NCBI GenBank assembly: GCA_964016885.1
Contig: OZ024740.1
Coordinates: forward strand, 379,564,001 to 379,628,000
DNA from: Eledone cirrhosa
Taxonomy: Eukaryota
Length of the DNA stretch: 64,000 nt
Direction: 5' to 3'
Shown: positions 1-64,000 of the stretch, in pieces
How the letters are laid out: every line of letters begins with the position of its first letter
Numbering within the stretch: position 1 is the first letter of the stretch
The notes under the pieces: generated by a model
Told to the model about the DNA's origin: nothing
Seen by the model: only the letters and a program-made list of their open reading frames with translations
Databases searched by the model: none
Made by a program: the position numbers and the translations under genes

Positions 1-322
1 AATATTGCTGTCATGATAAAATGCACGCATTCCACTCTGTAATGTGGTAGTGCTGGTGCCATAATAAAATGCATCCAGTAGAGTGCTGGTGCCATGATAA
101 ATACCACTCGGTCTATTCAGTAACGTAGTGCTGGTAAGACGATAAAATGCACCCAGTACATGTAGTAAAATGATTGGTATTAGGAATGGCATCCAGCTAT
201 AGAGACCATCATGCCAAAATAAAACATGAGCAAAACACAGTCACCAAACCTGTCTAACATAACAATCCATGAAACACATACCAACATGGAAAACGGGTGT
301 AAAATGGTGATGATGATGATGG
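1..322 (+). mobile_element. 3' UTR remnant of an RTE-family LINE with internal subrepeats and a (GAT)n tail
   Basis: Repeated 'gtgctggtgccatgataaaatgcac' units, then 'ggtattaggaatggcatccagctatag' and 'catggaaaacgggtgtaaaatggtgatgatgatgat'. The same tail follows the RT ORF at 2460-2785. Confidence 0.7.
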
Positions 323-339
323 CTCATTATTGAAAGATA

Positions 340-2785
340 TACACATGCAATAACTTACTAAAGGCAACGGATGAGATCTGTGGCTGGAGTAAGACCACAG
401 GCAGGAGGAGAGTGACTTGGTGGTGGAACAATAAGGTAGATGAGGCAGTTAAGGCCAAGAGACAGGCATGGAAAGAATGGAAGAACGAAGAAAGCAGGGT
501 ACATTACATAGAGACCAGGAGGGAAGCTAGGCGACAAGTATACTTAGCTAGGAGGGAAGCTGAGGATGGAAAATTCAAGCATGTTTTGCAACGTGAGGAC
601 CATAAACAGGAGGTGTTCAAGATTGCAAGGCAGTGTGTCAGAGATAGTTGTGATGTCATTGGAGAGAAGTGTATCCGGAAGGATAAAGGTGAGCTTGCCC
701 TCACAAGTGCTGAGAAGAAAGATGCATGGAAGAGTCATTATGATAGATTACTAAATGAGGAGAATGCATAGGAAGAAGAGACCCTACCCCAAGTAGACCC
801 TATAGAGGGGCCAGCAATACAAGTCAGCATCAGTGTAGTAAGTAAGGCAATCAAAGATATGAAAACGGGGAAGGTCAATCGGGTATAGCTGCCGAGATGC
901 TGAAGGCATCTGGGTCGGTAGGTCACACCATAACCACACGTATTGTTAACCAGGTAATACTAGAAGGTGTCATGCCAAAAGATTGGTGCAGTAGCATCAA
1001 TGTCAAGTGCTAAAAAGGTAAAGGTGATGCACTAGATAGAGGAAACTATAGAGGTATAAAGTTGATGGACCAGGTCATGAAAGTAACAGAAAGAGTTATA
1101 GCACAGTTGATTAGGGACTGGGTGAAACTAGATGAGATGCAATTAGGGTTTGTGCCAGGAAGAGGCACCACTGATGCCCTCTTCCTTGTGAGGCAGTTAC
1201 AAGAAAAGTACCTAGCTAAAAGTAAGCCGCTCTACTAGGCATTCGTTGATCTCGAGAAAGCATTTGACAGAGTTCCCCATGCTATAAGCTGATGGGCTCT
1301 TAGAAAACTAGGAATAGATGAATGGTTTGTGAAAGCTGTACAAGCCATTTATAGGGGAGCAGTCAGCAAAGTTAGGATTAGCAATGACTATAGCGAGGAA
1401 TTTAGCGTACAGGTCGGTGTCCACCAGGGCTCTGTTCTTAGCCCTCTCCTGTTCATCATAGTTCTGCAGGCAATAAGGGAGGAGTTTAAGACCGGATGCC
1501 CATGGGAACTCCTGTATACAGATGACCTCGCACTTATAGCTGAATCTATGGTAGAACTAGAGAAGAAATTCCAAACTTGGAAGCAGGGACTAGATAGAAA
1601 GGGTCTCAGGGTCAACCTGACAAAGACTAAGGTCCTTGTAAGTAGACGAGAAAACAGAACCCAGATCCCCTCAGGGAAATGGCCTTGCTCAGTATGTAGG
1701 GAAGGTGTAGGTAGGAACTCCATTCTCTGCCCCAAATGCAAACAATGGGTACACAAGAGATGTAGTGGGATCTCAGGAAGCTTAACTAAGAATGTAGGCT
1801 TCACATGTAGCAGCTGTGCTGGGACAGCAAGCAGCAAACAGCCACAGGAAACAAGTACCACCAAACTCTGGGAGGGCTCTGTAGAAACAGTAGACAACTT
1901 CTGCTACGTAGGTGACCAAATTAGCAGCGGGGGTGGGTGTTCGGAAAGTACAATAACTAGGGTAAGAACGGGATGGAAGAAGTTCAGGGAGCTACTGCCA
2001 CTGCTAGCTGCAAAAGGCTTTTCCCTCAAAATGAAAGGCAGACTGTATGATGCGTGTATACGAACAACAATGTTACATGGTAGTGAGACCTGGGCGCTGT
2101 CTGTGGAAGACTTGCGTAGATTAGAAAGAAACGAAGCCTGCATGCTCTGATGGATGTGTAATAGTAATATATGCGAATGGCAAAGCATAAATGAATTGAG
2201 AGAGAGACTGAGCATAAGAGGAATCAAATGCTGTGTGCAGGAGAGGCGGTTGCGTTGGTATGGACATGTGATGCGTATGAAGGATGACAGCTGCATAAAA
2301 AGGTACAGAGCACTAGAAGTCAATGGAAACCGCGGAGAGGGGAGACCCAAGAAGACCTGGGATGAGGTGATAAAAGCCGACCTTACCAAATTACACCTCT
2401 CAAAGGCGATGGCACACGACCGTGACCTCTGGCGTCACACAGTAATACAGAAGACCTGACCCCCCATGGGTACAAGCCGAAGCTGAAGCATATAGACAAT
2501 ATGCCCCCACACCCTCCCACAGCAAAGTGGTCGTGGAGGTGCCATAGCAAAAAAGCACCCAGCCCACACTGTAAAGTGGACGTGTAAGTGCCACGGAAGA
2601 AAAGCACCCAGCACTCACTGTATATGAGGTTGGTATTAGGAAGGGCATCCAGCTGTAGAAATCAAACCAGGATCAGTTCCCGTATGAGCAAGGCATGGTC
2701 AGCCGACCGGACACTGCCCACAACAGGACAACCCGTCTAACCCATGCAAGCATGGAAAATAAATGTTAAATGGTGATAATCATGT
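340..2785 (+). mobile_element. 5'-truncated, decayed RTE-clade LINE (RT with embedded PHD finger, plus 3' UTR)
   Basis: Collinear ORF pieces 412-771, 1329-2150 and 2154-2459 separated by stops/frameshifts. Motifs: WWWN, NYRGIKL, DLEKAFDRVP, GVHQGSVLSPLLF, LYTDDL, HGSETW, RRLRWYGHV, GRPKKTW. Confidence 0.95.
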
Positions 2786-2880
2786 TGAATCCACTGATTA
2801 TGTAACCAGAGCATGTAATAATCAAACATGTCTTGGTTGTCTTCTGTTTGTCATTTCACTTTAAATTTGGAATTTTGCAG

Positions 2881-3058
2881 TCGAAAGAGTCTAAAAAAGA
2901 TCTCAAAATTAAAACTGAAGATTCTGGTTCATCAGAGAATTCACAGTCACCAAAGAAGTCATCATCAGAGATCAGCCCATCTGCTAAAGCTGGTGCATGT
3001 ATAGATTCTACAACTACACCAAAAAAATCTCCATATGGTATTCCCAAAAGAAAAACAG
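2881..3058 (+). CDS. LIG1: DNA ligase I N-terminal exon (SKESKKDLKIK...SPYGIPKRKT), phase 0 to 1
   Basis: ttttgcAG acceptor at 2879-2880 and GTacat donor at 3059. Spliced to the next exon it reads SPYGIPKRKTARK, matching vertebrate LIG1 SPSGIPKRRTARK as recalled from memory. Confidence 0.8.
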
Positions 3059-3300
3059 GTACATATATTTATCTGACTTATATTGAGTTATTAAAAAAAT
3101 TGATGATTTATGGTTTGCAAGGAGACAAAATACAGTGATTGTATTTGAGTTTGAAGTCAAGAATATATGTGAGCAGTAGCACAGCATTTACCTTATATAC
3201 TCGTATATAAGCCGATAAATATGTGACAAAAAAATCGATGGTAAAATGTTGGGTCAACTTATGCTTGAGGTCAATTTTCATTAATTTCATATTCTACGTA

Positions 3301-6300
3301 GATCACCTTGACCGACCAGTCTGTCGGGCGTCCATTCAGCGCCGCTGGTCACAGCACGCCGTCCATTCTTCTCTGGATCGTGCTTTCCTCATTCATGTAG
3401 TCCCAATCATATTCCTAAAATCGTAACTCCACCTTCGTGGAGGCCTTCTGAGTGGTCGTTTCCGCTTACGCGAGTACCACTCTGCAACTGCGCGAGCCCA
3501 CCGATTATCGGTGAACCGGGCGACGTTTCCAGCCCATCTGAACTTGCTGTGCATATATTCCGTGATGACGTCCCTCACGCTGGACTTCTGTCTGATGACT
3601 TCGCTCCTGATGTGCTCTCTCAACGAGATTCCTAACATTGATCACTCCATGTTCTTTGAGCTGTTACCAGCCTCTGCTCTTCTCTCTTCGTTGTAGCCCA
3701 AGTTTCACTGCCAACCTCCCCTTGAGCACATCCCTTATGCCGTTGAACGCCTTCCATCCGGCCCTTACTCTCCGCAAGATCTCCCTCAATGTCTTGGCGC
3801 ATGTTCACTTCTTGTCCTAGGTAGATGTATTCCTCCACCTCCCCTATTTCATCACCGCCAACCACCATTCGACCTGTTGGTACATTGAACTTCGTTTTCA
3901 TGTGGTTCATCTTGAGGCCTACTGCAGAGCTTTTGATGTTGAGCTCCATCAGCATGGTCTGAAGCTGATCCGTGGTTTCAGCGATGAGTACGATGTCATC
4001 AGTGAAACGGAGATGGGTAAGTATCTTGCCGTTGATGTTGACACCGCCTTGCCAGTCAATGCCTCTGATGATCTGCTCGAGAGACGCGGTGAAAAATTTT
4101 GGAGAGATCGTATCTCCTTGCTTCACTCCCTCCTCGACCGGCACTCGTACGGGTGATGACAGCAGAGCTATATCGGTGGTGCATCCAGAATTCGCCTCCT
4201 TTAGCAGTTGAGCGTATTGTGCCTCAACTCCTTGCCTCTGCAGCGAGTTCAGCACTGCATTGATTTCGACGCTGTCGAAGGCCTTCTCGTAGTCTACGAA
4301 CGTGATGCAAAGAGGCATCCTGTACTCTTTTGCTCGCTCAAGCAGTTGTGTCAGAGTAAATATGTGGTCCATCGTGCTGTAGTTCTTCCGGAAGCCGGCT
4401 TGCTCTCTCGGTTGCCGTTCGTCCAGATGACGTGATAACCTGTTCAGGATTATCTTCGTGAACAGCTTGTACATGTGAGACAGCAGGCATATGGGTCGGT
4501 AGTTCTTCAGATCTTCTCTATCGCCCTTCTTGTATAGCAGGATGGTTATCGACTCTTTCCACTGCTAGGGTATTCTTCCCTCGTCCAGATAGTGTGTGAA
4601 TCACTCGGCAAGGATTTTCCAGAGCTGCTCTCTGCCTGACTTCAACACCTCCGATGTTATGCCGTCTTTCCCTGGCGCTTTTCCGCTTTTCATCAAGCCG
4701 ACGACTCTTTCGACCTCACCGACAAGGACGGGTGGCACATTTTCTTCTTGTTGGAGTGACAGCAACGGCTGCACATTCCCAGCAGACTTGAAGAGCTTGG
4801 TGTAGAAGTCTTCGCAAACCTTTTTCCACCTCATTCTTGTCGCTGACCGGTACACCAGCTGTGTTCTTCAGGGTCGTCACCGCCGATCTGTACATTGCCA
4901 TGTCCCTCTCGCATTTCTTGAGGCTCTTCTTTTCCTCTGCGGCCTTCAGGAGCTTCTCCATCCGGTATGCCTCGAAGTCTCTCTTCAGTTGTTGACGTAT
5001 CACTCTGCTGAGAAGGGAATATTCGAGGTGATCTTCAGGTGTCCTCTTCATATTCTTCCTCTTCTCAAGCAACTTCATAGTTTCCTCCGAGACTCTTCCC
5101 TTCCGCTCCCTCGGGCACACACCCTTAGCCTTCCTCAAGCACTCCTTCAGTTTCCTTATCAGTGAGTCGTAGTGTAGTGCCTATGCCGTCTCTTTGACAC
5201 CAGTTTTCCTGCATGATGGCTTCCTGCAGCTGCGCCTTGTTGAAGATCCAGACACCAAATGCAGCACCTTCTTCTCCCTCATCCGGTCGATGACGACCGT
5301 CGCCCTCACCAGACGATCACTGCCAGTGTTGAATGGCGTTATGACGGAGACGTCCTGCAGTACGTATCGCTTGTTGACCAGGATGTAGTCGATCTCGTTT
5401 CGGTGCTCAGAATTTGGCGATACCTAGGTCCATCTCTTCTCCTTCCTGAAGAGGCTGTTTCCGATGTAGAGCCGTCTCGCCTCCGCCATAGTGACCAGAC
5501 GCTCTCCTCTCTCATTTTGCTTTCCTAGGCCGAATCTTCCGACATACTCTTCCCCTTGCCGTCCCTGTCTGACCTTTGCGTTGAAGTCTCCCATCACGAC
5601 GGTGCAAGTGGACTTCACAGCTAGCACTTTGTCTAGCTGGCAATAGAATTCTTCCACTTCATCGTTATCGCTGGCACTTGTGGGAGCGTAGGTCTGGACA
5701 ATCTTGAGGGTGGCCTTCCCTGAGAGGTTCACGTTCAGTACACCAATCCATGATGATATGAACTGGCAAGAAGCGACCTTCGAAGCCCATTCCTTGCTTA
5801 CGATGAACCCTATACCTCCGACCGATCTTGCACACTCTGCTTTCCCGAGTCTCATGGCGCATCCATCTTGCCATCGCGAACTCGCCTCCTTCTTCTGGCG
5901 GGTCTCGCACAGCCCTAATACATCGCACCTGATCTTCTTCTCCTCCTCCATTAGGTGGTTAAGTCCTTGCCCCCCCACCAAAGACCTGCAGTTGTAGGTG
6001 CATATGGCAAGGTTAGTCCTGTTCCATGGCGGCCTTCGGGAACTTGTGATTCTTAGCAGCCTCTCGTCGCTTGGGTTGCACTCCGCCGTCCTGGAGTGGC
6101 CCGATTCATGCGCAGGGTACTGAGGCCTTTTTCTTTGTGCTGTTTTAGCCATAAGATAACGCCATCCCACTGGCTGGGCGAGCAGGCTGGTACCTCTTCA
6201 GTTTAGCTAGCTTTTGAATTCTAGAAGATGATGAATCATCTCTAGGACCAATAGTCTGATACCTGTGTAGCATGGTAAAACCTGCCAGGACATTGAGTCC

Positions 6301-6375
6301 CGCTACCATAGCTATCAGACAGCCAGGGTCACCGCTGCGCCACTTTTGAGGCACTGAAGTAGGATTTTGCAGAGG
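3301..6375 (-). mobile_element. Apparently full-length RTE-1-like LINE (APE endonuclease + RT), frameshifted
   Basis: APE motifs TYNCRSL, LGLCETR, QTYAPTS, VMGDFNAK (5424-6170). RT motifs EQAGFR, DYEKAFDSV, GVKQGDTISPK, LRFTDDI, KFRWAG. Direct repeat TCTACGTA at 3293-3300 and 6376-6383. Confidence 0.95.
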
Positions 6376-6997
6376 TCTACGTAAATAAGGTGCTAAAATA
6401 TTTGAAGTGATTATTTTACAATGAAACACAATTTTTCTACATTTACAACATCGTCATGAAAGTTATTTATGTATTCTCTTTAAAATATTTCTAACAAATT
6501 TTTATAATTTGAATTTTTTTAATACATGGTCTAACCCATGCTAGCATGGAAGATGGACGTTAAACGATGATGATGATGATAAATAACCCATTCACATTCA
6601 TGCACAAACATACACACATGTGCTGACTCTTTTTCTGTGACTTAATACTTTTTCTTTCAATCTTATGTAAGATTGAAATTGGACTTCTGACTTGTTTTAT
6701 TGCTCTCACTCTCTTTCTCATCTCGCTTTTACCCATTTCTTAGACATAAAATAGAGAGGTTGGCTCAGATTGTCTTATATTTGAATATATCTACTACTTC
6801 ATAACCATTGAACCTAAGGTTAAAACACAGTATTTGTTGATAGATAATTTAGAATATTCTGGTATGACTTATTTCCTTTAACTTTCATCACTTGGTACTA
6901 TATAATATTTTATGATATATCACTGCAAGATTGTTTTATGTAACTCTAACAATTACCATAATATCAATATTGGTCATATAGATAGATAAAATAAAAT

Positions 6998-7190
6998 AAT
7001 TGTTTCTACTTTTGGCACAAGGCCAGCAATTATCCCAGTGCATTACTGGTAATTTATTTTATCGACCCCGTAAGGATGAAAGGCAAAGTTAACCTCGGCG
7101 GGGTTTGAACTCAGAATGGCAAGGGCCAGAACTCTATGCGTCAAAGCACGGAGTCCAACCCTCTACCAATACTGCCAATCCACCACCATA
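6998..7190 (-). mobile_element. tRNA-derived SINE with a Meta-like core (one of many copies)
   Basis: Core 'tttatcgaccccgtaaggatgaaaggcaaagttaacc' plus B-box 'tttgaactc'. Related copies at about 9171, 10495, 30745, 30958, 37035, 62378 and 62480. Confidence 0.8.
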
Positions 7191-8010
7191 TTAAATAAAA
7201 TAATGTTCTATCATTATAGATAGAATGCTACCATTGTCATCGTTTTTACATTGACTTTTCCATGGTGGTATAGGCTGTATGAGACTTTTTGCAACAATGT
7301 TTTACAACTGGATAAAACCCTTTTAGTTGCTATATAGGGAAAATGGATATTAAATTATTCATTTTTTTTTCATTTTTACGTCCGCTTTCTCACTGCTTGC
7401 AAGGGTGGGACGGGAACTGATTCTGGCTTGATTTCTACAGCTGGATGCCCTTCCTAACACCAACCTCATTTACAGTGAGTGCTGGGTGCTTTTTTGCCGT
7501 GGCACCTCCACGACCACTTTACAGTGGAATGATAGGGACCCCAGTCCCTATCATCTCATTTCTACAGCTGAGTAAACTGGAGCAATGTGAAATAAAGTGT
7601 CTTGCTCAAGGAAACAACACATCACCTGGTCTGAGAATTGAACTCACAACCTTTCGATTGCAAGGCCAATGCTCTAACCACTAAGCCATGTGCCTCCATT
7701 ATATATATATATCATATATCATCAACATATATATATATATCATCATCAGCATTTTATGTCCTCTTTCTTTGTTGGCCTGGGTTGTCATTGTCTAACACCA
7801 GATGGATCATATATTCCATATTTGGCATTGTTTCTACAGCTGGATGCCCTTCCTAACACCCCTAAAAGGGTATACTAGGTGCATTCTATTGTAGCACTAG
7901 CACCACCACTTTACTGGGTGCATTTATATATATATATGTTGTCCGACCCATGCAAGCATAGAAAAGTAGACAGAAAAAGAATGATAATGATGATATATAT
8001 TTTTTTTCAG

Positions 8011-8168
8011 CACGGAAAACGGTTGGATCTAATTTTACTCCAAAGCGTAAAATTATTGCAGAAGATTCACCAACTTCTTGTAATGGAGTTTCCAAACGAC
8101 AAAAACTCAAATCATGCGAAGAGGATGCTGATTCCACATCTAGTGACCCTGAGAATAACCAAGAAAAT
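8011..8168 (+). CDS. LIG1: DNA ligase I exon (ARKTVGSNFTPKRK...DPENNQEN), phase 1 to 0
   Basis: tttttttcAG acceptor, GTGAGT donor at 8169, and an open frame in the phase set by the previous exon. Confidence 0.8.
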
Positions 8169-8888
8169 GTGAGTGATTTACAATACATTTTTGGGGTATT
8201 TTTATACAGTATATCATCCCTTTATCACCTTTATCATTGCTAGTTACCTCATTTCTATAGCATTGGTTGTTGCAGGAATATCTCTCCTTTGCTACCTTCC
8301 AAGTATCTCCTTAGTGAGGGAGTCTGCTTCCCTTATATCTAAATAATCTTAATACTTAGTGTGTCTTTAATAGACACAAGAATAGCAATGTTGTTAAGGT
8401 AATGTTTCTGGGCTCAATTTCATTGCACAACATCTTAATTGAGTATCATTTTGCCATAGCTTCTGGTTGACTGAAGCCTTGTGTGTGAAATTGGGAAGAT
8501 GAAAACTGCGGAAGTTTGTCAGATGAACTCAACCTCATTAGCATCTTATACAGCATATAAAGATTGCATTACTTTACACAGCTTCAAAATATTAATTCAT
8601 TGCACAATCGCTAACCTATGTAAAGTTTAAAATAGTAATACTTCTGCACCTATGCAGTACATACAACAACTCTTAAAACTTATGAGATTTTAGCCTTTAG
8701 TTTTATTCTTTTCTCTCTTCTATCTTTGTTACAATCTTCTGAAAATGCTGCTTGTACCATATCCAGCTATACCTATACCAATTCAATGCATCTTCTATTT
8801 TTTCTTTCAGTCAATAAAAGATATGTTCTGTGCTTTTTTTTTCTATCATGTTGATTTAATATCTTAGGTAGGTTTGCTAAGTCATATA

Positions 8889-9430
8889 CAGTGGAACCTC
8901 GGTTCATGAACAAAATTTGTTCCTGAAGGCCATTTGTCACCCGAAATGTTCATAGACTGAAACTAGTTTTTTCAAACGAAATGTTGAGAGAGAGACTGTG
9001 TGAAAGAGAGATATCACCATAGTAACAAACTACACAACATTTCTTGCTGATACTCCAAGCTTGTTGCCAACCATTGTTGCCGGCTTATATGTTCATTACT
9101 TGAGACACCGTTCATGAACCAATATGTTTTATGTTTGGAAAAACTGTCTGTGAGCTGATTTGTTAATAATTGTTTCTACTTTTGGTACAAGGCGAGCAAT
9201 TACCCCAGTGCATTACTGGTTCTTTATTTTATTGACTCCGTAAGGATGAAAGGCAAAGTTAACCGTGACAGGGTTTGAACTCAGACCGCAAAGGGCCATA
9301 ACTCTATGCTGCAAAGCATGGTGTCTGACGCTCTACCGATTCTGCCAATCCACTGATTTGTTAATAATGAGAGGCATTTGTGAACTGATTTGTTCATGGT
9401 GAAAGTCGTTTGTGAACTGAGGTTCCACTG
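8889..9430. mobile_element. Tc1/pogo (Tigger-like) non-autonomous element containing a SINE
   Basis: TIRs CAGTGGAACCTCGGTTCA / TGAACTGAGGTTCCACTG flanked by TA (8887-8888, 9431-9432). Confidence 0.85.
9171..9352 (-). mobile_element. tRNA-SINE inserted in the Tigger-like element
   Basis: 16-bp direct repeat CTGATTTGTTAATAAT at 9155-9170 and 9353-9368, plus the SINE core. Confidence 0.85.
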
Positions 9431-9546
9431 TACAGTGGTCTTCCCTATCCAACAACCCAACAAACTACAGGCAACATGGCCTATATATATACCCTTTCTA
9501 TAAATTAAAATGAAACATCTGAACTATTTTTTTATTTTTATTTCAG

Positions 9547-9589
9547 AACAAAGACAATAAAAGGTCCAAAGAAAAGCAATCTCCACAAG
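9547..9589 (+). CDS. LIG1: DNA ligase I small exon (NKDNKRSKEKQSPQ), phase 0 to 1
   Basis: Long T-rich tract with tttcAG acceptor and G|GTAAAT donor. Its 43 nt bridge the phases of the flanking exons. Confidence 0.7.
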
Positions 9590-9699
9590 GTAAATGCATG
9601 TATTAATATCATATGAGGATAACTATATTCATCATAAGAACCACTAACATAATTTAACTGTTTTACCATGTTGGTATAGGTTCAATATATTAGTTCTTA

Positions 9700-10240
9700 T
9701 ATTGTCCACAAGAGTGTCGGCTACAAAGCTTAGCTAGATGTGGTTCTGCCACAGCTGAACACATTGCTGTCCTTTCTCATTAAACTCTGCCAAGTCCAAT
9801 GCTGTGCAGGGGGCATATAAGAAAGTGGTGTGTAGTCTGTGGTTCGATACCGCAGTCACACACGTCCCCAGCCTTTAAATATCCCCATTTTGCCAGATTG
9901 GCTTTTGCACAACCAACACCAGATCTTAATCTGTTGAGGCATTTCCACACTCATAATTTGTATCGTCTCCAAGGGGCAGTGCCTCACTCACTTTTAGCTC
10001 CATTGTTGTTACAGATGAGGTTGTTATGTTTTTCTTCCCAGCGAGTGACTCTTTCACTACTTAATGTTTCAAGGGATGTGACGCTCTTTAGGAAACTTTT
10101 CCTGGATTTAAGGCGGCTTTTGGCTTTTGGCTGGCACATGGCTGAAGAGAGGATGTTTTTGATCTGTAGTCTGTTGTTGACTCTCTTTCTTGTTTGCTGC
10201 ACTTCGTCGTATCACTGGTGGGGATATTAATAATACTACA
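9700..10240 (-). mobile_element. 3' fragment of a non-LTR retrotransposon with a C-terminal CCHC knuckle (clade uncertain)
   Basis: Translates to PPVIRR...HPLFSH...RLKSRKSF...LNRLRSGVG..ANLAKWGY...CDCG..QTTHHFLICP. Confidence 0.75.
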
Positions 10241-12334
10241 CCTTTGCACATGTCTCTCTTACAATTCTTGTATGAAGATTCAATACTCTTTGTTCTACAT
10301 GTTTCTTTCCAGGTCTTAGACACAATGTGCCAATGATGGTACCCATTAGTCAAACAAGCTACTAAACATAACAGCCAAATTCTCTTGGGGCAATGTTCTT
10401 GAATGCCCCCCCCCCCTTGTCCTTTATCATTATTGTTCAATGAGGTATACAAATGCTATTTTCATCAGGGGTCAAGCAACAGTCCCTTTACGATCTGAGT
10501 TCAAATCCCGCCGAGGTTAACTTTGCCTTTCATCCTTATGGGGTCGATAAAATAAAGTACCAGTAATGTACTGGGTAATTGCTGGCCTTGTGCCAAAAGT
10601 AGAAACAATTATTGATGTATTTGGAAGGATTACTGACTACACTGATAATTTCATCACCACCATCATCATCATTGTCCTTTTATGTCTGTTTTCCTTGTCT
10701 GCATGGGTTGGACAGATTTTTCTAGCACAGGTTCCCTTCACCTATTGTGTTCTTTAGTCATCTCTTCTGTGAGATTCATCATTTAAGATCAGCTCTCACC
10801 ACTTCTGCCCAGGTCTTCCTTAATCTTTCTCTACTGCAGCTTCCTTCTACTTAGAACTTCTCGCACTTCTTCACCCAACAATCATCATCCATATGCATTA
10901 CATCACTATACAAGTGCAGTCTTCTCTCTTGCACATTGCATTTGATTCCTGTTAAACCCAGTTTTTCTCACAGCCTTTCTATGCTTCATCGTTTATTTAG
11001 CAAAATATATAATCACTGTAAAAATGTTTGGTCATATAAACATTTGATTCTTTTGCCTTTTTAAAATTGTCATCAAGTTATTTCATGCTAGTAAGGATGG
11101 TAGCAGTAGCAGCAATGATTAGACCTATGCATTGTATTCATGACTATCCCATATTTCAATCAGATGTGATGAATATAGGACAACATAATTTAATGTGTCC
11201 TTACTTTTTAACATAGTAGCATGTGGTTTGAGTTAGATTTATTTGCTATTTCTAGCAGAATGAGCAAGCACATATAGGCTCCTAAGTTAATGTAATAATC
11301 TTATGTAATTAACATTTATTCGATTTGGTGTAAAATATCTGTTCTGCCATGTAAGTATTCAAAGGAGGCAGATAGACATATTTTCTTCTTATCTCATTTT
11401 AGTTTGTTATTGATGCACTTTTAACCATTATTCACAAATTTCTCTTTCTTGTTGTAGCCAATGAGAAATCCTCCTTTGCAGTTCTTTGACCTGCTAGAAA
11501 TAGCACTTAAATTCTCTCAAATATACTTTACATCTTTTTTTTCACTTCTATTTATTGATCTTTTTATTGTTTATTCTTCTTCCCTGGCCTTGTGCCTATA
11601 TAAGAAACCATTATTTCTTCTTCTTCCTCTTTTTCCTTCTCTCCTACTTTGATCTTTGTTCTACACATGCCCCTTTCTCACAGACTTCTCTTGTTACTAT
11701 TCCCCTTCTTTTTTTTTTTTTGTGTTCTTGTCCTAGTGAGACCATGAACATTCTGATTTATTAAGAGCAGCTTCTCAGCTGTATTTGGTCTCCTTGTGGC
11801 ATTACCCCTGAGTGATACAGATATGACATTTTAACCCTTTTCCTACAAACCCATCCAAAATTGCCTCTTCTATGAAACAAAACTACTTATTTTAAGAATT
11901 TCTATTTAAATTAAAACCTTCCAAAACAATTTTACTTTTGTTAAGTTACCGTATTTCCTGACACCGAAGACTCTTTGTCCTTGAGGACGCACCCTAATTT
12001 TGACAACCAAAAATTTGAAAAAAAATAATATACAACTTTTGGATGCATGGTAGATTGTTGAGACTTATTTTAAGAAAAAAGCAACGTCTTTGACGCTGGG
12101 AAATACAGTATATTAAAAATATCATCTTAATGAAATTATTAATAATTAGATATTCAAATATTGTTGTCATTAACATAACAAAATATTAACCCTTTAGCAT
12201 TTAAACTGGCTATATCTGGCCAGAATTCTCTCACCTCTTTCTGTTCAAACCGGCTGTAACTGGTCACTCATACCAAAATTAGGGTATTGTTCTCAAAATC
12301 AATAATATTAAAATCTCATAGATTCGATATTATG

Positions 12335-14516
12335 GGATCATCATCATCATCATCATACGTCCGCTTTTCCCTGCTTGCAAGGGTGGGACGGGTCTTATTC
12401 AGCACAGCATCTCTCCACTTGCCATGGTCCTTCGTCCTCTCCACCGTGAGCTTCAGCGATCTGAGGTCTGTTCTCACCACCTCCGCCCATGTTTTCCGTG
12501 GTCTGCCTCTACCACGTCTTCCTTCAACTGACATTTCCTGGCACTTCTTCACCCATCGGTCATCCTCCATGCGCATCACATGTCCATACCACCACAGTCT
12601 CCTCTCTCGCACACTACATTCTATCCCTCTCAGACACAGATTCTCTCTCAACACATGCTGGGTCGTTCACGCACATTGACATTGCACATCCAACGGAGCA
12701 TGCTTGCCTCATTTCTCTCCAGCCGTCGCATATCTTCTGCAGTTGCTGCCCATGTCTCACTACCATGCAGCATCACGCTCCTCACACAGGCATCATATAA
12801 CCGGCATTTCGTACGCAGGGAGAAACCCGTTTTCGTCAGCAGAGGAAGCAGCTCCCTAAACTTATTCCAAGCTGTCCTTATTCTAGATACTATGGCCTCG
12901 GAACACTCCCCTCTCATGCTAATCTGATCTCCTAGGTACCGGAAGCTATCCACCACTTCTATAGCACCCGCCTGCATTTGAAAAATGTGTCTATCAATGC
13001 GACTTCTACTGTCTAATTTCCCTGTACATCTACTGCATACGTATTTCTCCCTACCTGTTAGTTTGCCTGCTATCCTACTACATCTCTTATGTACCCAGGA
13101 TCTGCATTGTGTGCATTTTATAGAATTTATGCCAGTTCCTTTTCTGCATATCGAACATGGCCATTTACCTGACGGAATCAGAATTTTATCCTCTTTTCTA
13201 CTCATCAACACTTTTGTCTTAGCTAGGTTCACTCTCAGTCCTCTTGCTTCCAACTGCTGTTTCCATAGCCAGAATTTATTTTCTAGCTCCTCTACTGATT
13301 TTGCTATAAGAACCAGTTCGTCAGCTTAGAGAATTTCCCATGGACAGCCAGTCTTAAACTCCTCTGTTATGACTTGGAGGACTATAATGAACAAGAGCGG
13401 GCTGAGGACCGAACCTTGATGTACTCCTACTTGTATCTGGAATTCCTCACTAAACTCCATTCCTACCCTGACTTTACTGACAGCACCTCTGTACAAAGTT
13501 TGCACCGTCCTCACAAGCCATTCCTCAACACCTACTTTCCTTAGGGACCACCAGATGACAGATCGGGGTACCCTATCAAAGGCCTTCTCTAGGTTAACAA
13601 AGGCTAAGTATAGTGGCTTATTCTTCTCTAAGAACCTCTCTTGTAATTGTCTCATCAAGAAGAGGGCATCTGTTGTACTTTTCCCAGGCACAAAACCAAA
13701 CTGCATCTCATCTAGATTGACCCTTTCTCTAATTAGTTGTGCTAATATCCTTTCTGCCACTCTCATAACCTGATCCATCAGTTTTATACCCCTATAATTG
13801 CTCCTCTCCAGAGCATCCCCTTTACCTTTGTAACAATTTATGAGAATACTGACCTTACCTAAAAGCCGACCTTACCTTACCCAATTACACCTCTCAAAGG
13901 CGATGACACGCGACCGTGACCTCTGGCGTCATGCAGTAATACAGAGTACCCGACCTCCCATGGGTACAAGCTGAAACATATAGACAATATGCCCCCACAC
14001 CCCCCACCGCAAGGTGGTCGTGGAGGTGCCACGGCAAAAAAGCACCCAGCCTACACTGTAAAATGGACGTGTAGGCGCCACGAAAAAGCACCCAGCACTC
14101 ACTGTAAATGAGGTTGGTGTTAGGAAGGGCATCCAGCTGTAGAAATCAAGCCAGATCAGTTCCTGTATGAGCAAGGCATGGTCAGCCGACCAGACACTGC
14201 CCACAACAGGACAACACGTCTAACCCATGCTAGCGTGGAAGAACGGACATAAAACGATGATGATGATGACGATGATGATGACTGCTGCACCAGTCTTTGG
14301 GTATGACATCACCATATATAGCCTGATTGATGATGCGTGCAGCCAGTTTGGTGCCTATGTCCCCTGATGCCTTCAGCATCTCAGCAACTATCCCCGACGG
14401 TCCAGCAGCCTTACCATTTTTCATTTCCTTAATCGCCTCTTGGACCCTATATTCGTCAATCTCAATAGCTGGTCTCTCTGTCGGATCTACTGAGGGTAAT
14501 TTCTCTCTCCCCCATA
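12335..14516 (-). mobile_element. 5'-truncated RTE LINE with PHD finger and (GAT)n tail
   Basis: ORF pieces 14230-14424, 13326-13778, 12648-13253 and 12316-12654 with RT motifs. Candidate TSD ATTATG at 12329-12334 and 14517-14522. Confidence 0.95.
13852..14280 (+). mobile_element. 3' end of an RTE LINE (same family as 340-2785) nested antisense in another LINE
   Basis: Close match to 2372-2785, ends in (GAT)n, flanked by ACTG (13848-13851, 14281-14284), and interrupts the host reading KDWCSS|ILINCYKGKGD. Confidence 0.9.
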
Positions 14517-14681
14517 ATTATGTGAGACAAAGTCTTTAACATGAAAATACAATAGTAAATATAGAGTAAAGTAAATGTTAAAGGGTTAAACTGCTCTTAA
14601 CAATTTTAGCAAATCCCTCCAAATTCTTCACCAACTAATTCAAATACAGTGTACTTCATTAGAAATACAGTAACAAAAGGG

Positions 14682-14895
14682 TTAACCATTTAGCATATAC
14701 ATTACCCTATATTTACTTTTATATTTTCATAGTAAGCTCTTTATCTCACATAGTATTGAATCTATGAGATTATGATATCATTTATTTTGAGAACAATACC
14801 TTAACATCAGTATGAGCAGCAAGTTCAGCCAGTTTAAACAGAAAGAGGTGAGAGAATTTGGGCCGGATACGGCCAGTTTAAATGCTAAAGGGTTA
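14682..14895. mobile_element. piggyBac-type TTAA MITE
   Basis: TTAACCATTTAGCAT...AAATGCTAAAGGGTTAA, with internal sequence shared with the other copies. Confidence 0.8.
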
Positions 14896-15180
14896 ATGTA
14901 ATATTATACATTGGTATACAAATCACAGGCTATGTATCCATCCATCTATCCCTCTATGTATTGATGGATTTTTGATACAACAGTGATGTTTCTTAACAGT
15001 GATTACACAATTTGTATGCTTGTACAGCCAAGTATTCTTTTATTTACACAAAATATAGAGTTAATCTCAAGATACCCTCCTACAATAACAATATCACTGT
15101 AAAGCAAACACCTTGACTCATTAGCAACAGATTGGCATTTGGCTACATCATTGTTCAATAATAAATCTTAAAATCACTCT

Positions 15181-15312
15181 CTATCTCTCTCTCTTTACAT
15201 ACCCACCCCATGTTCTCTCCCCTCTCTTTACATACCCACCCCATGTTCTCCCCCTCTCTTTACATACCCACCCATGTTCTACCCCTCTCTTTACATACCC
15301 ACCCATGTCCCC

Positions 15313-15392
<80 letters not shown>

Positions 15393-15402
15393 CCACCCCA
15401 TG
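15181..15402. repeat. ~30-bp tandem repeat merging into a (CT)n microsatellite
   Basis: 'ctctctttacatacccacccatgttctcccc' units followed by a long (ct)n run. Confidence 0.9.
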
Positions 15403-17446
15403 TGGTCTAGACACACATATAGATAATAAACACCGCCATCACAAAAATAGCAGAAAAATCAATTGTCCCTTTAGGTGCAAGTTTTGTTTCCTATTTTAGA
15501 TACAGATGATAACTAGAGAAATCAGTTATGACAATCAGTCATGTCTGACCAGTAAAAGTTTTGTAGCTTTTGCAATGTAAAATACGTGGTGTAATGTATT
15601 ATTGATTTGCCAATAAAATTCTCCAGAGAAACAAATGGTAATGTTGTTAAAAGAAGAAATTCTTTTTGTTGAAGATAACATCTTTCTGTATGAAATCAAT
15701 ATTCTTTTACTTTAAGATAGATTATAGATTATATATTAAATATATCTTTTAGTTTTATCTCTTTTACTTTGTCTCACTCATTATGTATCTATCCATCAAT
15801 CTATCAATATCTATGCATCTGTCGGTCAGTTCCTCCATCCCATAAGCACCCCTTTCTCTCTCTGTCAATCACAAGTTGATCTTTACACCAATCCAAGTTA
15901 CTTTGGGATAAAGAATCTAAATATAATGAGTATAAAGTGATGTGGTTTTCTTTTTTTTTTTTTTTGTGATATCAATTATATCATCATTCTAACTAGATTG
16001 TATTATGGTGACTATTGCATTTTAGAACAGGTATTTATTGTTGTTTTTCTTCTTTCTTTCACCCCTCCTCCTCCTTCTCACTACCTAGTCACCAATCATT
16101 CAACTTATGCTATCATGGAAAAAAGATTGATGTTACATGATGATAATATCATAATTATTTAATATCTGTTTTCCCTGCTATCAAGGGTTGGATGGGTCTT
16201 CACTGACCAGGTCAGTACTCAAGAAAAGCTATTGGCCTGACAGATTGGCCAGAGCCTACATCTTGCTTACATACGTTTCTGAACTTTACTGAGTGCATTT
16301 TATTATGCCACCAGCACCAAGGAGGTTGTAATGTCTTTGACACAGCTGAAAAATTCTTCCAATATTTTCTTTGGTAAGCTCTCTATAGCTGAATGCCTTT
16401 CCTATCACCAACAACTTTATAGTGTGTATTGGGTGCATTTATCATGTAGATAACCTACACTAGGGAGGTTGACACAACTGAAGAGTCCTCTCAACCAAAG
16501 CCCACAATCCACCCTGTAAGGTAGTTGTGCTGATGACACAACAGTCACCCTGTTAGTTGGTCGTTTTGATGCCACAATAAAAAGCACCCAGTTCACACTG
16601 TAACATGGTTGGTGTTAGAAAGAGCATCCAGCTGTAGAAACCAAGCCAAAATACAGATCTGTATGTGCAAGACATGGTCTCTTGGCCTGACTTGTCTCAT
16701 AACGTGACAACCCTTCTAACTCATACAAGCATGGAAAATGGATGATGATGATATGCACGTATGAATAAATTATAATATATATATATATATATCTATATAG
16801 AATATAATAGCTATCTGTTCAGTGGTGCTGCTGGTGTGTGTCATGGGCAATTCAAATGTGAAATCAAATTAATTATTTTGTTTCTAATATAACATGGTTT
16901 CTAATATAACATGGTTATTGTATAATATCATGTTGAAATATATAAATTCACTGAGGAATTGTTTGAAATGGGTGTTTTCTTTTGTAAAATATCTCGTAAA
17001 TGATGTCAGAAATTGGAAGTTATTAAACATTTCATATTTTTTATTCTAATTCTAACCCTTTCAATACCATATGATTATCAAATAATTTTGAAAATAATCA
17101 AGAATTTAGAGAGATTTATTAATATAACTAACTTTTTAATTATTTATTAGATGTTTGGAGCATAACTTAATGAAGGTTCTTACATAAAATCATGGGTGGT
17201 TTGGGCTTAAATTTTATTAAATTACACAAGAATTACAATAGATGGACAAGTTAAGAACTACTCTTCACCTTGTTTTGTATATCACTTGATATACACTCGT
17301 AGATATTTGTTTTGTGGTTTTTCCATTTCTTTCCATTCCTACTTCATGAATTCATTCATTTCTTTTTATTTATATCATTATATAGCTTGTGTCATTAAAA
17401 CATTGTTTGAATTTTAAATTATTTTTGAAATATTTTTTATTTAAAG

Positions 17447-17524
17447 GTACAGATGAAACTTCAGTGAAAAAAGAATCTAAGAAGTCTAAAGATACTTCTG
17501 AAGTGAAGGTTGCCTCTATATTTG
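17447..17524 (+). CDS. LIG1: DNA ligase I exon (GTDETSVKKESKK...KVASIF), phase 1 to 1
   Basis: AG acceptor at 17445-17446, G|GTAAGT donor, open frame. KVASIF recalls LIG1 KTLSSFF. Confidence 0.75.
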
Positions 17525-18292
17525 GTAAGTTACTTTTGGCAGTTAACCCTTTCACTTGTACAGATTCTTAACTCTGTAAGTGCTAGTGCCATTTTTGGTA
17601 TTTTACTACCTCAGGCTGAGTTTACATGTTAATTGTTACATTGTTAAAAAAAAATTGTTAAAAATAAAATAAAATGAGATATTTTGATTCAATTTGTTTT
17701 ATTTACTTTGGAACTATGCTTTACAAACTAAATAAAAATGTACCAGTGCATCTTTGGTACACAAAGGGTAGGAGATAAGAGATGTGCTGGTATGGTTTTT
17801 AGCACTCAAAGAGTTAAATTTTAGTTATAAAGTGTCTTAAATATCTCAGCAACCCCAAACTAACTTCACAGCAAGACTAAATATTCTCACAGGCACCAAA
17901 GATTTGTAACATTATATATGGGAACATTATTAGTCCACTTATGAAGTTAGGAATCTATATTATAATCTTCTTAAGTACAGTTGATAGGTAGACATGGCCA
18001 TGTTGTTAAAGAGTTTGTTTTGCAATCACAAGGTTTTGGGTTCAGTTCTATTGCATGGTAGCTTAGATATATGTATTGTATAATAGTTTGTCATTAACTA
18101 ATGTCTTGTGAGTGAAATTTGGTAGAAAGAAACTACACAGAAGCTTTTTCTATATTTTCAATGTACACAAGTGTAGAGTGATAGCAGGTAGACTAACAGT
18201 AAAAGTATACATTGCATATATAGGCTTCCCAAACTAAAATTACTTCTAAGTTATATACCATATTCATTGTCTCATTGAATTGCTTTTATTAG

Positions 18293-18410
18293 GTAATGTT
18301 AAATCAAAGAAAACCCCTTCAAAACCAGAATCCAAAAAAAAGAAGCAATCTCTTAAATCATCTAAATCAACTGTAGAAATCAAGGAAGAGAAATCTGAAG
18401 ATGAAGAGAG
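18293..18410 (+). CDS. LIG1: DNA ligase I exon (GNVKSKKTPSK...EIKEEKSEDEE), phase 1 to 2
   Basis: cttttattAG acceptor, AG|GTAAGA donor, and an open K/E/S-rich frame with no stop. Confidence 0.75.
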
Positions 18411-19414
18411 GTAAGAATTTTTATTTGGATATTTTTTTTATTGTTGTTGTTATTATTTCACCTATTTGATTATCATTCTCTCTCCTGTTTACTCTTGGTT
18501 CTGTTTGCCTTGAAAGAATGGAGATAATGTTCAGGAGAGAGAACTCTGTAGTTTTGCAGTTGATAATGCAACCGCTCTAATGCTGATCCCATGATAAGAT
18601 ACATCTAATACCTCCTCTGTAAAGTATCATCCAACTGTAGAAAGCATGCCAAAAATGGAACAAGCAAGTAGGGCATGGTCCTCTGACCTGTTTAGGAGGG
18701 CAGTAACTTGGGCATGATGTATCCAACTCATGCCAGCATGAAAAGACAATGATTATTATAAATAGTAGCAGTGAACTAGCAGAATTGTTAGTGCATTGGA
18801 TGAAATGCATTGTAGTATTTTGTTATGGCTTTCTATGTTCTGGTTTCAAATCTCACCATAGTCAACTTTGCCTTTCATCCTTCTGAGGTCGATGAAATGA
18901 AATAACAGACTTTCCCTTCTCTTATATTGCTGGCCTTGTGCCAAAAATTGAAATATTAGTATTGTCTCTTTGTTAGTCTTTGAATGAACAGTTTCTTCAT
19001 TCATCAACATTCTTTTACATGTTTTCTGTTGCTTGTATGGATAGGATATATCTTCTCCAGTAGAGTGAGTCACCACTTACTGCTGTCCCTTATCTCTGAG
19101 TGAATAACCTATTAATTTCCTCACAGTCTTTCTTTGGTTTTATTTTTCCTGACTTAAGTAGACATTACAAATGAAGACTTTGCAAACTGGAAACATTTCA
19201 TTACTTTTTTCCTTTGCCAAACTCTCCATGTTTGCTTTTGAAGTTTGGTCAAACGCTGAAATACCCTTCGACAGTTGCTACTCAAATTGTGCCTCACACA
19301 CTGTTACCCGCCAGTTGATTTCACAAAACTTTTATGCGAGAGCTCTTGATATGGTGTAAATAGCAAGCAGGACAGTTGAAAATGTGGATTCATACAATCA
19401 AATCAGATGTTGAA

Positions 19415-22114
19415 TTAACCTTTTAGCATTTCATTACTCTATCAAATGTCATGTTTATCTATTTACATTATTTTGAGTTAATCATACTCAAAAGGGTTAT
19501 CAAATATATTTGTTTGTAATTTTATTAATTTTCTATGTGCAGATTCGAAATTTTGTCAGTAGATGTTTAAATATCAATAATTTACAATTATCTATTTTTA
19601 CCTGATTTTTTTTTTTTGTTAAATTTGACTTTTATGGGCAGGTGAAATTAATTAACAGGTGTAAAAGTAATGACTTTATGGATAAACACAAACATTTAAA
19701 CTTTGTGCTTTTCCTGTTAGGTTTGTTACAAAAATTATCCTACAATAACCTAGATGTTGACTTACAACAATTTTAGCCCTTTTCATGAACAGGTGAATTA
19801 ATTAACATGTGGGTATAATCAGTACAAGGTTTTAGTCTTTCTCTACATTCCATGCAAATATTTTCATTGGAAAAATATTTAAAACCCTTTTACCAGTCAA
19901 TATACTATTGGAAATGTACTCTTACATAATGTACTGGGTAGATTTATATAACAGAACATGCCCAATATATAAGTTCATTAACAGGTGTGGCACAGGTGAA
20001 TGCAGGCATGTTCATACAGAAAATCTATATATATTTCTAGTTTTCACATATGTGTTCCAATAATTCTTTTTTTTTTTTGTAATTAATTTTTTCAATAAAA
20101 AAGGTTTCAATTTGATAACCTTTAGCAGTTTTTCTCTTTTGCAAAGAGCACATTTGACAAACCTTCTTCTTATTAATTTTCTCTATTTTGTGAAAATCAA
20201 TATTTTCTTTGTTCACATCAGATAATTTTGTTTTCTCCTAGCTCTGTGTTTGCGAAAAGTATATCTTCCACGTAGCTGAGATGCAACGTATACACAAAAT
20301 TTCATGTGGCAGTAGTCCTTTGGTGGTGGTGAATCTTTGTAGTTTTTAATGAATACGATAAAAGAATTCATAATAGCTAAATTCACTAAAAACTATAAAA
20401 TATATCTCCACCATTTCTTTCCAGGATGTCCAACTGGGTAATAGGCACAATAGTAGTTGGATTTGTCGACCCCCACCCATATATTTATTGTAAGAGCAAT
20501 TAACTAACACCTGGCTGTTGGTTTGAAAACAGGAATAAAATTTGCTGTTTGTCCTGGTACAATGTGGTTAGCTTGTTCCCTTTTTGCACCTGGAGAATGT
20601 CCCCTCTTTTTTTTTTTTTATTTTGTTAGTTTTATTTCGCCATTATTGTAGCACACACATGTACATATTTACGAGGGCAAGATCCTCTGCCAGAATCACC
20701 AAAGAAAAAAATGGTCAAAATATATGTCTTTGTGTTGAGAGCAGAAGGGTTTAGTCAGAGACCACACATCATTGCATCCCAATCCAATTTTCCTCTCTCT
20801 ATTTTGTTTTTTTGTCCTGTAAATATCAAAATTTGCACAGTAGCTTGTGTTCGATTCACAGAGTTCCCACACCTTGATGCACCATTTAGTGTGTTTAGTA
20901 TACTGTCTGAATTATACCCAATTATTAATTTAGTGTGTTTCATTCATATACTGTCTGAAATGTACCTTACCCTTATACCCAATTATTGCCTCAACACAGA
21001 TTTTTTTCCAGGTATATATACACTTAAAATTTTTCCACATAATATTTTAATTAATGGTCAAACTTTATAGAGAGGATTGTAATTTGATTCATTTCTATCA
21101 GGAGTATTTAAAGTATCGACCAGGTACAAATAGTGATTTGATTTCAAATACCTTGTTTTGGGGCATAATACTTGATATATAAGGGTCACTAAACCTTATA
21201 TCAGTGCTCCAGTAATTTCACACTTCTGGAAATTGCTTTATACCAAACATATTGATTGAAAAAAATGTTTGAATTTCTGAGCATCTGTTGGTTGCCATAA
21301 CTGATCTTATTTTCCTCGATTTGAAATTTGTTGTTGGGCATATTGATTTGTCTCTTTTGTCACAACTTCGAAGAAAGTCTGTGGCAAAAGCAAAAAGAAA
21401 TAATCCAGTGCTTTAGCATCAGGAGGTAATGTGTGTTGTGGACCAGTATTGGGAAGTAATGTGTGTTGTGGACCAGTATTGGAAAGTAATGTGTGTTGTG
21501 GACCAGTATTGGGAGGTACTGTGTATTGTGAACCAGTATTGGGAGCTTATGTGTGGTGTGGACTAGTATTGGGAGGTTATGTGTGGTGTGGACCAGTATT
21601 TTCAATGAAATCAGGAACATATATTGGTGTGGTGTTTTTCAACCATATTGCTGTAACATTTTCAATGGCGTCCTGGAGATCTTCTTCACTTTCACAATCA
21701 AAGCAACAATCTTCATTGGATGAAAAGTCAGAGATATATATGTCTGATTCATTTGAAGACAAATCACTGATATTTTCTTTTATTTCTTCTTCATTTTGAA
21801 TGTCATCTCATGTAAAACCTTCTAAGTCGGTATTTCTATATTCAGAAGAGATGATGATAGACACACAAAAAAATCTGTTGTACTTCCAATGTTAAAAAAA
21901 ACACTTGTTCCAAGTTTCACTATATTAAGTGTTATATTTCACAGTAAAGGCTTTCTGTCTCAGTAATCTCAACTTGATGGGATTTTGATGACATTATTGT
22001 TTATTTTTAGAACAATATCTTTGTGAGTATCAGTGGCTGGATTTGGCCAGTTTGAACAAATAACTGGGAAATGATTTGGGCTGGATTTGGTCGGTTTGAA
22101 CACTAAAGGGTTAA
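19415..22114 (-). mobile_element. Decayed piggyBac DNA transposon (transposase pseudogene at about 20080-21830)
   Basis: Minus strand gives YNKYMGGVDKS..., KKWWRYI, LVNLAIMNSFI, IYFDHFF and an acidic N-terminus with W...F.ENTGP.HTLPPDAKALDYF. Bounded by TTAACCTTTTAG (19415) and CTAAAGGGTTAA (22114). Confidence 0.85.
21422..21600. repeat. 30-bp minisatellite, 6 copies, inside the piggyBac transposase remnant
   Basis: GGAAGTAATGTGTGTTGTGGACCAGTATTG units arranged head-to-tail without spacers. Confidence 0.95.
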
Positions 22115-22557
22115 TATCTTGTCCTCACATACATGCTGCTTACTGTTAGTATTGTGACTGACTGACAGTCTCTGCATTAGGCATCTATAATTGCTGTGCA
22201 TCGCTCGCTTCTGTTTGCAATACTGTGTATTCACTAGTTTCTGCTGGCTCAGCCCATCCCTGTTGAACATTGACATTTATACAAGTAGTAGTACACACTG
22301 TTTAGTCACTAATCTAGTGTCAGTTTCCTACATGGATTTTACTGGTATTCAGTATGGCTGTAGATTTTGAATTGACAGTAATGTATGTATCTGTGTTTAT
22401 CCAACTTATATTATGCAGGGATATGGGGTATCTATTCTTAGAAGCCACAAAAATTGCTAGCATAAGAGGTTTAGTGCCAGGAAAGTCTGGTATCAAGAAG
22501 GGCATCTAGCTATAATGCATTGTCTAAAAAAAGGATCTCCTGGATACTCACAAGGCT

Positions 22558-22755
22558 TTTAAACCCTACTATAACATTTAAACTGGCCATATATGGCTAG
22601 AATTCTTTAATCTTCTTTTCAAACTGGTTGTAACCGGCTGCTCATACCGACAAAATAAATGATATCAAAATCTTGTAGATTCAATATTATGAGATAAAGC
22701 CTTTTCTGTGAAAATACTATAGTAAATATAGAATAATGTGAATCCTAAAGGGTTA
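22558..22755. mobile_element. piggyBac-type TTAA MITE (diverged)
   Basis: Similar to the 40019-40235 family in the opposite orientation; ends CTAAAGGGTTAA. Confidence 0.7.
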
Positions 22756-23148
22756 ATGTTTTAAAAGATAATAATAATAAATTCAAACATCTGCTTCATT
22801 TCGGGGTTCTAATGTCATTTTGGTGTATTTGAACAAAGGTCCTAAGTTGATCCCATTGAGTGCCATTTTGGGCTAGTGTGTTCTACCATAGCCTTGAGTC
22901 AGTCAAATTTGGGAGGTAGAAACTGGTTGATGTGTATCTTTATATATCTATGTGTGTGAGGGTGAATATATCTGAATTGGTTCAAAACCAGTGCAGTTAA
23001 CAAAATAACCTTGTATTTCAATCTATCTCTGTTACCTCTTTTCATGCTCAGTGAACTTTGCTGCTTGTTTTTTGACTGGGGTCAATATAATCAGTTACAA
23101 CCTCTGAAGATGATGCTCCAGTTGAATGATTGAAACCAGTGAAAGAAT

Positions 23149-23235
23149 GTTTGAAGTTAAATGGATAAGTAGTTCAGAACTACAATAGTTTGAAGTTAAA
23201 TGGATAAGTAGTTCAGAACTACAATAGTTTGAAGT
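23149..23235. repeat. Perfect 39-bp tandem duplication
   Basis: GTTTGAAGTTAAATGGATAAGTAGTTCAGAACTACAATA twice, plus a partial third copy. Confidence 0.95.
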
Positions 23236-23363
23236 AAACAAAATAACCAAATAACTGCTTAGTACATTGGTCATAATTGATACTGAGTGTTGGTAATTAA
23301 TTTGGTTATATTTACTTAGATTTTACTATAAATATTCTGTTTTAGCGTTATAAAAGCTCTATA

Positions 23364-23547
23364 TACTGAATATACTCAAATAAAAGCCAACCCCAATAGT
23401 TTGTCTGAGAAATGGACAAAAATCCAAACCAAACCTTATTTACATAGAATTTGAAGTTGGTGAAAATTGTCAAAATATTGACCTCGAATATACCATGGAT
23501 TATTTTTGGTTACATATTCCTCGGCTTATATTTGAGTTTATGCAGTA
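23364..23547. mobile_element. pogo/Tigger-like MITE
   Basis: Imperfect TIRs TACTGAATATACTCAAATAAAAGCCAA / TCGGCTTATATTTGAGTTTATGCAGTA. A related end lies near 3190. Confidence 0.65.
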
Positions 23548-25701
23548 AGCTGGTAATTTAGTCTACTAAAATAGCTGAGTTCAATTATCCCTCTTACACC
23601 AATAGTGGTGTTCTTTTAAGGAAGGTACATAACTCTGCTTACCTTAGTTTGCTAGATTGGTTTTCAAACTGTCAAGTCGAGTTGTTATCTGTTGGAAAGA
23701 ATATTCAGTTATAAAAATAAATTACCCCAAAATATGTAACTGCCCAAATTTTCAAAAGTTGTCATTCCACCTCATATTTGTTTGGATAAAAAAGTGAAGG
23801 AAATAAAACATTTTGTTCTCACATTTTATTTAAGAAACTTGAGACCATCCACAAAAATTGTCTACTTGATAACAAGGCTACTAATTTGTTTTGGATATTA
23901 GATCTAATAGGTTTGGACAATTCTTTAGCTGTTAGAAGTACTTCACATATAAATTATGAAGGGGATGGATTCCTTATAAAACTATTTGTCAAAAGGTAAA
24001 CAACTATCTCATAGACGTACTCATTACATAAAAAACAGTTATTGATTTTATTATTTTTCTTTTACTCAATGTAACCACTATTGTACAGGAATTAATATGA
24101 TTTTGAAAATATTTAAAAATTATTTTTTGGACTATTATTTCATCAAGAGTAAACTGATACTTTTCACTAACATAGAAAAGGAAAAAAAAAACATTTGTGA
24201 TTACATTACAAAAAAATCTTGTAATGAGAACATATGCTTTCTACAAAACCATTTGGATGAGAAAAGATCTCTATTTTACACAACCATTGGGATGAAAATA
24301 GCACATCTATTGATATAAAAGCATGTTATTACCTTACACAACCATAAAAAGTAAAAATTGATGGTTTTCTTTTTCTATTTTTTTTTTATTTTTCACAACC
24401 ATGAGAATTTTAAAGCTTATAAGAAACATAAGTCAGTTTCTTTAACAACCTTTTGAAAGCATGATGGTGTGTGAAAGTTAGTTCCAATAGGGAAAATTGT
24501 TGCTTTTAATATATTTAGATTGATAAAAGATTTCAGGCTTTTATAACATAGAATTTAGAATAGTAGTCCTAAAATATTATGATCCAACTACATTTTCTTT
24601 GCATTTTCTTCTTTTCAATTGTTAGTATTATTTTCTAAAGCTATTCCAAAGATTATTTAAAGTAACAGTTTCATATTATTTGTTGAGAAGTTTTGATACA
24701 GTAATTGAAGTTTTATCTGCATCATATGTTTTTTAGGCCTGTAGGCATTCAAAATTTAAAATGTGAAATGATTCCATGAAAGACCTCTACGAATGTTTAG
24801 TAAATTTCAGTTGCTAAATGATAGTAAAAGATAAACAGTCACACTTATACACATATATTACAGAAAGAAAAAAAAATTGTATATTATAGACAAAACAAAA
24901 TATGAAATAGAGTTGTCACAAGTTTTTTGATCTTACATTTCTATCTGAAAATAGTTTTGTAGTATCACCATAAATACGATATATCCAAAGCTTTTAGGTG
25001 CTAAGGATGTAAATGTATTTCTTTTTGGTAATCATTTCTGTTGTGAGTGTTCTGTGTTCTTTCACTTAGTAAACATGTTTTGGAATGAATACATTGCATT
25101 TACACACTGGTTTATCTATGTCTAAATGTGTATGTGGTTTTATGTTTTCACCAGAACATGAAGTACATCCTGTAAATGTTGACTTTGTGATATCATTTGA
25201 TATTTTGTATTTTAAGATTATTGCTAAAGAATAGAAGTTGATGAGGTGATATCATTTGGTGGTGGTGTTCCCATTTTAATTACGATGTAATTAGTATAAA
25301 TCAGTTAATTTTAGAGTTCATTTAATCAGGTTGGTTGATTTTTCTGGCTATTTATCCACATATTTGTATTTTTTGTTACCTATTCTCAAAATAATTGTGA
25401 TGTTGTTTTTGCCTATTTTTCACTACTATTTTGTAAGTTTATGAAGGTTGACTGACTATAAATATAGTCAGTTTATTTCCAAGATATTTTACACTTATGA
25501 ACTCACACCAAATATGATCTTAGAAATTTCAGTTATGTCACCATGTTGTCCTTATGCAAGAATGTATGGATATTTCTTGTTCAATAACAGAGTTTCTTTT
25601 GTTAATGCATCTACTGTTTTTTGGGGTGGGGGAGGGGCTGCCAAAGACTTGGCCATTTCACAAACATTACTGTTGTAGGCATGATAATATTGGGGAAAGG
25701 T

Positions 25702-26261
25702 TTAATTCTCAAAGATTAAAAATCCTGAGAATGTTGAGTAATCATTGAGCAGTGCTGAGTCTTTACTGAGTTGAATCCAGACGTGGTCATCAACATTGAG
25801 GTTAAGAATTATGGTGTTGCTGCTTGAACCATATCCTGCTCGGCCATCTCCATGCAGTGGAAGTTGGTGTTGGTTATTCACCATCATCCAAGCAAATGCA
25901 TCCACTTTATTCTGACCCATGATGTGTGCTGTGAACAGGTAGGTTCCATTGAGCTGACAAACAAAATGGGATGTATATATGTCGAAATTGTCACCAATAT
26001 TTACAAAGACATTGTTGAAAGTCACTATTGTGTCTTGTAAAACTCGCCCCAGCTTGGTTGTTCTACTGGCAGAAAATGCAATTCGTTTGCTAGGTTTACT
26101 TGAGAGACCTTTCTCTCCTCTATCTCCTTTGTATCCTGGATATCCACGAGGTCCCATAGCTCCTTTAATGCCATCACCTCCATTATTACCAAGTTCACCT
26201 TTTTGCCCTTTTCTACCACGACTTCCTTTGTCTCCTGGTGGTCCCAAAACTCCACTTTCAC
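25702..26261 (-). CDS. Collagen + C1q-domain (C1q/TNF-related) protein, last coding exon
   Basis: tttcAG acceptor, 18 Gly-X-Y triplets, then gC1q motifs (IAFSASR, IVTFNNVFVNIG, F.C.LNGTYLF, ILNL..DDHVWIQL, STFSGFLI) and a TAA stop. Confidence 0.95.
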
Positions 26262-26448
26262 CTGAAATAAAAATAAATATAGTATTATAGGAATAGACAT
26301 GTATTTCTTTACACTCTGAATTCAAGTTTCAGAATGGTCAAATTTGTTTTTCCTCATTCTGAAATCAATCAATAAAATGTGTCAGTCAGATACTTCAGCT
26401 TTCATTCACATCCACCACCAATCCACAGTCAAATTTAAAAAATAAAAT

Positions 26449-26663
26449 ATAATAAATAAAATCATTGTGTACAGTGCTCAGGTGCATTACAACTCATCAA
26501 AGGTACATGTATAGTACATAGAATAATGTACAAATGTCATGAAAGCGAACAGTGTATGAGTCATGATATACAAACAGATGCACACATACACATGCGTGTG
26601 TGTGTTTGGAGGGGGGTATATCAGGTGTAGTGTTGGCAAATTTTGGGAAGCACGGAAGTTTTG
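26449..26663 (-). mobile_element. CR1-like LINE 3' end fragment in the C1q intron
   Basis: Reverse complement matches the ORF end and 3' UTR of the element at 55129-56240. Confidence 0.85.
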
Positions 26664-26959
26664 ATCTTGTGTTTAAGTTAGAAATTAGTCTTATATAAAT
26701 GCATGTTTTTCCTGTTAAGTTACATGCATATATGTGCACTTATACATATGTTCACACAGACATACTCTGAAATTCTACTCTTTCCTCTTTCAGTATATAT
26801 ATATATATATAGATTTTGAGTTTATGTTGGTTGTATACCAACACCTCAGTATGCAGGCTGGAGCACTCGACAAAGTGCGCAGGTTGGTTTGGTTACTCCG
26901 GAGTAGTGTAAAATAAAGTTAAATAAAAGTCAAATGATTAAAATTTAGCTTCGTTTATT

Positions 26960-27014
26960 ACTGCTATATATATTTCAGTGACAGCCATCTTTGGCTGTGA
27001 CCTCTTCAGGCAGT
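26960..27014 (-). ncRNA. Type I minimal hammerhead ribozyme
   Basis: ACUGC-CUGAAGA-GGUc-ACAGCCA-aaga-UGGCUGU-cACU-GAAA-UAUAUA-UA-GCAGU: stem I ACUGC/GCAGU, intact core, stem II and a short palindromic stem III. Confidence 0.75.
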
Positions 27015-27244
27015 TTGAATTAGTATGGTATAGACAAGTACATATGTTGTTTAGGTGTATAATATTGTCAATACTCTGATATGCCCAGTTCCTTGTTGGG
27101 TTGTTAATTCACTGAGGAACTGTAGTCATATGACTCCAGTTCCTCAGTGAATTAACAACCCAACAAGGAACTGGGCATATCAGAGTATTGACAATATTAT
27201 ACACCTAAACAACATATGTACTTGTCTATACCATACTAATTCAA

Positions 27245-27299
27245 ACTGCCTGAAGATGTCACAGCCAAAGATGGCTGTCACTGAAATATATATAGCAGT
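27245..27299 (+). ncRNA. Type I minimal hammerhead ribozyme (mirror copy)
   Basis: actgc CTGAAGA tgtc acagcca aaga tggctgt cact GAAA tatata TA gcagt. One substitution at the base of stem II relative to the minus copy. Confidence 0.7.
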
Positions 27300-28298
27300 A
27301 ATAAACGAAGCTAAATTTTAATCATTTGACTTTTATTTAACTTTATTTTATATATATATATATATATATATCATCATCATCATCGTTTAACGTCTATCTT
27401 CCATGCTAGCATGGGTTCAGACGGGAATTGTCTCACTTGGTTGTCTCGCTCATATAGGACTGTCTGGCAAATTTTCTACGGCTGGATGCCCTTACTAACA
27501 CCAACCATATATATATGGTGGGCTTCCACAAAGTCAATCAAGGGTATCCGGTTATAGAAACCATGCCAAATATGGAATGTATGAGAAAAATGAGGTCACT
27601 CAACCTGGTGCCACGAGTGACATTGACTTCATAGCTGGATACAAAGGGAATTTTTTAAAATGTGTATAGTCAGTCATGGTTGTGTGGTTAAAACGTTCAT
27701 TTTACCACTTTGTGTTTTTGGATTCATTCCCAACTGTGTAGCATCTAGGTCCCACTGTTTTCTACCATAGTCCCGAGTCAACTAAAGCCATGAGAGTGAA
27801 ATTTTGTGGATGGAAACTGTGAAGTGAGTCATAGAGACCATTCTTGTTGTTGGGGTATTGCATTAATCTGTTACCTAGTTTAACTTCACCATCTGTCCCT
27901 TGAGTACTTTTTGGAGAGAATGCTCTGTTGCAGGCATTCAGGCCAGATCTCCAGTTTGAAGAGAACAACTAACAGTCTATGTATATGCATGCATGAATGT
28001 GTGTAAATGTGGTTAGTGTTAGGAAGGGCATTCAGCGGTAAAAACCCCGACCAAATTTAATCCCGTCAGAGCAAGGTATGGTACGGCCAATCCTGGTCAA
28101 ACTTGTCTCTCAACACAGATGACCTGTCTCTCCCATTCAAGCATGGAAAAAGGGATGTTAAATAATGATGTACCCATGCAAGCGTGGAACATGGACGTTA
28201 AACGATGATGATGATGATGATGATGATATATATATACACACCATCATGTCCACATATATATATGTATATATATATATATATGTAAATATATATATATA

Positions 28299-29077
28299 AG
28301 GCTACGTTGGTATGGACACGTGATGCGCATGAAAGTCGATAGCTGTATAACAAAGTGCAGGGCAATAAAGATAGACGGTAGTCACGGAATAGGCAGACCT
28401 AGAAAAACCTGGGACGAGCTGATAAACTCCGACATCACACACTTACACCTCTCCAAGACAATGTCACTGGACCGAGACCTTTGGCGGTACTCAGTAACAG
28501 AGAAGACCCGCCTTACCTAAATATATAGTAAAACCTACTCCAGCCAGTAGGCATCTCTAACAAAATACACCCCGTCCCACCACCACCACCCCCACCCGAT
28601 CCACACCACCCCGTTCTATGTAAAGTTATGTTGGTGCCGCGCCATCGAGGCCGAAACAAATGAGATCGTGTAGGTGTCACGACAAAAAAACACACAGTCC
28701 ACGCTGTAATGTGGCCGTGTAGGCAACACGGTAAAAACCTCCCAGACCCACACTGTAAATGTGGTTGGTGTTAGGAAGGGCATCCAACTGTAGAAAACCT
28801 GCCAGACAGTCCTATGCGAGCAAGACAATCACTCTTGCCTCAAGTGGGACTACCCCCGTCCAAACCCATGCAAGCATGGAACACGGACGTTAAACGTTGA
28901 TGATGATGATGATGATGATGATGATATGTAAATATATATATGTATATATATATATATATATATCCGCCAGACAGTCCTATGCGAGCAAGACAACCACTCT
29001 TGCCTCAAGTGGGAAAACCCCCCGTCCAAACCCATGCAAGCGTAGAACAGGGACGTTAAACGATGATGATGATGATG
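28299..29077 (+). mobile_element. RTE LINE 3' fragment with 3' UTR and a duplicated tail
   Basis: LRWYGHVMRM...GRPRKTWDE, a UTR and (GAT)n at about 28900-28925, and a second tail copy at 28963-29077. Confidence 0.85.
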
Positions 29078-29275
29078 ATATATATATATATATATATATA
29101 AATATGATAGTCTTCTGCAGTTTCTGTCTAACAAATTTCACTCACAAAATATTGGTCAACCTGAAGCTATTGAAAAATTACTTGCCTAAAACTACATGAT
29201 TGTGAAGCAAACTCCTTAACCATGATATTTTCTTATATTATTGTATTATTCACATAAAAAAATAATAATAATTAC

Positions 29276-29513
29276 CTTTTAATCCAATTGACCCTTGTAA
29301 GCCATGTTCACCTCTCTCGCCTTTTTGGCCTTCAATACCCATAGCACCTTGCAGACCCGGTATTCCAGGTACTCCTGACGGACCTGTTTGGCCAACACAG
29401 CACTTACACTCCTTGTCCTGAAGATATCCATGTGTACCTGAAGCAACCAGCTGAATGTGCATAGCTAATAGCCATGTCAGACTGGAAAGCTTCAGTCCAA
29501 CTGTGTGTGCCAT
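29276..29513 (-). CDS. Collagen + C1q-domain protein, first coding exon (signal-peptide-like segment, CKCC, collagen start)
   Basis: ATG at 29513 in an exon starting at 29545 (ttcAG), 13 Gly-X-Y triplets, and an AAG|GTAAT phase-1 donor that joins in frame to 26261. Total CDS 798 nt, 265 aa. The frame is open upstream of the ATG, so the start is not certain. Confidence 0.9.
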
Positions 29514-29619
29514 CAGTCTAGGAAGTGCAGCACCAATATGGTCACCTGAAATAGGATTGAGAGTAAAAGGTTATTTACTGTTTAATATTTCAATAGAATA
29601 AGGAAAAAATAGATTGGGA

Positions 29620-29950
29620 AGAAAGAACAGAATGTAAAATAAGCAAATATTGAAAAAAAAAAGAACAAAAAGGAAGGGAAAAGAAAGGCCTCTAGTGTCA
29701 CAGAAGAGTGGGGAAAGGGGAGGCTGATGGGCTCTGGGCCTAGGGACAAGACCACAAAAGCATTCCTGCAAACAATAGCCAGCGACACCTGCTGCAACAG
29801 CCACCCCACCTCGTGGGGCTCCTTCCTCAGACAGGTCACTGATGTTCAGATCTTGTGGAAGAGCTCGGCAGTGTAGGGTCCAAGTATGCCTGAGGTCTTG
29901 ACGGCGATCGGTGCAATCTCCGGTATTTGTTTATCTTCCTTTTCTCTGCA
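29620..29950 (-). mobile_element. CRE-like non-LTR retrotransposon C-terminal fragment
   Basis: APIAVKTSGILGP...EPHEVGWLLQQVSLAIVCRNAFVVL resembles the C-terminus of CRE elements. A related decayed piece lies at about 39240-39430. Confidence 0.6.
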
Positions 29951-30067
29951 TATTTCAATCATTTGTAACCCTTTCATTACCAATCTGTCCAAAACCGCTT
30001 CTAGTTTTATAAAACAAAGCCTCTCATTTTGAAGGGTTCCTATTTATATTAACACTCTCCAACATAA

Positions 30068-30542
30068 TCTATATTATAAAAGAGAAGCTGTTTTGCCCCT
30101 TGTCTGTCTGTTGCAACATATATCTAAGAATGGAAAAGGGTATGTGTGTGTGTGTGTGAAAAGTTATTGTTGAGAGAGAGAGAGATGGATAGTTTAAAGC
30201 ATAATTTGACAATATCCTTCATTAGGAAACGTTTTCTGTGTAGTTTACAAGGGTGTAGTTTACAAGGGTGTTTTCCATTGCTGTGTTCAAATCACCCATT
30301 TGTATAAAACAACTTCTCACTTTTCCTCTTTTCCCTCGTATACATATGTCTGATGTACAGGCAGAGGAAGAAACAACTTCTCTTTTATAATATGGATAGA
30401 TAGATAGATTGTTCAACAGTATTCAAACTGTTATTAATCTTCACTGAGAAAGTTAATCTAAAAATTATTTGAACAATTTATGAAGTTATGTACATGTTTA
30501 ACAAATATTTTACTGGCTGTGTAGCCATTGGTAATGATCTAG
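30068..30542 (+). mobile_element. Non-autonomous Helitron-like element inserted in a MITE
   Basis: A|TCTATATTATAAAA 5' end, weak subterminal hairpin, CTAG|T 3' end, no TSD. Confidence 0.6.
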
Positions 30543-30744
30543 TTTTATATAAGAACTATATGTTAGATTGTTATCTTAGTAATGAAATCATCATCATTTA
30601 ACATCTACTTTCCCTTCTAGCATTTTAGTAAATACCTCCAAATTCTTCATTAGTTAATTGAAATACAGTTAATTTCACTAGAAATATAGTCAGAAATAGG
30701 TTGACATGGTCATTATTATCCTTGTTATTATCAGCCATAGCCTC

Positions 30745-31132
30745 AGTGGATTATCAGTATCGGTAGAGCGTTGGTCAACATGCTTTGCAGCATAGAGTTT
30801 ATGGCTTTTATGTTCTGATTTCAAATCTTGATGGGGTTAACTTTGTCTTTCATCCTTATGGGGTCGATAAAATAAGGTACCAGTAACGCCCTGAGTCGAT
30901 TTAATCGACTTCCCCCTCCCCCAAAAATTGTTGGCCTTGTGCCTAAATCAGAAACCATTGGCAGTATCGGTAGAGGGTCGGACGCCATGCTTTGACGTAT
31001 AGAGTTACGGCCCTTGCCATTCTGAGTTCAAATGTTAACTTTGTCTTTCATCCTTACAGGGTCGATAAAATAAAGTACCAGTAATGCACTGGGTAATTGC
31101 TGGCCTTGTGCCAAAACGTAGAAACAATTATT
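30745..31132 (+). mobile_element. Two adjacent tRNA-SINE copies
   Basis: Two tRNA-like heads, each followed by 'aactttgtctttcatcctta.ggggtcgataaaataa.gtaccagt'. Confidence 0.8.
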
Positions 31133-32199
31133 ATCATGAACTTTCTCTTCACCCTTCTCATAATCACCTTCCTTCTCACTCCTATTGGACCTGCTGCTAG
31201 ACACTCATGCATCTCTTTCACTGTAATTGTTCCTTCTCACTTAATGAGATTTACAGTCTTTGTTTTCCGTTCAGGGATGTGCAGAGTCACCATCATCATC
31301 ACCGTTTAATGTCTATTTACTATGCTTGCATTGTTTAGATGGGTCATTATGTTCTGAGGCTTGACCTCTCAAGTGATCATGTCAAGCTCATTCATTTCAT
31401 TTTAGCATGGTTTCTATGACTGGAGGGCTTTTCTAATAATAACCATTTTACAGCATATACTAGGAGCACTTTATTTTAACTCTAGCACTACCACCATACA
31501 GTGTGAACTGGGTGCTTTTTATCGTGACACCAACCCTACTAACCTTACAGAATAGACTGGGTGCTTTTTATCATGGCACCACGTTACCATTTTACAGAGT
31601 GAGTTGGGGGAGCATTTCATTGTGGCACCAACACTATAAGTTTACAGTGTGGGCTGAGTGCATTTTATTGTGGCAACAGCACTACATTGTTACAGACACT
31701 AGAGTGGTTGTGACCTTGGCTAGGCTGTGGGTGGCACCAGTACTATCCAATTACAACACTAAGGCCCTAGTTTTGTCCTTGGTGAGGCTGGGAAAGCAAG
31801 GAGGGTAGGGTTGTAAGATCTGACTAGAGAGGCGGGTAAAAAGCTACATGTTTCTTGCAGAGGAAGGATGGGATGGTCATCCCACAAGGAGATAGCAAGT
31901 GCTGGGTTGTGGAAGTGGCCTTGAAGAGAGTGAGTGACATCTGGCATCATGGGGCAAACCTGGCTTTACATACTAACTTGGGTTAGACAAAGAATGTGAA
32001 TCAAGGATGTGAGAGTGGAGTGTGTCTGTCTTTCTATGCTGGCATAGGCTGAATGGGGAAGGGATGGAAGTGAAGGGTGGGAGTGGGGCTTAGATAGTAA
32101 AAGGTGATGGAGATGAGGGATGATGGTAGGGGAGTCAGGAGTGTGCTAACAGGTGGGGACCTCTCTGCCTCTTCATTACCATCTTTTCTATGGTTGTTT

Positions 32200-34065
32200 C
32201 ATCTCGCTTGTTTGGAGAGGTGAGTCTTCAGTAGTATGTCAGTTACCTTCATCGTGTGTCATTCCATCATAAAGTTCAGCAGTGTGAAGTTAGTCTTCAT
32301 CATATTATCACAAATTTTCCTAGATCTACCTCTTCTATAGGTTCCACTGACTTCAAGTGTCCTGCATTTTTTATGTTGCTGATATCCACCATACACATCA
32401 CAGCCTTCTCTCCTGCTCACTGCATCCAATCTTTCTTACACTCAGATTTTCTTAGCTTTTACATTAATATTTCTTCGTTCATTACACGTCCATTAGAGCA
32501 TACTTGTCTCTTTTCTTTACAATCATTGTAGCTCCTTTACACACTATGCTTAGGTTCTACTTCCATGTAGCATTGTTGTTTGTGCACAAGCATCATCCAA
32601 TTAACTTTTGTTTCTAAAAGAGAAACTCTTTGTAGCCATCAGTTTTCACTCTAGTTTCTCTGCCTTCAAAGCACCCACCTTCACTGCTAATTTGGTCACC
32701 TAGGTAACGGATAAAGCTTGCTTTATGTGAGCTCTTACTGCTCCTGCAGCTTCTGCTAGATAGAAAGCATACATTCTTTGCTAGTCTGCTGAAGATCCTA
32801 CTGCACCTCTTGTGTACATTTTGTAAATAAAATGGAATTTCTACTTACTCCCTGCATACTGAACAAAATCATTTCCCTGATGAATTTAGGGCTCTGTTTT
32901 CGTTTCTACTTTCTAGAATTTTAGTTTTCACCGAGTTGATTTTGATATCAGGTTTTGCTTCCATTTCTGGAATTTCTTCTCTAATTCTGCTGTAGATTCA
33001 GCTGTGAGGATTAGTCCATTCACATATAGTAGTTCCCATGGGTAGCTAGTCTTAAACTCCTCAATTATGGCCTGGAGCATAATAATAAACAGGGAGGGGG
33101 GCTGCTGACAGAGGTTTGGTGGACTCTTGCATATATACTAATTTCGTCTCTATACTCATTGTTAACTTTAACCTTGCTTACTGCATCTCTGTACATGATT
33201 TGTACTGCCTTCACAAACCACTTATCCACTCCTAGTTTCATAAGAGCCCATCAGATTATGGAACTAGGTACTCTGACAAATTCTTTCTTCAGGTCAATGA
33301 ATGCTAGGTAGAGTGGCTTACTCTTACCTAGATACTTCTCCTGTGGCTGTCTCACCAGGAGGGGTACATCTGTGGGATCTTTACCTGACAAAGCCAAACT
33401 GCATCTCATCTAGGTTAATTTCCTCCCTAATTAGTTGTGCTATAACTCTTTCAGTAACTTTCAATAGTTAGTCTATCAAATTGATGCCCCCAGTTTTCCC
33501 TTGTAGTTGTTGATGCTGCTGCTATATCAGTAATTAGGTATGATGCTATCCTGTATTACTTGATTTACTATACACTTAGCGTGTGGCCTTCCATACTGGA
33601 TCCTTTCAGCAACACAGCAGTTATCTCTAATCGTCCAACTGCTTTGTCCATCTTCATATCCTTAATCACCTTTGGACTAAACTACTGCTAATTTAGATGG
33701 CTGGTCCCTTATTTGGGTCTAATTGAGGCAGACTATCTTCCTCCCATGCATTCTCATTCAATAATCCCTGATTACGGCACTTCTGTGCTTCCTTCTTTTT
33801 ACATCGGTGAGGGCAAGTGTGCCACTGTTATTTCAGATGTACTTCTCCCCACAATCATCTTGATTTTCCATAGCACACTGCTTTACTGAATACTTACTTT
33901 CTGCTTATCTCCTTCCTAAGTGTACCTGCCACCCAGCTTCTCTTTAACTTCTTGATACTGTTCTTCCCCAATTTTGCCAGTTTTTCCAAGTCTTTTTCTT
34001 AGCTTTCATAATCTCATCTATCCTTTTATTCTGTCATAATGCCACCTTTCTTCACACTGGGGTCT
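32200..34065 (-). mobile_element. Highly decayed RTE LINE of the PHD-bearing group
   Basis: Reverse complement aligns to 400-2450 (LDEMQFG, EEFKTSYPWELL, HKRCS), with many indels. Confidence 0.85.
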
Positions 34066-34744
34066 TGCACAAGGCACAGATCAATGGTTGTATATACTCG
34101 GTTTATTTATATTTGTATGCAAGTACATGGTATCTATATTGTAAATGTAAACAGCCCCCAGTTCATCCCATAAGGATTACTGATGCCACAGTAAAATGCT
34201 TCCAGTATACACTGAAAACGTGGTTGGTATTAGGAAGGGTATCCAGCTGTAGAAACTATGCCAAAAGAAGAATGTATAAGCTAGACATAGTCACATGACT
34301 GGTCTAGCCTCAGAATATGACAACCTATCTAACCTAGGCAAACATGGAAAATAGACGTTAAACAGTGATGATGATGATGATGATAACAATGACTTTCCAT
34401 TCTAAGTTCAAATCATGCTGGGATCAGCTTTACCTTTTATCATTTTGGGGGTCATTAAAATAAAGTACCAGTGATACACTGGAGTTGATTTCATTGACTA
34501 TTTCTCCACAATCACCCTCCAAATTTGAGGCCTTGTGCCAATGCTAGAAATCAATATTCAGTCTATTATTACTTCTGTAGTCTCTATCTATTTTTTTTCA
34601 TTTCACATCAAAATCTTTCAAGGTTATGTGTGTATTAATATTAAATATAGGAGAATAATCACACGTGAAACTCATATCTGCAAATATAAGACACATACAC
34701 ACTAAAATATATACCTCAGGAATCAGACATAAAATGTATCAGCA

Positions 34745-34801
<57 letters not shown>

Positions 34802-36289
34802 CATACAACCTATCACACAAACATATACACCTATCACAAACACACATACATATCACACAAACACACACCTATCACACACTCATACATCACACACACACTT
34901 ATAAACACACACATGCATGCGAAATAGATATTTACATAGGCATTGAGGATAACAAACTACTTAACAGGAACTAAAAATATATATTTCGTTTGACATCAAA
35001 AGGTCAAAGCAAAGCTCTTGTTTTCTTTCTTACATTAATAATATTGGCAATAAAGGTAGGCTTTCGAAATGGTTGCATTATCTCTCTCTCTTTTCTCTCC
35101 CCCCCCCCTCTCTCTTTCATACTCTTTCTTACACACAATCACTGTCACTTAAAATGTTCAATATTTGGTGTGTTCAACAGACACCAGAGTAAATACTAAA
35201 AAGAAAAGAAAACTACTTCAGATAAACTTAATATCAACAAATAGAAATGCCTGGCTTACACTGAAGCAATAAATAATATTAAGCTAACCAATCTTCCATG
35301 GCAACAGCTAACTAATACAGAAATACATTCGTAAAAACAATAAAAACAAACAAACAAGAAATGATATAATTAGCAATGTGTGAGTAGCAACACACCCATT
35401 TGGGCCTGGCTTGAGCTTTGTTAGGGGGTGAACAAACTGTTCAGGGTAGTATTTGATGTCTCTAAAGAAGATTTGAGATAATTTTGGAAATATTTTACAT
35501 GTGATACTAGCATTCACACCTGGCCTTGCCTGGGATTATTAATACTGAAAGTAAATACACTCACATGAATTCACTATTGTCATCATTACCATTGTTTTTA
35601 CAACTGTTTTTCTTTATGCTGGTTTGGTTTTGGGGCAATGTTTCTATGCATTGGTGTCCTTCCTGATGTCAACCCATATTTTATTATGGTATATATCACT
35701 GATATATATACCATAACTGTAATGGTTCACAAGTATAGTAGGTGTAGTATTGTAAATATTTCTTTGATATGAGTAGTGATTGTGTTTTGGGGTTATAGAA
35801 GGTAACTCATGTAGCATGTTTCCAACAGACACTATGCACTATACAAATATCAATAAACCTACATGTATATATAGCTATTGAGCTGTGGCTGTTGATGAAA
35901 GTTAACATGGTGACAGAATAGTAGGATAGATGAGATATCAAAGCTAAGAAACAAGTATGGAAAGAGTGGTAAAATGGGGGAAGAACAGTAACAAGAAGCT
36001 AGGTGACAGGTACACTTGGTAAGGAGGAAACTAGAAAGTGAAAGGTTTACACATGCTTTATGTTTTGTGAATGAAAGGAGTTCACAATTGCAAGGCAATG
36101 TGGTAGGGAAAATTGATGTTGTTGGGGAGAAGTGCATCTGAAATGACCCTGGCATACATGCTCTCACCAATCTAAAGAGAAAAGTGCTGTTATGAGAAAG
36201 TGTTGAATGGATATGCATGGGAGGAAGATAGTCAATGTCTCGGGTGTGGCATTTTTGCAGATGGTTTTTGATTGAGGAAGCACTCATGT

Positions 36290-36970
36290 TTGTATGTTCT
36301 TTGATTCACTTGCATAGTTTACAAACAGTGCTTCCAGGGAAACTGGAGCACTGCTGATATCAACCTAACATCAAGATTTAAGTGCTAAGTTGTTGACTTA
36401 AGGGATACATTGTACAAAGTACCCTCTGTATAGAATTTATACAGAAAATGTCATCCACATAGTAAGTGCATGCAAAATGTTAGTACAAAAAGAGTATAGG
36501 AGAAGACATGACAAGGTCTGTGTGTCTTCACTGGTCAGTGTGCCAAAAATATAGATATAGGTACTAGTATGCTCCAGAATGTTTCCTTGATAACTGAGAC
36601 AAAACCAATGTACTCTGGGACTTTGTTATCCAAAAAGATTGCATGCTTGAACACAACAGATTTCATACTGTAATTATGCATAAAAATAGGCATGAATGCC
36701 AGGTTACTGAGATTACCATCTCAGGAGACTACAACATAACCTTGAAACAAATTGAACAGATAAGAGGATATACTAATTTGAAGATCAAAATTGCAAGAAT
36801 GTGGTCAATACTACTTGATAACTTAAAGATAATTCCAGTTGTTATCGGAGATTTGAATTCAATACCATTATAACTGAGAGCAAATAGACTTCAAATTACA
36901 AATTGCTCTCCTACAAAAGACTGTTCTGTTGGACACTGCACTTATATTCAGGAAAGTACCTTCTGTCTAA
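36290..36970 (+). mobile_element. R4/Dong-like non-LTR retrotransposon C-terminal fragment (restriction-like endonuclease)
   Basis: CKMLVQKEYRRRHDKV, VLWDFVIQKD, LEHNR, IARMW, IIPVVIGDL. Confidence 0.7.
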
Positions 36971-39900
36971 GGTCTTTCTTCAATAGACAGTAGAAGATCC
37001 AATAATCATATTTACTATGCAAATCATCAATAATAATAATTGTTTCTGATTTAAGCACAAGATCAGCAATTTTTTGAGGGAGGGGGAAAGTCCATTAAAT
37101 CAACCTCAGTTCATTACTGGTATTTCATTTTATTGACCCCGTAAGGATGAAAGGCAAAGCTAACCTCGGCGGGATTTGAACTTAGAACATATAGGGCCAT
37201 AACTCTATATCACAAAGCAGGGTGTCCGATGCTCTACCAATACTGCCAACCTACGATGGATTCTCTGTCAGTTTCGATGATGAGTATTCAATTGTTCAGT
37301 CAACTGAACTTCCAACTCATGAATCAAGATGTATTCTTAAACAAATTCCCAAAATGAATCAGCATGACACAATATGTGACAACACTGGACATTTGAATTA
37401 CAGTTACGATCCATCCAATGGGATTCCACACAGTGTCTGTCAACCCAATTTCAATCATACAGGACCTCATGATTGTGAAATGAATTTCTTTTCCACTCAG
37501 CCATGCTATAGAAAGTAATTAGTTAAATCTTAATTGAATTGGATAACAAATCAATTCTCTATTATTTAAACAGTCTTTTCCATATATCTCTCATTTACTT
37601 ATTTTTAACTTTTAAATAAAGCCAATGTTTTTATAAATAAAAGAAGTAAAGAAAAAAAACCCTAACCCCCATCCCCAAATAAAAACAAAAATAATTATAC
37701 TAAATGCTTCAGCAAAGTACTTCTACAGTCTTCTATTAATAAAATTGGTGATTCTGGAACACTAGATCTATGTGATAACAAAAACCAAATGACTTGAGAC
37801 ACATAATTATTAAGTTTAGCTCAATGCTTTGATTGATGTGGCAAGTTCAAATATGCTCTGTTCAATTCTCTGCAGATTATAGTTTGAAGGCTCTTTTTTT
37901 TTTCTTAGAATATATCTTTTTTTTTCTTATCTCCTTATTGTGATAGGTTGTAGTTACCTGTCATTTTTATGTGTTTTTCTCCGTGTATTTATTTATTTTC
38001 TGTAAACTAGAGCTTATCTTTGGGGTTTCAAATAGTTATCAATCATTATCTTATGTGTTTTATATTGTAATTTATTTTTAACAAGGATTAACTGCATTAA
38101 GTCAATCATACAGTAAAGAAGGAATGATAAATTGAAGTAGTTAGTTGCTGTAAGACTTGATTGAGCACATGATTAAAGGCATTCCAGCCATGAGCACTAT
38201 GTCTTTTTTCATATATAAGCAGGGCACTTTATACAGTCTTGTCACCCCTCCCCCCTATTAATTTTCTGCTCTGCTACAATTGTTGTCCTATCCACTCAAT
38301 CAGCCTATCCGCTACATCTCACCATCTTCTCAACTGAATCTCCCCCATTTTCTCAAATTTTCTGCACTGCACATCCTACAATCTAGAGGTAGCTTGGGAC
38401 CTTTCAGGTTCCCTAGGCCCTCATCCCTCCCATATTATCTCCCTCACACTCTCCTTCCACCTTGTCAAGGTGACAATGATCTCTGTAGTAGTAGTAGTAG
38501 TAGTGTTGGTGCCATGACAACATGCACACAATGCTGCAGATGGTGTTAAGACAGGTATCTTGCTGTAGAAATTATAACAAAGATGAAATATGTGAACAAG
38601 ATGTGCTTGTCTTTCAAGTGACAGATCAGCAGTTTCTTTAATGAACTACTTAAAATGTTACAGTACTAGCCATTCCCATATAGAAAGGTATAAACAACTC
38701 TGAGTGATTTTTGACTTTTGAATAAATCATCTTCATTTATCATTGTCATTTTCACTATGACCATCTTGCATCTACTTTCCATGCTTGCATGGGTTGGATG
38801 AGTCTTTTTCAGTGCAGCATCCTACTACACATCAGGATGCTGTTCTGAAAAAGACCCATCCAACCTATGCAAGCATGGAAAAGCAGACGTGAAATGACAA
38901 TGATCATTATCCTTCTACAAAAGGGTTAGAGAAAACCAAAAGCTATTGTAAAGAATGTGATGCCAGTGAATTCAAAAGCCCAGTTTTCAATTGCTCAGAA
39001 CTACTACTAATAATAGAATATCAGCATCATCATTTTATGTCCTTTTTTCCCTGCTTGTAAGTGTGGGATAGGTCCTTTTCAGCACAGCATTTGTCATGGT
39101 CCTTTGTCATCTCCTCTGTGAGCTTCAGTGGTCTGAAGTTAGCTCTCACCACCTCTGCCCATGTTTTCTGTGGTCTTCCTCTACTGCGTCTTCCTTTCAC
39201 TGGGATTACTTGGCACATGTATAAAAATTAGAATTATTGAGATAAACAGTTCCCCAAACTGCCTCTGCAAAATTGGGAGAAGTGCATCCTACCTGAGGAA
39301 GTAGCCACATGAGGTGGAGTGGTTGATGCAGTGGGTGTTGCTGGTGTTCTCTGCAGCAAATCCTTTGCTTTTTCCTATGAACTGCAGCTGAGATATACCG
39401 CACAGTCAGGGCTGTAGGGTCTTCTGCCCCCTCCCACTTCCATTACATTTATTATTAAATCCTTTAATTTTTTTTTTATTTAAGATATGCAAACATTGAT
39501 GAATTGTAAATTTCTTTCTTATATTTTTAAATAAAGCTTGAATGTTTTTAAGTATTCATTAAAATTAAGGGAATTTTAAAGAGTTAAAAATGATTTCTCA
39601 TGTTAATCCTTTAGCATTTACATTACTCTATATTTACTATTGTATTTTCATGGTAAAAGCTTTATCTCACATAATATCTCACCTATGAGATTTTGATACT
39701 ATTTATTTTGAGTGACTAGTTATGTAGTTATGGTCGGTTTGAACAGAAAGAGATGAGAGAATTCTGGCTGGATACGTCCGGTTTAAATGATAAAGGGTTA
39801 AAGATAGATGCTTTAATGACTCATTTGTCACTTTAGCCAGGATAAATAAATGTTGTTTGACCATTAGATAATGTTTTAATATCAGTTATTTAAATGTGAA

Positions 39901-40018
39901 ATGGTAGTGGTGTTTACCTTTCTAGAATTAAGTTAATTAGAGCAATATAGAAATACAGGTTGCCTAAAAAGACAGTATGATCTCAATATTCTATCAATAT
40001 AACTATTCATCCACGGTA

Positions 40019-40235
40019 TTTAACCCTTTAGCATTTGCATTACTCTATATTTACTATTGTATTTTTGTGGTAAAGGCTTTACCTCACATAATATCGAATC
40101 AATGAGATTTTGATATTATTTATTTTGAGAACAATACCTTAACAGCAGTATGAGCGGCCGGTTATGACCAGTTTGAACAAAAAGAGGTGAGAGAATTGTG
40201 GCTGGATATGGCCAGTTTAAATTGCAGAGGGTTAA
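40019..40235. mobile_element. piggyBac-type TTAA MITE, intact copy (another at about 39603-39801)
   Basis: TTAACCCTTTAGCATTT...AAATTGCAGAGGGTTAA. Confidence 0.85.
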
Positions 40236-40768
40236 GGTGCTTTTGGCTAAAACAAAAAAAAAATGATTGCAAGGCAACTAATAAGGCTGGAATTGGAAAG
40301 GACATCCACCACAAACCATTTCTCCCAAAAGGAGCATGACAGCATGGAAAAACAGTCATTAAAACGATGTTGATGATAATGATTGGCTCAAGGTCATGAA
40401 TCTATTTGTCAGCAATGTAGTTGATCTAATTGACTACAGCTATCTTCTACAGACTCTACTATAAGGGGTAAGTTATCAGCATACAGGAGTACTCATGGTC
40501 AGCTAGTTTTTAACTCCACTGTCATGACTTGTAGGACAGTGATTAACAGAAGAGGGTTAAGGCCTGAACCCTTGTGGCTCCCTAGTTGCATGCTAATTGC
40601 CAACTCTCTCTTTGCTGGTTGCACCTCTGTACATAACTTGTATGTCTTTCACATGCTGTTTGTCTACACATCATTTCCTTAGCAACCACCAGATTACAGT
40701 GTGGGGGACTCTGTTAATGACTTGTAGTCTGTCAAAGTCTTAGTTAATAGTTAATCCTTTCATTACCA

Positions 40769-41294
40769 TCTAAACTATAATAAAGGAAGGTCTGCGAAAC
40801 TGCGTACAGTTTTTTTTTTTTATCTTGTTAGTAAAATAAGTTGGATTACTTTGAATAAATAATGAATGAATATTACATAATTTATCTACTAAATTTCGTA
40901 AACAAAAATAATTTAAAATTGACTTCTTTTCAAAGTTGCACTTCCGGTATATCGTTGCACTACCACCACTTCAACTACCATATATAGAAAGAGAGAGAGT
41001 GTGTGATGTCAACACTTTCGGTGGCGATCACTTAAATAAACATACTAATTTTCTGTCACTAATTTTCTCCTAATGTAGTTTATATATAATATCGTCTTTT
41101 TTTAATGTATCATGGATTACGTAACTGATTACATAAGACAGTGTAAGAACGTCTTCGTTCAATTTCGGTTTATATTGTCAATTACGATTTTATTTGATGT
41201 ATCATATCTACATGTATATATACTTGCGTATAATATCAATATACACACTACACATGTTAGCAGAAAACCACCCAAAGGGTGGTTTTTCTGCTAG
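40769..41294 (+). mobile_element. Non-autonomous Helitron
   Basis: 5' A|TC, 3' hairpin GCAGAAAACCACCC-AAA-GGGTGGTTTTTCTGC ending CTAG|T. Removing it restores the MITE sequence 'cctttcattacca|tattt'. Confidence 0.8.
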
Positions 41295-41399
41295 TATTTA
41301 TAATGAAATACACTGTATTTGAATTAATTATGAAGAATCTGGAGGGATTTACGAAAATAATTATTTCATTATTAAGATGGTATTTTAATATCACATGGA

Positions 41400-41680
41400 A
41401 GGGCCTGGCCTAGTAATAAGGGTGTTGGAATTACAACCATACTATTGTAGGTTCTATTCCTGGACTGGGTCATATGTTGTGTTCTTGAGTAAAGCACTTC
41501 ATTTCATGTTGTTCTAGTATACTCAACTGAAAATAAGTACCAGCAATAGCTGGGGTTTAACTCTGCAATGGACTGGTGTCCTGTATGTGGGGGGGGGGGG
41601 GGGGGTATTGTACTCTCAGTCGCTTTAACGCCATGGGAACCAGGATAAGCACTGGCCTGATGAACCTCCGTACTTAAGAG
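41400..41680 (+). mobile_element. tRNA-SINE of a second family
   Basis: A/B-box-like head, then 'gttcttgagtaaagcacttcatttca'. Related to 60726-60945 and 7540-7695. Confidence 0.7.
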
Positions 41681-43071
41681 GGACTTTAGACTAGAGAGTT
41701 GTAATATAATTTAACAAAATGTTCTTGTGTCCAATTATATTGGAATATTTTAATTTACCTAGGAACCATTTAAAATGTGTTGTTTTCTTTTCTAGATCCA
41801 GGGGGTTTGAGGTGGATTCATATTAAAAGGATTAATAAATTTTGTTTAGCAAAACTATATTGGTCTGGTTGATGACTTGTAATATATTTAAAAAAAAGAT
41901 ATCAGCTGTGTTTTATCTATAAATATTCTGTATTAGAAACCTTTTAGAATAGTTTCCTCAAATCAACACTATTTTTTCCAACAAATTAAAATAACAAATA
42001 TCTTAACAAAACATGAAAATATTTGATGTTTTTAATCCCTTTGATACCAAAGTTGTTTTTTTTTTAAATGTTTACATTGAAAACCTTTCCGTCACAAATC
42101 TATGTAAGAATCTTTGTTGAGTTATGCTTTAGTTACCAGTTTATTATGAGAATATTACTAAATCCTACCAATTCTTGATTATTTTCAAAATCATAGGTAT
42201 GAAAACATAAGGAAAAGGTTAGATAATGGAATAAAAAAAATTATAAACAATTCCATGGCTAAGAATTTGTAATTTTTAGCCATGGAATTGATTGAAAACA
42301 ATAAAAGCCATGAAAAACAAAATTTGTTTATGCTCTTAATATGGTGTATGCCTAATGGTATTTGTGAGTGAAAAGTACCAGTAATTGACTGGGATTATTT
42401 GCAAGCAAACAGCCTCATAAACACAATGTGTGTTTTCTAGATGACCAACATCATCCTTTTGTTCCAGCGGTAGCTGAAAGAAAACAGTTGACAATTGTTT
42501 TGGAGTTTTTGCTCCTTATCGAGACTGTGTATTCTTGTCGCTGCTAGCCACTGGAAATGCTGAGAATACATAGTATTCTCAAATGTATACATCGGCTGAT
42601 TAGCCTAATTTGAATACCAAGCAATTTTACGGCCAGGTTGACTCATACCTACACCCTCACTCACCACTTTCCTAAACTAGCAGCACAGCCAAAAATGAAA
42701 TCACATGAAGAACTTCTCATGCATCAGAGACTATAAAAGAAATAAGTACTGTGTTGAAACTTTATGTAGATAGAAACTTACCAGTCACTGTCAAACTTAA
42801 TGATATATTATTATCTAACTTTATATTTTGTATGGAGTTCTTATCAGGTTGTTTTACAGAGTCTGCCAACAAAATGTATACAACCTTCAGGGAAAGAAAA
42901 ATTTGTATAAATATTTTAATACTAATTTACTACAGTACACAGTGTTATTGTAATTTGATCAAACTTCAAAAGGGGTATTTATATTTATAGAGGTATTTAA
43001 ACAAGTTGAATATTTTTACAAGTTTTTCTTTTCCTGAAGTGTGTATACAATATTTTGGTGGACTCTGTGTG

Positions 43072-43133
<62 letters not shown>

Positions 43134-43994
43134 CACACATACACACACATACATATATTGGCATATATATATCATCATCATTGTTTTTATGTCTGCTTAT
43201 TGTATTTATTTTGAATAAACCTTGGTAAGACTGCTAATATTCCATATAAAATATTTTCTAAACTCTATCTCCAAGATTAACCTTTTTCATCAGACATTAC
43301 TTTAGCTGTGAATTATTTTTCCATGCTGTCATGGCTTGAACAAGACTTTTCTGGAGGCAGTATTTTCAGCCAGATGCCTTTCTTGGCACCAACTCATGCT
43401 TTATATTTAAGTATGATACTTTTTCCATTTATCTGAACAATATCAGTTGTTTAAGTTTCGTCAGCTCAAAGACATGCCTGGAAACAAACACACATACACA
43501 CATACATTGGGACATTGAGATTCCACAGTTTCCATTTATTAAATTTTAGTTACAACACTCTCCTCTGCCAGTAGCTATAGAAGAAGACACTTGCCCAAGG
43601 CCTGATGCTATGAGATCAAACCTGAATCAAACTTCTTGACGATACAAATATGCCTGTGTTTTTTTAATTTATAAAACTATTTTACTAACACTTACACAAA
43701 TGCAAACCAATACGTAAAACGTTAAAAATATGTGTGTGTATATATATATGTATATGGCCAACTGAATATGCACATGTATGTTTTTTTCTTCCAAATTTTT
43801 TCTCATTTTCCCCATTCCTTCCTCTCACCACTCTTTACTTTCTATTTATTTTCTATTTCTAACCCTATCTTCTGATGAAAGACTAGTGTCTAAAACGTTA
43901 TGACTCTCTTCCTGCTATTTCAAGTGTTAAACTAAATATTTCTTCTGTGTACTGTGCCGTTTCTTTTGTTATTATTGTTATTACTTTTACATAC

Positions 43995-44050
<56 letters not shown>

Positions 44051-44526
44051 TTGTGCATGTGCAAACATCCACAGATGGAAAGAAAGAAATGTATGCCATA
44101 TATTTCAGAGTATACACAACTCAGCCGCTTAGCTAATAATAAATTCAAGAATTACTTCCTAATATATAAATAAAATGAAAACTGTATCTTGCTTTCATTC
44201 CCCACACCTCATAGTTTAACATCTGTATTATAAATTGGTTGTAGGCATGAAATTCTTCTGATAATAACCATTTACTAAAGGGGACTAGATGCTTAATGGA
44301 AAGATTTAGAAGAAAATTGTTTTGGTGGATTGGGACTGAGTAAGTAGGAGATGTAGAGAAGAATTTGTTTACTGGCTTATGTCAGCTGACAAACGAAATA
44401 AAATTTAATAATATTCAGTTTGGCATTGGAATTTTTCAATTAGTATTTGTTGTATGTTTTATGTTGTTTGCTGGAAACCACTTGTAGATTATACTTTTTA
44501 TATCTTAGCTATTTAGATATATTAGA

Positions 44527-44597
<71 letters not shown>

Positions 44598-46373
44598 GTG
44601 TGTGTGTGTGTGTGTGTAAATAACTATGTGTCTACTCTGGGATTTTACATAACATTACCTATTGAGTACGCTAAGATGCATCTGGTACTAGCAGTGAAAC
44701 CCATGCTAGTCCCGTCAACTTTTATATATATCTATATATGTGAGTCCTGGGTTCAATCTGGGGTAACCACCATAAGTAAGGTACTCAATACATTAGTAAA
44801 GTGTTTACAACACATTTCATATAGAAATGGCTTCTATAGCACTAGAACTGTTTCGTTTGAAGGAAATCATATATATAAATGCATACATATAAATGTGCAT
44901 ACATATAAATGTGAATACATATATATTTCTGTGTGTATATATATTTATATATGTATGTATGTGTGTCCTTGACTATCGTTACATCTGTGTTTGTGTTTAT
45001 ATCCTGTTACTTAGAAGTTCAACAAAAAAGTGATCGCTGAAATAAGTACCAAACTTTAAAAAAATATGTACTGGGGTTGATATGATCATCTAAATTAAGG
45101 CTGTGACCCAGAAAGGCCACAGTCTGATGAGTGAAACTACTAAAAAATAAATATATTTAAGAATTCTGTCATATCTGTTGATTTTGAAGTAAAATCATAA
45201 AAGTGTTCCATAAGTAAATAAAAAAAACTCAAACAAAAAAAATAAAAATCAGAACTGTGACATTAGACTACTACAGTTTTTATACAACAGAATTAAAGAA
45301 ATCAGAGATCATCTGAAAGTGACATACATAGAGACAAACATAAACAAACATATATACAGACACATATATGTACATATATATAGCTACTTCTGTGCAGCTT
45401 TCATCTACTCAATTTCACTCGTTAAGCACCTGTCAAGTGAAAATTAGAGGAATTGAATATAGCTTGCAAGAGTGATGATTGTCCTGGTATGATCATGTGA
45501 TGCATAAGGGGGAGTGAGAAGTCTATAAAAGGGTACTAAGTGCTCCAAGTGCATGAAACTTGTTGAAGAGGGGAACCAAGGAAGATGTGAACAGTGGTTT
45601 GAAAAATGATGCCAAGAAACATAACCTCATGAAGGAGAAGATACAGGACTAAGCTAACTGGTAATATGACAATACTACAACCTTACTGCCAGTACAAGCA
45701 CTGTGGCTTTGTAAAAAACATGGTGACAGACTGGATCAGAGACAATATAAAGTTTGAAAGGACTCTTCAGTCTGCATGAACATCAACAGGCTCTGGAGTG
45801 CTGTTGCCACAATAAAATGCACTCATTACACTCTGTAAAGTGGTAATGCTGGTTCCACAATGACATTAAACTGTCACACTGCCTCTACCCTCCCATTATG
45901 TAGTGAGGGCTCTTCAGTTGAGTGAATGACCAACAACGTCCCTAATGTTGATAAAATGCATCACTACACCCTCTAAAGTGGTTGGTGATAGGAAAGGTAA
46001 CCAGCTGTAGAAACTATACTGAAAAGGTTGAGAGGATTCCTCAGTTGTGCCAAAGGTAGAACAACCTCTCTAGTGTTGATAGTTCAATAAAATGTACCCT
46101 AAACACCCAGTAATGTGGTTGGTGATAGGAAGGGCATCTAGCCATAGAAAACATGCTAAACAAAGAGCAGAGAAGACATTACCATGATAAAATGGTGCCA
46201 TGAAAAAAGAATGTATGTAAGCAAGAAGACATGGCTCATCTGAGAGATCAGTACTTCTGATTAAGTTCTAACTTGGTGTATGATGACCTATTCATCGTAT
46301 GCAAGCAGGGAATACAGATGTTAAATGATGATACGATGGACACATACTATTAATTTATATTGCAAATACACCC

Positions 46374-46585
<212 letters not shown>

Positions 46586-49500
46586 TGCTCATGCATACAT
46601 TGATATTGCTAGGTAGATAAAGTATTAAGTGTATGGATAGAACAGTAAATACAACATTGTATTTTTTGGTTCTCTATTTGTTTTAAAGTGCTACTAAAAT
46701 TGGCATTTGGCATTGTCTATCATTACATACAACCAATATACAAGACTTCTAACAAAATGCCTAGTTATCTGTTTTCTTAAATGATGGAGCTTGTTAGCAA
46801 GTCACATGCTTGCATCTTCTATCTTGTCTTCCCACACTCTACTTAATTGTTAAGCCTGTATGTGCACATAACTCTAATCTCACAAGTTTATGTGGCCATA
46901 ACATTCTTCCACAGACCATTTCAGTAATTGACATATAAATAGTTGGTATTAGTGTATGCTGCAAGAACTTGACTCCTTTGTTCTTCTAGATGTGGCTTTC
47001 AATAAAATTGCTTCTACTTAATACCATTGAAGATAATACATATATATTCATTGAATAAGAATTTTAAAACCACAATTCAAACAAACTGATAATGCATACA
47101 GTATTATAATGATTGAGTGCGTATTTATAGAAATTTTCTCTATATTATTTATGTGCAAGTTCTTCACTCAGTTTATTGCATTTCCCTTTCTTCTTCTCCT
47201 TTCTTCTTCTTCTTTCTTCTTCTTCTTCCTTCTTTCTTCCTCCTCCTTTTACTCCCATGCTTGCATGTATTGGACAGATCTGTTCAGCTTGCCTCCACTC
47301 ACTGTGTTCCTTTGTCATCTCCTCTGTGAGATTCAATGTTTTGACATTGGCTCCCACTACTTCTACCCATGTTTTCTTTGTGCCTTCCCCTAATGTCCCT
47401 TCCTTTCACTTGGAACTCCTGGCACTTCTTTACCCAATGATGAGCATCCATACTAGTGCACCCTTTTCTCTTGCACACTTCATTTGAATCCTCGTATACC
47501 CAGTTTTTCTCTCAGCTGATATATGCTTCATCATTCATGCATCCATTGATGCATGCTCACTTCTACATTTACTGAAAGAGCTGGAACAAATACCACAAAG
47601 CATTATTTGTGCAACACTAATGATTCTGCTATGATAACTTAATTTATGTTAATTATTTTGATAATGTATGGTTTCAATGATTATTATGGCAACATAAATC
47701 AGAGTTCAGGCACATCATGGTCATTGCCATAATTCAATGTCAGTTTTCCCTGCTAGCAGGGGCAGGACAGCCTAGCACAAACCAAGTCAGTATTTAATCA
47801 CACCTCACACCTACTGATATATGAGATAGCTGATATATGAGATAGCACGTGGGCCTGCATCTTGCTTATATACATTCCATCACTCAGCTGAGTTCTCAGA
47901 CAAGCCAGGACACTGCATCTTATTTACATTGGTTCCTGTGCTCTACCAAGTGCATTTTATCATATCACCAGCACGAGGAATGTTATGATTTATCTATGAA
48001 ATAGCTGATTAAACTATTGTGGTGTAAGAATATTTATCAGATGATTTTCATTGAATTGCATCTGCTTTTCAATGTTGGTGTGGGCTGGTTTTTGTTTTTT
48101 TCATCCTTCTGGAGTTCACTGAAATGAATCACTAAACAAAGTACAAGTTTTGATTTAATTGACTATACCCACACTCAAAATCTTGTAGTCTTATGCTTAT
48201 GAACCAATAAAGGACCCTTTATGTGATAAGTCGATCTGTTTTAAATAGTAGCTAAATCTCCCTCTAATTACACCTTACTATCTTTAATTTCTTATTGAAG
48301 GACCACAGTCTGAAATATTGAAATATTGAATTTACTCTCCATTTCGTCCTTTCAGCAGAAAACTAAAAACTTTATACTGTGTATGTTTATTTTATTTCGT
48401 TTTGTTCCAGAGACCTTTTTTCATTCATTCAACTAACTCTATGCTATTTCTTTGAATTTGTAGCTTTAAGCAATCGTTAGAGAATTGGATAAATGCTTAG
48501 TAATATTTTTTTCAGCATTTTACATTCAAATCCCACTTACCCTTTCATCCTTTAGGGGCTTTCTCTAAATTGCTGGCTTTGTGCCAAAATTAGAAACTAT
48601 CACAGCATTCTGGCAAGGATCATATTCTAATTTTCAGACAAAGTATCTAGTGATACATCATCCAATGTATCCTTTGTTTCACTCTTTTATTACTATATTT
48701 CTAATGAAAAATACTATCTGTATTTTGAAAATCTGGTGTTTGGAACAATTTAACAAAGGTTCTTGTATAACATTATGATGGAAGGGTTTTAGATAAATAT
48801 GAGCTACCTTAAATTAAACAGCTTCGTATTGTAGAACCAGGACAACTTTGTTAATTGTCCTTTCAGATTTGATAAAAAAAAGTACCAGTATTGGTTTAGA
48901 TTCTTCTTCTATATCTCTTCTCATTTCCTCGCCCTCACTCTCTTCTTCTGTGGAGGAAATTGGCTGTGTTCCAGTATGGTGAAAGAATGAGCACTGCCAG
49001 GTGTAAATTTCCCAAGGCATGCTGTATGTCACAACAGTATCAAAAGCTAAGGTATAATTTGAGAAGAATTTTACTGCTGTTTGTAGCAGGTTGAGCCATC
49101 ATGTAAAGCCTCCTTCATTGGCTCATATAGTTATAGACATAATTCTTTCAAAATCACTCAAGATCTAATGCTTGTAATGCACATATTACTTTGTCTTAAT
49201 TGAACATCTTGCAGTAAATTCCATTCTCAATATACACAAACACTATTCAATCAAGTTTTACCTGTCTTTGCTAAATCAATCAACAGGTAATTAATGCAAG
49301 TTCTCTCACTTACTCTGTTCAATAATGGACTCTCCTAAGTAATTATCTTTGTAGATGTCTATTTGGATCACCTCTACTCTCTTGCAGAACACACACAAAC
49401 CACACTCACATACACACACAAACCATACAGGCATACATACATAAGCTACACAGAGATAAACACACTCAAACCATACAGGCATACATACATAAGCTACACT

Positions 49501-51129
49501 GACATACACACACAAACTACGCATACATACACACACAAACCATACAGAAATACTCACAAATCACATACACACACACACAAACATACTCACAACACATAAA
49601 AAAACCATACACCCACACACGATACAAAAACCACACACACAATGATACACACATATACACCATACACACAAAAAACACACACACTGCCTCCTTTTCACTC
49701 AAAGAGGCAATAAAAATACTGGTTTCCAGAAGCAATATTATGATAAAAAGAAAATAAATGATAAGGAAACTTTTTGTGGTTGTTTTTACTTTAGCTTGTT
49801 TGCTGAGATTTATTAGGTTTATCATCACCATCATCATCATTAAGCCAGGGTTGGGCTTTTTAGTAAATCATACATGTGTGTATGTATGTACTTCTAGTTT
49901 TTTTTTCTTTTTTTTTTTTCTCACCAATAGAGCTGGGTTTCGGGGTTTCTAACACAGAATCAAGCTCTCTCATTGGAATTTAGATACCACTTAGGTAATT
50001 ATGTCTGTATGTCTGTTTACATATGTTTATATGTGCAGGTATGGATGTCATTGCATTTGTAGATCTGTATCTTGAATTATATGTGTACAGATATACATAT
50101 GTTTCTATAGCATTTATCACAAGCTAAACATCTTGAGTGTTTTACACATTTTTATAGTTCTGTTAACAGGTTGTACTTGTAATTTCCTAATTAACTGAGC
50201 TTTTCCTGGTTCTGTGAAGCCCTGCTCCTCAAGATTTGTGCTAGGGCAGTTAGTAACATATCCAAGTGTCCGAATGATGTTGATGATGACTATCATCATC
50301 ACCGTTTAACATCCATTTTCCATGCTGGCATGGGTTAGACAAGTTATCTTGTGAGCAATGCCAGGTCAGATGACCATGTCTTGTCCCTTCAGAACCGATT
50401 CTGGCTTGGTTTCTACAGCCAACCTAGCGCCAACCTCATTTACAGTGAGTACTGGGTGCTTTATGTTGTGACGCCTACTTGACCACTTTACAGTGTGGAC
50501 TGGGTGTTTTTTGCCATGACACCTACACAACTACTTTACAGTGTGAGCTGGGTGCTTTTTGCCATGTCACTATCACGCCCACTTTACAGTGTGGGTTGAA
50601 GGCTTCACTGGATGTATATTAAAGCTTGTCCTCATGAGAGATGTATGGGAATGGGTGGAGTGGGGGTACAGATACAAATCTAAAACTATCCTCAGGATGG
50701 CATATCTACAGGTTCCTCACATGTATGTGTATATGTACATGCGACCATATGTGTGGTATGTTTATAACTTGATGGAAGAATGATTTATAATTGTTATGAC
50801 AGAGATAGTGGTATTGGATGTTGAAATTTTGTTTAGTCCCAGGTGAGCTGTCATTAAAACTTTCTACTCTCTTTTATTTTTGTTTATCTCAATCTACATT
50901 ATCCAATATGTCCTGTTTTTTTAAATTTTTTATTTTTTAAGCTGGTAGGGTTTGATTTGAGGGAGATTTGACCCTCCAAACTCATGGCTATTGTTTAGCC
51001 GAAGTTATGGTCAATGGTAATGGTTGTTGTTGATGGTAGTGGTGTAGGCTCCTATAGCATAGTAGTGATTTTTAAAATGGTGGAGGTCATGGTCAATAGT
51101 GATGACGGTGGTTGTTGTTGTTGGTGGTG

Positions 51130-51550
51130 GTGGTAATAACATTAGTGTGGTTGTTCCTGGCATTAGTGGTGATTGTGTGGTTGTTGTTGGCATTGGTGAT
51201 GGTTGTTGTTAGTGTGGTTGATGCTGGCATTGGTGGTAGTGGTTGTTAGTGTGGTTGATGCTGGCATTGGTGATGGTGGTGATTGTTAGTGTGGGTGGTG
51301 GTGGCAGTGGTGGTCGTTAGTGTTGTTGATGCTGGCATTGGTAGTGGTGATTGTTTGTTAGTGTGGTTGTTGTTGGCATTGGTGGTGGTGGTTGTTAGTG
51401 TGGTTGATGTTGGCATTGGTGGTGGTGGTTGTTAGTGTGGTTGATGTTGGCATTAGTGGTGGTGGTGAGTGTGGTCAATGCTGGTATTGGTGGTGGTGAC
51501 TGTTAGTGTGGTTGTTGCTGGCACTGGTGGTGGTAGTGGTGTTGGTGGCT
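51130..51550. repeat. ~33-36-bp GT-rich degenerate minisatellite
   Basis: 'gttagtgtggttgatgctggcattggtggtggtg' units. Confidence 0.9.
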
Positions 51551-54500
51551 CCTGTATGGTAGTTGTATTTGTTAAGGTGATGATTGTTGTCAGTGGTAGA
51601 GGTGGTGGAGGTGTTAACAATGGGTTCAAGTTAGTTATCTCATCTGTATGTGTGTTATCCTTTGTAAGCTATCAGTTTTGCACCAGTGAAGCACGAAGGC
51701 AATGTTTGCCTAGGAAATTGATGCTTACCATTCTTTTGAATAAGATGCCCCACTCCCACCATTTATTTCCTTCTCTCCTGTAATCACTAATATCTCCTTC
51801 ATTCCACACTCATCCATGCTAGACAGCTGCCAATATTATGTTGTTTATAAAACTCCCCAAAATAAACCAATTTTCAATTTTATTATAAATTCCTTTTTTT
51901 GTTGTTGTTTCCAAATCTTTAAAAAAAATTCTTCCTTGTTTGTTTTTCCTTGTTTGTTTTTCCTTGTTTGTTTTTGTTTTGTCTTAGGTTTTTTTGTTTT
52001 AATTTAAAATTGTATTATCTTTACTTTGTTTTTTGTTTTGTGCATATTTTCTTTTGTGAAAATCAATTTTCTCATTAACTGTTCTTCTTTTGAACCTCTG
52101 TTCCCTCCCATTGCGTGCACATACACACATACACACACACACGCACATACTCACACATACAATCACACACACATACATACAAACACACACATGCACACGT
52201 GCACACACATGCATATAAGAACACACACACACATACAAGCACACATGCACACATACGCAAGTGCACACACACACACATACCCACCAAGAAGAAAGCATTG
52301 AATAAACCCTTAAATAGAACATTCCTGGGGTGGTGGTGGTTGTGGTCGTGGTGGTGATTTTAGAAGGGCAGAAAAGAAGAAAATAAATATATAAATAGAC
52401 ATGATGTGGATGTAACCTAAACAGGTTACTGAGGGAGGGAAAAGTAAATTTCTTTGTGAGTGGGTTGGGGGTAGGGATCAGTTTAATTATTTTAATCCAC
52501 CTTTCACCCCTCCCCCTTTCCCCCTCCCTGTCCTGTACATCTTCAGCAATATCATCATCATTGTCGTCACCACCACTGACATTGTCAGTACTGTCATGAC
52601 CAAAGCCAAAATAATCAGAATCCCCTCCTCCCTTACAACCCTTCTCCATAATCATCATTGCTAGCATCATCATCATCATCATCATCATAGTTATTTACTT
52701 GACCCCCATCATTCTCTGTCACAAAAAGAAAATGGTACTACTACTACTACTACTACTACTTGCATCATCATAATACTGTGGCATTATCATCACCATTGTT
52801 GTCACTATAGTCATCAGTATTATAACCACCATTGCTACTCACCATCACCATCATCATCATCACTGCTTTTATAACCCATCGTCATCTATAACTAACTATC
52901 ATAACAATTGATATCGTCATCATCATCATTATCATTCCACTATCACCATCACCACTACTACTTCTGTTGCCACTATACCCCACAACTACAACTAAGTCTG
53001 CTGCAGCTATAACCACCACTGCAACTACCTCATTTGCCACCATACCCACCACTATTTATTTTTGTCCCCAAACAGTGATCTGTCATTCTGGTGTGTGTTA
53101 AATCTGTTCCATCTGAAAATGTTATTTGTTCATCAATCTTCAGCACATGTTAACAGTGTCATGTTAAATTTTGTTTTCGTTTTTTTTTCTTCTATCAATT
53201 GCCAAACATAACATGTAGGCCATGATGAAACAGATAGAGGAAAATTAAGAAAATAAGTCACATACGTATTTTTCAATTTTTCGTAACATAGTAAACATTT
53301 TTATACTCATCAGAAAGTTTTTTTTGAGGTATTGTTTTATGATCTGATTCCCCTTCCTGGTGCTGACTCATTTAGTTTCCTCTTATGACACATACATACA
53401 GTTATGGTGTACCTATTGTAAACCAAATTAAAATGGGGAACCTTGTGATGAAACTTGTAAGGCTAGCCCTCCCTCCATGCTTTAGCAGGGAAGATGGTCT
53501 TAAATGCTTATTGTTGTGTAGTATCGTAAACATGGTTATTCAAAATAAGAACTAAGTCTGGTCTCTTCCCATCCTCATTACTGAGGGTCAGGGACCACGA
53601 ACAATTACACTATATGATGCTACATGTCCATAATTCTCATGAAGCGGGGGAAGGGATGTCGGTGTGTTTCCATTACTTGGAAGCTGACTACTGAGTCGCA
53701 GTTCATTCACCTTTATCATAAGGATGAAGTGTTGGCCACTTGAAAGGTTGTCACCAAGGTCACCTGAGGAATCCCATCTACTAAAGTTTTGAAATCAGAG
53801 TGATCTTTTCCTAGACAGATGGTCGACCAAGGCTAACAAATTCTGTTGACCTATAAATATTATTGGCTAAAAAGCCTCTGTAGTACAGCTTTGATATATA
53901 TATATATGTTTATAGCTTCGGGCATTGTGTCAGTGAAAGTTAAATGCTTTGTTGATGGAGACAACACATTGCCAATACCACCTAACATAGATAGTTAGTT
54001 TCTTGACCTCATCTTCCTGGTAGAAAGCTCTCTTTTATATTACGTAGACATGTTTGTGTAGTTAAGAAGTTCTTGCAACCATGAGGTTCTGGGTTTTGTC
54101 CCACTGCACAACATCTTGGGCAAGTGACTTCTACTATTACCTTGGTTTGACTAATACCTTGTGAGTGGAAATTGATAGCTGGAAACTGTGCAGAAGCCTA
54201 TATATTTATGTTTATGTGTGTGTGTATGTTGTGTCTATGTTTGTGTTTATGTGTTTGACACACAGTACTGATTAAAAACCTATTATATCAAGAAAGTAAC
54301 TGAGCAACTCAATAAAATATAGCTTGATGAAATAGGTATTTGGGTCATTATAATTGGCCAAAATCCCTTCAAGGCTGTACCCCCCAGCATGGTTGCAGTC
54401 CACTGATTGAAACCAGTAAAAGAATAAAAGAGAAGTCATCATCATCATCGCCACCATTATCTTTAATATCATCATCATTTTGTTTCATTAATATTGATGT

Positions 54501-55128
54501 TAAACAAGTTAAAAAGTAGATTTGTTGTTGTTGTTGTTGTTCTGTAATTATAGTTTGTAATAATGTTGATACCTATTCTCGTGCTCACAAAGAAAATGCT
54601 GAACTTCCTTACATTTTATGAGTATGAAAACTTTTATAGTAACTGTGATCTTTGAGGTAGAGAAAGAAAACTTGTCATAGTTATTGGTTTGAATTTTATG
54701 CTTTGCTTGTAAATTATTTTGATTCTCTTACAATATATCAAAGAAATTGCTACTTTCTTTAATGAAACAGCTTATCACTTTCTCTTAATAGTTTCTTTTA
54801 CTGTTTGGTGGTTTTTGATCTGATCATTCAAATTGCCGGCTGTTAGTTACAGACTGTTTTCCAATATTATCGTTTGAGTTTTAAGAGATATAAATGTTAC
54901 TTCACTGAAAAAATACACAATCCCAGGAAAATTTCTTCACCCTTTCATTACTGTATTTCTAATGAAAGACACTGTCTATGATTTTCAAATAACTTTTAAA
55001 ATAATCATGAATTTTGACAGATTTAGTAATATAACTTTTTCATTATTAAGCTGGCAAACATAATTTTATAAAAGAACAAATGTTCTTTTATAAAATTATG
55101 ATGAAAAGTTATCAGATAAATATAAACA

Positions 55129-56240
55129 CTTTAATATACTAAAATATGCAGATGACATCAAGCTGTACCTTGAAATCAAAAGGACTGATCCTGAAATTTA
55201 CAACTCTTTCCTACAATCAGACCTGGACACAATGCAGCAATGGATCACAGACTGGCAACTGAAGCTGGCTGTGGACAAGTGTACCACCATGCATTTTGGA
55301 AGGAAAAATCCAGCGTCCACATACTCCCTCCACAACACTGACATCAAAAAGTCCTCTTGTGAACGTGACCTGGGCATTACTGTCAGCAACGATTTGCGTT
55401 GGACAAAGCATGTCTCTAAGATTGTCAAGAAGGCCGAGGGTGTCTTGGCATCACTCAGCAAGACCTTTGTTAGCCGCTCTCCAGCCATCTATTTAAAACT
55501 GTATACAGCTATGGTGCGACCACACTTGGAATTCGCATCATCAGTCTGGAACCCCTATCTTGCTCGGAACATTGACCTCCTGGAAACTGTTCAGAGACGT
55601 GCAACCAAGCGCATACCCTCCATCAGACACCTACCATACTCTGAACGCCTTGCTTCCCTGGGCATGGATTCATTGAAGCTCCGACGTCTGGCAATGGACT
55701 TGGTGAATACCCACAAAGTTTTTAACCATCTCGCCAACTGCAACCCTGAGCGCCTCTTTGATCTCCATGTGTCTAACACACGTGGACATGCCTACAAGAT
55801 AAGAAAACAGCACAGCTCCCATGACTTTCGCAGACATTTTTTCACGCTCAGAGTTGCTGAAGCATGGAACAAACTGCCTGCGTCAATTGTTAGCTGCCGA
55901 GACACTGCATCCTTTAAGACACTCATGCTTCCCAAAATACGCCAAAACTACACCTGATGTACCCCTTCCATACACATGCACACATGTGTGTATCATGACT
56001 CGTGCACTGTTCATTTTACTGATGTTTGTGCATTGCCCTATGTACTGTACATGCACTTTTTTGATGAGTTGTGGTGCACCTGGGCACTGTGCACAATATT
56101 TTGTTATTGTTATTATATCATGACTCATACACTGTTTATTTTCCTGACATTTGTACATTATTCTATGTACTATACATGCACCTTTGATGAGTTGTAGTGC
56201 ACCTGAGCACTGTACACAATAATTTCATTATTATTATTAT
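55129..56240 (+). mobile_element. 5'-truncated CR1/L2-group LINE with uninterrupted RT C-terminus, duplicated 3' UTR and (ATT)n tail
   Basis: KYADDIKL, LQSDLD, ERDLGI, VRPHLEF, VWNPY, LETVQRRATK, RVAEAWNKLP. TSD TATAAACA at 55121-55128 and 56241-56248. Inserted in a MITE at about 54940-56302. Confidence 0.95.
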
Positions 56241-56748
56241 TATAAACAGTTTTATTTCATAAAATCACAGGTAATTTCAGGCAGTTTGGTATTATAAGGG
56301 CTAGCAAACCATAAAATGAATCTTAAAATGCTGCTATGAAAGGATGTATCTAATTTTAAATGTTACATGTTTTATCACTAGACAGTATAATATGACTTCG
56401 TGTTACTCACTGTTAGAAATTATGTGTTTAGGCTCAGTAAAAACCAATTTTTTAATGTGTAATAATTTCATTGATAATTATTATTAATCTAAATACAGGT
56501 GATTGAAAGTATAGAATGATATTTATATATAGAATATGTATCATCATCATCATCATTTAATGTCCATTTTTCCTTGCTAGCGAGGGTTGGTTGTGTTGTC
56601 ACAGACCAATCAGTACTCAAGAAGAAACTCTGGGCTGGGTGCCCGACATACGATCCTGTACACTACGAGTACAATTTATCGTGGGACCAACACTAGCTGT
56701 CATGTTTTTAGTATAGTTGAATAATCCTCCCAATTCTTCCCCTCCCCC

Positions 56749-56786
<38 letters not shown>

Positions 56787-56950
56787 TGTTGAGGGTCATA
56801 TTGTTATAATATTGTCAGAAATAATAATAAAGCACACTCACTGTTTGGTTTGGATTGGTTTTTGCTTCTGTATCTTTTATATCTCCATAGTTAATTTATC
56901 AGGGAATCAATGTTTATCATTGATTGAGTAACGATTAAAAATACAGATAA

Positions 56951-57000
<50 letters not shown>

Positions 57001-57943
57001 TGATATAACACATACTCAAGAAAGGGATGGATTTTAAAGTTTGAGGCCTTTGGTGTGAGTTTGGTTGGTGTATTTATTACCACATACACCCTAGCCTAAT
57101 ACTTATGGACTGGAAAGTAATAATAAATAGGTGTAGTTCTCTATTTATGATGTAGTTGTAATAGCTAGCAATAAATCTAATATCTAAATTTGAAACCAGT
57201 TAACTCAGATATATATAACTGAATATAAAATAGTATAAATGCTGTTTTATATAGTAAAGAGAAAAACTGTAATCTAAGGAAACAAGATATCTCATTGCAG
57301 ATACATAAACAATGATATGGATGTTGGATTTTAAATGTTTTAGTATTATTTGTTCTGGCTCACTGCACACTTTGTTTAAATGTTGCTGAGATCAATTTTG
57401 CCCTTTTGAGGTCAATAAATGAAGTACCAGTTTAATGGGGTCAGTTGTTTTCTTTCTTTGGAAGAAATCAACTGTGACACAACCTGGAGAAGGATGGGCT
57501 GCATCAGGTTGAAAATATCAAAGATACACCATGTCTCAGGAGGGCACTGCTATGACTTCACCAACAGTTAAGAGCATGTTGCCTTTTATATAATACTAAC
57601 TTTTCCTCTCTCTTTTCACTTGCTCTATCTGTCTCTCCTTCCACCACTTCTCTCTCCCCCTGACTATTTCATAAAATGAAGAACTTTTATAGATGTTTCC
57701 CAGTGTCACTTGCATTAGGTTTCTGTAGTGAAGCTGTGTAATAGATATTGCTCAAACAGATTAATGAGTGCATCATAGAGTTGTTTTTTCACACCTGGAA
57801 TATTACATTATATTGATCAAGTTCATAGTATGATAAGCAATACATTGAAGGTACTGAATTGATGATGTGGCTCATGGTTCTATTTCCCTCTCTTCACCAC
57901 TGTCTGTATTACAACTTTACAGCTATTTTGTAAGTATATGCGC

Positions 57944-57983
<40 letters not shown>

Positions 57984-59026
57984 GTGTGTGTATATATATG
58001 CAACCTCAGAGATGTAAGAGGCCATTGTTGTGTATTTTCCATTGTTTAGAATGATTTTTGAAATGCATTTAGTATGCCAATAAATGATGTATATAAGTAG
58101 AAAATAAAGATACAGTATAATGAATACCATTTTATTAGCTGCAAACTGCACTGGAAGCAATTTGAGCAAAATAAAAAAAAAAAGTATATATAATAATAAT
58201 AATAATAATAATAAAAATAATAATAAACCTTACACCATGAGTGCTTAGGTAATTATTTGGAATTGCTTAGTAAAGAAATAAGCATAATAAGCATTTTAAA
58301 GTTAAAGAAGATTTTCAAGTAAAAGTAAATTATTTTACATGAAAACAACTGGCTGACATAAGAAACAATGAGAAAATTTGAAAAGTGTGCACTCCAACTC
58401 CAATGACTATAATAGTAGTTGATCACTATAAGAAAAAAGTGTGTATTTTACCCAATTTTCTGAACTGTTATATTGATTGACTATTATTATTATTTGCATA
58501 CATTTCAAATTTCATTTTACATGGGAAAAGAAAGCATTCCAAAAGCTATTTCTATTTTGTTGTGATCATATGATCATATATAACTTGTTGCTTAGAGATA
58601 CTTGGATTCTGTTCAAAATAAGAAAGGATCATCTTTGCACAATTGAGCCATAGATCAACTATTTGGTTTCAACTATTTGGTTAAGAAGTTTTCTTTTTGT
58701 GGTCCAGTCTTCATTGCACCTCCTACTATAGTCCTCAATAGTCTTCCTTTGTATTGTGGTGGATAAATGATTACTTGGTAGGTGGATTAAGGTTGGGAAT
58801 TAATGCTCGACTGAAGGAGCTGAGATATATATATATATATATATATAAAGTCTACAGTGCTGAGACAAGGGAGACCAGCAACCAGGGAAGTACTCTATGC
58901 ATGGGAAGAAGCATAGAATACTCCCCTGATTTGTAGTCTTCTTGCTCTCGGCGCTGGAGACTTTTACTCTTTTACCTGTTGCAACCATCTGACTGAGGCC
59001 ATACTGGTCTCTCTCTCTTCCTCTCC

Positions 59027-59060
<34 letters not shown>

Positions 59061-60725
59061 ATATGTCAGTTGCTGCTAACACCAGCAATGCCATTCATAA
59101 CAAAATGAGCAGTGATATTGTTTATGCCCTCCATATGCAATACAACCTGCAGCATAGTTATATAACAAACATTTAGTAGTGTTCTACACCATACTTAGAA
59201 AATAAGACATCTAAAATAGTTTAGAGTGTCATTAAACATAATTGAAAAAAAGTTTTTGTATATGATTGTATTGGAATGTTTTTAGATAAATGTAAACACT
59301 TTAAAACAAACATTTTGTTTTTTATTGTAGACATAAAGACAGTATCAAATAGCTTTGTATCAAAAGAGTTATTTTTTGCTATCCACGCAGTAATAGATTA
59401 ACATTATGGTTGTTCGTTTGTCTCATAAAATTATCTGTAGTGAAATTCTGGTCTGTTGATAGTGTGAGAAGTGAGATAGAGTGGGTAGATAATGCAAAAA
59501 TATATTTCCATAAACTAAAACAAAGATTCATGAGGATGACCTGCACTGTCATCAAGGAATAAGACACATTTTGATTTTTAATGCTTACTCATATCATGTA
59601 AACTGAATTGTAGATACACATTTTTGAGTAAACCCATTTTACACAGAAAACATGTCTCATAATACAAAAATATAGTTACCAGATGTGGAGCAAAGAGTGC
59701 CAATTGCTGAAACATAGCTCTGTGCCTTAAAGGGTGAATGTCTAGAGAAAAGCATTTCATATCAGGTTGATGACTTCACCAGCAAACATATCAACAAGCA
59801 TTATAAGGCTTATAGAACATGTCTTTAAAACTCACTTGCATCAGCACAATAACTTGTTCCAGCCAAAGGAAAGACTACTAAAATTTCATGGGTAGTGTTT
59901 GACAAGGTACAGCATTTAAGGGTTCAGAGTCCTGTGACTTCTGTTTCACAGAGAAGCTTCACATCATCCAACAACCTAACTTAATCTTAAAATGGACAAA
60001 TTAAATTTGATTTCCTTACACATTCCTAAATTCTCCCTTGAGAATTTCAAAGAAGACCATCTGATGCATAACAGACAACAACCAATTAGAATAATTCTAT
60101 TACTTTTTAACCCGTGTATGCTTGGCCATCTGAGTGAAACCACCAACCATCTTACAGAGTGTACTGCATGCATATTATATTGTTGGTTTATATGATGCAG
60201 ACAGACACTGCTGTATGTCTGTACTCATACATAGTCAGTGTTATCATTTGCACAGTTTTTGTTTGTCAGTGTATAAAGCCCAATTGATTGTTTGTGTTTC
60301 AGTGTTTAGCTTTAGTTATGAAGAGAAGTGCTGTTAATTTATTGGGATTATGATCTCTTTCTGATGTTATTGCTATTGCTACATTCACTTTTGTTATATC
60401 TTCTGTTTTTGTGCATACAGCATGCCCATGGTTTATAAACCAAGTGATTTTGTTTCATTATGAAATCAATATCAGTTTTAGCACCTTTTATTTCCTATCT
60501 CTGCCAGCATTGTTAGACAATTGTGGGCAGAATATTTCTTTTGATATTAATATCATTATTATTTATGAATAGTAATCAGTAGCAAATAATATTGCATGTA
60601 ATATAGTAAATAAATTGACCTTTGTTGATCTCATTGATGAGTGTTACAGATATTCGATCAACAAAACAACCTTTTTCTAAAACTAACATATAAACGGCTG
60701 ATTTTCCACTGACACATGTACCCCT

Positions 60726-60945
60726 GTGAAGGCGTGTGGCTGAGTGGTTAGGGAATTGGATTCGCAATCGTAAGGTTGTGAGTTCGATTCCAGGACCAGG
60801 TGATGCGTTATGTCCTTGAGCAAGACACTTTATTTCACGTTGCTCCTTCTACCTGGAGTTGCGACCGATAGATAGTATTAGCAATTGGAAAGACCAACGG
60901 AAACATTGTTCCCTCGGTCCGATTTGACGAAAGTCGATCGTTCCT
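60726..60945 (+). mobile_element. tRNA(Arg-like)-derived SINE with 12-bp TSD
   Basis: A box TGGCTGAGTGG, B box GAGTTCGATTCC, and ACATGTACCCCT at 60714-60725 and 60946-60957. Confidence 0.85.
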
Positions 60946-63759
60946 ACATGTACCCCTAAAATAATTTTCAGGAAGATTCAATGTAATTCAGTCTGTGACA
61001 AAGCTGGCTCTTTGAATTACAGGTAAAGTTCAATCAATGGATGTCTAAACAGTTTCCATTTGTCCAGTTTCACTTTAAAGGCTTGGGTCGACCTGAGGCT
61101 ATGGTAAAAAAACCCATGCTCAAGATGCCATGCAGTAGGATCAGACCTGGAACTGCATGATTGAGAAGTGAACTTAGTAACCATTTGTCTATGTCCACAT
61201 TACATACAATAATGACTTATAAATTAGGCACAAAGTTAAGAATATCAGTAGGAGCACATAGTCAGTTTGATTTGTCTCAGTTCTTTTTTGATGATACTTA
61301 TTTTATCAAAAGACTGAATGGCAAAGTTGACCTTTGCTGGGATTTGAACTCATAACAACTACAAGGATGTAACTAAATACCATAAGCTAGTTACTATATG
61401 TTGCTCTACTGTTTCTGCTACTTCCCGAGAATATTGATAATATTGTTTTTCATATAGGTATAAGGCCAGAATTGTTTTGGGGAGGGGTTAGTCGATTAAA
61501 TCAGTGTTAGTACTTGACTGGCACTCCATTTTATTGACTTTGGAAGGATGAAAGCAATGTTGACCATGGCAGAATTTGAACTTACAACATAAAGAGCCAA
61601 AACCAATACTCCATGCTCTAAATTAGCCAATCTAGTGGGATGATGGGCACGTTTGATCTCAAAAAGGTTTTGATATTGTTGTTGAGAAGACCTATGCTCA
61701 AAAGCCTTCCAGCTGTGCTCATCCTGTCTTGGGCCAGATCATCCTATATGACATTTCCTTACTTCAGACAATGGAATTATATATGTGTGAGATTTGGTTG
61801 TTATTTATAGCAGATCAAATGACCACTTAGAGGCTTCCTCATTAGTTTGGTGCTCTACAGTTTTTGATTAGGCATAAGGCTGGTGTGAGGCTGGGAGGAG
61901 TATAGTTAATACATTGAACCTGCAGTATGTTATAGCTACTTGATTTATGTGGGATTGAAAATTGGACCAGACTTGAACGTCTGAATATCATTTGTTTCTA
62001 GTCTAGGTACAAGGCCTGTAATTTGGTGGAAAGAAAAAGTCAAATATATTGATCTCAGTATTTGACTGGTACTTTATTCTATTGACCATGGAAGGACCCA
62101 AATAATAATAATAATAATTTTCAATTTAGGCACAAATTCAACAATTTGTTGGGAAAGTCAATTACATGTGACTAATACTTTATTTTATTGACCTCTGAAG
62201 GGTGAAAGGCAAAGTTGACCTTGACAGGATTTGAACTCAGAATGTAAAGAGCAGGGTCAAATGCTGCAAAATATTTTATTCACTGCTCAAACGATTTTGC
62301 CAATCCACCCATGCTAGCGTGGAAAATGGACGTTAAACGAGGATGATGATGATGATTGCCTTAAATTTTTGAATAATAATTGTTTCTACTTTCGACACAA
62401 GGCCAGCAATTATTCCAGTGTATTACTGGTACTTTATTTCATCAACCCCGTAAGAATGAAAGGCAAAGTTAAATCTGAATAATAATTGTTTCTACTTTTG
62501 GCACAAGGCCAGAAATTACCCCAGTGTATTACTGGTAATTTATTTTATCGACCCCGTAAGGATGAAAGGCAAAGTTAACCTTGGTGGGATTTGAACTCAG
62601 ATCATAAAGGGCCGTAACACTGCTGCAAAGCATGTTGTCCGACACCATATTGATACTGCCAGACATCTCTACTCAGTTACACAGATAGATATAGCATTCA
62701 AGTCTCTCTCACATCACATTCTATTGCTATGAAAATAGATAGTGTAGTACACTTTACTTCTGAAAAAGACAAAATAGCCGTAACTGGAATGTCTTTTATC
62801 ATGTCTGTCTGCTTGAGCAAAGTTAACCTGTGACTTAACAATAATAACAACTATAATTTCTTGTATTTGCACAGTGACACATTTCTAAAGGAGAGGGGTT
62901 TTATTTTACTGATTTGATCTCCATTATTTTACTGCTACATGTTTTTATCAAGGATGAATGGCAAAGTTGACTGTGATTGGATTTGAACCCAGAATGTAAG
63001 GCAAAGTGATTAAATACTGCAAGGCATTTGTTTAATTTGATATGTAATAATAATATATCATTTCTTACATGAAAATGTTAGTATTGAGCATGTTGGAATG
63101 AAAGTCCAAGTAGACTGTGATGACATTTTAACTTGGAATGTGGGGCAGTGAAACAAAACTGTACCCTAATCTTTTGCTCTCAAACAGCAGCCCACTATTT
63201 TGGAAAAAGAAACAGGCATACTGGAAAAGTGGACTTACAATGATGATGTTTTCTAGATACCTCTAAAAATATGGGTTAGTCAAAACTAGAATACATTTGA
63301 TTATAGGTTGACTTTCTTAGTGTTGATCTGGGGTACAAAGGCTAGCATTCTAGTGGAAATGACAAACTTAGCTAAATGAATTCTCTGGGTTTTTTTATAC
63401 TATGTAGCACTTACTTTTATGTAATATAAAATTATGGATGCAAAGTCTTATTAGCATGATTTGATATCAGAAAAGCAAAATATTGAGCTCACTGCCATGT
63501 GAGCTAAATCTTATGCTTCAGTAATAATGATTTCTAATTTAGGTACAAGGCTAGAGAATTTAGGGTGAGATGTAAGTCGAGTAAATCAACCCCAATACTT
63601 GATTGGTTCTTTATTTTATTGTCCTTGGAAGGATGAAAGGCAAAGTTGACTTCAGATTTAAACTCAAAATGTAAATAGCTGGAACAAATATTGCTAAGTA
63701 TTTGTCCAATGCTCTTATGACCCTGCCAATCCACTGCCCTTTTTGCTTCAATAAAAGTA

Positions 63760-64000
63760 ATCATCATCATCATCATCATCAGGTTTAGCGTCCGTGTTCC
63801 ACGCTTGCATGGGTTTGGACGGGGGTTTTCCCACTTGAGGCAAGAGTGGTTGTCTTGCTCGCATAGGACTGTCTGGCGGGTTTTCTACAGTTGGATGCCC
63901 TTCCTAACACCAACCACATTTACAGTGTGGGGCTGGGAGGTTTTTACCGTGTTGCCTACACGGCCACATTACAGCGTGGACTGTCTGGCGGGTTTTCTAC
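63760..64000 (-). mobile_element. Young RTE LINE 3' UTR with (GAT)n tail, running off the window
   Basis: Nearly identical reverse complement of 28700-29077. Confidence 0.9.

Follow-up and report, generated by a model that had tools for sequence, protein, structure and literature searches.

A-to-G changes in the inner tail of a young, doubled-tail CR1-type LINE subfamily of Eledone cirrhosa: probable traces of an ADAR-edited founder RNA

A LINE insertion near the end of the window, the 64,000-nucleotide stretch of the Eledone cirrhosa genome analysed here (contig OZ024740.1, positions 379,564,001 to 379,628,000), belongs to a young CR1-type LINE subfamily that has a doubled tail and numbers about 1,600–1,700 copies. 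The step that founded this subfamily left a one-directional set of A-to-G changes in its inner tail. We consider it probable that the founder's RNA was edited by ADAR before reverse transcription, and that the resulting copy was combined with an intact tail and then amplified.

The insertion (window 55137–56242, plus strand) is a 5'-truncated LINE comprising the end of a reverse transcriptase (RT) ORF followed by two related tails (Table 1). The open frame covering its ORF2 end runs from 55094 to 55957, and Pfam RVT_1 matches this end at E=8e-7, slightly below the curated cut-off. No clear target-site duplication was seen by eye at the insertion. Over 1,101 nt the element is 99.0% identical to a full-length copy (L179); full-length relatives measure ~5.15 kb and have two ORFs, with endonuclease and RT domains in ORF2. 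The ORF2 of L125, 957 aa from stop to stop, carries both Exo_endo_phos (E=5e-15) and RVT_1 (E=3e-36). Copies end in (TTA)n and vary in 5' extent, 5 of 100 loci with the tail junction reaching near the full length of ~5.15 kb. The family has features of the CR1 clade, namely an APE endonuclease and an RT in one ORF2, a 3' hairpin (a stem-loop predicted in copy 2) with a short tandem repeat, and 5'-truncated copies. The best named matches of ORF2, at 33–40% identity, are bird and turtle RT ORFs, none labelled CR1, which we take to be CR1 elements. This similarity, rather than a tree with reference clades, suggests that the element is a CR1-type LINE.

Table 1. Parts of the doubled-tail insertion and the independent old-family tail, in window coordinates
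Feature	Position	Strand	Basis or remark
3' end of ORF2 (RT C-terminal part), CR1-type LINE by similarity	55137–55957	+	stop TGA at 55955–55957; 5'-truncated
Upstream 3' UTR with short predicted hairpin (~55970–55991)	55958–55990	+	fold prediction; common to single-tail precursors
Copy 1, native tail of the element	55991–56100	+	precursor-specific marks; polarised group comparison
Linker left over from the (TTA)n end of copy 1	56101–56115	+	haplotype series TTTCAT, TTTCGT, TTTTGT
Copy 2, an intact tail of old-family type; terminal stem-loop, (TTA)n end	56116–56242	+	matches old single-tail copies
Independent old-family single-tail copy, A state	26446–26650	-	best relatives 87–90%; alignment

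The independent tail copy is intronic and adjoins a collagen/C1q exon: it lies between exons of a collagen/C1q-domain gene at 25702–26328 and 29250–29570 (minus strand), and Pfam C1q and Collagen match 25702–26325. The window also holds broken RT-coding LINE remnants at 334–2459 (plus strand), 12260–13871 and 3632–6197 (both minus strand), which are presumably RTE-like. A perfect 221-nt inverted repeat without spacer, 99% complementary, occupies 26909–27350 and is either a real palindrome or an assembly fold-back.

The two tails had been predicted from the sequence to differ by one-directional A-to-G changes, and a global alignment (55989–56115 against 56114–56238) confirmed this. Within 55991–56115, copy 1 has G where copy 2 has A at 11 positions (56002, 56004, 56024, 56030, 56035, 56047, 56073, 56083, 56091, 56103 and 56109), with a further A>G just outside, at 55990; no G>A was found in this alignment. 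The accompanying claim of few other changes was slightly generous, as the list, though short, includes seven other substitutions (3 T>C, 3 C>T and 1 C>A) and short indels. That G is the derived state had been argued from the copy near 26 kb. This holds, because 29 further old-family loci also have A at these sites, sporadic exceptions aside.

The Gs are no assembly artefact, since the same tails occur at many places and a contig of sequencing run X4 covers 55940–56108 with 3 differences. Of 40 scored full-length matches of copy 1 (55991–56115), 8 are identical, counting the window copy, and 32 are 99% identical, while all 40 scored full matches of copy 2, from 886 candidates, are 100% identical. 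Exact genome-wide searches gave 1,598 matches for the 25-base tail junction and 1,691 for a 21-base motif of the G-rich tail, with 0 matches to the reversed control in each case. The G variants are thus not unique to the insertion but define the subfamily, none of the 11 being private. The original prediction, that RNA edits were written into DNA at this very insertion, is wrong for the locus because the Gs are subfamily-wide, and it becomes plausible once moved back to the subfamily founder. A subfamily-wide distribution of the Gs had been named beforehand as evidence against editing; it is real at the locus, yet the founding step still comprises seven A>G and no other UTR change.

The arrangement of the tails is highly regular. 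G-rich copy-1 sequence lies upstream of copy 2 in 30 of 30 loci read. At the first 100 of the 1,598 junction places, the site corresponding to 56083 is G in 88 and A in 2, and is missing in 10 through truncation or insertion. Copy 2 follows the G-rich tail in 97 of the first 100 of the 1,691 G-tail places; by eye, 70 of these have the exact junction, 5 a linker insertion and 22 a slightly changed copy 2. The other 3 stop after copy 1, and all 3 bear late tandem marks. Tandems in which copy 1 is completely unedited were seen at 0 of 100 junction loci, and at 0 of the 30 loci read from 31 late-mark matches with A at the first site. On the latter count we rejected a persistent unedited tandem master whose RNA is edited almost completely, as far as masters bearing the late mark are concerned.

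Linker insertions occur at 5 of 100 junction loci. In three (L130, L198 and L193, with L330–L332), the (TTA)n linker is interrupted by ~6-kb elements whose ORF of 1,152 aa is endonuclease/RT-like; we assume these elements to be Tx1/L1-like. Two others (L169, L176) hold SINE pieces. Tail capture by other families was ruled out for all five, as they are insertions into the linker. Collapsed single tails (L288, L291, L297, L304, L305, L255), in which the 5' portion comes from copy 1 and the 3' portion from copy 2, are products of deletion between the two copies. Tail-behind-tail arrangements are also present in the old family (L358, L368, L371), so tail stacking recurs. Outside the assembly, the G-rich tail is present at low depth in run X4 (organism B). 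Run X5 (organism C) covers window 55700–56250 at high depth with late upstream states and almost no cover at 56023–56098, which may reflect a close relationship, recent transfer or mislabelling; its derived upstream states rule it out as an outgroup.

A degenerate tail search, with 1,264 matches, led to a precursor family of roughly 1,100 single-tail copies that carry the marks of copy 1 and have A at its G sites. The marks are two T>C at 56036–56037, a T-run at 56057–56062 and a one-base deletion near 56097. Scored by eye at three sites, the first 100 of the 1,264 matches comprise 86 A-A-A, 9 G-G-G and 5 partial forms; A-A-A loci are single-tailed in 26 of 26 read, and the G-G-G places are tandem in 9 of 9. 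The young upstream UTR is found at 16 single-tail loci. Another 28 loci, with the 5' part of copy 2, have old-type upstream sequence, so that copy 2 resembles an older family, from whose majority it differs by two changes. Because copy 1 has the precursor's marks and copy 2 matches the older family, copy 1 is native and copy 2 acquired. Judged by these sequences, the tails are not duplicates of one another; in particular, slippage duplication of copy 2 into copy 1 is ruled out by the precursor-specific marks that copy 1 keeps. Copy 2, which had served as the ancestral comparison, is the tail of an older relative, and the true ancestor is the single-tail precursor family. We infer one of two routes for the joining of copy 2, namely a template jump at the TTA repeat or insertion ahead of an old tail. 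The two routes fit equally, as two changes from the old majority suit either; the template switch proposed originally agrees with the joint appearance of the edited and old-type tails, as does insertion before a pre-existing old tail. A tree of ORF columns, limited to the 94 loci with enough upstream cover, is a ladder in which the earliest tandem copies stand level with the latest precursors, with low support at that point. The earlier step, from the old family to the precursor UTR, was of mixed type (3 A>G, 3 C>T, 2 T>C and 1 G>A).

The founding step was defined by the majority states of 10 late precursors against those of 14 earliest tandem copies. In the UTR it comprises 7 changes in 144 columns, 7 of 7 being A>G. 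The upstream sequence has 7 changes in 3,325 columns, of mixed types with one A>G, and these rest mostly on 2/3 or 3/3 support; smaller groups gave the same result. The proportion of A sites changed is 7 of 37 in the UTR against 1 of 932 upstream (Fisher p=5e-10), and the change types of the founding UTR step also differ from those of later upstream changes, where 21 of 69 are A>G (Fisher p=5e-4). In window terms the seven sites are 56002, 56030, 56035, 56047, 56053, 56073 and 56083, all within ~80 bases. Six of them span 54 bases and the seventh lies 28 bases further upstream. This upstream-most change creates a CpG, and the site is A in 3 of the 14 early tandem copies; it may be slightly later than the others, or have decayed. 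Locally, 7 of 19 As were changed with no other error type, a sense-strand A>G cluster with few other changes, as looked for in an ADAR footprint. By age, the 11 G sites of the tail comparison accordingly form three sets. Those at 56004 and 56024 are older than the tandem, six (56002, 56030, 56035, 56047, 56073, 56083) date from the founding burst, and those at 56091, 56103 and 56109 followed later. The seventh founding site, 56053, is masked in that comparison because copy 2 has G there too. Partial forms were seen among 20 loci: of the seven sites, three are G in the tandem L299 and two in each of the single-tail L271 and L295, and L298 and L300 are also partial. These may be gene-conversion mosaics or the sign of a two-step burst. 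Among the late tandem copies, five independent ones have reverted at two adjacent sites to what the precursors have, which indicates that the abundant precursors can give rise to partial forms by conversion.

After the founding, pairwise ORF divergence fell from 4.1% among late precursors to 2.9% among the earliest tandem copies and 0.45% in the sublineage of the window copy. Shared later substitutions in the UTR and linker, assembled by hand, again favour A>G (6 of 8, against 21 of 69 upstream; p=0.02). Within the linker (56101–56115) they include A>G at 56103 and 56109, and a C>T at 56102 lies within the CpG made by the change at 56103. Copy 2 has gained one fixed C>T and one minor A>G since the founding. 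Private upstream mutations are dominated by C>T (168) and G>A (147), with 68 A>G and 61 T>C, the last two both at 1.65 per 1,000. The UTR and copy 1 have 5 private A>G against 8 T>C, a count in which L129, misaligned to copy 2, inflates the copy-1 G>A and T>C. A symmetric spectrum, also named beforehand as evidence against editing, is therefore seen in private mutations and not in the founding step, where all seven changes run one way. No private A>G cluster (at least 5 in 150 bases) was found in 318 copies of the CR1 group, 62 of 380 having been dropped as duplicates. Since private mutations are symmetric and private A>G clusters absent from this screen, editing is not routinely recorded in the family. 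Copy 2 has 6 private A>G against 0 T>C (p=0.005), with three of the six at sites where copy 1 has G; we set this excess aside as support for editing because conversion explains it. Conversion could likewise account for the surplus of G that precursors show at a single site (4 of 91). The upstream changes of the master lineage (3,580 columns) lean towards GC, with 21 A>G and 17 T>C against 10 G>A and 4 C>T, opposite to the private mutations (p=1e-9). Three A>G lie within five bases ~2.2 kb upstream of the junction and may be a second small edit cluster.

Inosine is read as G, and the sequence context of the changes is partly that of ADAR. At lineage sites, a 5' T precedes 8 of 12 changed and 5 of 26 unchanged As (p=0.007). 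At the founder, the changed fraction is 5/8 after T, 1/7 after C and 1/4 after G, with no AA sites; G is not depleted, and two lineage changes have a 5' G. ADAR disfavours a 5' G according to PMC5625713. The tail has almost no AA in which the downstream-A preference of invertebrates could show. The precursor tail RNA is predicted to form a ~95-nt imperfect hairpin, with a fold z of -2.6 to -2.8 against -0.4 to -0.9 for copy 2. Pairing in the predicted fold is not enriched at changed As (0.66 against 0.67 at unchanged As, p=0.42), and at the founding six it is 0.56 against 0.92. This counts against ADAR, as does the small number of founding sites, seven in all. The adenosine-deaminase domain PF02137 scores above cut-off at four places on three contigs of the genome, a match that fits ADAR and ADAT/ADAD alike. 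Three putative RNA runs and one run of unstated kind, from another organism, showed family divergence only on the precursor tail. The sense-strand G>A clusters in LTR elements that mark APOBEC fossils are not what is seen here, as the changes are A>G and the element is non-LTR.

A second locus also speaks for editing. In an RTE-type LINE copy, L405:2031–2694 (G000:C1 ~50.77 Mb; the window is G000:C1:379564001-379628000 in the same coordinates), the sense strand has 38 A>G against 1 T>C in 606 columns when compared with the state on which the two copies closest to it agree. The sense strand was set from a co-oriented match to the window element at 12260–13871. Overall 22% of As are changed, at rates of 0.53 after U, 0.40 after A, 0.19 after C and 0.12 after G, which is the ADAR neighbour order U>A>C>G. 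This ratio of 38 to 1 indicates that edited-type RNAs do reach DNA in this genome. Known editing of repeats points both ways: published work describes CR1 3' ends in chicken as strongly targeted by ADAR and octopus as editing heavily (PMC5625713), cephalopod repeats as edited across tissues (PMC9068888), and human L1 RNA as unedited by ADAR1 in cultured cells (PMC5224506).

Other sources of a one-way A>G burst have to be weighed against this. An error-prone polymerase, of eta type or the LINE RT itself with unbalanced dNTPs, could have put dG opposite T during sense-strand synthesis of the founder's tail, in the event that formed the chimera. Five of the seven founding sites are TA, a bias that fits polymerase eta as well as ADAR. 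The burst coincides with a rearrangement, pairing is not enriched at the changed As, and the upstream lineage changes, with 38 A>G plus T>C against 14 G>A plus C>T, hint at copying errors. That upstream lean is symmetric (21 against 17) rather than one-stranded, however, and a change in 7 of 19 As with no other error type lies far above polymerase eta error rates. L405 argues the same way, as its changes, in 22% of As, occur after C and G too and follow the ADAR order. We therefore regard such a polymerase as an unlikely cause. Stepwise drift or selection, in which copy 1 was unconstrained once copy 2 was present and a few low-output masters fixed stem-tolerated A>G (A-U to G-U) singly, appears rather improbable. 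It does draw on the later A>G, which came one by one, on the partial forms L299, L298/L300, L271 and L295, and on the time gap left by the drop in divergence from 4.1% to 2.9%. Yet the same step upstream had just 7 weak changes in 3,325 columns, C>T is absent although it is ~3 times commoner than A>G privately and equally stem-tolerant, and conversion, as the late double reversions show, can yield the partial forms.

Recombination or conversion with a separate G-rich sister family could also have supplied copy 1, and mosaics between subfamilies do exist (L226, and the collapsed L288, L291, L297, L304 and L305). We think this very improbable: copy 1 retains the precursor's own marks, the G-rich tail is followed by copy 2 in 97 of the first 100 places with late tandem marks in the other 3, and the question of the one-way spectrum would merely be shifted elsewhere. 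That the window insertion alone derives from a hyper-edited transcript, or that its Gs are sequencing errors, has nothing in its favour beyond the one-way spectrum in the window, and is refuted by identical tails at many unlinked places; we give it practically no weight.

Editing of the founder's RNA by ADAR, the account we favour, would have proceeded as follows. The single-tail precursor family had A at the founding sites. Its tail RNA is predicted to fold into a hairpin, or could pair with an inverted tail copy, and ADAR would have converted about a third of the local adenosines to inosine. The edited tail and the second, old-type tail appear together, presumably by the template jump or by insertion before an old tail followed by transcript readthrough. 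From this chimera as master came a ladder of sublineages in which copy 2 is near-fixed and copy 1 gains more A>G. RT would recognise copy 2, leaving copy 1 free to keep its changes. Copy 2 is likely the start site of reverse transcription, as it is conserved, ends 97 of 100 G-tail places and has the 3' hairpin and microsatellite that are proposed as the RT recognition site of CR1 (PMC8665684). A further idea, which we hold tentatively and with some doubt, is that an ADAR-damaged LINE was rescued by the intact tail and became one of the most active lineages of the genome. Its orphaned inner tail would then serve as a neutral tape on which successive masters fix new RNA edits, making editing a heritable, directional mutagen that shapes how the retrotransposon evolves.

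Known systems resemble this one in part. BLV proviruses with at least 7 A-to-G changes in ~70 bp of the 3' LTR are ascribed to ADAR1 (PMC8025556, which also cites HTLV-2/STLV-3). They share with our element an A-to-G cluster in the 3' non-coding end of a retroelement, fixed by reverse transcription, but are somatic, rare and dead-end, whereas here a germ-line non-LTR element gave rise to a subfamily that is large and still young. APOBEC fossils in LTR retrotransposons (PMC4866542) are likewise strand-specific clusters of deamination-type changes read across subfamily members. They differ in being G-to-A from cDNA editing, confined to LTR elements and vertebrates, with invertebrates as the negative control and LINEs unscreened. 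ADAR hyper-editing of repeat RNA, in chicken CR1 3' ends and in octopus among others (PMC5625713, PMC9068888), shows CR1 3' ends to be good substrates, with upstream G depleted there; that hyper-editing was seen in RNA only, whereas the changes described here are in DNA. Compared with the CR1 clade as described in PMC8665684, the element shares endonuclease and RT in one ORF2, 5'-truncated copies and a terminal hairpin with a short repeat, and departs in its (TTA)n end in place of the amniote octamer and in a doubled tail whose inner copy is altered. In the portions of the literature covered, we found no described case of a LINE subfamily that an ADAR-edited RNA had founded; the invertebrate-control supplements of PMC4866542 may bear on it.

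The paired tails offer a built-in test, having the same ancestry with one constrained and the other free, and the natural sequences before and after the change are known. A-to-I edits are normally not inherited. If our reading is true, the edits of one RNA have been copied ~1,600 times in the germ line, ADAR would act on LINE RNA in germ cells, and an edited RNA can found a successful lineage. The diagnostic positions of a LINE subfamily could then stem from RNA editing rather than DNA mutation.
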